Assembly (NCBI GenBank): GCA_000165345.1
Contig: CM000429.1
Coordinates: 608,001 to 672,000, forward strand
DNA: 64,000 bases
Direction: 5' to 3'
The translations under genes and the position numbers were made by a program. Positions 1 through 64,000 of the stretch are shown here, one piece after another. The notes below the pieces were generated by a model. That model had not been told where the DNA came from. It did no database searches and was given only the letters and a program-made list of their open reading frames with translations. How positions within the stretch are numbered: position 1 is the stretch's first letter; each line of letters opens with the position of its first letter.

Positions 1-1121
1 ATTTCATTAAGCTGAAGTTTGATTAGTTTTATAAACATTAAAATAAGGCATTCCAATTTTGCATTCCACTCTTCCAAATGGACTAACACATAATTATCTA
101 TTAAGAATCTCCCTGCCTCTTGTAAAAGGCTACCTGGAGGAAGATGGAAGGCTACGCCCTCCCATACCAATCTACCTATTTGATGTAAGTATCGATTTTC
201 TAAAATATCTGTATCTCCAGGCCCCTTATTTCCAAATGATACAGAATTAAATTCTGCATCAACACCGACTGAGTTATCAAGCCCCCATTCAAGAGTAAGC
301 ATATTAATTGTGTTGAATAAATTTTCATCTTTTGGATTACAATATTGGAGGATCTTGCTCCTGAGCACATTTGAGTCATAAATTGATCCTACTGCCATTA
401 ATAAAGGCCAGAATGGAATTAGCCACTCCTGTCTATTTAATAAAACTCTGTAAATACATTGATGATCAGACGTTCCGTATAGATAGTTTGCTGTAGAAGT
501 TCCATCGTCTCTTAATGACCTCATTAAAACGGCATATTCCGAGCCAAATGAATCAAAGGTCGCAAACCTTGGACGTTTAAGTCCAATTGGATAATTACAT
601 CTTTGTTGAATTACATACCTAATAACTCTTTCATTACCATTGATAATAAAGTAGCCACCAACCTCATTAGGGTCTTCGCCTTTTTCAACCAATTCCTTTG
701 TACCAAGACCAAATAAATGGCAACTTGAACTCTTAACCATGATTGGAATTGTTCCAGCATAAATACTATGCTTTGAAACAGTATCTAAAGATGAATTATA
801 ACCTTCAAATTCTAGCCATAGTGGAGCACTGTAACTAATATGTCCATTTCTGGCATGCTGAGGAGTCAGCTTTGTACCAGATGATTCAGAATTACCAAAA
901 ATAGGCTTTCCTATTTTTGCAGATGTAACTCCTATTCTAAGGTATTCAGCTGGGCTATAAGCTGCATTTAGCTCGCAATCATCTTGAATAAATCCAGAGT
1001 CCACATAAATCTTGGGTAAATTCTTCACAATATTTTTTAACCCAACAGAAAGGAATGTATTGAATGATTCAATGTGCGGCCAAACTGCAGAAAGTAGTCT
1101 ATCCCGAGTCTGGTACTCCAT
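1..1121 (-). CDS. DNA-directed RNA polymerase second-largest subunit, Pol I type (RPA2/RPA135-like). 5' end complete with ATG at 1121; the 3' end runs off the window at position 1.
   Basis: Reverse-strand translation from 1121 gives MEYQTRDRLLSAVWPHIESFNTFL...CHLFGLGTKELVEKGEDPNEVGGYFIINGNERVIRYVIQQRCNYPIGLKRPRFATFDSFG. The GGYFI(I/V)NG-E(R/K)(V/L)IR block is the subunit-2 protrusion/lobe signature. The HIESFN N-terminus and RPRFA-FDSFG stretch match Pol I RPA135 better than RPB2 or RPC2. It is absent from the ORF track because the ORF is open at the window edge. Confidence 0.6.
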   Translation of the reverse strand, partial: MEYQTRDRLLSAVWPHIESFNTFLSVGLKNIVKNLPKIYVDSGFIQDDCELNAAYSPAEYLRIGVTSAKIGKPIFGNSESSGTKLTPQHARNGHISYSAPLWLEFEGYNSSLDTVSKHSIYAGTIPIMVKSSSCHLFGLGTKELVEKGEDPNEVGGYFIINGNERVIRYVIQQRCNYPIGLKRPRFATFDSFGSEYAVLMRSLRDDGTSTANYLYGTSDHQCIYRVLLNRQEWLIPFWPLLMAVGSIYDSNVLRSKILQYCNPKDENLFNTINMLTLEWGLDNSVGVDAEFNSVSFGNKGPGDTDILENRYLHQIGRLVWEGVAFHLPPGSLLQEAGRFLIDNYVLVHLEEWNAKLECLILMFIKLIKLQLNE

Positions 1122-1576
1122 ATCGTCTATCAAAAACTGAGCTTATAAGCATATATACCTGAATTAAAGCTTTAGAACCAAACTACTGCCCAGATAAGAC
1201 AAACCAATTTTTTTTTCGTTTATGGATTTTTATGCGTTTTTGCCTCTTGTAAATTTGACCTTTAGCACTTTTACCATTTACCGGTTAAAAAGTACTGCGC
1301 GCGCATTTTCGATTTGCAGTCAATTAAAGAATTGGAAAAAAATTATTACTGGAAGAAAAATTTTAAATTTAGGAAGAACTACGTACTCAGTCAACACGCC
1401 TATTCGATTACTATTCTGATTTATTCCATGAAAACTGTATATCAAGCTTAGGCTCACTGAATATTAATTTTTTTTTTCAAGGCTGCCCTCCTAATCTAAG
1501 GCCTATTTTTTCGTCCAAATGGATCATGAAACCTTGATGAACCTGGATTAATTCAGTTTTTGAACATCCTGCTAAA

Positions 1577-2443
1577 ATGAATTATAATGATTATGGGTGC
1601 TTTAAACCATTCATTCTTTCCACTTACAAGAGCTATTTCAATATTTCTCTTGGGAAAGCTCTCCAAATATGGAGTATTATTTGCATCATTTTTAATATAT
1701 TAATTTACCAGATAACTTTCAAGAACCCAAATGGCCTCCCTTTTTTAGTATATACTGCGGATACAACCACTTTCTATTATTATTATTTTACAATGCTTTC
1801 TTCATCCATTTTGGCTTTACTCACCTCCATATTTTCTACAAGAAAGCTTGCAATTTCCTGCTTGTCTTTGACTTTAATCAATCTGATAGCTAACATAGCT
1901 ATGCTGACAAATATGAACTACATTTTTCTTGATAAATCTTCGTTTGGAAATCATTGCATTTTTGAATCCGAGTTTTTCCGAGATTGGAAGAAACCTTTAC
2001 TGCAACAATGTTCTGAAAGCTATTCTAAAATTTGTATATCTAATGAGAAGTTCTATAGCGATCATCTAATTAGAAATTGTGGCATTTTAATACTTGAAGA
2101 CGATTTAAGTTGTGGTAATTTTCAGAAACAACTCATCTCTAATGGTATTATTGATAAATTTGTCAATATTTGTATCAGCCCATCAAAGTACAAATATCAG
2201 GCTTACCTCACAATTTTTGTCACGTATTTGCACTACTTGTTCATTTTAATCACTACTCCAATTGGATTTTCTATTTTGAGAGTAGTTTACTCAATTTATT
2301 GCATTGTTTCTGTTGGAGGTACTGGATGGGAATATTTATCAGCTGAGGAGTTATTGCTTTCACCTCAAGCCGGATTACTAAATGAAAATCCAATTATTCC
2401 TTTCAGATATTCGTTGAATGGCAAAAATTTTTTAAGAGTTTAA
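1577..2443 (+). CDS. Hypothetical multi-pass membrane protein (288 aa).
   Basis: A 288-codon open frame is unlikely by chance in 70% AT DNA. It has several hydrophobic segments and Cys-rich stretches, and no family was recognised. It sits in the divergent intergenic region opposite the Pol I subunit gene. Confidence 0.35.
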   Translation: MNYNDYGCFKPFILSTYKSYFNISLGKALQIWSIICIIFNILIYQITFKNPNGLPFLVYTADTTTFYYYYFTMLSSSILALLTSIFSTRKLAISCLSLTLINLIANIAMLTNMNYIFLDKSSFGNHCIFESEFFRDWKKPLLQQCSESYSKICISNEKFYSDHLIRNCGILILEDDLSCGNFQKQLISNGIIDKFVNICISPSKYKYQAYLTIFVTYLHYLFILITTPIGFSILRVVYSIYCIVSVGGTGWEYLSAEELLLSPQAGLLNENPIIPFRYSLNGKNFLRV

Positions 2444-2572
2444 TTATCATAATTATTATGTATGCTTATCTTACTAATGCATCAGTCTATTAATTAATTT
2501 GCTATATATACTAGACTATGAAATCTTTGTTAAAAAATTTGAGACATAGTTGCCTAAGTTTTTATTTATGTG

Positions 2573-3272
2573 TTAATCAAGCTTCAAGTTTAATGATAAC
2601 TTACCTCCAGGAATAGATCCTGTAATTTCTTCCATAGCTTCTGCATCTAGACTTTCTTGTAACATGGGAAGAATAAATGTAATTCCCAGAGAAACTGCAG
2701 AAATCAAGACTAGAGGGTTTTTCAATAGGGACAATAAGTTTTGAAGTCCACCGTAGTTATCACTTTCTGTTTTTGTCGAGTATAAGGGCTTTATATTCAA
2801 AACATAACTATTTACTATTGCACCTGGTTTTCCTGTTTTAAAATCAAAAACACTCTTTTTACAAACAAGTCTTGTTCCATCCTTAGATTCCTGTTCGGTT
2901 ATTTGTAGAATGTAGGAATCGTATACATATTCTGGTCCCAGAATTCTTAATAGGTATTCTCCTTTTGGTAAATTGTTGCTAAACAATAATTATACATTTT
3001 ATATAAATATGCACAACTTACATTTGAAAATGCCCAGACGAATTGGGATAAATTGGATGTTCTCTCCCGGTCAAATAAATCTGAGTTCTCATTAAAGAAG
3101 ATTCAGGAGCATCTACTTTTCCAAAAATATCCATCTTTTCATCGCAATACACAGTAGAAGTGTAAGAAAGGAATATAAAGCTGATTGAAAAAACAGTGAT
3201 AAGGAAATAATTAAGCTCAGTAGAAACTTACAAAAAGTACAAAAGAATAATTCTTGTCAAATTATTATTCAT
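2573..3272 (-). CDS. EMC7: ER membrane protein complex subunit 7 (EMC7-like), 3 exons: 3272..3232, 3180..3022, 2978..2573.
   Basis: Exon 1 is 41 nt (ATG AAT AAT AAT TTG...) and, spliced to exon 2, encodes a signal peptide MNNNLTRIILLYFFFIFLSYTSTVYC. Introns are 3181..3231 and 2979..3021, both with a GTAAGT donor and YAG acceptor, and the phases are consistent. The mature part GEYLLRILGPEYVYDSYILQI...VLNIKP aligns with the EMC7 beta-sandwich (human [21 protein letters not shown]). One C-terminal transmembrane segment follows. The ORF track shows only the last exon. Confidence 0.6.
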
Positions 3273-3464
3273 TTCAAGAGTGCATAAATTGTGTTTATTA
3301 GTAATTCTTCAAATTTCAATTATTAATTAAAAAAAAAAAAATTTCCCTCCATTTAATTTCCTCACGCTAAAAGAAAAATTTGAGCACATCTTTTATTATT
3401 AGTTCAATATTTAAATCAACTCACAAATATATTTAGTATCATAATATAGTTTTTATATAGATTT

Positions 3465-3896
3465 ATGAGTTCAGGCACGAAAGTTTCTTTTAAAATAATT
3501 CTCGCATCTGATAGAAATAGACCTTACAAGATGTAAGTTATTTATTGTTGATATTTATTGTTAATAAATTGCCAGACTATCAGTACCAGAGGATGCTCCA
3601 TTTACTGCAGTGATTAAGTTTGCATCTGAACAGGTAAGTTTTTTTAAAGGCTCCATTTAGCATAAATTATGATTATTACTCTGAATGGTCAGTTTAAGGT
3701 ATCTTCTGCAACGAGCGCAGTGATAACTTTGGAAGGTGTTGGAATAAATCCAAACAACACTGCAGGACAAATTTTCCTCAAGCATGGGTCAGAGCTACAA
3801 CTAATTCCAAGAGATCGAGTTGGTTGCAGCATCAACTCCAACATTGCTCGCAATACATATGGTAAGGGGAGTCTTTTTTATTCTCCAATTTTTTAA
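3465..3896 (+). CDS. UFM1: Ubiquitin-fold modifier 1 (UFM1) precursor, 3 exons: 3465..3532, 3576..3633, 3693..3896.
   Basis: The spliced product [86 protein letters not shown] matches human UFM1 almost residue for residue ([43 protein letters not shown]...[17 protein letters not shown]). Introns at 3533..3575 and 3634..3692 have GTAAGT donors. The open frame continues 23 codons past the RDRVG maturation site. Confidence 0.8.
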
Positions 3897-4049
3897 AATG
3901 CTTCAAATCCATTGACCTATATATTATGTAATTTGAAAGTGGATATAAATAATGAATAATATATAAAGGGGAGAAAAATTAAAACGCTAAAGTATTTTAA
4001 AACTCTAATTATATATAAATGAAAAAGTTATTTAACCCTATCAATATAT

Positions 4050-4571
4050 TTAGTCGCTCAATTTGCCAGAATTTTCTTTAGACAAGTCATCTAGCAAACT
4101 TTTATATTCTTCTAAATGTTGTTTCATCTGATCTAAAAGTTGATTTTTTTCATTCACCTGCGCCTCTAATTCATCACAAATCTGGTGATAGGTTTGTATT
4201 ATTCTGAGCTTCTCCAATATATGGTTCATATTATTATATATTTTAATTATCTTCTTGACTGATGAAGTATCTACAACTCCCTTTCCTGAATTCTCCAAAA
4301 GTTTGAGTATTTCCATTTGAAACATTTCATTTAACATCATCAACTCCGCTGGCAAGTCAACATTGGATTCATTATACAAGATTGTGTCGCTATCTAACGG
4401 ATGAATTGAAATATCCGAAGAGAGCTGAGAGCCAAAGCAAGTAAAGGGCCCCTCAATGCAGGGAGGTGGCTTTATTTTTGCTACTTTGTCTTCATGATCA
4501 AAGAGACGGAAGTATGGTGGTGGAGGTGGAAAAGATGAAACTATATTTTGTTGGCCATTTGCATTATCCAT
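4050..4571 (-). CDS. MED7: Mediator complex subunit 7 (MED7-like), single exon, 173 aa.
   Basis: The N-terminus FPPPPPYFRLFDHEDKVAKIKPPPCIEGPFTCFGSQL mirrors human MED7 (PPPPMQYIKEYTDEN...APKPPPPIKDSYMMFGNQF). The C-terminus is a coiled-coil, as in MED7. Confidence 0.55.
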   Translation of the reverse strand: MDNANGQQNIVSSFPPPPPYFRLFDHEDKVAKIKPPPCIEGPFTCFGSQLSSDISIHPLDSDTILYNESNVDLPAELMMLNEMFQMEILKLLENSGKGVVDTSSVKKIIKIYNNMNHILEKLRIIQTYHQICDELEAQVNEKNQLLDQMKQHLEEYKSLLDDLSKENSGKLSD

Positions 4572-4799
4572 AGATAAGAATTTTTCGCGAATAATTGCAA
4601 TTGGTCAAATATAATTAATTTTCGAATTTTGGCGCCTAGTCTTTATAATAAACACCAGTTATGAGAATATTTTCTGGAGAAACAGACTTGCTGATAAATG
4701 TAGAGTAGACCAAACTAGTAAACCCTTTGTTTTTAAGCCAAAATAGCCTATTAGTATAAATTAGTCAGTATAGAAACCTAGGTAATCACTATTTAAAAC

Positions 4800-6310
4800 T
4801 TACCTACATGAGTCTAGAATGTATTTTGCTTTGAATCCGTAATTGCTTCTATAATCACTGGTTCCAGTGGACCAGGAAGAAATGGATGCAAGAAAATTAA
4901 AGCACTCTTCTGTATTATCGAAAAGGCCTTCTTGTGTAGCTATTTGATTGAGCATTTCGGCCCCAAGATGCTGTGAAATCAAGCATCTGTGATGGCAACA
5001 GGGGGACATTATTATAATAAGCATAGAACCACTTTTCATCTCTTTAATAGCGCTTTGAGATGATTTAAGACCTAAGTCGAATCCATTTCCGCACAAATGT
5101 TTAGAAATTACAAAAATCTTTAGAATTTTTTTTTTTGCAAAATTGTTAATTATAGTTTCTTCAAGCCTAAAATGCATCAATAAGTACATTTTTATAATGA
5201 TTTCAAGTGCTGAACTTACCTCGAAATATCAGGGCCACCTCCATTTGATAAAGTAGTCAAGATATATTTGAGTTCTTCTTTACTGAGTTGTTCAACTTCT
5301 TCAATTGTCTGAATTTGTTTTCCTGATGAATCATGCATCCATATTTTTTGCTCAAGTAAAGTACTAATAATCCATGGTACATTTCCATTTCCCAAACTTG
5401 AGTACATATGAGCTCTTATTGACTCTTTAGAAATGTCTTCATTGTTGCAAACCAAAATTAGAGAATTAATATCAAACTGTTCAATATCAAGTCTTAATCT
5501 GATGGAAGAAATAGATTCATCAAGCTTTTCCATTTGTTTCCTCCTTGACTCTCTGTCAATTATCACACTTCTAAATTTAGAAGGTTTAATCTTATTTTGA
5601 GGCTTTCCACATTCTTTAATGAACCAATAAGACAAAATTGCATTTCCAGCTCCATACTCTATTATTAAAGAGTTTTCAGCATCAAATAAGAGGTTGTTAT
5701 TTGAATTATTACAAGATATAGAGTTTTCACTATTAATTAGTCTCTTGGTGAATTCTTTGGAAATACTTATAGCTTGTAGTTCATGCCTATTCAAATTTAA
5801 ATTATCAATATCTACCTGTCTTGATTCAAAATGGGGGTTTTTACCAAATTCACGTACACAAAAATCATGAAGTTTATCAACAAATTCCAATCTTTCTTTT
5901 GAAACTATTAATTTTTTCTTGGAATCTGAATGATTGTTTTTATTCGCTTTTCGATTGATTTCTTCTATATGTGAAGTTTCAGTTACTTGTAATTTCTCTC
6001 TAATATTCAACAAGTTGTGAGGAGGCCCATTATTATGCATACAAAATGGCTGATTAAGTTCATATGCAATATCTCTAACTCTAGAGCACTTTCTAATATG
6101 AGATCTTATTTTATTTATAGAAACAAAATGTCTACCATCAATAAAACAAGGAATAATCTTGTTAACTAATTTTTCATGATTCTCATCACAAACTTGATCT
6201 TGTATTCCTTTGTGTAAGTTGCAGAAGTTAGAATCTCCATATCTAGGAAATTTGCAATTTCTAGATTTTGACTTTATAAAAAAAGTGCAAGTTTGTACCT
6301 GAATTTCCAT
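4800..6310 (-). CDS. TRM13: tRNA 2'-O-methyltransferase TRM13 (CCDC76-like), 2 exons: 6310..5220, 5166..4800.
   Basis: The N-terminus carries CCCH/CHHC zinc-finger-like Cys/His spacing (CKFPRYGDSNFCNLHKG; CFIDGRHFVSINKIRSHIRKC). A methyltransferase core (IIEYGAGNAILSYWF) follows. Intron 5167..5219 (GTAAGT...TTTTAG) joins the 364-aa and 129-aa track ORFs in frame (...GPDISR|LEETIINN...CCHHRCL...). Confidence 0.65.
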
Positions 6311-6642
6311 AAAGAGTCAAGATTGACAATTTCTCAAAATATTTCTACCTTAAAAAAAAAATTCTATCAACAACTAATTCAAGGAACTCAGACATGAAAA
6401 TTTTTCAGGTTTGCGTATTTCTGAAGTAACTTATTGTAGTAAAACAAACTTTTTTTTTTGGAATTCGGGAGATCTACCTAATTTCGTTGGCGCCTTCTGC
6501 TAGCCCCTCTTTAAATAATATACCTGTAATATTTGTGTTCATGTTATTAACCAAGTAAATCCGCCACATGTACATTAATAAGGCGAATAGATAAAAGGGA
6601 AATAGGTAAAGGATCAAATAAGTTTGATGGTGGAAAGTAAAG

Positions 6643-7617
6643 ATGCTAAATAGCGATAGAACAGCAGATTTTTTTAATTTCGTAGAAAAGCATGACAGCA
6701 CAAGAAGTGAGGGAAGGATAGGAAATTCTGGGCAATCTAACAGATATTCCAATTCGATCCAGGGTAGCCAATTTAATCTATTGGCATCAGAAATTAGCCA
6801 AGAAATGAATTCTACGTCTTTAAAGATTGAGGAGTTGAATAGAATAGTTAAACAAAAAGGTCTTTTTAGAGATAGAACAAATCAAATACATCAGCTTACT
6901 GAGGATATTAAGACAAGCGTGACAGAACTAAACTCCAGGCTTGAAGTCCTACAGCAACATGCTCAACAAGGCTTTCCATCATCTGGTGGTTATTATCAAA
7001 GCAGCCAACATTATATGACAATGGTAGAAACTTTGAAAGCAAGAATGCTTGATATTACACGAGACTTCAAGGATACACTTCAGAAAAGAACTGAAGTAAT
7101 TCAGCAACAAGATTGGAGAAGGAATCTATATTCATATTCATCAAATTCAAATAATTTATCAGGTTTTGGGAGCTCAATAGGAGATTCAAAAACTTCGTTT
7201 AGTAGCGGAACAAAGTACTCTAAGATGAGTAGAGTTCCTTTTGATATAGAGAGTGGAGAACATGGCATGGATCAAGGAGGGACTGAATTTGAATTTGGAG
7301 CAGCCCAAAGTATGATGCAGCACCAAAATCAGTCCTTTTCATATGCAAGATCTAGAGCAGAAGCTGTAGAGAATGTTCAAAGAATGATTGGTGAGTTGGC
7401 ACAAATCTTCCAGAAAGTTGCAGGAATGGTCACTCAGCAAGAGGAAATGATTCAAAGAATAGATGAAGATATCTCAAATACCTTTTCAAACGTTGAACAT
7501 GGCCATGCAGAGCTTATTAAATACTATAACTATGTGAAATCCAACAGAGGTTTGATCATTAAGCTATTTTTACTATTGATTGCTTTCATCATATTCTATG
7601 TAATCTTCCTAACTTGA
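6643..7617 (+). CDS. Syntaxin 5 / Sed5-type Qa-SNARE (324 aa).
   Basis: It has the N-terminal Sly1-binding peptide MLNSDRTADFF (DRTxxF motif). It has a Qa-SNARE heptad motif (QRMIGELAQIFQKVAGMVTQQEEMIQRIDEDI) and a C-terminal transmembrane anchor (IIKLFLLLIAFIIFYVIFLT). Confidence 0.75.
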   Translation: MLNSDRTADFFNFVEKHDSTRSEGRIGNSGQSNRYSNSIQGSQFNLLASEISQEMNSTSLKIEELNRIVKQKGLFRDRTNQIHQLTEDIKTSVTELNSRLEVLQQHAQQGFPSSGGYYQSSQHYMTMVETLKARMLDITRDFKDTLQKRTEVIQQQDWRRNLYSYSSNSNNLSGFGSSIGDSKTSFSSGTKYSKMSRVPFDIESGEHGMDQGGTEFEFGAAQSMMQHQNQSFSYARSRAEAVENVQRMIGELAQIFQKVAGMVTQQEEMIQRIDEDISNTFSNVEHGHAELIKYYNYVKSNRGLIIKLFLLLIAFIIFYVIFLT

Positions 7618-7715
7618 AAAAGATCTTAATTTAGAATTAAAAAAGAAGAAATAATATATAAATCAATTATAGAATTTTTATGCTAAGTATAAATAAAATA
7701 TATTAAGTTATATAA

Positions 7716-10700
7716 TTAATGCATATTTTTAAGTTGCTCAATTAGAGTTTCTAATTGGTTTACATTGTCAGGTAGTTTTAGTTTTCTTGCAGACTTGAAT
7801 GAATGTAGTTCTTTTAAGACTGATTTCTGCAGATCTATAGGAAAATCAAGGAATAATTCTATAGTATCTCCGCATACAAATCCTCTGGGAGTTCCTGAAC
7901 AATCATATTCAAAGTTATAACTTTCTTTCGTACTATTTAATTCCCATCTTAATGGTAGGTAATCCTTCCCACAAAGAACTCCCACTACTCCTGTAAATAT
8001 AGAAGAGTTGGAGTTTCTTATAAATAACTTCTTCAAGTCTGAATCCCTTAAATTGTATACCTTATTTCTTAATTTTATGTCCATATTACTATTTTTTAAA
8101 GCATGAATGATTGCTTCTTCAATCAATACTAACTGAGAGAAAAATTTTGGATCATCTTTAATACTGAATAAAAGGTAGATTCCTCCTTGAGAGCTCCCAA
8201 AAGCTATTTGTTCATCAAACATTAGTTTCCCAGGACTTTCTTCCATGCAATCTTGTCCACCTGTGCACTTTCTCGTTTCAGGATATGCCTGAGTAAATTT
8301 CCCTTGTTGAAAGGTGGTTATTGATTCCCCAACATGAAGATGAGCAATACATGACAAGCTAGTATAAGTTTCATCATTTTCTGGGTTTAAAGTTCGCATA
8401 AGGACTCTCAAATTTCGATTCTCATCAGAAATTAAGTACATATCCTTTGATAGGAATATTCCCTCTACTACCCAAGCTATGGAGTTATCTCTACAAACTT
8501 CGTGAAATTTACCAGTATATCTATCAAACTCCCAAAGTCCAACTGATCTCATCAGATCTCCAACAAGGATATATTCTCCATTCAAAATTTTAATAAACAC
8601 TATCATTGTATGAGTACAATAAGTTTCTTTCCTTTTAAGTTCAATACTTGTCAATTCAAGATCCATTTCTGTGTTCATCCAAATATCAGATGAGCTCGAA
8701 GAGCTTGAACTAGAAGAATCTGCTAAATTTTTGGAAATGTGAAGTTCCAGGCAAATTAGTGAATTCTCAATAGAAATTAGTAATTGAGACATTTTGAATT
8801 CTTTTATTACAAATGGAGCAACTTCAGTCTCATATACGGCAGACTCTAATAGAGTATATGAATAATGTTTGTTGATAATTGAATAAAGCGTAATTTTTCC
8901 GAAACTCTCGGTTCCCATATTTGAGTTCGAATTTGAATCAATATTTGATTCAACTTTACTGGTACCAATGGCCAAGAAGGATCTAACATCATTTTCATCA
9001 TTGGAAGCACGCAAAGTTACATATTCCAAACATGTTGGGTACGTATTGGTTTCTAAAAATTTGCAATAGTGAATCTTCATATCTTTTGCTGATATGAGGC
9101 AAATTACTGATTGTATAAATGTTAATTCATTTTCTTTGATAGAATCTTTTTCATTATTTTCAATCATTTCAGATTCCAAAATAGGCTCGAGTATTGTGGA
9201 TCTACCCTTATATCTTTCCTTAACTCCGGCTACTGCATACATATTGAGATCCTTAATAAAACAAACCTTTTCTGGAGTAAATTCAAGAGGGATGCTCCTA
9301 CAATTGTACCTCTGAAGAGTGTCTACAAGTCCAATTTTTATTAAAGCTTGTTGGCTTGTTTTTCTTGATATTTGGATTCCACCCAATTTCTCAGGATCTT
9401 GATTTGCCAAGTTATCAATATGAATTTCATTGGCGGCTTTTTCTTCATGAGTTATATACAAAATACATGTCTTGGTTGCATAATTATCTTTTTTGGTTAA
9501 TTCTTGTTTTAGTAGAGGGCTTGGAGGTATTCTAATTTGGCATAGGAAAGGAATCCATGATGAATGTATGTTAAAGAAGCTCCATACACCAAGCCCGTGT
9601 TTTCCTTTACCAGAGTTATAGCTCCAAAACAAGACTTTAGGTTGTTCACAACAAATGAAAAAATGTCTATTTAAGCTTTCAGAAATTTCCATCTCGTAGA
9701 TTTCAGAAATAAAGCTATTGGAGATTTTCCATGTATTATAATGGTTAAATCTACAATTGTCCTTTAATTCGACCTTTTCTTGTCCATTTCTCATTAAATT
9801 TCTTATTGAATCTTTGGAAATATATTGCAATTGCAAGTACCCGTTATTTGTGCCAACTATTAGTCCAATAAATTCTTCTGTATGTTTTTGATTCTGTGTT
9901 TCAATCATCCTTTCTAGCTCAAAGACCTTTAAAGAGGTAACCATAGTCTCATATTCTCGAAATTCAGTTTCAATATTCAATAAAAGTTCAAAATTTGGGA
10001 TTTTTCCAGTTTCCTGCTTATTGTAGTAAATACAACTTAATTTACTTCCATTCATCCATGTCCCTAAGATGATAAGTATATAGTTGTCTATAGAAAAGAG
10101 TCCCATAATACAAACTTCATCCATTGTATTCGAAATTGAATTATTTAGTATATTCTTTTCATTATTCAAATCTTTACTTTCTTCTGATAAGTGATTGATT
10201 CGCAAGTCCTCGGAGATTAGTTCAAAAAGTTCAGTTTTAGTTCTGAAATAAATCAAGCTAAGAACACTTTCATCATCAAACCTATACAATAACAATAATC
10301 CAGTGCCTGTACAGATGACAACAACTTCGTTTTTTTCACAAAAATCAAACTTCTCAATATATTCCAAACTAGAATCAGCAATAGGAGGAAGATTATCTTT
10401 TAGCAACCATTTTTTATGATGATCATTCGTCTCTCCTGTGGGGAACAATCCTGAAGGAGTTACTTGATAGGAGTAATTGCCTCTAAAAGTACAAACTTTG
10501 ATTGTTTCTTCATCTTTCACAAGCCCCCATAGTTCGCACTTTTCGAAGTTAATAAAACATTTCTTAGGAGAAACAGGACTTGAATTTTTCCCTTTTGGTT
10601 GGTTGGGATTTTCTTTATTAAAGCCATCAACAGAATCCATTACTTTACAATCATCTTTGCCTTTCTCATAACTCCATGCTATTTTGTAGCAATAAGAATG

Positions 10701-12197
10701 ATCAATTCCTGTCACAATAACTTTGCCAATAGTGCTACAAAGTGAGAATATCCTTGTAATTTGGCCCACAAATGAGTCGTTACTTATATATATGTTTTGG
10801 AGACCAATACCATTACAAATCGACTTCAAAGCTCCTCCCGATCCAAATCCGCAAGCTGCAATGAGTGGTAAAGGATCTCTTTTTGATATTTGGCTTGGAA
10901 TATCTTCATATTTAGTTTCTTCCTTTCTATCAAAATTTGTAAAAATGAGATCTTTTATTGGGCCAATATTTGGCAAACTCGAAATAATATAAAAATTGTT
11001 ATTTTTGGAATATAATAACAAGGAATCTGAAAGCTTTGAAGCTAAAAAGAATAAATCATCCCCCAGATTTACGATTCTAGAGAATGGAGAGTATCTATTG
11101 AGTATATTCAGCCTTATATCAACTACTTTGTCGATATCATCTTGATCATACTCTACAAGCATTATAAAAAGCCGACCCAGATTGTCTAGAACCAGCCATC
11201 TTGAACCATCATCCAAGTTCAAAATATCAGTTATTGATAAAGGAGAGAGACCAATATCCATTCCACTGAATGCTGATGAATTAAATCTGCTTGTCACTAT
11301 TTTTTGGGTACTTGAAATAGTTTCTGAATTTTTGGTTTTATTTGGCATAATTTCCTCAATCGATCGGTACTCTACAATCCCATCTCCAAATAAAAAGAAA
11401 CCTTTAACCATTTTTTGTTTTTTAGACCTATAATATAGTGGGGCTATTTTGAAGACATTTTGTTGCATAACATGGCCTATATTTGTATTATAAGACCATT
11501 TACGTAGATCAATCGGTAGTTCAATAATTTTCATCAGCCTAGGATCTTTTGAATACCCTGAATCATATAAAATCCCCAATAGGCTCCTTTCATTTGTAGT
11601 ATTTGCTAGGCAAATATCAGTTACAGATAGTTCTGAAAGTCGGATAATTAAAGGGGAAGTAAAAACAGCCTTATCTTCTTCATCTTTGCTCGAAATTTCA
11701 CATCCCACAACCTGTAAACAACCCTCATAAGCCAAAATCACTATTCTATTCTTTTCAGAATGAACCATCATTTTGATTAATTGTGATTTTCTTAAATTCT
11801 CTCTATACAAGGAAACCTTATCTAATATGCTCATACATAAAATCTTCTCAGAATCAGAATTCAGCAAATGTGCTCTTAGTAAAATGAGCTCATATTCCCT
11901 GGTAAAAATCAACACATCATCGAAATCCTGGTTTTTTGGACGAAATCTATCAATTTCTATTATGTCCTTGTATATTTCTACTGTCCCAACTTTATTCAAA
12001 GCAGGTATGTCAACAATTTCATCATCAAAAAGTTTCTCATCAAAAAAAACTGCATCCTTATTAATTTCATATATTTCAATACTTCTTGTTTTTATTGCTA
12101 ATAGTCTAATTATACCATCTCCAAATAAATCCACCTTTAAAATCCCTTTAAAAGACCCCGATTCAAAGGCTGTCACCACATAGTTGTACTGAGACAT
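7716..12197 (-). CDS. DDB1/CPSF160-family beta-propeller scaffold, closest to DDB1 (1493 aa).
   Basis: The N-terminus MSQYNYVVTAFESG...LLAIKTRSIEIYEI matches DDB1 (MSYNYVVTAQKP...LLIAKNTRLEIYVV). The C-terminus GDTIELFLDFPIDLQK...EQLKNMH matches DDB1 (GDLIESFLDISRPK...EELTRIH). It is larger than metazoan DDB1 because of low-complexity insertions, including a 10-Ser run. Single exon. Confidence 0.65.
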   Translation of the reverse strand: MSQYNYVVTAFESGSFKGILKVDLFGDGIIRLLAIKTRSIEIYEINKDAVFFDEKLFDDEIVDIPALNKVGTVEIYKDIIEIDRFRPKNQDFDDVLIFTREYELILLRAHLLNSDSEKILCMSILDKVSLYRENLRKSQLIKMMVHSEKNRIVILAYEGCLQVVGCEISSKDEEDKAVFTSPLIIRLSELSVTDICLANTTNERSLLGILYDSGYSKDPRLMKIIELPIDLRKWSYNTNIGHVMQQNVFKIAPLYYRSKKQKMVKGFFLFGDGIVEYRSIEEIMPNKTKNSETISSTQKIVTSRFNSSAFSGMDIGLSPLSITDILNLDDGSRWLVLDNLGRLFIMLVEYDQDDIDKVVDIRLNILNRYSPFSRIVNLGDDLFFLASKLSDSLLLYSKNNNFYIISSLPNIGPIKDLIFTNFDRKEETKYEDIPSQISKRDPLPLIAACGFGSGGALKSICNGIGLQNIYISNDSFVGQITRIFSLCSTIGKVIVTGIDHSYCYKIAWSYEKGKDDCKVMDSVDGFNKENPNQPKGKNSSPVSPKKCFINFEKCELWGLVKDEETIKVCTFRGNYSYQVTPSGLFPTGETNDHHKKWLLKDNLPPIADSSLEYIEKFDFCEKNEVVVICTGTGLLLLYRFDDESVLSLIYFRTKTELFELISEDLRINHLSEESKDLNNEKNILNNSISNTMDEVCIMGLFSIDNYILIILGTWMNGSKLSCIYYNKQETGKIPNFELLLNIETEFREYETMVTSLKVFELERMIETQNQKHTEEFIGLIVGTNNGYLQLQYISKDSIRNLMRNGQEKVELKDNCRFNHYNTWKISNSFISEIYEMEISESLNRHFFICCEQPKVLFWSYNSGKGKHGLGVWSFFNIHSSWIPFLCQIRIPPSPLLKQELTKKDNYATKTCILYITHEEKAANEIHIDNLANQDPEKLGGIQISRKTSQQALIKIGLVDTLQRYNCRSIPLEFTPEKVCFIKDLNMYAVAGVKERYKGRSTILEPILESEMIENNEKDSIKENELTFIQSVICLISAKDMKIHYCKFLETNTYPTCLEYVTLRASNDENDVRSFLAIGTSKVESNIDSNSNSNMGTESFGKITLYSIINKHYSYTLLESAVYETEVAPFVIKEFKMSQLLISIENSLICLELHISKNLADSSSSSSSSSSDIWMNTEMDLELTSIELKRKETYCTHTMIVFIKILNGEYILVGDLMRSVGLWEFDRYTGKFHEVCRDNSIAWVVEGIFLSKDMYLISDENRNLRVLMRTLNPENDETYTSLSCIAHLHVGESITTFQQGKFTQAYPETRKCTGGQDCMEESPGKLMFDEQIAFGSSQGGIYLLFSIKDDPKFFSQLVLIEEAIIHALKNSNMDIKLRNKVYNLRDSDLKKLFIRNSNSSIFTGVVGVLCGKDYLPLRWELNSTKESYNFEYDCSGTPRGFVCGDTIELFLDFPIDLQKSVLKELHSFKSARKLKLPDNVNQLETLIEQLKNMH

Positions 12198-12684
12198 CTT
12201 GATTCAGCCATTTCAGCACAGACTAAAAATGTGGCAGCTATATAATTTTTTATTCTTCTATTAACTCTTCACACGCCCAGATTTTTGTTGCTTTAATTCT
12301 GCAACTACAATTAAACTTTAATATTAAGAAAATAATTTACCGCCAAGTATTTGATGCACTACTATGCCGGCATACAATTATCTTTCAAAGACCACACAAA
12401 TTGGAATTCACTAACAAAAAAAAAAAAGATATAATTGCTCGAAATTTTAAAAGCCTCATTTTTTGTAATCAATTAAAAGCAATTATTATATGATCGTTTA
12501 CCTACATGCAAACTATTTGAAAAGTTAATTCTATCTCTTATGTATAATATAATTTCTATGAATATTCTGTATAAATATGAAAAGGATATTTTCTTGCTGG
12601 GGGAGACTTATTTATGACTCCCTTTTTTCATTACCCTTATCTTCAAATAAAACACTTTTTTTTCTTACTATATAACAATTTTTG

Positions 12685-15600
12685 TTATACAGCTCTTAAC
12701 TGAGATAAAGCTTTAATATCATTCTTTTGATTATTCACAATTGAATGGCCACTACTCAATTTGTATTGATTAATATAACTCAATTGTTTCAATATCTTCT
12801 TCTCGTTATTGACTAGATAATCAAATACTTCCTTTGAAGATGCCCTGAGATCAGGATTGGGTCTTAGACACATGGTAATCAAGTTGTATAAAGAATCGGG
12901 AAGTGGAGGAATTTTCAATTCTCCTTCAATTTTGTTTGAATGAATCAGGTTATAGAGTGTTGAGTGCTTACCACTTTCATCAACTTTATCCAAAATATGC
13001 TGCAAAGGAGTCCTCTTGCATAAGATTTCTAAAAAGATGCAACCCATACTCCAAACGTCCACCTTCTCATTAGCGTTTGAATTAGGCCTCGCTGGGTCAG
13101 TACACCCCACAATTTCCGGAGGCGCATATTGCCATGTAACTGCTGTACAGCATGTTATAGTATTATAATGGAGTTCCTCAGCATCACCAAAATCACAAAT
13201 TCGAATATTGTAATTCTCATCAATAAGAATATTATTTGACTTGAGATCTTTATGTACTATTTTTGGAGACAAAGAGTGTAAAAATCTTATTGAATCTGCC
13301 AATTGATACATCACTTTGTACCTATATTCTACGCTTTCTCTAAAAGCTTTACTACGAGAACCATTACCATGAATCAACTTGAATAAATCACCTGTCCTGA
13401 TATATTCCGTTACCAACCAAATTTCATATTCATTAATCCTGATTCCTCCAATTAGATTTAAGATATTCGGATGCCTGTTACACCTATAAAGTAACTTCCA
13501 TTCAGTATAACATCTATATCTTGACATTAATGGGTCTGAATCATGAATTCTTTTTTGGGGACATTTTACAGCTGCAACACATTCATTATGCCTTACCTTA
13601 TATACTGTGCAAAATGTTCCTCTATTGATACTATCCCATTCCCTTCCCTTCCCAGGAGTAGAGCCTTTTACTTGGCTCACATTTGTCTCACCATCCTGAG
13701 AGTTTGTGGGGAATCTTTTAACTTTTATTGCACTTGGCTCCGAAGAAATTGGACGTGTTAGAAACTCTATATCACCTACATACATTTCTTTTGGTAGAGG
13801 AGGAAATTGGCTTGAATCCGCTAAATACTGATACATTTTATTTACATATCCTTTTCTTGTATTTTGGTTTCTATAATTGAGATTCTCCTCTCTGGTATAA
13901 TTTTCCTTATGAATAGAGTTCCCTCCAATAGGAGCCTTACTAGGCCCAACATAATTTTTTACAGTTCTAACTAATCTATATCCAAGGTTTTGAGGAACCC
14001 CCACAGGAGCTCTTCTATAAATATGAGAATTCAAACCTCCATCAAAAATTCTTCCACCCCGTGAGCTTCCAGGGACTAATCCATTTATTGGATTACTTCC
14101 TTGAGTATTAGAAGCTTGAGATTGCTTTGATAGGGAATTTCCAGCATAGCCGACAGTACCAGGTATTATATTAATATTTGAGTTAATTTTGGGGTTGGCC
14201 ATCTCAATAACTCCAGGGCTACCGACTCCACTAGGCACAACAGGATAATTTGGGATAAGTAAAGGAGCTACAGGCGTATATACCGTCTCCTTATATTCAT
14301 TACTACCCATAACGTTCATATTTCTTGGAGAATTTGATCCATTTGAAGAGCTCATAATACCATTATTCCCTGTAATCTCCGTTGTAACATATTTACATGC
14401 ATCATTACTTGAAAGCTGAGGAGGAACAGTTTTAACCTTAAGATTACTTGCAATATCTCTATATCTTACCATTGGAGTTACAAGATAGTCCAAAGTACTT
14501 CTATAATTAATTACTGGACTAGCCTGAGGGATAAATCCCTTATGTAAATCATGTTCATTCTCACTCTTTATCTTTTCTTGAGCATTGCTGTTCTCTTTAA
14601 CCGTTGTTTTCGTAGTATCCAAATTAGTATTGGAAGGCCTCTCTTGTATTGCCTTAGCATTAACGATATGATTACTCATTGTCACACTCCCAGTATCACT
14701 AGACGTTGTTGTTGTAAGTGAAAGAGTCTGAAAATTCCCATTATTTGCTCTTAAAACTTGTTTCGAAGCCTGAGCAGTTTGCTTGCTAGAAGATACGTTC
14801 TCCTTTCTCTTTATATTATCTTCTTCCAAAGTTTTCACTTGTATTGGAATCCCAAGCCCAAAAGATGAAATAGGCTGGCATACGCTTCCAGCAGAACCTA
14901 CAGAACCTACAGTCCCATTTCTGGGATGGCTCATACTACTAGCAGCAGCTTCATTACTTGATTGAAGCCTTGTTTCTTGGTTCACATCCAAAAGCTCTGC
15001 GCCAGAAGATTGATTTGAATCTATATTACTAAAACCATTGCTTGGAACATGAGACATACTTCTATAACCAACTAACGGAGTTCCAAACCCTAATATTTGA
15101 TTATTTATCGAATTACCTAAATAAGAATTTGTGTTTGGTAATGCATTTATCGTTCCCACTCCGACTGGATAAAGTCCAGGTAATTCTTTTCCTAGAATTA
15201 AGTTATTTGTACCAACAATAGCTTCCTGAGAGTACAAATTCTTGTGTACTAGCCCATGCCCCACAGATCCAGCAAGTCCATTGCTACCCATTTCAACTTG
15301 ATTATGAGTATATATAGGCTGATAGACGATTTTATTTGTTTGAGGAATAACCCTTTTAGTAATTAGTGGAGTGTTATAAACAATCTGATGCTGTTTACCT
15401 ACCATTTGAACCGGAATCTGCCTAAATTGTATTATAGGAGAAGGCACAATTATTGAATTATGATTTGGAACATTTGGGATTTGCGCCACTTCCTTTTCAG
15501 AACCAGAATGCATTGTATCTGCTTGCTCAACAATTTTATGAGCTACCTTAAACTTATTCTTTCCATAAGAGTATTTTGCATGTACTGGTCTACCACTAAC

Positions 15601-16179
15601 ATGTGCTATAATTTGTAACTGTGAGTTATCACCATTCTTTTCGTAGGCTAATTTTGAAGCTGCTCCTCCATTACTTTTTGAAGTTGTTTTGCTCGATGGG
15701 TTCGACTTGTTTCCAGAACTTAATAAAGCTACTGAGTTGCTTGCTTCAAGTTTTGAATTAACAATTTGGCTTTCTCCAGAATTTGGATTCTCGTCTTCAA
15801 CATCAGTTCCAACTGCAACAGTTTCACCGCCTCTAATTTGATGAACACCCATTATATCACTTACATTCTGCCTCCCGATATTTGGTTTTTGGTTAACTGG
15901 TACCTCCGAGAAGTTTGTTTCATTAACCGACTGAACAGTATCTCCATACCCAAATAAAGACATGAAATTGTTGGCTATTGCTCTAAATGCAGAATCCCTC
16001 ACTGCTTTGTTATTTTTAGAAGTTCTCTTATGCTCATTATTCTGGAATTGCGAATTTATACTATGTGATTTGGAATTTTCATTCGCATAAATATCATCAG
16101 AAATTATATTATTGGAAATATTACTTGTGTTCTCTTTTACCAGACCGATCATTCTATAACCCTTTCTCTCTCCTATCAC
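12685..16179 (-). CDS. Ser/Thr protein kinase with a very long N/S/G-rich low-complexity N-terminal region (1164 aa). The kinase domain is C-terminal.
   Basis: Catalytic motifs are present: VAAVK (VAIK-like), HKDLKSNNILID (catalytic loop), DFGDAEE (DFG), APPE and DVWSMGCIFLEIL. The first roughly 800 aa lack recognisable domains. Confidence 0.7.
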   Translation of the reverse strand: MIGERKGYRMIGLVKENTSNISNNIISDDIYANENSKSHSINSQFQNNEHKRTSKNNKAVRDSAFRAIANNFMSLFGYGDTVQSVNETNFSEVPVNQKPNIGRQNVSDIMGVHQIRGGETVAVGTDVEDENPNSGESQIVNSKLEASNSVALLSSGNKSNPSSKTTSKSNGGAASKLAYEKNGDNSQLQIIAHVSGRPVHAKYSYGKNKFKVAHKIVEQADTMHSGSEKEVAQIPNVPNHNSIIVPSPIIQFRQIPVQMVGKQHQIVYNTPLITKRVIPQTNKIVYQPIYTHNQVEMGSNGLAGSVGHGLVHKNLYSQEAIVGTNNLILGKELPGLYPVGVGTINALPNTNSYLGNSINNQILGFGTPLVGYRSMSHVPSNGFSNIDSNQSSGAELLDVNQETRLQSSNEAAASSMSHPRNGTVGSVGSAGSVCQPISSFGLGIPIQVKTLEEDNIKRKENVSSSKQTAQASKQVLRANNGNFQTLSLTTTTSSDTGSVTMSNHIVNAKAIQERPSNTNLDTTKTTVKENSNAQEKIKSENEHDLHKGFIPQASPVINYRSTLDYLVTPMVRYRDIASNLKVKTVPPQLSSNDACKYVTTEITGNNGIMSSSNGSNSPRNMNVMGSNEYKETVYTPVAPLLIPNYPVVPSGVGSPGVIEMANPKINSNINIIPGTVGYAGNSLSKQSQASNTQGSNPINGLVPGSSRGGRIFDGGLNSHIYRRAPVGVPQNLGYRLVRTVKNYVGPSKAPIGGNSIHKENYTREENLNYRNQNTRKGYVNKMYQYLADSSQFPPLPKEMYVGDIEFLTRPISSEPSAIKVKRFPTNSQDGETNVSQVKGSTPGKGREWDSINRGTFCTVYKVRHNECVAAVKCPQKRIHDSDPLMSRYRCYTEWKLLYRCNRHPNILNLIGGIRINEYEIWLVTEYIRTGDLFKLIHGNGSRSKAFRESVEYRYKVMYQLADSIRFLHSLSPKIVHKDLKSNNILIDENYNIRICDFGDAEELHYNTITCCTAVTWQYAPPEIVGCTDPARPNSNANEKVDVWSMGCIFLEILCKRTPLQHILDKVDESGKHSTLYNLIHSNKIEGELKIPPLPDSLYNLITMCLRPNPDLRASSKEVFDYLVNNEKKILKQLSYINQYKLSSGHSIVNNQKNDIKALSQLRAV

Positions 16180-16551
16180 CGATATTGATGTTTATTTATG
16201 TTGAAGTCGCTCTTTCCGTCATGAAATTACTTATCACCTTCCATTAATTAATATTGTCCCTAAGATCCTTTTTGCTACCTATTGCCTTTTTATCCTTTCT
16301 TATACCCACTAAGATTCAATTTTAACATGAAAGAGAGACAGCTGACGTTGTGTGGGTTTGTGGCACTAATTACATTATCGAGAAGTGGACAGTTCAAGAA
16401 TAAATCAGATTTTGATTCAAATCTATTTAAAATGACTCATTATTTATTTAAAAGAAAGTATCACTCAACGGTTGACTTTTTTGTAGAATTATTCCTCAAT
16501 CAACATTTAATCCTCGAAATTAAATAATGATTACCTCCACAAAAATAGTGA

Positions 16552-16561
16552 TTGGCGCCAA
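16552..16561. promoter_or_regulatory. E2F/DP-like palindromic site TTGGCGCCAA in the divergent kinase/COQ5 intergenic region.
   Basis: Seen directly (attggcgccaaac). Confidence 0.5.
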
Positions 16562-17110
16562 ACTTCTTAAATTAAATGATTAAAAAAAAGATTAAGAAAT
16601 AATGAAATATACTCGTTTCAAGTAACTTTTGGTTAATTATAGGAGTAAAAAGTTTAGTATTTTTTTTTTAGTGAGAACATTATATATCTTTGAGCTCCTA
16701 GCTGCACCTTTTGTTCAATTAGTTTTTTAGGCAAACCGTTTCAGGAGCTATTTCTATAGGGAAAAAAAAGGATTAATATTGATGTGTGTACATGTTCAAA
16801 AGCGTTCTTCTTGTTTAACATCTTAACAGATTATTGTATTTTTGCCTCATCAATGATAGTAATAGCGGGATATGAAGGCAGGTTATGAGGTAACAGTAAA
16901 GGCCAAGGATATAATGGCAGGGAATTGGGTAAAATAAAAATCTTGCAAAGAAAATCATGAAACACGTTTTTTAGTTTACATTTTTTTTCTTCAAGTTATT
17001 GTCTTACTTATATATTTGTAAAACTAAACCAATTATTGAAATAAATGCAACTTTTAATACAAATTTTACTTTTTAAAGAATAAACATTAAAGGTTTAAAT
17101 CGAAATATTA

Positions 17111-18148
17111 ATGAACAATTTAAGAAATATATCAAAAAGTGGTATTGGGTATAGTTTTTGTCGCTCGTTAGTCAGGAAAACACATAATTTGTTTGGATTC
17201 AAATTTTTGAATATTGGCATTAAGAATCAAATTAATCTTGCAAGAGCAGCTAGGTTTAATTCAACCATTAAAGACTCGAACACTGGTGAAAATAACAAAT
17301 ACGTTTACTTTGGGGATCGTATTGTGGACAAAGATACTAAAAGGAAGCTAATTGAACAGGTTTTTAGCTCAGTTTCGAATAAATATGATTTAATGAATGA
17401 TTTGATGAGTCTTGGATTACATAGGTGTTGGAAGGACATATTTGTAGAGAATATCATTTCTCCTGAATCATTTTTGAGAATAAAAAGAGAGAAAGACGAA
17501 GATTTCTCAAATGTAACTATTTTGGATGTTGCTGGAGGAACAGGAGATGTTTCTTTTAGGATTATTGATAAGTTCAGAAAAGATAATATTGAGGTTTTAC
17601 CAAATATTATAGTTGTCGATTCTAATAATGAAATGATTGAGCAAGGACAGCTAAAATCAATTGAAAAAGGAGACTGCAGCATTATTTGGATTAAAGATGA
17701 TGGAGAACAACTTAGTCAAATTCCTAGTAACAGTGTAGATGTTGTTGCGATATCGTTTGGAATTCGCAACTTTACAAATATTGAAAAAGGCCTCAAATCA
17801 TTCTATAGGGTACTAAAACCTGGGGGAAGATTTCTATGTTTAGAGTTCAGCAAAGTCAATAATCCTTTAATTTCTTCTATTTACCAACTTTACTCATCCA
17901 TTGCAATTCCTAGTCTTGGTGAATTTGTTGCAGGAGATAGAGAATCATATAATTATCTAGTAAGTTAAATGTTAAGTACTTCACTTTTTCATGACTAAAA
18001 TAAATAGGTTGAAAGCATACGCCGATTTCCAGATGCTGAGAAGTTTGCTCAACTTTTAATTAATGCTAATTTTACAGATGTAAAGTCTTCAACTATGACC
18101 TTTGGAGTAGTTGCAATACATAGCGGATTCAAGCCAACAGATGCTTAG
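17111..18148 (+). CDS. COQ5: Ubiquinone biosynthesis C-methyltransferase COQ5/UbiE, 2 exons: 17111..17959, 18008..18148.
   Basis: SAM-methyltransferase motifs are present (ILDVAGGTGDVSF, LKPGGRFLCLEFS). Intron 17960..18007 (GTAAGT...AAATAG, with a TGACTAA branch-like site) joins ...YNYL to VESIRRFPDAEKFAQLL...GVVAIHSGFKPTDA, which is the conserved UbiE/COQ5 C-terminus (YLAESIRMHPDQ...AGVVALHRG). The N-terminus looks like a mitochondrial-type presequence. Confidence 0.8.
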
Positions 18149-18250
18149 AGTTAGCTATAGAACTATTTAGAGTTACTAGCTAAATACTAACTCATTTTTA
18201 TTTTTAATTGCAAAAAATGCATCAAAAATTTTATTACATAGATATTGTAT

Positions 18251-18260
18251 TTGCATGCAA
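18251..18260. promoter_or_regulatory. TTGCATGCAA palindrome upstream of the MRH-lectin gene, with TTTTTGGCGGTTT (18323..18335) nearby.
   Basis: Seen directly, about 210 bp upstream of the ATG at 18467. Confidence 0.45.
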
Positions 18261-18466
18261 TATTTAGTGATTTGTTTTATTTTATTTTTCCAGCTTAAGC
18301 CAACAAAATTTGAATTAATTTTTTTGGCGGTTTATTTATTTAATAATCCCTCGTAACTTTGTTGTGTTAAACTATAAACAGGTGCAAAAGAATGTAAGCA
18401 TCCGGAACTTATCATCATTTTAGAATCACAGACTAACTGAGTAGCCTTTCATAGATATAGGTATAG

Positions 18467-20545
18467 ATGAATTTCATTTTTGGAGCAATTTTGTGGGGCT
18501 TGTTAATCTTTCCTGCTCTCTTCCAAAAATGTCATGGTAATAAATATAGAACAAATTTGGACAAATATACTAAAATTTATCAGTACCAAACAAGCGAAAT
18601 TGAGCTTTATTTTCCAAATAATGATATTTTTGAGAATGAAAGAGAAAATTCCCAGGCTAAAGAGGAAATAAAAGATTTAAAGTCAACTAAAGTGAGCGAT
18701 ATTAGGTATAGCTTCATGAAATTAGGTAGAAAAGAATTTCTATGTGGTTTTGAGGGATATGGAAAAAATGATAGCCTTAATTTATCAGAAGAGACTAATC
18801 AATCTTGGGATAATATGAATTCTAAAGTCAAGAACTATTTAAAGAAGAGTAAAATTTCATGGTTAATGGAACGGTGCTTCATATATACAAAGAAGAAAGA
18901 TATTAATAATGGTATTCATGTCCAAGTAGATAACTTTGAAATATGTGTCGGTGTTTCAGTTCGTCACAAAAGACAGATAATTGACAAAGAAACCAGTGAC
19001 AATATATTAGAAAGTCAGTTCAATATTGTAGGCGATTATAAACCTACGGAAGACACATTTTATGAAAATGGAACAATCATCCAGTACTATAACCCAGCGA
19101 TAGAAAACTTAAAAGGAGATTCTGGGTATTCGGCTTCAATTGAGTTTAAATGTAGCTATAATAAATCAGGAATCAGTCAAGTAACAGAAGATGTTAACAA
19201 AGAATTTAAACCTGTGATTAAAGTAGACTTTTTGTCCCCTTCATTTTGTGATTGGAGGGTAGACGAAAGCAAGAATATTACATCTTTGCATAAGCTGGAA
19301 TCTTTACTGCTACCATTAGAAAACAGATGCCAAAACTTTACGGATTCAAGATTTTGGAATTATGAGCTTTGTAATCTGTACGTCGTATCTCAGTTCAAAA
19401 AAGACTCCTCAACTCAAGAATTGAGACTATTCAATTTAGGAATTCATCCAAACACTGCTCAAATACTAAATATAACAGATGATTTAGAAGAATATTTATC
19501 TAAGAATTTAATTTCAAATATAGTTAATACAATAAAGCCTGGTAGAGTTTCTTTACTTGAAAATATAACAACAAAAATCGAACCAAGAAACATAAACGAG
19601 TTGATTTCTGGAAAATATGTGCATAGTAAATATGTTATCACAGTAATGTTGTTAAATGGAACTTATTGTCCAGAAAATAATCAGAAAAGAAGTATTAAAT
19701 TAGTATTCGAATGCCCTGATAACTTTGAGAGTATCTCTGATTATTTTAGAATAGTAAATGTTATTGAGGATTCAACATGTAATTATGAAATGTTAATCAT
19801 TTCCCCCGTAATCTGCTCTCACCCTTTGTTGATGCCTCCTCCAATTTATAAGCACGGGAGAGTCAAATGCATACCTAAGAATTTGATTATTAACAAATTA
19901 ATAGAGGATGAATCTACAGAGCATTTGTTTGAATCTCAAGAAACAAGAAGTGAAAGTGGACTAGTTAGTATTAGTCAAATTGGCAATCAATTTGAAGCAG
20001 TTAATATAGAATATATAGATTCGACCAAGAATGGGAGCAGTACTCAACATTTCTTTACTCTGAGCGATTCTCCCAGGATTAGGAGCTCTAACCTAACTAG
20101 TCCAAAATTTTTGGTTGGTCAGATTGTGCAACATTTATGGTGGAACTATTATGGCGTCGTAGTTGGGTGGGATTGGGAACTAAATGCACCAAAACAATGG
20201 GCAGACAACATTTATCAAAAATACCCTCCAGAATCAAGGAAAAGGCCTCACTATTTGTTACTAGTTCATCAGGAAGAAACTCTCTTCAACAATTCATCGC
20301 CAATTGAATCTATTCCATCAAATCTCACACACACGTACATTCCAGAAATTGCATTAAAGCACGTTCCCAACTTAGATTCTGACAATCATTTCTCCAACAA
20401 AGATATCATTATTAATAAATATCTAAACACGTACTTCTCCTATTGGTCAGAAATCCATCAGAGATTTATACCTAACACAAATAGTACCCTTTGGAGAATT
20501 TACCCGAATGATTTCGACAAACTAAACGAAAGGGACGAACTATAG
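18467..20545 (+). CDS. Secreted/ER-lumenal lectin-like protein with MRH (mannose-6-phosphate-receptor homology) domain(s), a YccV/HspQ-like domain and a C-terminal RDEL (692 aa).
   Basis: There is an N-terminal signal peptide (MNFIFGAILWGLLIFPALFQKCHG). MRH-type spacing is YxNGTxC...VFECP...IEDSTCNYEMLIISPVIC. A GQIVQHLWWNYYGVVVGWDWE...HYLLLVHQEE block resembles the YccV/HspQ hemimethylated-DNA-binding-like domain. The terminal NERDEL is an ER retrieval signal. Confidence 0.5.
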   Translation: MNFIFGAILWGLLIFPALFQKCHGNKYRTNLDKYTKIYQYQTSEIELYFPNNDIFENERENSQAKEEIKDLKSTKVSDIRYSFMKLGRKEFLCGFEGYGKNDSLNLSEETNQSWDNMNSKVKNYLKKSKISWLMERCFIYTKKKDINNGIHVQVDNFEICVGVSVRHKRQIIDKETSDNILESQFNIVGDYKPTEDTFYENGTIIQYYNPAIENLKGDSGYSASIEFKCSYNKSGISQVTEDVNKEFKPVIKVDFLSPSFCDWRVDESKNITSLHKLESLLLPLENRCQNFTDSRFWNYELCNLYVVSQFKKDSSTQELRLFNLGIHPNTAQILNITDDLEEYLSKNLISNIVNTIKPGRVSLLENITTKIEPRNINELISGKYVHSKYVITVMLLNGTYCPENNQKRSIKLVFECPDNFESISDYFRIVNVIEDSTCNYEMLIISPVICSHPLLMPPPIYKHGRVKCIPKNLIINKLIEDESTEHLFESQETRSESGLVSISQIGNQFEAVNIEYIDSTKNGSSTQHFFTLSDSPRIRSSNLTSPKFLVGQIVQHLWWNYYGVVVGWDWELNAPKQWADNIYQKYPPESRKRPHYLLLVHQEETLFNNSSPIESIPSNLTHTYIPEIALKHVPNLDSDNHFSNKDIIINKYLNTYFSYWSEIHQRFIPNTNSTLWRIYPNDFDKLNERDEL

Positions 20546-22869
20546 ATACATTTATCGATATCTCACATTTAAAAATTAGAAATTTGTTAGTTATAGCTAC
20601 TTATAGTTTACATAATTACTTAGTAAAACACAATTAATTTTAGATTTAATCTTGTTTTCCTCATCATTTAAAATTAAAAAAATTATACGTAAGACTCTCC
20701 CCCGCCACACATGGCGCCATAACGTCACGTCGAGCCACGCAATTTTTTTGCAAATTGAGATTGAATCTAATCAGTATTAATCTGTCTTTCATTACTTGAA
20801 ATTCAGAATTCAGTAAGCATATTGCTCATTTTCAGTGGACCTTTAGGATTAAAGCTTTTCGTTTTCTGATGTGAATGGCACTATCATGGTAATTATAACG
20901 CTTCGATTGGCTCTATCATGGTAATATTTCTTTGATGGCTGTACAATGATTTGATTTGTATCATGGAAGATATTTGCATTTGATTTTTGTCACTAATGAA
21001 CGATGATAGTATTGAATTATGTGTTTTATGAGTGGAAAAACCACTCCAACTCTTTCGGAATTTCCTTATGAGTTTCTTTTATTATCTGGTTGTTAAAAGG
21101 GTGAACTATTTTTTTTCAGGTAATATCGATGACTTGCATAGTTTGATTATCTTCATGGTTTTTCATATCTTTATCAACTGGACCTGTTTTTGCCTAACTC
21201 TAGAACATATTTTTCTACTATTATCATCAGTATTCAGCAGTGACAAACCTGATTAACAAGCTATTGGTAAACTAAGGTAAATCATTGGTTGAGAATGAAA
21301 ATATCCTTTCTTGACTTAGTGGATCAATCTTCCTTGTGACTTGCCAGAGTTCCCCTAATATTTATTGTCAGATGAACGTGTATCAAATGACCTCTTATAT
21401 GTGAATTTATCCCTGAATTCCTAATCTTAGTGAGTATTATTCTAATTGGCCTTTGAACAGTATTTATATTACTGGTAGACCTTTTAAGGTTGCTTCTGTC
21501 TCAAATTCCATGACATCTCTTACCTGAGCTTATATATATCTTTTCCAAAGCCTTTTAAAAAAAAAATTGTTTGAAGTTTCAGATATCTTGAAAATATTAC
21601 GATCAATTTATCCATGTTTATTGTTAAAGAGCATTAGTTCCTTGGGATAGAATTTTGGTGTATTATGATTGAGTGTATATAGAGTTGCTTTATCCATACT
21701 TGGTTCCGGTAATACTTAACTAGATAATATTATTTGAACTATTTTATCTGGCAGTCACATGGAAGGGGTACTTGTACATTGTTGTGATCATTCCATTTTC
21801 TTGGCTTGTTATTTCAAAAGTATCGTCACTGCTGGATATATGATATACAATATTGAAAACAATTCGTCCATTTATGTATTTTTAATCACCAAACATTCAT
21901 TTGGTTTATACATTGTGCTACGCCATCATCCGTTATTCCAATCTCTATCTTATTTGAAATACAACAATTCAACGTTTTCCAACAAGCTTGTCTTATTTTT
22001 CTTTTTAAACTTTTAATTATTGCCATTAGATGAAGATATGTTGTATCATTGGATTTTGTGTATTCAAAGCAATATACATAATATTTGTAAAATAGTAATT
22101 TTATACAGGCTGAATTGTTTTTCTTTTAGGGATAAAGAAGATAACTTATTTCGAGAAAAGAAGATTTCTTTATATTGAAGATTTCAAGGATGCCAATTGA
22201 TAACGAACTCAAGCGGTTCCGAGCTATGAATAACTAAGATTTATAAGGATGTCTGTAATGCATCTCTTAGCATACTAATTCAGGTTATGTTTCAAGTTTA
22301 ACGCTTTTCCTAATGTTTTGGTTAGGTTATAAAGTCAATTTTTGAAGAAAAAGAGGAAAGAGGCTTTAATCTATTGTGGCGCAAATTTGCTCGAGATTAT
22401 GGGAGATGATAATTGATGTTCTAATGGCAGTGTTTTCAACATAATTAGAGGGATGTGTAGATAACTGGCGGTGCTTGATGATGAGAAATTTAGATTGTGT
22501 TCGGATGTCGAATCCGCTTCGAATTTGTTTCATTAGGTGAGGTTTAGTTGCAAGGTCATGTTTATGCATGTTGTGCGCGCCAAAAGTTGCTGCCATCCTC
22601 TAAGGTTGTATGAATGCCTTTCATCGTATTAGTCGCTTATTCTGAATGAGGTTTAGTGACTTTTTGCGAAAAAAGTCTTAATTTCGGAGTTAGGGTCATT
22701 AGTTCTTTTTAATTTTCTGTTTTTTTCCGATTATGTCTGAGCGGTGCCTCTGCTGTTCTGGTTAAGGATATACGCGGGAGACGGCCTTGTATTAGGCGGC
22801 AAGTGTGGTCTATAGTAATTTTTGACAATTGGTTGTAATGAGACTGATAATTGAATTAAATGAAATAAC

Positions 22870-25815
22870 ATGGAGGTGAACTCGAGTAATTTGTTAGTTC
22901 CTTTACATAGTATAGGATTTGTGACAGATGAAGTTCCATTTGCATTGGAGAAGCTAGGAGATGAATATTTTATTGTAGTTGCAACAGGTCACTACTATCA
23001 AGTATATGACTTGGACCAACTAAGGATTAAATATATATCTCAGAGGATGGAGAATAGAATAGAGAATTTGGTTACAAAGTATGAGACTGTTTATGTATCT
23101 ATGGGCAATAAAATTGTTGGTTATAATAGGCATGAAAAAACGTTTGAGATTGAACATAACTCAAGAGTAAAAGGAATGCTTGTTCTTGGTGAATTATTGA
23201 TTTCATGGGATAAGGAGACCATAATAGTTTCTGAGATAGATTCTAATAGACTAAAATGTGAAATTCTGGTTGATATGGATGTCTCCGAAGAAATTGTCAC
23301 AATTTTACATCCAGTCACATATTTGAACAAGGTATTAGTAGTTACATCGAAAGGATGTGAACTTTGGAATATTAATACTAAAAAAATGATACATAGATTT
23401 TCTTCAATACAAGTTGTTTTAAATGCTTCCAAAAGTATGAAGAATAAAATTGATAATAACGATAAGCAGAAAATAATTACTGCAGTAGCAAGCTCTCATC
23501 CAGATATAGTTGGGATTGGAACTCAAAATGGGATGGTGTATACACTAGATATTGCAAATGATATTATTTTACTTTCTCTCGAGCATATGCCTGAGCAGAA
23601 AGGGGTGAGAAGTGTAAGCTTTTGCTCTGAAAAGGCCATTTTGATTTCAGGTTGTGAAAATGGAGATATTGTACTATGGGATTTAGAAAATGCACGAGTT
23701 TTAAGTATATTAGACTCTGCTCATGAATCTGAGGTTGTTAAAGTTCAGTTTGTTCCAGGTGTTTTAATGTTTATTACCTCCGGTAAAGATAATGCACTAT
23801 TGGAATTTGTTATTGATAACCAAAATTCTCCACCTAGAGAACTTAGATCTAGGAGAGGGCACTTAAGCTCAATAATTAAAACACAGTTCTATAATGCTCT
23901 TCCAGAAAAAAGTAGAGACTTACTTTGTATTAGTAACTTTAGGAATTGTGGTTATCTTGGAAAAACATCTACAATACAACAACATCAAAATCGCATTTTT
24001 TCGCAAAACTCTCTTAAAAAGAAGTTTAATGAAAAGTATCAATTCCCCTTTAGCAGGTTACCACCTATAATAGATTTCTCATTTGCAGAATCTAGGCATT
24101 TTGACTGGCCAAATATAGTAACTATTCATCAAGGAATGCATGAAGTATTTGTTTGGAGTGGGCATAACTTTGCATTAACTCCAAATTTAATAACATTAGA
24201 GAACGTCCAAAGGCTTGACAAAAATAAGCAATCTAAGAGTAATCAATCCCAAAATTTTGTATCGCATGGTCTAACAGTTAAAAGAAAATCTCTACCTTTA
24301 GCAAAAGCCATCTCAGTTTCAGGTTGTGGAAACTATGTAGTTGTTGGATACTCTGATGGATCCATACATAGATTTAATCTACAATCATGTATTCATTCTG
24401 GGCAATTAATTCTTCCTGATAATTCTGAAATTAATCAACCAACTATGGAAATTCTTTCAATACATATTTCACACTCCACAATGGTTCTTTGCATTATAAG
24501 AGATTTGGATAATTACTACTTATCAACATGGTCGGTTAAGCCTATTAAATATTTAAATACCAAGATTATCCTAAGTAGAGCTTCTGTTCTATCAAATATA
24601 GAGACTCAAGAAGTGTTTATTTCCAAGCTGTTTGGATATTTATTAGCTTTAGGATTATCCGATGGCAGGGTTATTCTTTATGACTTCCAATCACAAGTAA
24701 TTTCTAGAGAATTCCAATGTGGTCATCATCATATTTTAGATATTACAATGTCTTCAGACAATAGGTGGATTGCAGTTTCAACAAAAAATAGTGAACTTTT
24801 TATATTTGATATAATTTCTTCAAACCTTTTGGATTGGGTCAAATTCAAATCTCCAGCTATTTGCTGTGTATTTGATCATTCAGATGCATTTCTAATAACA
24901 TCTCATGATCAATCAAAGGGATTACTTTCTGTTTGGGCAAATAAACATGCCTTAAGCATTTCAGTTGGAATTGAAGGTTTATCAAATCCTCCATCTGAAC
25001 CTTATTATATAGATGATCCTCCTAATAGAGTACTTTACTTTGAAGATTCAGACCAAACTTTAAAGAATGATAAAGATTCTACAAAGGCATCAGAATCTAG
25101 TGACAATACAAATTTGTCTGACTTTGATCTTCCTGAAAATGGAGACTATGATCCTTCCTTAATAGACAGAAAACTAATGTCATTTTCTGGAATTCCATTT
25201 TCAACTCTTCAAGCAATCTTATTTATTGATGAAATTAAAGAAAGAAACAAACCAATTGAACCACCAAAGAAACCAGAGAGTGCTCCATTTTTTCTACCAA
25301 ATACTACAGAATTCTCATCTACAATTCATAAACCCTCGAAAGAAAGCGATAATGAGGAAATAATCTCAAAAGATTTGGCAGAATCTAAAGATCCAAGTTC
25401 ATCACTTAAGACTGAGCTCCAAGAACTTTTAGAAAAAACTTCCTTGGATGATTCAGACTCTTTTTTAAGTATTACTAAGCTTTTAAAATCCAAATCTCCT
25501 TCTGGTGTAAATCTTCTTTTGAGACAATTAGGGCCTCTCAGTGGAGGATCTTTCCAAGAAATTGCTCAAATGATACATTACTTTAATATATCTATATCAA
25601 AAAGAACAGATTCTGAGTTGATTCAAACATACCTAAATATCTTTCTTAAAATTCATTCCACAACAATACTGGAAAATGAATCGGAATTTAAAGATTTTCA
25701 AGATATTATTCTTAAGCTTAATAACCTTGTAAAGAGTGACTGGGACTCTCTCCAAGACAGGCTTCATAATATCTCATGTTTTCTAAAGTTTGTTACAAAT
25801 ATTCAAATGGATTAA
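22870..25815 (+). CDS. UTP21: UTP21/WDR36-type WD40 protein of the small-subunit processome (981 aa).
   Basis: The N-terminus VPLHSIGFVTDEVPFALEKLGDEYFIVVATGHYYQVYDLDQLRIKYIS parallels yeast Utp21. Multiple WD repeats follow (e.g. GCENGDIVLWDL, GYSDGSIHRFNL), then a non-WD C-terminal domain. Confidence 0.65.
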   Translation: MEVNSSNLLVPLHSIGFVTDEVPFALEKLGDEYFIVVATGHYYQVYDLDQLRIKYISQRMENRIENLVTKYETVYVSMGNKIVGYNRHEKTFEIEHNSRVKGMLVLGELLISWDKETIIVSEIDSNRLKCEILVDMDVSEEIVTILHPVTYLNKVLVVTSKGCELWNINTKKMIHRFSSIQVVLNASKSMKNKIDNNDKQKIITAVASSHPDIVGIGTQNGMVYTLDIANDIILLSLEHMPEQKGVRSVSFCSEKAILISGCENGDIVLWDLENARVLSILDSAHESEVVKVQFVPGVLMFITSGKDNALLEFVIDNQNSPPRELRSRRGHLSSIIKTQFYNALPEKSRDLLCISNFRNCGYLGKTSTIQQHQNRIFSQNSLKKKFNEKYQFPFSRLPPIIDFSFAESRHFDWPNIVTIHQGMHEVFVWSGHNFALTPNLITLENVQRLDKNKQSKSNQSQNFVSHGLTVKRKSLPLAKAISVSGCGNYVVVGYSDGSIHRFNLQSCIHSGQLILPDNSEINQPTMEILSIHISHSTMVLCIIRDLDNYYLSTWSVKPIKYLNTKIILSRASVLSNIETQEVFISKLFGYLLALGLSDGRVILYDFQSQVISREFQCGHHHILDITMSSDNRWIAVSTKNSELFIFDIISSNLLDWVKFKSPAICCVFDHSDAFLITSHDQSKGLLSVWANKHALSISVGIEGLSNPPSEPYYIDDPPNRVLYFEDSDQTLKNDKDSTKASESSDNTNLSDFDLPENGDYDPSLIDRKLMSFSGIPFSTLQAILFIDEIKERNKPIEPPKKPESAPFFLPNTTEFSSTIHKPSKESDNEEIISKDLAESKDPSSSLKTELQELLEKTSLDDSDSFLSITKLLKSKSPSGVNLLLRQLGPLSGGSFQEIAQMIHYFNISISKRTDSELIQTYLNIFLKIHSTTILENESEFKDFQDIILKLNNLVKSDWDSLQDRLHNISCFLKFVTNIQMD

Positions 25816-25987
25816 GATACTTTATTATGATTTAATTTCATTGATTTCACTCATTTCACTTTCAAAAATTTTAATAGTTTGTTTAAACTCTTCAAAACCT
25901 TATAACTTACTTATTTTCTTTCAATATTTTTGTTAATATTTTTTTATTATTTTTTTTCAATTTCTACTTGTGCAATTCATTTTTAGA

Positions 25988-26036
25988 TTAATGGTACCGG
26001 TACCATTAAAAATTATAACGGTACCGGCATTAATGG
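25988..26036. repeat. Palindrome cluster: a perfect 22-nt palindrome TTAATGGTACCGGTACCATTAA (25988..26009) followed 6 nt later by AACGGTACCGGCATTAATGG, which repeats the GGTACCGG and ATTAATGG half-sites.
   Basis: Seen directly. It lies in the 335-bp region between the UTP21 stop (25815) and the start of the next gene (26151). Confidence 0.85.
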
Positions 26037-26150
26037 AAAAAATGTCAATAAGATCAAAATTGAAAATTTAATAAATAATTAATAAATAATTACAATGATT
26101 AATTTTTAAAGTTATTTTATTTTGATAATTTCAGTTATAACAATATTAAA

Positions 26151-27923
26151 ATGAGTGATAGAAACATTGAACAATTATTAGAAGTAATTAATGGTAATAG
26201 TACTCACCAAAGTAATTTGGAGAAACTAATAACTAATTCTATACCAGAATTAGAGTCAAATTTTGAGATTCTTGAATTAGAAAAAAAGCTAATTATCACT
26301 AAGTTTTCATTGGGCCTAATGGAATTTAAGTCAGATTCAAAAACTTTTCATCAAGCAAGAATGTCTTTATTGGCCTTAATTTTGGAAAAGCAAGAAATTA
26401 AGGAAATACTTGAATTTAACTTTAATGGCTTTAATCCTTCAGTCCATATTTTGCACTCTGTGGAAATAGCTTCTTTGGAAATTAGATTATTTTTGGAATC
26501 TAAGCTTGTAGAGTTGGAAGACTTTAAATTTAGCCTTGATGAATCAAAGGATAAAAAACAAGTACAAGACGATGAGGAAATTGATCTTTTAACAAGTAGC
26601 TTTCGAATATTAGATTCTCTTCTTACTCAGCTAAACAAAGATGAAAATTTGGATTTTTTGGAATTTTCTGAGAAGATTACAGGAGTTCAGGTAGTTGAGT
26701 TATTAGATTCATTAAAGGGCACTGCAAAACATTGTATTGAATTTATATTGGATATTGAAGGAATCATTCGAGATGAATATGAAATGGATCTTAATAAGGG
26801 AGTATTAGAACTTAAAGGTAATACTAACTCTAAAACATCAAGTTTGTATTGGATTATTTATTATTCTTGCTCAATATCATCTAAATGGCAAATTAACGAG
26901 CCTGATCAAGACCTTGATAAGTATATTAAATTGCTAGAAATTGCATCCAGGTATTTGAATCCTCTCCATTTTGCATCTGTATTCCCCACACTCATCCATA
27001 TTTCTGTAATAGACTGGGCAAATATTCCTGGTATATTAGAAACTGTATTAACATCAATGCTTTCATTCTCTACTTTAATTAAACAAGAAAATAAGAAAGA
27101 AGGGATTTATAGTGGATTATATTATGCAGCACTCCTAATCACATCTGCCTGGTGGTCTCCAGGAATAGATACATATAGAATAGCAGCTTCAAAAATGAAA
27201 GATGGTTCAAGATCTCTTGAATATATTTCAAGAAATTATTTAAATCTGGATCACTTAGATAAGATACAGGATAGTAAAGTCTCTTTATCAAAACTTAGAG
27301 TAGAAGAAGAGAAGAAATCTGGGACAAAAATGCCAGAATTCGTACCTTTAGATACAAATGCAATTCCCGAATACTCATTTGAGGATAATCCTGGAGTGGA
27401 TAGAGTTAGAAGGATCTCGCTCATTATTTTTGGACTAATTAAAGAGATTTATCAAGAAGATATTAATCAATTTCAAGGAGACCAGATTAATAAAGTCTTG
27501 TTTATTAGACATTTAGATGACCCAAATTCACAAAATTTCGAGAAATTCTCAGCTTTTATTCAGACCCTTATTTGCATTTTAACATTATTAACTTGTAGAA
27601 TCCAAAACTCTTATGTACCATCAGAACTTTGGAATATTATATTTAAACTAATAATTGTATTGACTCCAAAATCTAGTAAAGGGTATTATTACGATTCCCC
27701 TAGAAAAATCACATTTTTTATTTCATTACTTAGAACTACAGCTATAGCATTTTCGAGTGGATATTCTGATCAAGCCAAGCAATTTGATAAATTACTCGAG
27801 GATCTAAAAATTGAAACAACATATAATATTCCAAAGCTAATAATAAGAGACGATTGTGAGGAATTCTCTGAGCAAGATGAAGAATCAATCAAATTCTTCC
27901 GTAATTTATTAGATATTAGTTAG
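26151..27923 (+). CDS. Hypothetical protein (590 aa), probably alpha-helical, with no family assigned.
   Basis: It is a long uninterrupted ORF with coding-like composition and helical-repeat-like periodicity. No diagnostic motif was recognised. Confidence 0.45.
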   Translation: MSDRNIEQLLEVINGNSTHQSNLEKLITNSIPELESNFEILELEKKLIITKFSLGLMEFKSDSKTFHQARMSLLALILEKQEIKEILEFNFNGFNPSVHILHSVEIASLEIRLFLESKLVELEDFKFSLDESKDKKQVQDDEEIDLLTSSFRILDSLLTQLNKDENLDFLEFSEKITGVQVVELLDSLKGTAKHCIEFILDIEGIIRDEYEMDLNKGVLELKGNTNSKTSSLYWIIYYSCSISSKWQINEPDQDLDKYIKLLEIASRYLNPLHFASVFPTLIHISVIDWANIPGILETVLTSMLSFSTLIKQENKKEGIYSGLYYAALLITSAWWSPGIDTYRIAASKMKDGSRSLEYISRNYLNLDHLDKIQDSKVSLSKLRVEEEKKSGTKMPEFVPLDTNAIPEYSFEDNPGVDRVRRISLIIFGLIKEIYQEDINQFQGDQINKVLFIRHLDDPNSQNFEKFSAFIQTLICILTLLTCRIQNSYVPSELWNIIFKLIIVLTPKSSKGYYYDSPRKITFFISLLRTTAIAFSSGYSDQAKQFDKLLEDLKIETTYNIPKLIIRDDCEEFSEQDEESIKFFRNLLDIS

Positions 27924-28009
27924 AAAAGTTCTATAGTAGGCAATATTTGTTATAAACAAAATGATATAATTAATTATAATCTGTCACAACTGCTTTATTG
28001 AATATAAAT

Positions 28010-28429
28010 CTATTTATTACCATGAATATTTGGAGGTAAAGGAGGGACTCCTGGAGGTGGAATGGGTAGGCCTCCAATTGAAGGATTAATTAGTGGGAAT
28101 TGCCCAGGAGGTATCATAGGAGGAGGAATTAAAGGCGGACCTCTAGCTATAGTCTGAATATTTCCTGCAAAAGTAGGTTCAACAGGCTTAGTTGATTGAT
28201 TCTTTGGGGGTGCCTCTGCAACGAAAGTCACAATATTTTCCCCTCTAAGCATTATTAATCCGAGAGATCTCTTTAGCTCTTTTGACTCTTCTCCTTTCTT
28301 TACACGTCTATATTCTTGGCAATCAGATAAGACCAAATTCATATGTCTATCAAATGCCATAAGATTCCCAACCATAACTCTGTCATCTTGAACAGTTACT
28401 CTTATTCTATAATTTATATATTTTTGCAT
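28010..28429 (-). CDS. SNRPB: Small nuclear ribonucleoprotein-associated protein B (SmB).
   Basis: The Sm fold MQKYINYRIRVTVQDDRVMVGNLMAFDRHMNLVLSDCQEYRRV...RSLGLIMLRGENIVTF matches SmB ([39 protein letters not shown]...LGLVLLRGENLVS). The tail is Pro/Gly-rich (PPGQFPLINPSIGGLPIPPPGVPPLPP). Confidence 0.8.
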   Translation of the reverse strand: MQKYINYRIRVTVQDDRVMVGNLMAFDRHMNLVLSDCQEYRRVKKGEESKELKRSLGLIMLRGENIVTFVAEAPPKNQSTKPVEPTFAGNIQTIARGPPLIPPPMIPPGQFPLINPSIGGLPIPPPGVPPLPPNIHGNK

Positions 28430-28486
28430 ATTTTCACCTTTTCTTTACAAGTTAGAAATTTTATTATTTTATTTGATCATAAGCCG

Positions 28487-28499
28487 TTTCCCGCCAAAA
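28487..28499. promoter_or_regulatory. E2F-like site TTTCCCGCCAAAA, 58 bp upstream of the SmB start codon.
   Basis: Seen directly. It matches the canonical TTTSSCGC E2F consensus. Confidence 0.5.
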
Positions 28500-28772
28500 G
28501 TACCGAATTATTTAAGCTTTAAATATTGGAAAACTATTATTCAAATAAGGACGAGCTTTTACTGAGATCAAATGATATTTAAAAAAAAGTTTGATTTCCT
28601 AATTAGATTTCCTAAGTAGTTTTGCTGAAGTAATTGGTAGATTGTTCCTTATTTTATTCTTTTGTTTTTTTTTCTTATTAGTTAAAGATTAAAGATAATA
28701 ATATTTTGATGAGATAAATGTTATATATAATTAAAATATTCCTGAAAAATAAGGTAAAAGGCTATAAACTGT

Positions 28773-29435
28773 TCACTTACGATAAACATAGTGAATAAAT
28801 AAATAAATAGTAATAAAAATCAGTGATGTAAGGAGAATGCATCCATAAACTAGAATCTGGTCAACTAGGTTTCGTCTCTCGATATTTGAAAGCAAGGAAT
28901 GGCTGATTCCTAATCGACTGGCCATATCTAGGGCTTTTTTCCTTACAGATTTAAGCATTCTATTTTGGTTTTTTAGATTAAAAACAATACTTCTTGCTTG
29001 CTCTAGTGCATGATCAATAGCAATATGGCTCTCTTGCCAAATAGCTTTTTCACGTATTAGGGCTCCGACCCCACTATTCTTTTCTGGAGAAGAATATGAT
29101 AATTTCTTCTGCTCTTCAATCTGACTTTTGTGAATATGGTCTAACTGCTTTGAAATAGATTCTCTTAAAGAATTGGAATCAGATACTAAATTATCAATTC
29201 TTCGATCCCAAATCTTTTCTTGAGAGCGGTCAATAGATTTGGAGGATTTTAGTTTATCAAGAACTTGTTTTAATTCTGTTACTTGCCTGCAAAAATCATT
29301 AAGGATAGCTGATAACCTTTGTTGTAAAGCAATTGAACGATCCAACCCCAACTCAAACTGCTCTAGCAGCCTTTCTGCCTCATTTTTAGACTTTGTTGCC
29401 TTTGGATACAAAGCAGAGAGTGTTTCTAAACTCAT
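28773..29435 (-). CDS. GOSR1: Golgi Qb-SNARE GOSR1/Gos1 (GS28-like), 220 aa.
   Basis: The C-terminal SNARE motif and anchor (LKNQNRMLKSVRKKALDMASRLGISHSLLSNIERRNLVDQILVYGCILLTSLIFITIYLF) parallel human GOSR1 ([58 protein letters not shown]). Confidence 0.65.
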   Translation of the reverse strand: MSLETLSALYPKATKSKNEAERLLEQFELGLDRSIALQQRLSAILNDFCRQVTELKQVLDKLKSSKSIDRSQEKIWDRRIDNLVSDSNSLRESISKQLDHIHKSQIEEQKKLSYSSPEKNSGVGALIREKAIWQESHIAIDHALEQARSIVFNLKNQNRMLKSVRKKALDMASRLGISHSLLSNIERRNLVDQILVYGCILLTSLIFITIYLFIHYVYRK

Positions 29436-29618
29436 TTAATTTTAAACTCTCTGATTTGTTTCTTATTCTTCGGATATATTTACTTTATTTTATAAAAACT
29501 TGGCGCCACTCTGTCATATTTTATTTAGTCTTTAATTATTACATGGATAATAATATTTTCACTTGGAAAATACAAGCAGAAAAAAAAATGTAATAAAGAA
29601 ATGCTTGATTTTATTAGT

Positions 29619-31679
29619 TTAAAAAGCTTCTTCCTTTTCAAATACATACTCATCAGAGTCTATTTCATCTTTTTCTGCTTGAACCTTTATATTTGACCCT
29701 TGTTCCATTCTATTTATAAACCACTTACAAAAAATGGAATTTAGTCGTTCTCTGAGTTTTTCTTCATCATTTCCCTCTAAAAAAGGATTAGAAAGATATA
29801 TTTTTAATTGTGTGATTTACCACACAAAACCTACCTAGTAAATCTGACAAATTTGTTGAATTCTCAGGATCGCATCTAGAAAGTATTTCAAATAGGCCAT
29901 TTTTAAATACTATGGAATCCGATCTCATCACCATAGATGCTAAGTTCTTGGAAATGATTGGGGAATATTTTTCTACCGAGCTTTTATAGTTAAATTCTTT
30001 GATATTAACAAGTTCCATTGGAAACTTAACTTGACAACCTTTCATTAAACTTTTTAACGATTGTTGAATAATTGTAGAAAGCCCAACATTGCTTTTCAGA
30101 CTACTCTTTCCCAAAGTACCATACTGAATTCCATGGCCTTTAACATTAATAAATAGAACTCTAATACTAAATTCAACCGTTGGAATTACCATTATTGGAA
30201 GTAAGAATTCACTCTAAAATTATTATAATTTAGATATTGTATTTTAATATATCGCTATTAAAATAGCTAACTTACCCCAGAAAATACTGAAAGTTTCTCA
30301 TGATTATTTTCTAATATTTCATCTTTTTTTGCCAATTTCATTCCAAAGATATTTCCTTTCTTTCTGATGAAGCTTTTAACTGATGTTACAATATCACAAT
30401 ATTCTGTATCTTTACAAATAATTGGCATTCCATTCGAAAAACGGTAAACGTAAAGATAGCCTGTCTTTAGAGAAGTTGTTTGAGATGTATTGGATATATT
30501 TAAGTTTGATTGGTTTTCTTTATCAACATTTTGATATTCAATATCATCTACTTGGTTTTCTTTTTTCACATGAAATTCTCTTAAAAAACCGAAAACTGAA
30601 TCAATCTTATATTTAGATCCTTTATTACTTGAATACCGAATAAAATTATCTTCAAAAATATCGAAAAATGATAAATTGATATTTCCTTTTATCAAATCAG
30701 AAGCATCCATTTTCATATTTGTTTCAAAGTTTAAGAAAATATGGCTATTCCAAAATTTAGAAAGTACCAAATAACTTTGAATCTTCTTAAGGCATGATTT
30801 TGCATAAAGTTCCATAGAAAAGTACTTCTCTTGTAAGTATTCTAGTCCTAAGCTCATTTTCATAGACACTGAGAATTCAGTTATCCAATCCCAATTGGTA
30901 TAATCAAAACTCTCACTATTCCCTACATAAAAAGATCCATCATTCAGGTTACAAAGCAGAGTAAACTCCCAAATCTTGTTTCCCATTCTCATCTTAACTT
31001 TAACGTTTCCTTCTCCATGTTGTGTAGCATAAAGTAATATCATTTTAAGGCCTACCCCAAATTGTCCTGTATAATAAGAATCTCTTTTATTTATTTTCTT
31101 ACTAAAAGATGAATCAGAATTAAAAATTTAATCAATCACTTTAAATACAATTAATATTTAAACTCACTTTGTTCCAAAAAGAGTTCCCAATAGGTCAATG
31201 GATTCTAAAGGTATTCCGCATCCTGTATCTCTTACAATGATGTTTATTCTTGCCTTAAAGTTCAAACCAATTTTAATAAAAAATCAAATTTATTAATACT
31301 AGTCCTGTATTTTACTTACCTGATCATCCAATTCTAAATTCTCAAAATTCACAGAGATTTCTATTTTTTTTGGAAAATCATGCCACTCTGCTTTTGCCTT
31401 ATTATTACATGCATCTATAGAGTTATCAAAAAGTTCCTAAATAAAAAAAATCAATCCAAATTAAACTAAAAGCTACATTGCAAATTAAATCTTATTTAAC
31501 TTACCTTGAAAGCCATAAAAGGAGCATTTTCTGAGTCAAATCCAGTAATCCCAATGTCTATAGAATCATAGAAAAGTTAGTTATTACTTGTAAATCCACT
31601 CAAAGAAATATATATTTCACAAAAGAATCACAAAAAACTTACTTTCTGAAAAGAAATTAATTGCTGAAATATTGGACAT
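29619..31679 (-). CDS. DNA topoisomerase VI subunit B-like GHKL ATPase, 7 exons: 31679..31643, 31557..31505, 31436..31320, 31253..31168, 31101..30276, 30213..29835, 29776..29619.
   Basis: The spliced N-terminus MSNISAINFFSENIGITGFDSENAPFMAFKELFDNSIDAC...ARINIIVRDTGCGIPLESIDLLGTLFGTNKKINKRDSYYTGQFGVGLKMILLYATQ aligns motif for motif with archaeal Top6B ([36 protein letters not shown]...KVNVVDNGIGIP...FGRVLYSSKY...TRGMYGLGVKAAVLYSQ). All six introns are 58-85 nt with GTAAGT/GTGAGT/GTAGGT donors, and the phases are consistent. The last exon adds an acidic tail. The ORF track shows only two internal fragments (258 and 134 aa). Confidence 0.65.
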
Positions 31680-31783
31680 TTTAGAAAAATATCTTTTTAG
31701 ATTGATGCAAATTATTTCTCTGATTCCACTTTTAATTAATATTTTTTCACACATTGGCTGTCAATTATGACTGTGGGGGCCCG

Positions 31784-31791
31784 TTGGCGCC
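31784..31791. promoter_or_regulatory. TTGGCGCC site in a GC-rich patch (ctgtgggggcccgttggcgccgaatgg) between the Top6B-like start (minus strand, 31679) and the TOM7-like mini-gene start (plus strand, 31915). It may serve as a bidirectional promoter element.
   Basis: Seen directly. Confidence 0.45.
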
Positions 31792-31914
31792 GAATGGAGT
31801 TATAATTATTTCCTAAATTCCTAATACTTTGAAAAATAAAATAAAATAAAACAGAGAAAACTTCTGAATAATAATTAATATTGCATTTCTATTATACTTT
31901 GAAATATTGAAATA

Positions 31915-32221
31915 ATGAGATACTCACAAGTATACTCCAAACTTTTATATGATAAGATTCTCAAATTGAATCAAATATATTTGAACATAATTAAAAGTGG
32001 CATTTCTAAGGTAAGAAATAAACTACTAACTCCTTATTACTCATGAAAAATTTATTTTCTATTAAATTACGCAGATATACCATAAATTTATCCTATTTTG
32101 GTACAGATATGCAAAGAAAGTGTTTCATTATGGTCTGATACCAGGTACTTATTTATATACTTTGTGGAAAGAGGATGAATTCACACTAAATCCTATCAAG
32201 TTAGCACGGGTTCTTATCTAA
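31915..32221 (+). CDS. Candidate 2-exon mini-gene (31915..32010, 32075..32221) encoding an 80-aa single-transmembrane peptide with a TOM7-like motif.
   Basis: Exon 1 (32 codons from the ATG) ends exactly at a GTAAGA donor. The 64-nt intron contains a TACTAAC branch consensus (32025..32031) and ends in CGCAG. Exon 2 is open for 48 codons but has no in-frame ATG of its own. The product ...KFILFWYRYAKKVFHYGLIPGTYLYTLWKEDEFTLNPIKLARVLI resembles TOM7 (yeast HNVAHYGWIPFVLYLGWAHTSNRPNFLNLLSP; plant HYGFIPLVIFVG). It is not in the ORF track because each exon is under 60 aa. Confidence 0.35.
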
Positions 32222-32309
32222 AACACCTAGAGGTCGTTTTTATTTCCTCTTCCATTTATTAATTATAGTTGTTATAATTCAATAATTTTTTTTTTTCTTC
32301 TATTTTTTA

Positions 32310-33521
32310 TTAGTCCCCTTTCATACTATAAGGCTTATTGAATTTTCCTGGAACATAGTTTTCCCATCTATATGCTGGAAAAACATGTTTGTTCTTTTCG
32401 TACCACTGTCTTTTAACTACTTTTCCTGCGTGAGACTAAACAATTGTGAAGAATAGTATTAAAATCATATTATGAAAATTAGGTAAAAGTATGATTTAAC
32501 TTACTTCAGTAGTCTCTTTACTGACATCACTTTTTTCACGAATATCATCAAATACATTAAAGTGGAACAAGGGACCTTAAATTTGTCAAAAACATAGGCC
32601 AGTTAAAGTTTCCTAATATTTGCTATAAAACCCAAGCTTACCTGATTTCCCTCTAGCCTTAGTCTTAATAAGCTCATGAAAGGTAATTGTATGTGGTAAA
32701 ATTACGTCTTCTTTTATATACATTAGAGATGCACTTTAATGAACAAGTTTGAAGGGATAAGTTATAAAATTTGAAAATTTGTGAAAATTGACAGGAATTA
32801 GCTATGGATTCTTATTATCAGTTCTAACTTACCTAGAAAGCCTTGAAAATTCTTTGAATTCTGATTTTAGCTTTATTCTACATTTCTCAAGAAATTCGCC
32901 AATTGTAGTATTCCTTGGAACATGAACAGATCTTCTGTGGCCACTTCCATCCCAATATGAAAATACAACTTCAATTATCTCTTGTTTCAGTTTCTCTTCT
33001 TTTTCAAATTCCTCTTGTTTCAGTTTTTCTCTTGCTTTCGCTTCTTCAAGCTCTCTTTTTTTATCGGGAAGAAAGGATGTATCTATAGATGTATCTTTTC
33101 CTATTGTACTAAAGTCAAACTCTGAGTGTTTTTCTAAAGATTCTGTGGATTTGTTTTCTCCTGATAAAGAATCTTTTATAGCTGTTAAAGTAATTTCTTT
33201 GGATATAGTCTCTGATCGGTCCTCTTTATCAGGAATTTGGTCTGGTATATCGTCTCCTTGATTAAATTCGAATGATAAGGTATTGTATTTCATCTTTTTA
33301 GGTTTGGATTCCGGAATGATCTTTGTTTTCTTTGAAACATTTTCAGGCTTAATCCCCCTTCGAATATCACTTATATGCCTTTTATAAGTTTCCATAGAAA
33401 CAAGTCCCATAGTTCTTGACCTAAACTGCTCCTCATCCTCAGTAGACTTACTGTAAAACATCTCCTCTATACTTTTCATCGTTTGCTTCAACACTGCATC
33501 CAAGACTAATAAAAGCAGCAA
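32310..33521 (-). CDS. XAP5/FAM50-family nuclear protein, 4 exons: 33521..32833, 32733..32642, 32575..32505, 32435..32310.
   Basis: The spliced C-terminal half [27 protein letters not shown]...[47 protein letters not shown]...[29 protein letters not shown] is near-identical in pattern to human FAM50A ([15 protein letters not shown]...[41 protein letters not shown]...[29 protein letters not shown]). Introns are 99, 66 and 69 nt, with GTAAGT/GTAAGC donors. The start codon choice (33521 or an internal Met) is uncertain. Confidence 0.7.
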
Positions 33522-33759
33522 GTTACAAAACTATTAAAATAAATATTTAAAAAAACTATTAAGATTTCACATGAATTCCTATTTGTGAAAATTTCAATAA
33601 AAGTAGATGGACTATTAAAATACAAGTAAAAATAGAGCTTTGCCGCTTAATATAAAAAATGACGTGGAGGCAAACCTTCAAGGGATAAACTTAGAGAGTG
33701 AAGAAAAGAATAAGAGCAATAAAGAAAATAAGACCAAAAATATACGACAATACTTTCAT

Positions 33760-36015
33760 TTATGAATCAAGGGTCTTCTTAAATTGATTAAACCATTCGG
33801 ATAATTCTTGTTTAATGGATAAATTTTTGTAATCTCCTTGATCATTCTCAGAAATCGTAAGAGATTGTAGATCTCTGGAGATATTCTCTTCATCTACTAA
33901 TGTGAGAGGTCTCTCAAGACGAGCTAACATATTTTCCAAATAATCCGAACTGACTCCTCTGATACGTAGCCATGGATGATCAAGCAAAGTTTGAGCTCCA
34001 GGCCTCATCCTGGGGTCTAAGGCCAAAAATGAATATAAGAATAAGGAAAAATTGTGGGCCTCAAATTTGTTGATACAGTATTTATGAATAAGAACTGACT
34101 TCAGATCCCAATATTGAAGCTTGGAGATTTTGTGTAATTTATTATGTTTATTAAAAAATCTTTTTGAATGTTTTCCTGATTTGATCAAAGACTTAGGAAA
34201 TTCTCCAAGAAGCTCAATCATCTGAGCAAGATGATCATCGTCACCACTAAAATCTTCTGTTGCCTTGGGAGTGAAGAGAAGATCACCGGTTAGAAGTTCA
34301 AAGATTGTGCATCCTAAGCTCCAAATGTCAGCAGACCAATCGTAACCCGCGCCTACAATAACTTCAGGACTCCTATATTGCCTGGTCTGAATATCTTGAC
34401 TAAAATGCTTATTCATCCAGCAAGCATTCCCAAGATCTACAATGAAGTACTCTGCTTCATTTCTAGAAAACGTGTTAGGATTTACACTAATTTGTTTAAT
34501 AACATTGGAAACCTCCATAATTTTTTCCTCATTAACCTCAAAACGAAGAGCTTTCGAATCTGCCTTCGAGTTCTTTGAAAACTTATGATTTTCTTGTGAT
34601 AATAGTTCTGAACCTCCAACATAACTTTTGTTCCATTGAGTGAGAGGAAGTAAATGAGTATATCTTTGCTCGTCATTTGCAATATACTGCTGAGGATGGT
34701 AAACTTCATACAAGTGATGATGATAAGGTGGTTTTATTAAAGGAAACTGGTTTAAGTTATTCATGTTAGAATTGAAGCTAAAATTCTCCAATTTGCTCTG
34801 CTCAGTAGAGCTTTTTTCCAACTTCTTTGAATTAAAATTGATTTGATAATAACTTGAATGAGTTGGGTCTGAAGGCATTGGTTTCAGATGAAGCTTTAAA
34901 AATGGAGGAGTAGATAATCTTTTTCCTTTTTCAGAAGCTTCAGTATTTTTGGCCTCACCTGGTATACATTCAATAACGTCTTCCTCAGCGTTACTTGACT
35001 CGGTAGCCTGAGAACCTAACTTTTGCTTGTTTTTTCTCTGATTTTTCCTCTTTAACCTTCTTCTTTCTTTAGCGTTTAAACCATGATACTGGGTTGAATT
35101 TCCATTGCTGGAGTCATTGATATTACTATTATGAATAGAGTCAGTGGTTGTTGAATTTGTTATTTCAGTTGCTGTAGTAACGTCTTTAATATTATTATCA
35201 GAATTAGAACCATCCCGAATGTGGTGGTCGTCTGATTCTTTGATGTTTGAGGAATCAGCATCGTACTTTTCCTCAGTGTTGATAACTCTAAAATCAACCA
35301 TGGGAATAGAAGAGCTTGAAACAACTATGTTTTCTGGTTTAATATCAGTGTGTATTACACCACAAATACGATGCAAATAGTCCAATCCAATTAACGAATG
35401 GGCAGCAATCTTCCTGACTATATCAATTGGAACTCCTTTATAGTCATACAAGCTGATTAATTGCAAGATATTCGGCCCCAATACTTCAAATACCATACAA
35501 ACATGTTGGCCATTTGGACCTGAAACCTCAAAGTAATCAATAAAACCTACAACACCATTAAAGTTCCTTGAAAATGGACGAGTAAAATTCTCAATACAAC
35601 TTTCCAAATGTCTATTCAAAGATTCCCTCCACTCCTCTCCACTAGCATGGTTCTTAGTAGCCGTTAATATCTCCATTTCGTCATATGCAGCCTGTCGGTA
35701 CTCTTGGGCTCCTTTTTGGAACTTTAAAGCAAAATAAGTAGTAGGTGTGCTTAAAGTGTCAATAGCCAACCATACTGTTGAAAAATGGCCCCATCCTAAC
35801 TTCGAAACAATCAAATATCTACCATTATAAACCTCCCCAATCGATACTGGGTGGTAACCTCCAACTTTGTAATCCTCTTGTGATTCATTCCAACAATCTG
35901 CTGGAATGGTTGGCTCATCATAATCATGCTCAATATGCTGATTTTCTCCGCTCACTTTAAGATGTTGAGCTCCAAGATTTTGATTTGGATTACTCATTTT
36001 CCCCAAATTTTCCAT
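33760..36015 (-). CDS. SR-protein-specific kinase (SRPK-like), 751 aa, with a split kinase domain.
   Basis: GHFSTVWLAIDTLS...ALKF (kinase lobe 1), a long Ser/Asn-rich spacer, then HTDIKPENIV...DLGNACW...SPEVIVGAGYDWSADIWSLGCTIFELLTGDLLF. A bipartite kinase with a spacer insert is the SRPK hallmark. Confidence 0.75.
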   Translation of the reverse strand: MENLGKMSNPNQNLGAQHLKVSGENQHIEHDYDEPTIPADCWNESQEDYKVGGYHPVSIGEVYNGRYLIVSKLGWGHFSTVWLAIDTLSTPTTYFALKFQKGAQEYRQAAYDEMEILTATKNHASGEEWRESLNRHLESCIENFTRPFSRNFNGVVGFIDYFEVSGPNGQHVCMVFEVLGPNILQLISLYDYKGVPIDIVRKIAAHSLIGLDYLHRICGVIHTDIKPENIVVSSSSIPMVDFRVINTEEKYDADSSNIKESDDHHIRDGSNSDNNIKDVTTATEITNSTTTDSIHNSNINDSSNGNSTQYHGLNAKERRRLKRKNQRKNKQKLGSQATESSNAEEDVIECIPGEAKNTEASEKGKRLSTPPFLKLHLKPMPSDPTHSSYYQINFNSKKLEKSSTEQSKLENFSFNSNMNNLNQFPLIKPPYHHHLYEVYHPQQYIANDEQRYTHLLPLTQWNKSYVGGSELLSQENHKFSKNSKADSKALRFEVNEEKIMEVSNVIKQISVNPNTFSRNEAEYFIVDLGNACWMNKHFSQDIQTRQYRSPEVIVGAGYDWSADIWSLGCTIFELLTGDLLFTPKATEDFSGDDDHLAQMIELLGEFPKSLIKSGKHSKRFFNKHNKLHKISKLQYWDLKSVLIHKYCINKFEAHNFSLFLYSFLALDPRMRPGAQTLLDHPWLRIRGVSSDYLENMLARLERPLTLVDEENISRDLQSLTISENDQGDYKNLSIKQELSEWFNQFKKTLDS

Positions 36016-36338
36016 TATTGTAAAAGTGTATTTACACTTATAAGGAATTAAAAATACTCAATTTTCTTTAAACTATTTAAAGTTTAGTAGTAAGTTTAAA
36101 ACATCCTAGATATGTACTTAGTAGATGATTTGATTAGCATAAACTTTCTTATCAATAAATTTCAGAATATCAAATCGCTTAGTACTTGAACCAAACTTTT
36201 TTTAATTTTATTTTTATTAATTTAATTATCTTATTCATTTACCCATGTCCACTTTTTTAGCGCCAAACGTGGTAACTTAAAACACCGGTATAGTAATAAT
36301 AAAAAGAAAAATAAAATTTTGGACGCAGTGAGGATTAA

Positions 36339-36385
<47 letters not shown>

Positions 36386-36642
36386 ACAGACTTCATGTAA
36401 AATAATTAATTCAGCAATTTGTTGATTGTTATTTTTACTAATCAAAGACTATCCCGACATTACTTTCATTAACGATAGCATTTAAATATTTGTGCAGGTT
36501 AATATTCTGTGTGAATTGAGCAAATTAACACACTAAGTTTTTTTGATTTTTTAAGTTGGGTAATTGGTTGGTAATACTAAGATTTTCATTACTGTAATAT
36601 TGTCTTTTAAAGTTTAGTGAGTAATCTCTCATATTTTCAAAA

Positions 36643-37809
36643 ATGATGGAAAGTATCCTTATTCAAGGTCTGGTTGGTTCAATCATTGTTTATATGGTTT
36701 TTTCTAGAGGGAAAAATAACCTTCTTTTATTTCCAAGGCTTAATAAATTCAGATATATTATATCTATTTTATTATGCTCGTCAATAATAGCTTACACAAT
36801 TGTCTCAAAGCCACAAACATATTATGACATTATTCAAGTAGATAGATGGGCTCCTAGAACAGAACTAGTTCAAGCAATTAGAATTGCAAAGAAGAAGTAT
36901 CACCCCGATAAAAATAAGCTGGATGAAAAGTCAAACTATACTGAACTTTTCTATGAAATTCAAAAGATTGAAACTGTCTTCAGTTCTGAAACAAAGAGAA
37001 ATAATTATAATAAATATGGAGATTTTAGAGCTGATGGTAATATCGAAGACAGAAATATTATTCTATGCCTTATTTTAGGTGCTGCTTTTCATGTTTACTC
37101 CTGTTTATTTGGACTATTCTTATCATTCCCCTCCATATTCAGAAAATCAAGAGGATTATTCCCAGTATATTCCATTGCAGTTTTTTGTGCTGAACTACAT
37201 ATGAGACTTTCCGATGACCCCAATCCACTTTCATTTTTACCAGTTATTGGAGGATTACTTCCTTTTGAAAAGATTCGAGTGTTAAGATCTCTTTTTACAT
37301 GCGTTTTGATTATCTCCTTTGTCTATGCATCAAATTACTACCGAGATTATGATGAAATTCTTAATGGTATGCTTAAAGGAAATCTAATCACTAATAAAAG
37401 AATTATTGATTTGACTCAGTCACTCATTGTACAACTTCAGACTCATGGAATAGGCTCTACTTCTACATCTAGTGGTCAAAACAAGAACAAAAAGAAAAGT
37501 AATTCAACATCATCATCTAACGCCACTCCTCTTCCTCCAAAAATTAAAGTGGATAGCGATAATGAACAAGAAGATCCTCAATTAGAAGTAATTCAGCAAC
37601 TCAGTGAGCCACTTAAGGAACTTGCTTCTACAATGAACGAATCCCAGAAAAAGCAACTTCAGACAGTCTTAAACATCGCTTTTACTGCTAAGGGAAAGGA
37701 GAATAAGAAAGAAGGAGGTGGATTCCTCAGTCGAATTTTTGGGAGCAGTTTCTTTTGGATTATTTTGGTTGGTTACGTTTTTCAAATTATCAAGAACTAT
37801 CTTTCCTAA
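36643..37809 (+). CDS. J-domain (DnaJ) membrane protein, 388 aa.
   Basis: The J domain has an HPD motif (YYDIIQVDRWAPRTELVQAIRIAKKKYHPDKNK...YNKYGDF). Hydrophobic segments flank it, with an N-terminal and a C-terminal transmembrane segment and a Ser/Asn-rich linker. Confidence 0.6.
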   Translation: MMESILIQGLVGSIIVYMVFSRGKNNLLLFPRLNKFRYIISILLCSSIIAYTIVSKPQTYYDIIQVDRWAPRTELVQAIRIAKKKYHPDKNKLDEKSNYTELFYEIQKIETVFSSETKRNNYNKYGDFRADGNIEDRNIILCLILGAAFHVYSCLFGLFLSFPSIFRKSRGLFPVYSIAVFCAELHMRLSDDPNPLSFLPVIGGLLPFEKIRVLRSLFTCVLIISFVYASNYYRDYDEILNGMLKGNLITNKRIIDLTQSLIVQLQTHGIGSTSTSSGQNKNKKKSNSTSSSNATPLPPKIKVDSDNEQEDPQLEVIQQLSEPLKELASTMNESQKKQLQTVLNIAFTAKGKENKKEGGGFLSRIFGSSFFWIILVGYVFQIIKNYLS

Positions 37810-38095
37810 GTTTTTTGACTTATATAGGTTTAATTATAGGCTTTAAATGAAAGCTATTTAATCATTAATTCTTCTTTCTATCTAAATTTATTTCTCTATT
37901 CATTTTTCCCCTATTGGATAGGGAATCCTTTTCCTATTGTATTTATTCCACAATGGTTAGGGCCTAGTCCAAATTTACCAATCACAAAAATTTAATACAC
38001 TTGGGCTTTCATTAACAAATCTGATATTTGTGAGCTTATTTGTTGATAAAGAACTTTAAAATAAATAAAAGTTAAAATAAATCACTGAAAAGAAT

Positions 38096-38824
38096 ATGAA
38101 ATTATCAGAAGGAGCATATAGAGCTAAATTGGCTGATATGGTTGGTAACTACAAGGATGTAATTAAAGTACTCACTGAATCTTCTGACTTTAGAGATAAC
38201 TCTCTTATATTGTTATTGGCTGGATCCCTAAGAAACAGAGTTACTTCGATTCGAAATTCTCTCAAATCTATTAAGAGCCAAGAAGAAAAGCTAAGAAAAG
38301 AAAAAAGTCTGAATAATGAATTTATTCAAGTTATTGAGGATATTAAACGAGATTTTGAGGAATCTATCCTCCTAGAAAGTGAAGATGTTATACGCATTAT
38401 TGATGATAACTTGTTAATGTATTCAGAAGAAGGTGCCCGAGCATTTTGTATTAAACTTAAAGGAGATCTAATGAGATATAAAGCTGAAATTCTCAAAGAT
38501 GAGGAAAAGAATCAATGTATTAAACAAGCTGTTGAGTTTTATGAAGATGCTCTTCAACGTGAAAGATCATTCCTAGAAAAATACCCATCAGATCCTTTAT
38601 ACCTAGCAACAATCCTTAATTATACAATACTTAAGTATGACTTATTAGGTAATCCAGAGGGAGCAATGAAATTTGCAAATAGAGCTATTCAAGCAGCAGA
38701 GAATTCCAGATCAGACTCTGAGCAGTTTTCTGAAAATACTGAAAAACTTCTCAAAATCTTAAGAGATAATGTGTCCCAGTGGGAACAAGGATGCAGTGGT
38801 CTGCTAACTAGTGCATTCTTTTAA
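38096..38824 (+). CDS. Divergent 14-3-3 family protein (242 aa).
   Basis: LKGDLMRYKAEILKD matches the 14-3-3 MKGDYHRYLAEF block. The C-terminal LLKILRDNVSQWEQ matches LIMQLLRDNLTLWTS. The N-terminal helices are poorly conserved, so the assignment is tentative. Confidence 0.5.
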   Translation: MKLSEGAYRAKLADMVGNYKDVIKVLTESSDFRDNSLILLLAGSLRNRVTSIRNSLKSIKSQEEKLRKEKSLNNEFIQVIEDIKRDFEESILLESEDVIRIIDDNLLMYSEEGARAFCIKLKGDLMRYKAEILKDEEKNQCIKQAVEFYEDALQRERSFLEKYPSDPLYLATILNYTILKYDLLGNPEGAMKFANRAIQAAENSRSDSEQFSENTEKLLKILRDNVSQWEQGCSGLLTSAFF

Positions 38825-39658
38825 ACATCTTTAGTACTGATTAAGCCTCTAAGTGTTTCATTAATATTAATGTTTTTCAAATCTTGATTCTTAGAAACTC
38901 CAGCCATCTGAGTTGAATTATTTAAAATTAAAAAGTAATTCGAATTTATTTTTTACACTTACTTTGGCAATCTCTGAAATCTCGTGAACTTTGGGTAAGT
39001 TATCAATAAAATCTACTTGGCCTTGAATAAGTCTAAGAAAATCCTCAATCTAATAATAAAGTTAGATGAGATCCAGAGAAGAATTGGTCATTTATGAGCA
39101 CTTACTAAATCATTCTTATCAATGTTAACAAATAAACAGGCCACATCTTTGGTAGTATCTGTAATTCCAAATGTCTTTAATGTTGCTGAAATCTGAAATG
39201 AAGTGTAAAAGTGTAAATTATAAAATTTAGAATAAACTTTTCTAACTTACATTTGTTGAAGGAGACATATTATAAATAACTTCTGTCTCAAAAGCTTTAG
39301 TTTTTGTTTTACTCTGAAACTTTTTTTTTAATAGACAAATTGAAAGGGAAATTAAAATGTGTTCCAAATTATATATCTGAAAATAGATGTTCAAAAAAAA
39401 AAAAAAAAAGATTTTACTAGTCAATTTGGGAAAAGATACATCTGGAAATGAACCTACCATTCTTGCGTTCATTAATATAACAAATTGTCTAGATTGATCT
39501 TGAGTCAATTCTAGTAATTTTGGATGATTCTTTTTCATAAGAATTTCCAAGAGCTCTTTAGAGTTGTGGATATCTCGTACTAGACAAATAGAAACAAATT
39601 CATCTTTAAGAGACTCGCCAAGAGTAAATCTTTGAAGTTTTTCTTGAATAGAGGCCAT
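38821..39658 (-). CDS. CGI121: KEOPS/EKC complex subunit Cgi121 (TPRKB-like), 5 exons: 39658..39458, 39376..39251, 39192..39106, 39049..38963, 38907..38821.
   Basis: The spliced protein ...IYNMSPSTNISATLKTFGITDTTKDVACLFVNIDKNDLIEDFLRLIQGQVDFIDNLPKVHEISEIAKMAGVSKNQDL...RGLISTKDV matches human TPRKB ([34 protein letters not shown]...[34 protein letters not shown]...ICRMSTKDVL). Four introns are 55-81 nt with GTAGGT/GTAAGT donors. Intron 1 contains an A17/T17 homopolymer (39393..39409). The stop codon (38821..38823) overlaps the stop of the convergent 14-3-3 gene (38822..38824). Confidence 0.7.
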
Positions 39659-39994
39659 TTGGAATATCTACTTTCCTAATAGTAATATCTGAGTTTGAAA
39701 TATGCAATACTGACAAGTCTCGTATATGAAACTCAATTATATTTGGGTCCTATTCAACTACGATAAAATACCCTAAAACTCCTCAACGCACACACACAGC
39801 TTAAGTCTGAGCTATTTTCTCGTAATTTTTATTCTTATTTTTTCTTTTATTAGATTTAACTTTTTATTAGCATGACATTCCCCTTGTCAATATTTAATTA
39901 TTTACTTTTAAATAATTCCCACAAAACCCGTGGCCCGCCAAGGTGTAGACACAGACTGGTGGTTCAGGACTAAAATTACCGGGCACGTGTTAAA

Positions 39995-40020
39995 TTGTCT
40001 CAAAGGTTTGATTGAGACAA
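39995..40020. promoter_or_regulatory. Perfect 9-bp-stem inverted repeat TTGTCTCAA-aggtttga-TTGAGACAA about 210 bp upstream of RPL27. A CACGTG box (39985..39990) and a GGCCCGCCAAGG element (39942..39953) sit just upstream.
   Basis: Seen directly. It is a GC-richer island in an otherwise AT-rich divergent promoter (Cgi121 / RPL27). Confidence 0.4.
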
Positions 40021-40228
40021 AAAAGGAAAGAAAAATAAATAGGAATTGAATAGTAAGGAAGAATAAGTAAAGTAGCGAATTAAATAGTGTTTAACTTGGA
40101 TTAAATACTGTCAAAAAAACCAACTTTAAAAAATCAATTATAAAGAAAAAGACCGCAAGGTTGGAATAAAACAAAAGAATAAATAATTCTTTAGGTTAAT
40201 TTTTTCAGAGTTTAAACTAGGGAGAAAT

Positions 40229-40675
40229 TTGTTAAAGATGGCGAAATTAATGAAACAAGGTCGCGTGGTTGTATTGCTTAATGGCCGTTATGCAGGAAAG
40301 AAGGCCGTTGTCGTAAATACCTTTGAGTCTGGAACAAAAGACCGTCCATTCCCATTTGTCTTAGTAGCAGGTGTTGAGAAGGCTCCATTAAAGGTACATA
40401 AGAGATTATCTAAGGAAAAGCTCAAGAAGAAGTCTACAATTAAGCCATTCTTGAAGTCAATTAATATGAATCATGTGATGCCAACTCGTTATGTGGTCTC
40501 TGATTTTGACATTAAGCCACTTCTCCAGGGCATTGATATGCAGGAAGCTGACGGCAAGAAACAAGCATTGAGAGCTCTTCATCTTGCTTTCAATGACAAG
40601 CTCATCAATATCCAATCTGAAAAGGGTAAAGCACCAAAGGATTTGATTTTCTTAAGAAAGCCTTTAAGATTCTAA
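40229..40675 (+). CDS. RPL27: 60S ribosomal protein L27e. The likely true start is the Met at 40238 (MAKLMKQGR...).
   Basis: KQGRVVVLLNGRYAGKKAVVVNTFESGTKDRPFPFVLVAGVEKAPLKV...MPTRYVV...LRKPLRF closely follows eukaryotic L27e ([48 protein letters not shown]...MPTRYSV...FQKLRF). Confidence 0.85.
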   Translation: MLKMAKLMKQGRVVVLLNGRYAGKKAVVVNTFESGTKDRPFPFVLVAGVEKAPLKVHKRLSKEKLKKKSTIKPFLKSINMNHVMPTRYVVSDFDIKPLLQGIDMQEADGKKQALRALHLAFNDKLINIQSEKGKAPKDLIFLRKPLRF

Positions 40676-41206
40676 ACTCTTTATAGACTAAGTCATCTTA
40701 ATATTTATTTTTGAAAAATATAATTGGTGTTTTTCTCAGCTAATTTGTCTGTTTGTTATTTTTTATTCTTATTTTATTTATTCAGAGCTACATTCCAAGA
40801 GAGTTTCCTCAACATTTTTATCATTTTTGAAAATACAAAATAGTCTGTAGATTATGCAATCCTCTTTGCGAATACAAGCTCTAGTCACTAAATATTAGAA
40901 ATGCTTCAAATCGCGAATAGATGTAATCATACTTTCACTAAAATCCTTCCAAATATTTAGATGCGGTACGTCAGTATTGCCAACTAACCCACAACTATTT
41001 AAACATTTTCTATATTCGAATTATATTAATAACAGAATTCCCGCCAAGGTACCTATGATGGCTTAATTTTTAAAGGCGCCAGCAAATAACCCACATTTCA
41101 AAACAAAAGAATTAATTATTAATTAATAGGAACAAGGTTTTGAGATAATCCTTTTGGGATTATTTATTAAGATAGAAATCCGATTGAGAATCAAGTATAT
41201 AGGTTT

Positions 41207-42091
41207 TTGAGCAAGCTTGTTCAGGAAATTATAATTATGGAGGTTGTAAATTCTGCAGTAACAATAATCAGTGATCCTGAGAAGTGTAGAACTTGGGTAT
41301 CCCAACACAAATCTTCAGTTAAAGCTTATATTTCTCTGGCAATATTCTGTGTGATTGTATTTTTTTTCCTTTCTGATGGAGATTTCTCATTTCTTTTAAC
41401 CTTATCATCCTTAACATCAGCCTTCAGCTTTGCAATGGTTTGCCTCAAGATAGAAATTACAAAATCTTGTGCAGGAGTGTCTCTTAGGATGATGGAAGCA
41501 TATGTAATTCTAATATTTGCAAGATTGTGTTCTATTATTCCATTTGAAGGATACTTACCTTACGATCGAAGCGGAGATTGGCTATACCAGACCTTAGAAG
41601 CAAGTTGTATGATTATAGCAGGTACCATTGTATACTTATGTAGATACAGATACAAAGAGACTTATGACCCAAATTCTGATGAATTCAATAGTATGTATTT
41701 GATTATCCCTGCATTCTTAATGGCTCTCGTATTCCATCCTTCTCTAAATTCATGGATGCCTGCAGATATTGCATGGACTTTTGCTCTATACCTTGAGAGT
41801 GTTGTTGTCCTCCCTCAGCTCTTTATGTTCCAGAAAGAACGCAAGGTCGTTCCTTTCACCAGTCACTTCCTTGCTATGCAGGCTGTAAGTAAAGTCCTGG
41901 CTTTCATATTTTGGATTTCTTCCTACACAGAACTTAACGACCCATCCAAAGTTCTTAAGAAACATGTTGGATACTGGGTTATTATAATGCAGATTGTGCA
42001 GCTTGCACTTATGGGAGACTTTGTTTATCATTATGCTAGATGTATAACCAGAGGTGTCCCAGTTCAGTTTATTCTGATGGAAAATGTTTAA
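41207..42091 (+). CDS. KDEL/ER-lumen-protein-retaining receptor (ERD2-like) seven-transmembrane protein. It may start at an internal Met.
   Basis: [25 protein letters not shown] parallels KDELR [65 protein letters not shown] parallels [40 protein letters not shown]. An N-terminal extension of about 60 aa relative to the canonical roughly 215-aa receptors carries an extra hydrophobic segment. Confidence 0.65.
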   Translation: [294 protein letters not shown]

Positions 42092-42570
42092 TACTAATTC
42101 TTTTGAATTTCCACATATCTAATCATAATACTAGTCTCTAACATATAAGACTCATTTCTCTGGAGAAAGGTACATATATATTGGAGCAATTCATTATGGG
42201 ATTCACACTCCCTCTACCCAATATTATCAATAATACAGATAATCAACAATTAGTAGTAGCATTTCTAAATGGTCTACTAGCAGGAATATGTCATTAAATT
42301 TTCTAACAATCTATTAAATTATTGTGATTCTCTAAGATATTTGTGTTCCACTTATTTTATTAAAAACTAATATTTTTACTTGGAAGTATTTTCTTTTGCT
42401 ATTTCTTAACTCAGATATACCATTCCCTACGACTTGTGAAATATTTTACTAATACTTAACTAAAACTATACAAGATTTTTTCCCACTCAAGTTCTAATCA
42501 ATGCTTACTTTAAACACGTTTTTTTACACCTATATATACTTTAATATTTGTTTTCAATATTTTTATTTAT

Positions 42571-42604
42571 TTGCATGCAAATTATATATCTAAAAATGGC
42601 GCCA
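42571..42604. promoter_or_regulatory. Paired promoter motifs upstream of aldolase: TTGCATGCAA (42571..42580) and TGGCGCCA (42597..42604).
   Basis: Seen directly. Both palindromes lie 150-190 bp upstream of the aldolase ATG. Confidence 0.5.
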
Positions 42605-42757
42605 CAATGGCTGGTATATAATATCCAGCCTGCGAGCATGCTTCAGATTTAAAGGAAAAAGGGAGAAACAGCACAAAATTTGTACTTGTTAGAATCGCAA
42701 ATAAATTTTGTTAAAAAAATTTGATAAAGTAGAAATTGGTGAAAAATCTCATTTTAT

Positions 42758-43852
42758 TTGTTTCAAAAGAAAAAAATGTCAATCTGTCAAGAAAGAGCAA
42801 AGGAATTAGCAGAAAATGCAAGGAAGATCGCAAGCCCAGGAAAGGGTATATTGGCAGCAGATGAATCCACTGGTACAATTAAGAAAAGATTTGATCAAGT
42901 TGGAATTGAGAATACTGAAGCAAACAGAGCAGCTTATAGAGAATTGCTTTTTAAAACTGAAGGTTTGAATCAATACATTTCTGGAGTTATCCTATACGAA
43001 GAAACTCTTTTCCAAAGTACAGCAAGTGGTGAGAAGATGACCGACTTATTAAAAAAGCAAGGAATCTTACCAGGAATCAAGGTTGATATGGGTTTGACTA
43101 CCTTACCACTTACTGACGGTGAAACTTCCACGACTGGTTTGGATGGATTAGGAGCCAGATGCAAGAAGTACTACGATGCTGGAGCTCGTTTTGCAAAATG
43201 GAGAGCAGTTCTCACTATTGACCAGGCTAAGGGAAAGCCAAGCTGCCTTTCAATTTCTGAAACTGCTCATACATTGGCTAGATATGCTGCAATCTGCCAA
43301 GAAAACGGTCTTGTTCCAATTGTAGAGCCAGAAATATTATCTGATGGATCACATGATATCGAGTTTTGTGCCAAGGTTACAGAAAAGGTTTTGGCCGAAG
43401 TTGTTAAAGCTCTTCATCTCCACCGCGTATTATTGGAAGGTTCACTATTGAAGCCAAATATGGTTACCCCAGGTTCTGACTGCCCAAAAAGAGCATCTTC
43501 TCAAGAAGTTGCTTTTTATACCGTTAGAACTTTAAAAAGAACTATTCCATCAGCAATGGCAGGAGTTATGTTCCTCTCAGGTGGTCAATCTGAGGAAGAA
43601 GCATCACTTAACTTATGTGAAATGAACAAGATCAAGGATTGCCCTTTATTCTTGTCCTTCTCATATGGTCGTGCCTTGCAAGCTTCAGTTTTGAAGGCAT
43701 GGAAAGGAGATGCATCCAATGTTCCAGCTGCTCAGAAGGCACTTTTAGAGAGAGCCAAGGCAAACTCAGAGGCTCAATTGGGAGTCTACAAGGGTGGTGT
43801 TGGTGGTTCTGCTGCTTCTGAAGGATTATTCGTCAAGTCTTATGTTTACTAG
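42758..43852 (+). CDS. Fructose-1,6-bisphosphate aldolase, class I.
   Basis: [26 protein letters not shown]...[34 protein letters not shown], the Schiff-base region [12 protein letters not shown] and the C-terminal GAAS...Y follow class I aldolase along the full length. Confidence 0.9.
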
Positions 43853-43969
43853 ATGCATCTTCATTTAGTATCTTAGGTCGATAAACTTTACTTTATTTGG
43901 TTTTACTAGTAAAAATATTATTCTTAAAATCTAATCTAGTCTAATTATCTATTTATATAATATATCTCT

Positions 43970-46432
43970 CTAATATAGGCATAAGTGGCCGCATCCAGAA
44001 GGACAGATTGAATTTGAAAGGAACCACTCCTTTATATGTTTTGGATGTCCTCCATGTCTACAGCAAGGACATCCAACCCAGAGTCCTAGAACTGGTTCAC
44101 TGCAAACCACACAAATATTTTTGCTTGAATTACACTTCAAACATGAATGGAGATCTGTTCTTGGCTGGAAGTTCTTATCTAGTAGAGCTTTTTCTGACTT
44201 TATTTGTCTTTCACAATAAGATTTTGACTCGAAAAAAGAGTCCTTTTCATTTCCTTGTATAATACTTCCACAATAAAAGTTTGATTCTGATATATTTTCC
44301 CTCCCTAGATTTCTTATTTTCTTTATTTGGCTAGACTTAATCAGTTGTGAAGAGAGACAAAAAAGTCCAAGTTTTCTAAGGAGACTAATTAAGCTTAGAG
44401 TCAACTTTAACTGCAACAAAATAGTGGATTTTAAGATTGGTGAATCTGGAGGTGTTATGCAAGGTAATAAGTTATTTACAATTAAAAGACAAATTACAAC
44501 ATTGTTCATGTTGGATTGGAGATTTAGTTCATTCGAAATAGCTTCAATAGTTTCATTTAAAGAGCATTTTTTCTTAATTATATACATATATCTTTGTTCC
44601 TGAAGTATCTTAATGCCAAAAACTTCGAGAAAGAATTCAAAAATACACTCCACCTTTTCTTCTAAAGTCAATTTCTTCAAACTATCTCTATTAAATAAAA
44701 AACTTCTTGGGTCTTCTCCTCTGCCTGAAGAGATATAAACCATCCCATTCAGTTCGGAGATACTTTTGTCCTTATATACAATAATGCGTGGTCCCCATTT
44801 GACTTTCCAATTGTGAACCTTGGTAGAGCCTAAGCTTGAGAAGATTGAACTCCAGCTTGGAGTCAGTCCAAAAACACCAAGTCTGTGAATTATCCTTATC
44901 CAATCAGATTTCCTATTATTGAGTTCATGTATATGGAGCCTCCTTTCCAGCTCACACCTTGGATCTAATATTGATGCAAGGTCTCCAGGAAACTGAACAA
45001 GACCAATGTCAGGGAGAAATCCTGTGACTGAATAAAGAGAATACTTGAATAGCTCATTTCTTTCACTACAAAATTTGAAAATTGAGTCAGATTTATCCAT
45101 GAGTTCCCTTACTTTGGACTTGAAATCACTATTTTGTTTTTTGAGTTCTGTATTTGAATTGGAAGTTTCTCCAGAAACTGGATTATTGTAAATTTCAAAG
45201 TTTTTCTTAACGGTTTTCCTAAAGAACTCGTGTGATATATTGAAAACTACTCTTTGGGAAGCTTCAATAGAATCGTGGAAATTCGGAGTATAAAGACAAG
45301 AAGATGTTTTAATCTTCCTATTTGGTTTTGCTGCATCCTCCCATACAGATAGAATAAGTTTCTTATCAGCTCCACAGCTCATAATAGCATCAGATTCAAG
45401 CCAATCAAAGTCTCTAACTACATCAGTATGTCTAGAAAACCTTCGAATAGGCCGAATGGGATCCAGCAGGTCATAAACGTAGATTGCAGAGTCAATAGCT
45501 GAACAACAGAATGCAATTTGTGAAGGAAATCCTGGTCTCCACCTTGCCTTTCCTACAACAAACTGAGATTTAATGCTTGTTATTGAGGTAATTCCGTCCA
45601 TTTTACGTATATCCCATATTTGAACTCCGTTTCTACAACCAGTAGAAAATACATTATTATCATGTGGGTTCCAACGAATACAACTCAGACCTTTAGAGAG
45701 AGTTTGAGTTCTGTTGCACTGTGAGAACTTTGCTCTAAAGTCTAAGTGGGAAATAGTACCATCGTCAAAAGCTAGAAGAAGCTCATTATTTGCCCATATC
45801 CCATCAGATCCAAGATTCCTTGATTGCATATCTCGAATTGGGGACGAAGTTACGCAAGCTGACCAAATTGGAGTACACTGCTCTTCAGAAGAACTAATAT
45901 TAATCCCGGAACATTCTCTAAGCGCTTCACCATCCACTAATTTAATTTCCCCATTTTGAAAGCCTAATGCAAACAAGTTAGAGGAATCGCCCAGCCATTC
46001 CAAACAGCAACCTGCAACATTATGAGACCTAAATCTCGATGACATTTGCCAATGTCTGCCTTTGAGTCCTACATAAATATTTGCAGAACCGCTCAAAGTC
46101 AAACCTAGAAGAGTGTGAGAACCTCTAGACCACCCAATATCTACCAAATTAGTTCTGGAGATATTGTAAAAGCTTGAAATACGGTCAAAGTTTACAGTAC
46201 TAAGTTGTAAAAGAGATCTCCCTCCAACTGCAACACGATTTAGCATTGGTTCCAAGTTACTCATCCCTGAGTCATTTTCTCCTTCTTCCAAAAACTCTCC
46301 ATCAAGCCTTTGACTTAAGATCTCTGAAGACTTTGCCCAATGGCAGATCGAAAGACTACTTGGAATTGCAGAGAGTTGCTTAATGCAGTGGACTGCATGT
46401 TCGCTATTAGTTCCACCTTGATCATATTCCAT
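43970..46432 (-). CDS. WD40 beta-propeller protein with a C-terminal RING-like zinc finger of the SEA/GATOR2 type (WDR24/Sea2-like), 820 aa.
   Basis: Multiple WD repeats sit in the N-terminal half (e.g. SACVTSSPIRDM, WNPHDNNVFSTGCRNGVQIWDI, VRDFDWLESDAIMSCGADKKLILSVWE). The C-terminus CLKCNSSKNICVVCSEPVLGLWVGCPCCRHGGHPKHIKEWFLSNSICPSGCGH matches the WDR24/WDR59/MIOS signature (C..C...GL...C..CGHGGH..H...WF....CP.GCGC). Confidence 0.55.
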   Translation of the reverse strand: MEYDQGGTNSEHAVHCIKQLSAIPSSLSICHWAKSSEILSQRLDGEFLEEGENDSGMSNLEPMLNRVAVGGRSLLQLSTVNFDRISSFYNISRTNLVDIGWSRGSHTLLGLTLSGSANIYVGLKGRHWQMSSRFRSHNVAGCCLEWLGDSSNLFALGFQNGEIKLVDGEALRECSGINISSSEEQCTPIWSACVTSSPIRDMQSRNLGSDGIWANNELLLAFDDGTISHLDFRAKFSQCNRTQTLSKGLSCIRWNPHDNNVFSTGCRNGVQIWDIRKMDGITSITSIKSQFVVGKARWRPGFPSQIAFCCSAIDSAIYVYDLLDPIRPIRRFSRHTDVVRDFDWLESDAIMSCGADKKLILSVWEDAAKPNRKIKTSSCLYTPNFHDSIEASQRVVFNISHEFFRKTVKKNFEIYNNPVSGETSNSNTELKKQNSDFKSKVRELMDKSDSIFKFCSERNELFKYSLYSVTGFLPDIGLVQFPGDLASILDPRCELERRLHIHELNNRKSDWIRIIHRLGVFGLTPSWSSIFSSLGSTKVHNWKVKWGPRIIVYKDKSISELNGMVYISSGRGEDPRSFLFNRDSLKKLTLEEKVECIFEFFLEVFGIKILQEQRYMYIIKKKCSLNETIEAISNELNLQSNMNNVVICLLIVNNLLPCITPPDSPILKSTILLQLKLTLSLISLLRKLGLFCLSSQLIKSSQIKKIRNLGRENISESNFYCGSIIQGNEKDSFFESKSYCERQIKSEKALLDKNFQPRTDLHSCLKCNSSKNICVVCSEPVLGLWVGCPCCRHGGHPKHIKEWFLSNSICPSGCGHLCLY

Positions 46433-47188
46433 TAATTCACTTTGTTGTCATTTTGCGGGACTATTACTTTTTTCTCATTTATTCCTCACTTTTCCCGTTT
46501 GTCAGCTTTAATATACTTCTGAATTCCCGCCATATTTAATTTATCCTCGTATTTTCGTAAAAAAAAATGCCAAATAAAATTTATGTGGAAATTATTTCAT
46601 AATCTTTCCACGCAGCGAAATCTCAAAGAAACTTTGTTTCCCGATTGATTTTGGTCGGAATTTTCCTTCTCCTTATTAAGGAACATTGTAATATTCAGAA
46701 ATAGTTTCTCTTCGTATTCTTGACTGTTTTAATCAATTTCTCTGCTGTGCATGCCCCCCATTATGCCTTTGGAAGCAACAGAATAGCTTGATATGGAGAA
46801 TTTTTCTCAAGCTTGATACATCCTTCCTAAAATAATACTTCCTTTCTGAACTAGTCCCAAATTTATTAATCTGGTGGATTTATGATTATATTTAACCTAA
46901 ATCTACCGAATATTGTTTTCTTTTATAAGATTTAAACAGCCCTATGGGAACATACCACTACACCTAGTAGTAATTATAACTTTATTTAATTTTGGAATTT
47001 TTGTGTAATTATTTTCTTTAAACAGATTATTTGCATTTATTCATAATTATCACAATTAACCAAAATAATGCCGGCAAAATAATTAAATATTAATATTCCC
47101 ACACACATTGAAATATGTTATATCAATAACTGGATTTCTATTTGAATTGTAAATACTTAATTTAGTGAAATCCTGAAAGCCTAATTTA

Positions 47189-48397
47189 ATGAGCTCAGAA
47201 ACTGCTTCAATTGAAATTGGAAAGTCTGCCATTGTAAGTTAACTTAATTCCAAATTAACATGGTAAATTATTTGAAATTGAAATTTAATTAAACTTTAAA
47301 TATACCATAATAGATTAACTCTGAAGCTATTGGGCATAAAATCAACTCTCTTGAAGATAAGTATTACAGTATAAAAAGGTACCATGAATCTCGTTTAAAA
47401 GTAAGTGCTAATTTATTTTTTCCAAGATATTATAAAATATACATAATAATTAGGACTTAAGCTCAGAAATCAAGGAGCTTTCAAAGCTTATAAACAAGGA
47501 ACAAAATGATATTCAAGAAATAAAATCTATAAAAGAAAAAAAGTTGAGAGAAGTCGAGTTGAAAATATCAAACCAAATTTTGGAATTACGGGAAATTAGA
47601 AATGAATCTGATACTTTAATTGAAAACAAAATTAAGGACCATTTACACAGGATGGAAACTTTAGAATTCAACAAATCATCAGAAATAGATATTCGAAGAG
47701 AAGATCAATTCGAGAAGATTTCAAGTTCATTAAATGACTTAACTCAAAAAGTTGAATATTTAAGGAAGAGAAGGTAAGTTAATTTTCCCAACTGGTTTGT
47801 TAGCATTCAAATCAGAATTACTTATGATATACTTTATTCTTGAACTTAAAATTTGTCCTTCCCAAACTCTTCTTCATCTAGAAAGAATATTCTTACATCA
47901 TTTAAAAAAGAACTTGCAAATGGTAAGTTTACAACTAATAATATGAAGATGGTATTTCGTTGGTATAATGTTTATTTGTAATATATGGATGTAGCAATTC
48001 TAAATCCATTTTCATGTAAATACTATCTATTTCTTGATTAATTATTTGGACAAATTTACTCTAATTATTTTCCTCCTTTAACAATAACAATAGAATCGGA
48101 GAATATATTAAAATCCATTCAAGAAGAATCTAACAGAAGGGAATACTCTGTCCAAAGCATGAAACAGTAAGTTTTAGAGTTTACTAAGATTTTAATGTAA
48201 TAATCAAAATATTGTCTTTATTTGAAAGACTATTAGACGACACAATGAATCACTTTCTGACGGAAATGGCAGCCTCAAGGACTAGTAGATTGGAAATGGA
48301 TAAGCAAATTATTGACCAATTAGAGCTTGCTTGTCAAGATACTGAAAATAAGTTAGCTAGGATGATAAGCTCAAATGAAAATCAAAAAGACAACTAA
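47189..48397 (+). CDS. Coiled-coil protein, 6 exons: 47189..47233, 47314..47400, 47454..47773, 47882..47922, 48094..48166, 48229..48397. About 262 aa, family unassigned.
   Basis: Exons were linked by GTAAGT donors and YAG acceptors (introns 80, 53, 108, 171 and 62 nt), with all phases consistent and no in-frame stops. The product is a heptad-rich helical protein (MSSETASIEIGKSAI|INSEAIGHKINSLEDKYYSIKRYHESRLK|DLSSEIKELSKLINKEQ...YLRKRR|KNILTSFKKELAN|ESENILKSIQEESNRREYSVQSMKQ|LLDDTMNHF...). The ORF track shows only two fragments (77 and 61 aa). Confidence 0.5.
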
Positions 48398-48412
48398 ATT
48401 ATTTCTCCTCTC

Positions 48413-49165
48413 TTACTGTGCAGATTCAATGATTTTCGCAAATGTTGGCTTCAATGAAGCTCCTCCAACAAGGAAACCATCAATATCGGCGCATTTGATT
48501 AATTCATTACAATTATCAGGAGTGACCGATCCTCCATAAATTATTCTTAAATTGGAAGATACCTGGGGATTATACATCCTTGTAACATATTCTCTAATAA
48601 ATGCATGAGCCTCTTGAGCTTGCCCAGGTGTTGCTACTACTCCTGTTCCGATAGCCCAAATTGGCTCGTAAGCTATTACTAAGTTAGACAAATCACTCAC
48701 ATCCTTTAAAGCTTCCGTTAACTGCTTCTGTATGACATCATTGGTCTTTCCTGTTTCTCTCTCACTTAATGACTCTCCAATACAAAGAACAATCTTCAGG
48801 CCATTCTCCAAACCCTTCTTTACCTTATTATTTACGATTTGATCAGTTTCTGAATAGTATTGTCTTCTTTCAGAATGGCCTACTAAAGAACAATCAACAT
48901 CCATATCTTTAAGCATTTCACAAGAAACTTCTCCCGTAAATGCTCCGTTTCCAGTACAAGAAATGTTCTGTGATCCAATCTTGAATACTCCTGGATGATC
49001 ATTACCGAAAAACTCTTTGACCAATGAAATATGTAGTGAAGTTGGGAATACGTAAACCTCTGAATTACTTGATTCCACTTGTTTGAAAGAATCAATCAGA
49101 GTCTTTAGAGATTCTTTTGTGCCATTGCACTTGAAGTTACCACCCACAAAGTACTTTCTAGACAT
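48413..49165 (-). CDS. TPI1: Triosephosphate isomerase.
   Basis: FVGGNFKCNG, catalytic HSERR, the AYEPIWAIGTG loop, IIYGGSV and GFLVGGASLK are the full set of TIM signature blocks. Confidence 0.9.
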   Translation of the reverse strand: MSRKYFVGGNFKCNGTKESLKTLIDSFKQVESSNSEVYVFPTSLHISLVKEFFGNDHPGVFKIGSQNISCTGNGAFTGEVSCEMLKDMDVDCSLVGHSERRQYYSETDQIVNNKVKKGLENGLKIVLCIGESLSERETGKTNDVIQKQLTEALKDVSDLSNLVIAYEPIWAIGTGVVATPGQAQEAHAFIREYVTRMYNPQVSSNLRIIYGGSVTPDNCNELIKCADIDGFLVGGASLKPTFAKIIESAQ

Positions 49166-49972
49166 TCTATCTGAAGTTATTAATACTTGAACAATGTTAA
49201 GTTACTTGTACTAATTTCTTTTTATCTGAGATTTTAAAAATTACAATTTTTACCAATCTCACATATAACTTACAATATACCTAATTTAATTCCTAAATAT
49301 CCGCCCTATATTATTCTTCAATTTGAAATTCAATACCTCTTATATTTTTGTACTGGTCTCGAGCCCACATAATATCTTTAAATAGGCGCCTTTTTAGATC
49401 TCTCAGTTTAACATACTATGACCAAAAAATTAGGCATGTAAACATGCTGAATAAAGCCCGCCACTTTTCAATTTTAATATTTTAAGCTTTAAAAGAATTT
49501 ACTATGGTTGATACAAAGGTGATAAACTCAACATGAATTATCTTATTTCATTATTATATTCAACCCTTTTATCCTCGATAGTTTTAATAAGTTCCCTTAG
49601 GACTATCTGGAACAATATAGTTATGTAAGATCGATGCAAAAAAAAACTATTCTTGCAAACTCTTAATAAAGCTTAAATATTTAGCACACAACAGTCTTCT
49701 ATTTTCGTTATTTATACTTCTTTTTTACCCCAGCTCTGTTACTCGCCACCATTATTACCCCCTATCCTTCTTAACTAAACTTCAAATATAAACTTCTTTC
49801 TATCTACACATCTAATTAAACATTCACCCTCAAAACATTGTCATAGTCCCCGAAAAATTAATAATAATTCACTGTACTCTTTTACATTCACCAGTTTTTC
49901 CCCCAAGTAACTCCTTTGTTATAACTCCATTCTATCATTATTATTTGACATAAAGATATAGATTCAATATTG

Positions 49973-49984
49973 TTTGGCGCCAAA
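49973..49984. promoter_or_regulatory. E2F/DP-like palindromic site TTTGGCGCCAAA, about 60 bp upstream of the CDF transporter start (divergent TPI/CDF promoter).
   Basis: It is a perfect 12-nt palindrome. The GGCGCC core recurs in most 5' intergenic regions in this window. Confidence 0.55.
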
Positions 49985-50045
49985 TTCTCGTAAATGCCAT
50001 TAAAAAGCAAAGTAAATAAAAAGAAGAGGGAATTAAATTATACCC

Positions 50046-51425
50046 ATGATGAAAGACTCAGGTCTGGAAAAGCCATTACTTAATGGGAATGGATTTAAAA
50101 TATTTGCAAGCACAGAGAGTGTTCAGAAGAGGTTAATATATGCAATCTTTTTCTGTCTAGTCTTTACATTGATAGAGGTTGTTGTGGGTATATTATCAAA
50201 CTCACTAGCACTAATATCAGATGCATCTCACCTCATTTCAGATATATGTAGCTATTTCATTTCTCTGCTTGGTATCCACCTTTCCAAAAGAAAGGCCACA
50301 AACACAATGTCATTTGGTTATAACAGAGCTGAAATATTAGGGGCTTTGTTAAGCATTCTACTAATATGGTTTATGACAATCATGCTTGTCTATGAGGCTA
50401 TTCAGAGAATGTTATATCCTGTGAATGTGGATGGGTTTTCTATGTTTATTACCGCTATTTTTGGTACTTTGTCCAACTTATTTATTAGCTTTGTGTTATC
50501 TGTTCACAATCATGGAATAGGTTCAATTGGAGTAGATTGTAGTCAACACAATCATTCACATGAACATATGCATGAACACGACTGTAAGCAAGCTCAAACT
50601 CATTTTCAGGATGATTCACTGTATTGCAAAGATCAACAACTAGCAGAAAATCAAGAACAAATCGGAGGAATTAACACTACTTTACTTGAATACCACCATA
50701 GAAGCCAAATGAGAACTAAAGATTTAGATCATGAACTTAATAATTATACTAATTTAATGAACTCTCCAGTTATAAGAAGAGTCAATTCTGGTTTAAAAGA
50801 GTGTTCAGGACGTCAAAATGACTATTCTCATCTCCATAGTAGTAATCACTATACAAGTAAACATTCCTCTGAACAAGAAAGCTTAGCGCTTAAGTCTGCT
50901 TATATCCATGTTTTAGGGGATATTTTACAGAACATCGGAGTAATGATTGCTGGATTACTTATTTTGTACAATCCAGCATGGACAATCGCCGATCCTCTAT
51001 GTACTATTCTATTCTCCTTCTTTGTCCTCGCAACAACCATCAAAATCCTAAAAGATTCCGCCAATGTTCTAATGGAAGGGACCCCTATAGGAATTGATTG
51101 TGAATCCATTCAAAACGACTTTCTCAAGCTTTCTTCAGTGCTTGAAGTTCACGATCTACATGTTTGGTCTGTATCTGTTGGAGTTCCTGCATTATCTTGT
51201 CATATTGTCGTAGCATCAGAAGATAATGCTAGATTTACATTAAGATATGCAACGGATCTCTGTCAAAAAAAATATGGAATATTTCACACCACCATTCAAA
51301 TTGACTATTCTCCAAATAAAGCCACTTGTGAAACAATACATCATCAAAAATGTTTAGTTGGCTCTAATAACCAAAATAAAAGTGAAATTCACCAAATAAT
51401 TCATCCCGTTGACTATTCTGCTTAG
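50046..51425 (+). CDS. Cation diffusion facilitator (CDF/ZnT-type) zinc transporter with a His-rich cytosolic loop.
   Basis: Six predicted transmembrane segments carry CDF motifs (SLALISDASHLISD on TM2; HVLGDILQNIGVMIAG on TM5). The loop is His-rich (HNHGIGSIGVDCSQHNHSHEHMHEHD). The C-terminal domain carries HDLHVWS. Confidence 0.75.
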   Translation: MMKDSGLEKPLLNGNGFKIFASTESVQKRLIYAIFFCLVFTLIEVVVGILSNSLALISDASHLISDICSYFISLLGIHLSKRKATNTMSFGYNRAEILGALLSILLIWFMTIMLVYEAIQRMLYPVNVDGFSMFITAIFGTLSNLFISFVLSVHNHGIGSIGVDCSQHNHSHEHMHEHDCKQAQTHFQDDSLYCKDQQLAENQEQIGGINTTLLEYHHRSQMRTKDLDHELNNYTNLMNSPVIRRVNSGLKECSGRQNDYSHLHSSNHYTSKHSSEQESLALKSAYIHVLGDILQNIGVMIAGLLILYNPAWTIADPLCTILFSFFVLATTIKILKDSANVLMEGTPIGIDCESIQNDFLKLSSVLEVHDLHVWSVSVGVPALSCHIVVASEDNARFTLRYATDLCQKKYGIFHTTIQIDYSPNKATCETIHHQKCLVGSNNQNKSEIHQIIHPVDYSA

Positions 51426-51535
51426 TTCTTTATTAATTTAGAATATAATATTAATATTAACTTTAAATTGTGCTTAACAATTAACTCCGATAAGTAATAC
51501 TAGAAAATTATTAGGTTATTATTTCAGTAAACATT

Positions 51536-52642
51536 CTATAAATTATCGGAACTATGTTCTCTGTATACTTGTTCTGCCAATTGAGATAGAGTTACACATT
51601 TAAATTTAGTGGATAATTCTGGAAGCATTAGCTTTAAAACTTCAATGTTAGCTGATCTGAAACTATTGGAAGGTATATGTAAGCAAACAATTGAACCAGG
51701 AGAAGCATTACTGGTACAAAACTGGGCAAGAAATTGGGGAAATCCCTGAAATGAAACATCATTTGGGTATACATCACACATTACAACGTTATATCCCCTA
51801 GATACTACCAGTTCGTATTGCTGTTTTGTAAGTCTCCCAAATGGTGGCCTAAACCACTTATATGTTCTCAATTGTTCATTTCGAGTTCCATCATTATAAA
51901 AAACTTCTGGAAGATCACTTAAAGTTTGTTGGGTTTTTAAAATTGTTGAAGCAGAAGTTGATGTAATCATAGAGGATGAGGATGAGGATGAGGATGAGGA
52001 TGAGGAAGAAGAAGAGGATGGTGATAATGTCATTTCTGAAGTTGAAGTTTGGCTTCCTGAAGAGCTTTTTTTACCATTCATGTACATTGGAGGAATAATA
52101 TATGAATTACTGGAAATATGTTCTGGACAATATTTACTAATTAAATGCTCACACTCTAACAAATGTTTGGTAAATACTGAAATTGGGAGCTTATGAGCAG
52201 GAATGTCCTTTGCTAAGTGGTTTCCTAATTCATGTCCTTCAGATATACATCTTTTTAAAAAATGGTCAGCATTTTTGATATATTTTGCATTCCTTTCTGT
52301 TACAAAAAAAGTGCATTTAATATTATAATCTGCAAGTAAAGTAAGAATATTCTCATTAGTTTCTGGATCCAAACCGGGAACATCATCTATTGTGAGAGCT
52401 ACAATCGGCTGTTCAGTTTCAAACCACCAAATAGCATCCATTAAGTAAGTACCAAAACTATTCATCATGGATCTTGAGATAAAAGACGACCTACCAAATC
52501 GTAAAAAAGTTCGAATTGCCCATCTAGTACCAGATTTATTCAAGGCCTCCCAAGCTGTTTTGCTGAACATATTTCCCGTCTTGCTCTTACTGGATGAAAT
52601 CGTGTTCATTATATATAATTGTGAATTTCTTCTATTTATCAC
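51536..52642 (-). CDS. NodB-homology polysaccharide/chitin deacetylase family protein with an internal 16-Ser run.
   Basis: TIDDVPGLDPETNENILTLLADYNIKCTFFVTERNAKYIKNADHFLKRCISEGHELGNHLAKD matches NodB motifs 1-3 (TFDDGP...ATFFv.G...GHEiGNHt). The (GAGGAT)n repeat on the plus strand (51972..52022) encodes a poly-Ser run on the coding strand. Confidence 0.6.
   Translation of the reverse strand: MINRRNSQLYIMNTISSSKSKTGNMFSKTAWEALNKSGTRWAIRTFLRFGRSSFISRSMMNSFGTYLMDAIWWFETEQPIVALTIDDVPGLDPETNENILTLLADYNIKCTFFVTERNAKYIKNADHFLKRCISEGHELGNHLAKDIPAHKLPISVFTKHLLECEHLISKYCPEHISSNSYIIPPMYMNGKKSSSGSQTSTSEMTLSPSSSSSSSSSSSSSSSSMITSTSASTILKTQQTLSDLPEVFYNDGTRNEQLRTYKWFRPPFGRLTKQQYELVVSRGYNVVMCDVYPNDVSFQGFPQFLAQFCTSNASPGSIVCLHIPSNSFRSANIEVLKLMLPELSTKFKCVTLSQLAEQVYREHSSDNL
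51972..52022. repeat. (GAGGAT)n / (GAGGAA)n hexanucleotide repeat; on the minus strand it encodes the poly-Ser run of the deacetylase.
   Basis: gaggatgaggatgaggatgaggatgaggatgaggaagaagaagaggatgg is seen directly. Confidence 0.9.
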
Positions 52643-52705
52643 TTCTTGAGGACCTAAAAAAATATTAATAAAATAAGGAATACATAAATAGATTAAAAGG
52701 GGAAT

Positions 52706-52954
52706 TCAATTACTCTTCAACCAGAAGTTCCAGAATAACCCCAATTTTTTTTCTCTTGAAAACTTACCCAATTCATCATCTCCTAACCCACTAACCAAAC
52801 TATTGATTGCAGCATTTTCAAAGGCATCCTTCCCAACTATATCAGAATCGTCTGATAAATCAGATTGATAGGCATTTCCATCGGTCATCAAAAACCTTAA
52901 GATGCTTAACTTCTTCTTCTTTCTCCGTTTCCCCATTTTATTTTTATTATTCAA
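52706..52954 (-). CDS. Small hypothetical protein (82 aa) with a basic N-terminus and an acidic SD-rich core. The C-terminal end of the model is uncertain.
   Basis: The ORF is MNNKNKMGKRRKKKKLSILRFLMTDGNAYQSDLSDDSDIVGKD.... A GTAAGT occurs near the 3' end, but the only nearby acceptor would give an impossibly short 13-nt intron. No family was recognised. Confidence 0.25.
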   Translation of the reverse strand: MNNKNKMGKRRKKKKLSILRFLMTDGNAYQSDLSDDSDIVGKDAFENAAINSLVSGLGDDELGKFSREKKLGLFWNFWLKSN

Positions 52955-53182
52955 ATTTAATTAATGTTTTTTCAAAATACTCGTCACCAAGATTAACCGC
53001 CAAAAGTTGGCGCTCAGTTTTTTGCTGACATTAAGAGATACAAATAAATTCGAATAAAAAAAGATTTATAAGAACTCCGAGAAAGAAAAGAAAGGAGTAT
53101 TTTGAATTATTTTTCATTAGATGAGTGCAAAATACTGACCTGTGACTTTGAGTTTTGGAATTTGGAGTGAAACTCTTAAGAG

Positions 53183-64000
<10,818 letters not shown>

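Follow-up and report, generated by a model that had tools for sequence, protein, structure and literature searches.

A probable genus-conserved long non-coding RNA locus between cgd1_2870 and UTP21 on chromosome 1 of Cryptosporidium parvum

Cryptosporidium has a very compact genome and its gene regulation is poorly understood; the average intergenic distance in C. parvum is 504 bp (PMC7840661). [quoted passage not shown] 2021, PMC7840661). An E2F-like ‘motif1’ was reported upstream of C. parvum lncRNAs in that study, and bidirectional promoters were proposed for many of them. One, the RNA-seq-assembled Cp_lnc_60, carries CCCCCGCCACA at −83 and ATGGCGCCATA at −71 (PMC7840661). A further class, transcripts of low coding potential typified by Cdg7_FLc_0990, comes from a full-length cDNA library and is delivered into host nuclei (Wang et al. 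2017, cited in PMC7840661).

We analysed a 64-kb window (the whole stretch of 64,000 nucleotides) of C. parvum chromosome 1, whose UTP21 protein was matched exactly in C. parvum assemblies. Between the stop codon of an MRH/YccV protein and the ATG of UTP21 lie 2,324 bp (20546-22869) whose largest open reading frames (ORFs) encode 85 (+ strand), 76 (− strand) and 74 (+ strand) amino acids. An earlier note, made from the letters alone, had called this an unusually long ORF-free region, and this is borne out: no other gap in the window between ORFs of 90 aa or more is as long, the median being 385 bp and the next longest, of 1,980 and 1,785 bp, both containing exon-like fragments. The missing ORFs are in themselves a chance expectation, since this is non-coding DNA at 32% GC, the same as its surroundings; the features that are not due to chance are its length, conserved synteny and sequence conservation. 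We favour, with measured confidence, the reading that the interval is a genus-conserved lncRNA locus, most likely made of two convergent, independently promoted units. The interval corresponds to CP044422.1:245,749-248,072 and lies, in the CpBGF annotation, between cpbgf_1002870 and the UTP21 gene. Its features and neighbours are as follows.

18467-20545, + strand: PRKCSH/MRH and YccV-domain protein (cgd1_2870)
20697-20745, unstranded: promoter block P2, with E2F-type CCCCCGCCACA (20699-20709), ATGGCGCCAT(A) (20711-20721), then CGTCACGTCG
20782-22140, + strand: T1, conserved non-coding body, its start placed from motif offsets
20873-20893 and 20905-20925, + strand: two direct 21-nt repeats, GA(A/T)TGGC(A/T)CTATCATGGTAAT
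21030-21047, unstranded: hairpin H1, GAGTGG-AAAAA-CCACTC, 6 bp
21231-21244, unstranded: left arm of a long-range inverted repeat, TATTCAGCAGTGAC (opposite-strand core TTGTCACTGCTG)
21759-22016, + strand: 85-aa ORF, CPATCC_0036430 / cpbgf_1002880 / F0X544, judged spurious
21825-21838, unstranded: right arm of the long-range inverted repeat, GTCACTGCTGGATA
22117-22131, + strand: polypyrimidine tract then AG (TTGTTTTTCTTTTAG followed by GG), at the right-hand margin of the conserved body
22309-22326, unstranded: hairpin H2, CCTAA-TGTTTTGG-TTAGG (minus-strand reading CCUAA-CCAAAACA-UUAGG)
22366-22596, − strand: cgd1_2880, ‘13 kDa membrane protein’, which rests on a real sporozoite cDNA
22390-22725, − strand: T2, stretch covered by sporozoite cDNA AAB32917, judged non-coding
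22740-22860, unstranded: promoter block P1, shared with UTP21 (back-to-back), with GCGGGA (22774) and GGCGGCAAG (22795)
22870-25815, + strand: UTP21

The gap between the same two genes was found in nine other Cryptosporidium genomes, and the locus keeps its position throughout the intestinal species. It measures 2,086-2,686 bp in C. hominis, chipmunk genotype I, C. ubiquitum, C. canis, C. felis, C. bovis, C. ryanae and one further species; C. muris is the shorter case, with 1,303 bp that cannot be aligned to the C. parvum gap and in which nhmmer profiles found no similarity to it. The profiles also found no paralogue of the T1 body in the 64-kb window, where it is single copy. Alignment with sister species, a check proposed in the earlier note, revealed conserved blocks: over about 1.4 kb (20700-22140) conservation stands well above that of 4-fold sites and ordinary spacers, at about the level of the MRH gene. 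For chipmunk genotype I, C. ubiquitum, C. canis and C. felis, respectively, identity to C. parvum is.85/.79/.63/.53 over 20700-21360 and.76/.73/.51/.42 over 21361-22140, compared with.73/.64/.32/.39 at 4-fold sites,.68-.80/.54-.70/.30-.48/.32-.47 in ordinary spacers and.84/.78/.64/.61 in the MRH coding sequence. The constraint falls in blocks of 40-140 nt with spacers between them. For the T1 body, we found no earlier description of its coding-level sequence conservation over 1.4 kb in at least seven species. Where 4-fold sites have reached saturation, a non-coding element held as tightly as a protein gene makes a strong candidate for either a functional RNA or a chromosomal element; such elements are rare in Cryptosporidium, and this one is directly testable with existing C. 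parvum CRISPR tools.

It is very improbable, in light of this pattern, that the interval is just an outsized spacer or what is left of a decayed gene. Such a reading would sit well with the lack of ORFs and of any Rfam match, and with the distal part (22141-22790), which evolves about neutrally and includes a poorly conserved zone (22140-22300). However, the core lies far above 4-fold sites and ordinary spacers in at least six species, and the length of the gap is kept across the genus. A decayed gene, one of the candidates raised earlier, is rejected on the slow evolution of the core, together with the missing codon periodicity, frame-breaking indels and unconserved ORFs described below. The earlier note had equated a plain spacer with absence of both transcription and cross-species conservation; here there is evidence of each.

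The conserved core has none of the signatures of a protein-coding sequence. Three-nucleotide substitution periodicity was not detected (p > 0.2 in 15 of 16 windows), compared with p = 1e-3 to 1e-19 for the flanking coding sequences used as controls, and the lengths of alignment gaps are not multiples of three. Each of the three largest ORFs is disrupted in sister species. In the 85-aa ORF a frameshift is present even in C. hominis, and stops interrupt it in all other species; in C. felis a conserved nucleotide block falls in a shifted reading frame. The proposal of a fast-evolving multi-intron gene with tiny exons is likewise rejected: the core evolves slowly, codon periodicity is lacking, indels break the frame and the ORFs are not conserved.

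The region is not free of annotation, as two tiny ORFs are listed as C. parvum ‘proteins’ (cgd1_2880/CPATCC_0036420 and CPATCC_0036430/cpbgf_1002880). Four IOWA-ATCC locus tags (000113-000116), listed with expression clusters, fall between UTP21 (000112) and MRH (000117). The 85-aa ORF has a 2011-era UniProt identifier, F0X544, which we believe derives from the full-length cDNA set. The ‘13 kDa membrane protein’ cgd1_2880 has its source in AAB32917, a directional sporozoite cDNA. The peptide AAB32917.1 is a minus-strand translation running from 22725 to 22390 (336 nt) that passes over five in-frame stops; EFGTR flanks it, which we take to be residues encoded by the EcoRI adaptor of the cloning kit, and its end coincides with an XhoI site of the genome, CTCGAG. 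The CP15/60 antigen was considered as the origin of the ‘13 kDa’ name and discarded, since CP15/60 is cgd7_4540.

That the 76-aa and 85-aa products are real small proteins, or that a micro-exon gene is present, is hardly credible. Several C. parvum records do list their ORFs as proteins, one ORF under an old antigen-style name, but the absence of codon periodicity, the broken frames and the shifted frame in C. felis all count against them, as do the five stops skipped in the founding ‘peptide’. Beyond C. parvum and C. hominis the cgd1_2880 ORF is disrupted, and its dN/dS exceeds 1.1 (PMC4637869), a value published as a sign of ‘positive selection’ that follows from the sequence being non-coding. 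With five stops skipped, no ORF conservation, no periodicity and this dN/dS, a protein reading of cgd1_2880 is untenable, and the stretch more plausibly forms the 5′ portion of a transcript that does not code. The tiny ‘proteins’ annotated in the gap are almost certainly spurious. Of the ‘hypothetical proteins’ on record, two or three (cgd1_2880/cpbgf_1002887/CPATCC_0036420 and cpbgf_1002880/CPATCC_0036430) should be re-filed as non-coding RNA, one of them already in print as a protein under positive selection. Parts of the locus are in the literature already, partly mis-annotated as proteins.

At the left end, the GC-rich block and the palindrome described in the earlier note are both real; the quoted block corresponds to 20697-20740 and the palindrome, ATGGCGCCAT, to 20711-20720. 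The GACG...GGCGCC/GCGC of P2 is kept in 9/9 aligned species, and all ten GGCGCC sites in the 64-kb window lie in spacers beside gene starts. We took as E2F/DP1-type a conserved GGCGCC / (C/G)GCGC(C/G) or GCGGGA-type site 50-200 bp from a start site. P2, with its conserved, promoter-proximal site of the GGCGCC class, is by this definition a candidate E2F/DP1-type promoter with putative E2F binding, and both ends of the locus probably carry promoters of this type. The two Cp_lnc_60 11-mers match 20699-20721 exactly, in the same order and with the same 12-nt spacing, and because the Cp_lnc_60 motif offsets fit these positions, a plus-strand start is placed near 20782. The right end of T1 (22140) was set where conservation falls off and is not a mapped 3′ end. 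Among the entries listed in the source, Cp_lnc_60 is absent between Cp_lnc_59 and Cp_lnc_61 in the final lncRNA FASTA and absent from the expression table, and 13-15-mers from the core of the gap match none of the FASTA entries listed; in the parts of the source consulted, the evidence for Cp_lnc_60 is confined to the motif table (PMC7840661).

At the right end, the 5′ end of the T2 cDNA (22725) sits on the motif AAACAAAAAATTAA, which is kept in 9/9 species. The conserved block of P1 spans 22795-22844 (TTGTCAAA-ATTAC on the minus strand), and identity along the T2 stretch itself is near neutral. Logan assemblies queried with the small ORFs returned genomic contigs and no transcript contigs.

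The proposal that the lncRNA is spliced finds no support in the sequence. GTAAGT, named earlier among several donor-like sites, occurs on neither strand of the gap. The gap has a single CAGGTAAGA, a non-conserved one at 21518 (minus strand), and GGTAAT occurs four times on the plus strand. The sole strongly conserved splice-like element is the acceptor-like site at 22117-22129, with AG after about 10/12 pyrimidines in 8/9 species and an AAG variant in C. felis. It is unpaired, as no conserved canonical (GTAAGT-like) donor was found on either strand of the gap. This element (22117-22131) may be 3′ splice-site-like, or a 3′-end or termination element.

The direct repeat CTATCATGGTAAT noted earlier is real and its first copy lies at 20881 as given; the second starts at 20913, not 20915, and the supposed partial third copy at 20951 is actually ATCATGG at 20960. 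The second copy of the 21-nt repeat has a CCAAT box on the opposite strand, and an inverted partial copy, ACGATGATAGT, lies at 21000-21010. The repeat core CTATCATGG is kept in both copies in seven species. Further along, the 14-nt arms of the long-range inverted repeat are 93% complementary, 580 nt apart and near-invariant in 9/9 species; a third TTTGTCACT lies at 20986. Essentially no covariation was found in the 21231-21244 / 21825-21838 pairing across nine species, and since the arms are invariant this helix is uninformative.

RNAalifold was run in sliding windows on 7- and 5-species alignments of both strands, with column-shuffle z-scores and coding-sequence controls; whole-core minimum-free-energy folds were made without a shuffle control. 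The windows revealed no extensive conserved fold, just two or three local hairpins, and the structure conservation index (SCI) of the core is mostly below 0.2, against a coding-control median of 0.38-0.47. The region of H1 (20950-21110) reaches an SCI of 0.5-0.68 with z down to −7.8, and its pairs are mostly invariant, with two one-sided G-U changes, no compensatory change and a break in one species. The region of H2 (22240-22400) has an SCI of 0.45-0.77 and z below −9; in C. felis (CCCGA/UCGGG) two of the five H2 pairs have changed on both sides in a compensatory way, and the loop is invariant. Assigning the folding strand from G-U wobble was tried and abandoned: H1 and the CTATCATGG/ATGATAG pairing offer too few changes, and these are contradictory or no better than chance.

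These patterns bear on the possibility that selection acts on the DNA rather than on an RNA, the core being a cluster of protein-binding sites (an enhancer, insulator, replication origin or small regional centromere) and the transcripts by-products. Conserved motifs occur in both orientations (CTATCATGG as +, +, −; TTGTCACT as +, −, +) and the long inverted pair is invariant rather than covarying, so protein-binding DNA sites fit as well as RNA. The low SCI across the core, the E2F- and CCAAT-like boxes and the conserved gap length also agree with a DNA element, and Cryptosporidium centromeres go unmentioned in the telomere-to-telomere paper (PMC12179316). On the other hand, 1.4 kb of near-continuous coding-level constraint far exceeds promoters elsewhere, where the mean intergenic distance is 504 bp; the transcripts have their own promoters on both strands; and the compensatory changes in H2 are of an RNA type. 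Centromeric DNA normally evolves fast, which contrasts with the near-coding constraint seen here, and the centromeres of Plasmodium are AT-enriched. At 32% GC the gap has no such enrichment. A Plasmodium-type centromere (gene-free over about 2-2.5 kb, of extreme A+T content, one per chromosome, with CENH3) is disfavoured on composition, the GC of 0.32 equalling that of the surroundings. Overall, we regard a DNA element as possible but rather unlikely.

Known RNA classes gave no match. The Rfam scan proposed in the earlier note matched no family at the gathering threshold in the whole 64-kb window; at E ≤ 10 the gap gave four matches only, of 16-20 bits with E-values above 3, and tRNA/tmRNA scans yielded nothing usable. 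The block-and-spacer pattern of conservation could suggest that the long transcript is a precursor or host of small stable RNAs (snoRNAs or intermediate-size ncRNAs), with the 40-140-nt blocks as mature products; few C. parvum snoRNAs are known, and many conserved intergenic intermediate-size ncRNAs have been reported (PMC9465071). Weak C/D-box snoRNA matches do occur on the minus strand at 21865-21933 and 21352-21433, but at about 20 bits (E-values 3-7) they fall short of the gathering cut-offs, 45-48. C. ubiquitum has GACGAC in place of the putative C box, a D box closed by a terminal stem is absent, and conservation is comparatively low in the guide-like stretches beside CUGA. More generally, C/D- or H/ACA-box-like strings are present in the blocks but not conserved across species, and a small-RNA host is an improbable reading.

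A Cryptosporidium telomerase RNA, for which we found no report in the literature searched, would fit the size class and the conserved synteny of a long ncRNA. The telomere repeat TTTAGG is confirmed for Cryptosporidium (PMC12179316), and its complement CUAAACCU occurs twice on the C. parvum minus strand (22540 and 22649). These 8-mers, however, lie in the least conserved part and their position is not kept even in C. ubiquitum; C. canis has no repeat 7-mer on either strand, counts equal the shuffled expectation, the (CCTAAA)n 7-mer is on the plus strand of no species and the best-conserved blocks include no telomere-like sequence. As far as a conserved template goes (at least 7 nt; 7- and 8-mers, both strands, all species), a telomerase RNA is refuted, and we give this identity almost no credence. 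Literature searches likewise found no Cdg1_FLc RNA for this locus, and membership of the host-delivered class is not evidenced here.

An lncRNA locus, the first of the candidates in the earlier note, is thus supported by transcript evidence on both strands, strong conservation and the absence of a coding signature. Synteny, above-neutral conservation, promoter-type motifs at both ends and transcript evidence for the T1 start and for 336 nt of T2 were observed. The locus fits a long intergenic non-coding RNA, being longer than 200 nt, with its own promoter, no coding capacity and no real protein gene overlapped. As a working model, T1 would start near 20782, about 60 nt past the end of the E2F-type palindrome, correspond to Cp_lnc_60 and span the 1.4-kb conserved body under an E2F/DP1 programme. 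T1 would be the functional product, acting as a lincRNA through primary-sequence modules (three copies of CTATCATGG, three of TTGTCACT(GCTG) and the other 40-140-nt blocks) that may offer docking sites to proteins or nucleic acids; it probably does not rely on an extensive fold, since there are just two conserved hairpins, both short. T2 would start near 22725, back-to-back with UTP21, and its main effect may come from the act of convergent transcription or from termination within 22140-22300, where conservation is poor. More speculatively, and with low expectation, T1 could be a lincRNA specific to the genus in intestinal Cryptosporidium and under protein-level selection, whose modules CTATCATGG and TTGTCACTGCTG recruit a specific RNA- or DNA-binding factor. 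It would then be an essential RNA that regulates or scaffolds in trans, or else the transcribed centre of a chromosome element, for example a centromere. Cryptosporidium, where such an RNA would act if real, lacks RNAi, and few of its regulators are known.

The telomerase RNA of Plasmodium is reportedly about 2.2 kb, a size credited to Chakrabarti et al. 2007. The present locus resembles it as a long, syntenic, genus-conserved apicomplexan ncRNA without a match to an Rfam model, but differs in having no conserved TTTAGG template and little conserved secondary structure. With the Cdg7_FLc_0990 class (Wang et al. 2017, cited in PMC7840661) it shares sporozoite expression and cDNA support in the absence of a credible ORF. 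As in the divergent lncRNA/mRNA arrangements of compact genomes, the start of T2 lies on the other strand some 145 bp from the ATG of UTP21, in a conserved E2F-motif block; unlike those arrangements, or convergent ones, a separately promoted and far better conserved T1 converges on it. The nearest parallel is Cp_lnc_60 and the set of Li et al. 2021 (PMC7840661), with which T1 shares the ‘motif1’ pair, an RNA-seq transcript longer than 200 nt and the lack of coding potential, and of which upstream E2F motifs, present at T1, are typical. Cp_lnc_60 was filed there as ‘antisense RNA’, that is, opposite an mRNA model annotated at the time. Most lncRNAs of that set lie antisense to genuine genes, and it was their expression, not their sequence, that was examined for conservation (PMC7840661), whereas the body of T1 is conserved in sequence.

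The 2,324-bp gap at 20546-22869 has cgd1_2870 on one side and the UTP21 gene on the other. The left flank is a PRKCSH/MRH and YccV-domain protein (18467-20545, + strand; EAK88351/CPATCC_000117, C. hominis orthologue CHM_1g2870; MRH below) and the right flank is UTP21 (22870-25815, + strand; EAK88349/CPATCC_000112), whose protein has an exact copy in C. parvum assemblies such as GCA_015245375.1 (CP044422.1). Together these matches place the window on C. parvum chromosome 1. The earlier note had singled the interval out as unusually long and ORF-poor, and both descriptions hold: among the gaps separating ORFs of 90 aa or more it is the longest in the window (median 385 bp), and its largest ORF is 85 aa. 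The next-longest two gaps differ in kind, since they hold coding fragments or annotated exons. Exons are annotated within 31044-32828 in reference records; 46433-48412 (1,980 bp), the second-longest ORF-poor stretch, carries + strand ORF fragments (47544-47777 and 48212-48397) that resemble coiled-coil protein and is therefore probably a multi-exon gene. At the far end of the window, an uninterrupted + strand frame (53180-64000, at least 3,607 codons) runs past the window end and represents a giant gene.

Orthologous loci were retrieved from nine further genomes via their UTP21 proteins. A gene-poor gap separates the same two genes in all nine: C. hominis (2,310 bp), chipmunk genotype I (2,305 bp), C. 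ubiquitum (2,329 bp), C. canis (2,194 bp), C. felis (2,086 bp), the Logan SRR31860986 species (2,686 bp), C. bovis (2,561 bp), C. ryanae (2,516 bp) and C. muris (1,303 bp). The Logan contig (SRR31860986_710, 11,758 bp) has the same gene order, its version of the gap is 40% GC, and its UTP21 shares 73% identity with the C. parvum protein, a distance similar to C. canis and C. felis. Some reference annotations of these loci contain fusions that look like annotation artefacts: LSM and SNARE merged into a 361-aa product (C. ubiquitum, L007 12079-13472), kinase and CPSF_A merged into 2,669 aa (C. canis, L008 1-457), and XAP5 merged with HATPase (C. felis, L009 13645-16931).

Identity to C. parvum from the whole-locus alignment (chipmunk genotype I / C. 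ubiquitum / C. canis / C. felis)
Core 20700-21360:.85/.79/.63/.53
21361-22140:.76/.73/.51/.42
22141-22790:.64/.57/.39/.32
4-fold degenerate sites, three flanking genes:.73/.64/.32/.39
Ordinary spacers:.68-.80/.54-.70/.30-.48/.32-.47
MRH coding sequence:.84/.78/.64/.61

Set against 4-fold degenerate sites, ordinary spacers and the MRH coding sequence, these identities indicate purifying selection on approximately 1.4 kb (20700-22140). Constraint on the first 650 nt is at the level of a protein gene, while the UTP21-proximal part drifts. Alignment of sister species, proposed in the earlier note, brought out conserved blocks in 20700-22140. Several short strings in the gap are invariant, C. bovis and C. 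ryanae included; no similarity to the gap was detected in C. muris. The core is single-copy within the 64-kb window.

Features of the gap
20697-20745: P2, putative left-end promoter block
approximately 20782-22140, + strand: conserved non-coding body of the proposed transcription unit T1
22725 to 22390, minus strand: cDNA-covered part of the proposed transcription unit T2
22740-22860: P1, putative promoter block common to T2 and UTP21, with GCGGGA at 22774 and GGCGGCAAG at 22795
21030-21047: hairpin H1, 6 bp; two one-sided G-U changes, no compensatory changes
22309-22326: hairpin H2, 5 bp; compensatory double changes in two pairs (C. felis), 8-nt loop invariant
Conserved blocks: 20709-20751, 20857-20939, 20969-21055, 21128-21270, 21292-21356, 21802-21842, 22040-22091 and 22795-22844 (the last in P1)

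Elsewhere in the window, the block 16265-16395 (continuing to 16153) shows approximately 95% identity across eight Cryptosporidium species, with values of 0.77-0.97 per 100 nt that extend to C. bovis and C. ryanae. It lies in the spacer directly upstream of a minus-strand protein kinase gene (ATG near 16152), and its minus-strand reading contains two short uORFs, ATGTTAAAATTGAATCTTAGTGGGTATAAGAAAGGATAA and ATGACGGAAAGAGCGACTTCAACATAA. It has no Rfam match and could represent either a small ncRNA or a regulatory 5' leader.

Substitutions in the gap fall evenly across codon phases (p > 0.2 in 15 of 16 150-nt windows, minimum 0.016), against p = 1e-3 to 1e-19 in all UTP21 and MRH control windows. 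Each of the three largest ORFs is interrupted in other species, the 85-aa ORF by a frameshift already in C. hominis. Indel lengths are mostly not multiples of three, and in C. felis a -4/+1 indel pair leaves a perfectly conserved nucleotide block in a shifted frame. The even phases and interrupted ORFs argue against the multi-intron coding gene that had been among the candidates. Two tiny gap ORFs are annotated as proteins; the 85-aa ORF (+ strand) is CPATCC_0036430 / cpbgf_1002880 / F0X544. On the minus strand, cgd1_2880 (the '13 kDa membrane protein') is one of the 22 'proteins' for which Isaza et al. 2015 (PMC4637869) list a dN/dS exceeding 1.1. Such a value is expected of non-coding sequence.

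This legacy name traces back to AAB32917.1, a sporozoite-cDNA peptide of 119 aa, which is the exact minus-strand translation of 22725 to 22390 with five in-frame stop codons omitted. The entry is a conceptual translation with stops silently dropped and vector residues retained at both ends, and its name has since spread into genome annotations. Its N-terminal EFGTR is encoded by AATTCGGCACGAG, the EcoRI adaptor used in directional ZAP-cDNA libraries, and its other end is at a genomic CTCGAG (XhoI). We read the source as a directional cDNA whose minus-strand 5' end is at approximately 22725 and whose other end comes from cleavage at an internal XhoI site, so that the T2 transcript would extend past 22390. 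The 5' end falls on the motif AAACAAAAAATTAA, found in all nine aligned species.

For the + strand, the motif table of an RNA-seq study of C. parvum lncRNAs (Li et al. 2021, PMC7840661) includes the rows 'Cp_lnc_60-RA, +, -83, CCCCCGCCACA' and '+, -71, ATGGCGCCATA'. The motifs in these rows are those at 20699-20709 and 20711-20721, and their order and 12-nt spacing both agree; with 22 specified bases, the match is effectively unique in the 9-Mb genome. Since both are '+' and the farther one is on the left, Cp_lnc_60 would run in the window + direction from near 20782, a position on the conserved TCTGTCTTTCA. That source classes it as 'antisense', meaning opposite a then-current mRNA model. In the accessible part of its final FASTA the numbering passes from 59 to 61 with no Cp_lnc_60 entry, and no gap-core 13-15-mers were found. 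The pipeline, as outlined there, drops transcripts overlapping annotated mRNAs on the same strand, so the 85-aa 'mRNA' may be Cp_lnc_60 under a new label. Between UTP21 (000112) and MRH (000117) there are four IOWA-ATCC locus tags (000113-000116), and CPATCC_0001130-0001160 are listed with expression clusters.

All nine aligned species retain P2, whose GC-rich block and palindrome ATGGCGCCAT (20711-20720) are as first described. The direct repeat reported nearby exists, with copies starting at 20881, as reported, and at 20913, and with the partial copy at 20960. All ten GGCGCC sites in the 64-kb window (4631, 6489, 16554, 20713, 29502, 31786, 41075, 42598, 49385 and 49976) are in spacers, 60-560 bp and mostly 60-180 bp from gene starts. 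They illustrate the E2F-type promoter motif cleanly on a local scale; five carry the extended palindrome TGGCGCCA. P1 separates the T2 start from the UTP21 ATG. A GTAAT/GTAAG string in it (22815-22824, +), 55 nt upstream of that ATG, is kept in all nine species. On the minus strand it belongs to TTGTCAAA-ATTAC, and it is treated here as a P1 promoter element; being donor-like on the + strand, it may instead be the donor of a 5'-UTR intron in UTP21.

The splice donors suggested earlier fared poorly: GTAAGT is absent from both gap strands, and the single CAGGTAAGA, on the minus strand, is non-conserved. A polypyrimidine-AG at 22117-22129 (+), kept in 8-9 species at the left edge of 22140-22300, is a candidate acceptor, 3'-end or termination signal. 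No conserved donor was found to pair with it.

Sliding RNAalifold windows with column-shuffle z-scores yielded local elements only: H1, H2 and weaker signals at 20830-20960 and 22000-22130. The structure conservation index elsewhere in the gap is mostly <0.2, against a coding-control median of 0.38-0.47; coding controls gave z < -3 in 8-10% of windows. A 14-nt inverted pair (21231-21244 / 21825-21838) is uninformative because it is nearly invariant. The Rfam scan, also suggested earlier, gave no above-threshold match anywhere in the 64-kb window, the best in the gap being snoRNA look-alikes of approximately 20 bits. Telomerase RNA was considered and fails. CCTAAA/AGGTTT is the repeat found at the telomeres (PMC12179316). 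In C. parvum the two CUAAACCU strings fall within the drifting part and show no positional conservation, and counts of telomere-repeat 7-mers match shuffled expectation, with none in the C. canis gap. The drifting part also holds an exact 11-nt direct repeat, TGAGGTTTAGT (22538-22548 and 22647-22657, 109 nt apart), including the telomere-like AGGTTTAG; occurring in C. parvum and C. hominis alone, it probably reflects chance or a recent event.

The locus is real, conserved, transcribed and non-coding, in line with the lncRNA candidate of the earlier note. Two convergent units would fit the data: T1 from P2 on the + strand, approximately 20782 to 22140, across the conserved body, and T2 from P1 on the minus strand, from approximately 22725 downwards, across the drifting part, the two meeting in the least conserved zone (22140-22300). 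Constraint is mainly in primary sequence and motifs recur in both orientations, which makes a DNA-element function the main rival explanation for the conservation, albeit an unlikely one. We lean towards a lincRNA locus, with an RNA that may act via conserved sequence modules. The most fitting description is a lincRNA gene (T1) together with a non-coding transcript divergent from UTP21 (T2), both with probable E2F-type promoters. The E2F-like 'motif1' is the common motif upstream of C. parvum lncRNAs. As far as we found, the literature reports neither that the 1.4-kb body is conserved at coding level throughout the intestinal Cryptosporidium species nor that the annotated ORFs are non-coding; it already covers part of the locus, under an lncRNA number and untenable protein names.

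Follow-up and report, generated by a model that had tools for sequence, protein, structure and literature searches.

A seven-exon gene of Cryptosporidium parvum coding for a topoisomerase VI-B-like GHKL ATPase

Results

Structure of the gene

The window analysed is a stretch of 64,000 nucleotides of C. parvum chromosome 1, and its minus strand carries a gene of seven exons between positions 31679 and 29619 (Table 1). When the exons are joined in silico, they form a coding sequence of 1656 nt without internal stop, which encodes 551 amino acids followed by TAA. The six introns are all of the GT..AG type, with lengths of 85, 68, 66, 66, 62 and 58 nt and a GC content of 16-26%, and they start with GTAAGT (4/6), GTGAGT (1/6) or GTAGGT (1/6). 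The only sizeable ORFs in the ORF list of this span are 30267..31043 (258 aa) and 29788..30192 (134 aa), and no ORF of the plus strand exceeds 66 aa. A scan of positions 27000-34000 against Rfam and a tRNA scan gave no matches, and thus neither the locus nor its surroundings hide an RNA gene. The original prediction had proposed seven exons, with six introns of 58-85 nt and only two internal ORFs visible, and both the ORF list and the open 551-aa frame, the GT..AG borders and the conservation of the introns across species agree with it. It had also described the genome as intron-poor, as indeed approximately 90% of the C. parvum genes have no intron and the intron-containing genes have 2-10 exons with a mean of 2.6 (PMC4637869).

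Table 1. Features of the locus (positions in the window; residue numbers refer to the 551-aa protein)
Feature	Position	Strand	Remarks
GGCGCC (E2F-like) box, TTCGGCGCCAAC	31783..31794	-	~105 nt upstream of ATG; candidate promoter element
Upstream in-frame extension, 25 codons	31680..31754	-	ATG 31754, start of the 400-aa GenBank model
Whole gene, ATG to TAA	29619..31679	-	splice model; 551-aa TopoVIB-like GHKL ATPase
Exon 1, 37 nt, codons 1-12 + 1 nt	31643..31679	-	start ATG 31679-31677; onset of strap, MSNISAINFFSE
Intron 1, 85 nt, GTAAGT..TAG, phase 1	31558..31642	-	conserved in position and phase (chipmunk genotype I, C. andersoni)
Exon 2, 53 nt	31505..31557	-	NIGITGFDSENAPFMAFK, remainder of N-terminal strap
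Intron 2, 68 nt, phase 0	31437..31504	-	splice model; chipmunk genotype I, C. andersoni
Exon 3, 117 nt	31320..31436	-	N-box ELFDNSIDA at 31436-31410
Intron 3, 66 nt, phase 0	31254..31319	-	splice model; chipmunk genotype I, C. andersoni
Exon 4, 86 nt	31168..31253	-	G1 box DTGCGIP at 31229-31209
Intron 4, 66 nt, GTGAGT..TAG, phase 2	31102..31167	-	splice model; chipmunk genotype I, C. andersoni
Exon 5, 826 nt	30276..31101	-	G2 box GQFGVGLK 31067-31044; W170 30887-30885; N321 30434-30432; end of GHKL domain, ~80-residue linker in place of H2TH, first transducer strand
258-aa ORF annotated as its own gene	inside exon 5	-	ORF list
Intron 5, 62 nt, phase 0	30214..30275	-	read through in the 400-aa GenBank models (end ..SGVS-stop)
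Exon 6, 379 nt	29835..30213	-	transducer core; K409 30108-30106 in QYGTLGKSSL; first helices of C-terminal bundle
134-aa ORF annotated as its own gene	exon 6	-	ORF list
Intron 6, 58 nt, GTAGGT..TAG, phase 1	29777..29834	-	splice model; chipmunk genotype I, C. andersoni
Exon 7, 158 nt incl. TAA 29621-29619	29619..29776	-	final bundle helix and acidic low-confidence tail

The C. parvum locus is thus a single gene that is split or truncated by the current annotations, and the gene order identifies it as cgd1_2930 and cgd1_2940 merged. The 258-aa and 134-aa ORFs are identical to XP_001388177.1 and XP_628111.1, respectively, both of which are annotated as hypothetical proteins of C. parvum Iowa II. 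No protein identical to the 551-aa product was found in a collection of ~15 billion proteins. The best deposited C. parvum model (QOY43331.1/WRK30689.1) has 400 aa and runs through intron 5, as does C. meleagridis KAK9174487.1, which likewise ends at ..SGVS, whereas a second C. meleagridis annotation is full-length. The C. parvum and C. hominis deposits are either the 134-aa and 258-aa fragments, the 400-aa truncation or a fusion to XAP5; the other Cryptosporidium orthologues (five other species and the second C. meleagridis annotation) are full-length, with 536-577 aa. These orthologues bear the name 'Histidine kinase/HSP90-like ATPase' in UniProt and GenBank.

Conservation of the exons in other Cryptosporidium species

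The GenBank model of the chipmunk genotype I gene has all six introns at the same positions and in the same phases as the C. parvum gene. Five of the six positions are common to C. andersoni, in which intron 5 is absent and the sequence reads through in frame, an intron being present instead at the equivalent of codon 468. Between C. parvum and chipmunk genotype I the exons show no indels, and the differences at codon positions 1/2/3 amount to 41/30/154, with 133 of the differing codons synonymous and 63 not, as is typical of purifying selection. The third-position bias is present in each exon taken separately, including the two shortest (4/4 differences at position 3 in exon 1; 0/0/6 in exon 2) and the last two (8/6/35 in exon 6; 5/2/15 in exon 7, both without indels). 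The introns are 74% identical between the two genomes and contain indels that are not multiples of three, and retention of any single intron brings an in-frame stop within 1-15 codons. The 551-aa orthologues of chipmunk genotype I (P0001, 89% identity) and C. meleagridis (POM82191.1, 95%) align with the C. parvum protein without gaps. Judged from these sequence comparisons, the exon model stands far above chance.

Beyond Cryptosporidium, the nearest relatives were found in Vitrella (4.7e-51) and then in Hepatocystis (2.3e-43), where the protein is annotated as 'DNA topoisomerase VI, b subunit, putative' and the match spans profile positions 4-533 of 551. The C. ubiquitum protein cubi_00287 is 86% identical. 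The order of genes in chipmunk genotype I is DnaJ, kinase, XAP5, the TopoVIB-like gene, BOS1 SNARE, LSM, a 590-aa protein and Utp21, and it is the same in C. andersoni, where the product of the 590-aa gene has 579 aa. The C. parvum gene is therefore orthologous to those of the apicomplexan 'putative topoisomerase VI-B' (pTOP6B), its membership in this clade following from the full-length homology to the TopoVIB of the Plasmodium lineage and to the Cryptosporidium pTOP6B, and from the conserved synteny.

Relationship to topoisomerase VI subunit B and to other GHKL ATPases

The original prediction had described the protein as Top6B-like and had proposed a profile comparison with Top6B, MORC and Hsp90, and this comparison came out in favour of topo VI-B. 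When the family profile was compared with the PDB sequences, topo VI-B was the best match (E 3e-36, 128 bits) and the next family, TRAP1/Hsp90, was ~29 orders of magnitude weaker (E 1e-7, 34 bits), while MORC was absent among the best 60 matches listed. The best 16 PDB matches found by Foldseek were all topo VI-B, and so was the best NCBIfam match, whereas in Pfam only the generic HATPase_c (1.5e-10, above the cutoff) and HATPase_c_3 were matched. GyrB/ParE/topo II, MutL/MLH1/PMS1, Hsp90/TRAP1 and MORC gave lower fold scores and shorter alignments than topo VI-B, and none of them has anything matching the N-terminal strap of the topo VI-B type. No profile or fold match to MORC, Hsp90 or MutL thus exceeded topo VI-B.

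Alignment of the family profile with ten canonical topo VI-B sequences by hhalign gave a probability of 99.9% and an E value of 4e-36 over residues 3-468 (401 columns), a full-length alignment that was obtained only with the broader, 19-sequence family profile. With the shallow profile of five Cryptosporidium sequences the GHKL domain alone was aligned, and the C-terminal halves compared alone gave a weak match (E 0.006, probability 6%). These sequence comparisons support the placement of the protein with topo VI-B and not with MORC or Hsp90.

Motifs and domain architecture

The protein is composed of an N-terminal strap, a GHKL (Bergerat-fold) domain, a linker, a transducer and a C-terminal bundle of short helices. 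The alignment with topo VI-B was expected to start at the first residues, and phmmer aligned residues 3-158 with residues 8-155 of S. shibatae topo VI-B; the strap SAINFFSENIGITGF aligns from residue 3 on with 1z59_A from residue 8 onward and also with the canonical profile. All three predicted motifs are present. The N-box ELFDNSIDA (residues 31-39) aligns with that of S. shibatae topo VI-B, with E31 opposite the archaeal general-base Glu and N35 opposite the Mg-binding Asn, and the G1 box DTGCGIP (78-84) and the G2 box GQFGVGLK (110-117) are both nearly invariant in the family. In an alignment of 20 family sequences, K30, E31, L32, N35, D38, A39, N321, P324 and K409 are invariant, and D78, G80, G82, G110, G113 and G115 nearly so. 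According to hhalign, N321 is the anchoring Asn (YRFSNGMPI versus the canonical YRFANRIPL) and K409 the switch Lys (YGTLGKSS versus YKTxGKE).

Several canonical features are missing. The G3 box glycine, which is the invariant G164 in canonical topo VI-B, is replaced in the hhalign alignment by W170 (WDWITEF). The canonical H2TH segment is aligned there with gaps or with low-confidence residues 232-305, and Pfam gave no H2TH match, while a canonical topo VI-B (P0102) gives a weak one. The WKxY motif is replaced by G-N/A-I/A-F, i.e. G-x-x-F (residues 347-350), the local confidence of the hhalign alignment being modest at this point. No match to Pfam PF09239 (Topo-VIb_trans) was obtained at E values up to 1, whereas the canonical proteins score 155-196 bits.

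The structure was modelled with AF2 on the 89%-identical, indel-free orthologue of chipmunk genotype I, with a mean pLDDT of 63.5 and then of 76.7. At the position of the H2TH the models of this orthologue show short beta-strands and a disordered loop (275-306), and the linker in its place is predicted to be short, partly beta-strand and partly disordered. Beyond the switch Lys, helices were predicted at residues 416-436, 444-470, 474-487, 489-501 and 504-524, with pLDDT values mostly between 70 and 96 (highest for 416-436, 70-87 for the later helices). The longest of them has 27 residues (~40 angstroms), and a Pro-containing loop (437-443) interrupts the path of what is a single long helix of 68-88 angstroms reaching the A subunit in the canonical transducer (PMC11302465).

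Comparison with canonical and meiotic TopoVIB proteins

With canonical topo VI-B (S. shibatae 2zbk_B, M. mazei 2q2e_B, plant TOP6B), which provides the best sequence-profile and fold matches of the family, the C. parvum protein has in common the N-strap, the catalytic Glu, the Mg-binding Asn, the G1 and G2 boxes, the GHKL-plus-transducer layout, the anchoring Asn (RFxNxxP) and the switch Lys. It differs by having no H2TH, a Trp for the G3 glycine, an unconserved WKxY, a transducer too divergent for PF09239 and, in the model, a helix-loop-helix and bundle in place of the long transducer helix.

The protein therefore is not a canonical topo VI-B but a member of the apicomplexan 'putative TOP6B' clade. 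In a 2024 study the apicomplexan pTOP6B, including that of C. ubiquitum, were classified as TopoVIB-like, i.e. as Spo11 partners and not as topoisomerase subunits, and Apicomplexa were considered to be without topo VI; the clade was described as lacking the H2TH, the G3 glycine, the WKxY and the long transducer helix (PMC11302465). The C. parvum protein is homologous over its full length to the members of this clade (PfTopoVIB and those of C. ubiquitum, Babesia, Toxoplasma and Porospora; PMC11302465) and has the same signature, in that it has the N, G1 and G2 boxes but neither the G3 glycine nor an H2TH, and a helical bundle for the long helix. What sets it apart is only its species and how it has been annotated, and no functional separation was found. 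The designation 'Top6B-like GHKL ATPase' of the original prediction thus stands with regard to the relationship with topo VI-B and can be refined, as the protein is non-canonical and belongs to a TopoVIB-like clade, which the word 'like' allows.

Among the TopoVIB-like proteins of meiosis, mouse TOPOVIBL, Arabidopsis MTOPVIB and yeast Rec102/Rec104 were compared by their published features. They resemble the C. parvum protein by the loss of the H2TH, by a transducer-like domain ending in short helices and by the proposed role as B-type partner of Spo11, and the absence of an H2TH together with a transducer-like domain that ends in a small helix bundle was also the criterion used in PMC11302465. 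However, they lack the N-box and show limited similarity in G1 and G2 (PMC11302465), whereas the ATP site of the C. parvum clade is invariant except for the G3 glycine. The degenerate GHKL-like domain that is a TopoVIB-like trait was not found here, the N, G1 and G2 boxes being intact and invariant; in the SAR supergroup (stramenopiles, alveolates, rhizarians), which includes the Apicomplexa, the GHKL-like folds of the TopoVIB-like subunits remain close to the canonical one (PMC11302465).

Discussion

The protein family and a Cryptosporidium representative are already published, and what is new here is mainly the corrected C. parvum gene model; there is no new biology in kind, since the family has been described and the 2024 study already included C. 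ubiquitum (PMC11302465). As the C. parvum and C. hominis gene is deposited as fragments or as a fusion to XAP5, it is invisible to orthology tables, expression analyses and lists of knockout targets. The corrected 551-aa model supplies a named candidate partner for the two C. parvum Spo11 paralogues, and few apicomplexans besides C. parvum allow both gene editing and the observation of fertilisation and meiosis. The gene is also relevant to the dispute over the apicomplexan complex, which could be a true topoisomerase VI or serve to make meiotic breaks.

Taken together, it appears likely that the locus is one seven-exon gene for an apicomplexan TopoVIB-like ATPase that acts as a Spo11 partner in meiosis. 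Cryptosporidium has two SPO11 paralogues, cgd8_1350 and cgd3_2720 in C. parvum, the former of which is upregulated in female gametes. Interaction with Spo11 has been demonstrated for the Plasmodium orthologue (PMC10269783). The C-terminal helices of the C. parvum protein would bind the Spo11 (topo VI-A-like) dimer, as they do in topo VI-B and TopoVIB-like proteins, and ATP-driven dimerisation of the GHKL domain would probably gate DNA cleavage by Spo11, because the ATP-binding and hydrolysis residues, with the exception of the G3 glycine, are invariant across the clade. Most likely, this would serve to create the meiotic double-strand breaks of the zygote once fertilisation has occurred, and not housekeeping strand passage. 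Neither cgd1_2930 nor cgd1_2940 was found in the accessible part of the sexual-stage transcriptome supplements of Tandel et al. 2019 (PMC6877471) or in searchable papers, which is not evidence of absence. It counts against a meiotic Spo11 partner that the ATPase site is intact, since most TopoVIB-like proteins have no N-box and such a site would fit a real topoisomerase equally well; furthermore, the Plasmodium orthologue was reported to support decatenation and to act on mitochondrial DNA in schizonts (PMC10269783).

The protein might accordingly belong, as B subunit, to a genuine type IIB topoisomerase (topo VI) that performs, together with a Spo11 paralogue, ATP-dependent strand passage during the repeated rounds of DNA replication of asexual merogony, as has been claimed for PfTopoVIB-PfSpo11. 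Besides the full-length profile homology and top fold matches to topo VI-B and the clade-wide invariance of the N-strap, the anchoring Asn, the switch Lys and all residues for ATP binding and hydrolysis, this is favoured by reports from Plasmodium of complementation, decatenation in extracts, radicicol sensitivity and schizont-stage expression (PMC10269783, summarised in PMC11302465). We nevertheless regard it as unlikely, as the H2TH, the WKxY and the long transducer helix are missing. The WKxY plays a role in DNA binding that is similar to that of the H2TH. The latter couples DNA binding to ATP turnover (PMC11302465). TopoVIA/SPO11-3, BIN4 and RHL1, the partners of canonical topo VI-B, were reported to be absent from Apicomplexa by two phylogenomic studies (PMC11302465, PMC9665070), TopoVIB itself being listed as absent in the second. 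The enrichment of a partner Spo11 in C. parvum female gametes also speaks against a role in merogony.

To our knowledge, Cryptosporidium has neither a mitochondrial nor a plastid genome, and the role on mitochondrial DNA proposed in Plasmodium is therefore impossible in this genus. The gene thus persists in Cryptosporidium with its ATP site intact, although the DNA that was proposed as the substrate in Plasmodium is lacking there. Since the gene is retained under selection in the absence of organellar DNA, it can be argued that the conserved role of the family is nuclear. A variant of the meiotic reading, which we put forward only tentatively and consider rather doubtful, is that the apicomplexan Spo11 partner is an evolutionary intermediate that has lost the DNA-sensing H2TH and WKxY but kept a fully competent ATPase, with N-strap, catalytic Glu, Mg-binding Asn, G1 and G2 boxes and switch Lys, so that the B subunit, by dimerising under the action of ATP, would gate the meiotic breaks. 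If this were true, the mitochondrial DNA decatenase role in Plasmodium would not be the conserved function of the family, on the same ground of retention in Cryptosporidium.

It seems highly unlikely that the functional product is the intron-5 read-through of 400 aa (or ~375 aa), composed of the GHKL domain and linker without the transducer core, with exons 6-7 being a separate small gene or non-coding. The 400-aa models of C. parvum and C. meleagridis do come from annotations based on long reads, and the original annotation gives the downstream 134-aa ORF its own entry. However, the spliced frame is conserved without indels through exons 6 and 7, which carry the family-invariant K409 and helices that align with the topo VI-B transducer. 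The Met with which the 134-aa ORF begins is internal and lies midway along a modelled beta-strand, the orthologues of five other species and of the second C. meleagridis annotation are full-length, and in C. andersoni, which is intronless at this site, the frame simply continues. An organisation as two separate small genes was rejected on the same conservation of exons 6-7 and the full-length orthologues. The stop within intron 5 in the curated long-read annotation of C. parvum might be due to genuine retention of this intron in the sampled stages. Still more improbable is a different GHKL ATPase (MORC, Hsp90/TRAP1 or a MutL paralogue) that resembles topo VI-B by the common Bergerat fold only, a reading with which the generic Pfam matches and the database names of the orthologues would agree, but which is contradicted by the topo VI-B-specific strap aligned from residue 3, by the distance between the topo VI-B match and the best Hsp90-family chain, with MORC absent among the matches listed, and by the 401 aligned columns that include the transducer and the switch Lys.

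At the 5' end of the gene, the ATG at 31754 was rejected as the start codon, as both chipmunk genotype I and C. andersoni have stop codons in the extension between it and the ATG at 31679. The conserved start is therefore at 31679. With its frame broken by these stops in the other species, the extension is probably 5' UTR. Further upstream, chipmunk genotype I carries TTTGGCGCCATA where C. parvum has the GGCGCC box TTCGGCGCCAAC, which may be related to the E2F-type promoter motifs of Cryptosporidium and is a candidate promoter element.

Gene structure and existing annotations

Apart from two minus-strand ORFs, 30267..31043 (258 aa) and 29788..30192 (134 aa), the mechanical ORF list shows nothing of notable size in the AT-rich region 29619-31679 (GC ~27-31%). 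Joining seven minus-strand segments (see table) gives a 1656-nt frame of 551 aa without internal stops. The six introns (85, 68, 66, 66, 62 and 58 nt) agree in number and size range with those of the original prediction, and the three motifs quoted there are all found in the spliced protein. All introns are GT..AG, with GTAAGT (four), GTGAGT (one) or GTAGGT (one) at the 5' end and a GC content of 16-26%. Six introns had been considered high for this genome, which is a fair description, as ~90% of C. parvum genes have none and intron-containing genes have a mean of 2.6 exons (range 2-10) (PMC4637869).

Exons and GHKL motifs of the TopoVIB-like gene (exons in window positions, motifs in protein residues)
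Feature	Position	Strand	Source
Exon 1	31679-31643	-	spliced frame
Exon 2	31557-31505	-	spliced frame
Exon 3	31436-31320	-	spliced frame
Exon 4	31253-31168	-	spliced frame
Exon 5	31101-30276	-	spliced frame
Exon 6	30213-29835	-	spliced frame
Exon 7	29776-29619	-	spliced frame
N-box, ELFDNSIDA	residues 31-39		spliced protein
G1 box, DTGCGIP	residues 78-84		spliced protein
G2 box, GQFGVGLK	residues 110-117		spliced protein

By exact-sequence look-up, the 258-aa ORF is XP_001388177.1/EAZ51354.1 and the 134-aa ORF is XP_628111.1/EAK88347.1, each named 'hypothetical protein [Cryptosporidium parvum Iowa II]'. The adjoining kinase and BOS1 SNARE also matched C. parvum proteins exactly. From the neighbour order (cgd1_2910 SmB, 2920 BOS1, 2950 XAP5, 2960 kinase, 2970 DnaJ), the two fragments correspond to cgd1_2930 and cgd1_2940, which were separate genes as late as the 2015 re-annotation. 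The exact 551-aa product had no match in ~15 billion proteins. The long-read C. parvum model (QOY43331.1, 400 aa) starts at an upstream non-conserved ATG, splices introns 1-4 and reads through intron 5, ending in '..SGVS*'. The same 134-aa and 258-aa fragments are deposited for C. hominis, and the description of the gene as hidden in ORF fragments is thus accurate for both species. Another C. hominis model (OLQ18685.1, 795 aa) is fused with the adjoining XAP5 gene, as is, similarly, the 832-aa C. felis protein (P0005), and the C. meleagridis model (POM82191.1, 551 aa, 95% identical) is the full product. The two fusions are in silico, with TopoVIB-like exons 1-2 apparently skipped. XAP5 (cgd1_2950; 32829-33521, minus strand) is also spliced, with an ORF of 230 aa and deposited models of 216, 272 or 311 aa.

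Comparison of the exon model between species

The exon model was tested against the chipmunk genotype I and C. andersoni loci, in both of which the exon structures were solved to reproduce the deposited proteins exactly. The gene order DnaJ, kinase, XAP5, TopoVIB-like, BOS1, LSM, 590-aa protein, Utp21 is conserved in both. Among 5.8 billion proteins, eight relatives were found, all from Cryptosporidium and six of them full length (536-577 aa). The chipmunk genotype I protein (551 aa) aligns with the model without gaps from end to end (89% identity), and its introns lie at the same six codons/phases (13/1, 31/0, 70/0, 98/2, 374/0 and 500/1). Five of the six positions are common to C. andersoni, the deepest branch of the genus. 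Compared with chipmunk genotype I, the exons contain no indels and differ at 41, 30 and 154 first, second and third codon positions, respectively; this third-position excess is seen separately in all seven exons, and at the codon level 133 out of 196 changes are synonymous. Identity in the introns is 74%, and indels of lengths not divisible by three alter the size of four of the six. If any intron is retained, the frame meets a stop after no more than 1-15 codons. Short of cDNA, the predicted seven-exon model may be regarded as established from these genomic comparisons.

An upstream in-frame ATG at 31754 (25 codons 5') was rejected as the start because its frame contains stops in both other species, and the start was therefore placed at 31679. 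Some intron turnover was observed in the genus. C. parvum and chipmunk genotype I both have the codon-374 intron (30214-30275); C. andersoni reads through this site in frame and has a 116-nt intron at the codon-468 equivalent (7594-7709 of its locus, L002).

Family assignment and predicted structure

Pfam detected the generic HATPase_c domain only (1.5e-10, residues 25-142). The best NCBIfam model was topo VI-B PRK04184 (8.9e-19), with 67 bits vs a cutoff of 274 and over residues 2-164 only. A phmmer search of the PDB returned topo VI-B chains alone, starting at residue 3, in agreement with the predicted alignment from the first residues. When 1.84 billion representative proteins were searched exhaustively with a profile, 189 relatives were found. 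The nearest named ones past Cryptosporidium were from Vitrella brassicaformis (4.7e-51), then Hepatocystis and Chromera velia; the Hepatocystis protein, annotated 'DNA topoisomerase VI, b subunit, putative', matched profile positions 4-533 of 551 (2.3e-43). Canonical topo VI-B proteins appeared lower in the same list, through the GHKL domain only (E ~1e-8 to 1e-6, three checked). They match Pfam Topo-VIb_trans with 155-196 bits, and the Cryptosporidium, Vitrella and Hepatocystis proteins have no such matches. Among the closest non-Cryptosporidium relatives is also a 633-aa protein annotated as Hylaeus volcanicus (P0014, XP_053992779.1; 2.2e-30), from a 2.76 Mb contig of a bee genome assembly, which is probably an apicomplexan (gregarine-type) contamination or a horizontal transfer.

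Aligned by hhalign, a 19-sequence clade profile and a 10-sequence canonical topo VI-B profile matched over 401 columns (query 3-468 vs template 6-480; probability 99.9%, E 4e-36), pairing YRFSNGMPI with YRFANRIPL (anchoring Asn) and YGTLGKSS with YKTxGKE (switch Lys). Against PDB sequences, the clade profile found topo VI-B at 3e-36 and TRAP1/Hsp90, the next family, at 1e-7. AlphaFold2 models were made on the chipmunk genotype I orthologue (P0001, 89% identical to the C. parvum protein); mean pLDDT and pTM were 63.5 and 0.58 with a 5-sequence alignment, and 76.7 and 0.77 with a 20-sequence alignment. The best 16 Foldseek matches in the PDB were all topo VI-B. Structure comparison gave scores of 21.4 for S. 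shibatae topo VI-B (353 residues aligned), 19.5 for M. mazei topo VI-B (364 residues aligned), 17.9 for ParE, 16.0 for MutL, about 12 for Hsp90, 10.6 for MORC3 and 6.4 for yeast Rec102. The assignment as a Top6B-like GHKL ATPase is thus upheld by the clade profile and Foldseek, in which topo VI-B comes first, and by the hhalign match; the protein is placed in neither MORC nor Hsp90, named beforehand as refuting alternatives.

Conserved and lost features

Twenty clade members have invariant K30, E31, L32, N35, D38 and A39 (N-box), N321 and P324 (anchor), C333, G351 and K409 (switch Lys), and nearly invariant D78, G80 and G82 (G1) and G110, G113 and G115 (G2). Strong constraint thus acts on the machinery of ATP binding and hydrolysis. 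The protein lacks four features of canonical topo VI-B. The G3 glycine is replaced by W170, the H2TH segment aligns to gaps (short strands and a disordered loop, 275-306, in the orthologue model), and WKxY lies opposite G-x-x-F. Beyond the switch Lys, the model shows five short helices, none longer than 27 residues, whereas canonical topo VI-B has a single helix of 68-88 angstroms. The same signature was described for apicomplexan 'pTOP6B' by Allen and Maxwell, who gave C. ubiquitum as the Cryptosporidium example, considered the clade TopoVIB-like and concluded that topo VI is absent from Apicomplexa (PMC11302465). According to Brinkmeier et al., Apicomplexa lack TopoVIA, TopoVIB, BIN4 and RHL1 (PMC9665070).

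Possible function

For the C. parvum gene, the analysis shows gene structure, conservation, fold and motif complement; as to function, a role in meiosis, in the zygote, is the one we favour. As in topo VI and the Spo11 core complex, the helices at the C-terminus would bind a Spo11 dimer. With both the ATP site and the switch Lys intact, cleavage is probably still controlled by ATP-dependent dimerisation of the GHKL domains. Cryptosporidium carries two SPO11 paralogues, and one (cgd8_1350) is upregulated in female gametes together with DMC1, HOP2 and HORMA. The rival, less likely view is that of a real topo VI at work in asexual replication, as claimed for Plasmodium, but with H2TH and WKxY lost, efficient strand passage becomes less likely. 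Cryptosporidium is not known to have an organellar genome, so that the mitochondrial version of this rival would not apply. It comes from Plasmodium, whose orthologue reportedly works on mitochondrial DNA (PMC10269783).

Both the family and its occurrence in the genus have been published before. The new element is a gene model that is correct and complete, obtained for C. parvum and extending to C. hominis; the models deposited for these two species are all fragments, a truncation or a fusion. This annotation fix provides the missing Spo11-partner candidate for a tractable parasite, and a small comparative argument in the topo VI vs TopoVIB-like dispute.

Other features of the window

GGCGCC (E2F-like) boxes are found in both intergenic regions beside the gene: TTGGCGCCAC (29500-29509, plus strand) precedes the BOS1 SNARE ATG by ~65 nt, and TTCGGCGCCAAC (31783-31794, minus strand; TTTGGCGCCATA at this site in chipmunk genotype I) precedes the TopoVIB-like ATG by ~105 nt. 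A stop-free plus-strand frame of at least 3607 codons (53180-64000), in the most AT-rich part of the window (GC 24-31%), runs past the window end, which explains why the ORF list omits it, and presumably belongs to a single giant C. parvum gene. A crude GTAAGT...AG scan detected clusters of 3-5 candidate short introns at 38908-39250 (minus), 47401-48236 (plus) and 2554-3424 (minus), which suggests that the window may contain further multi-intron genes.
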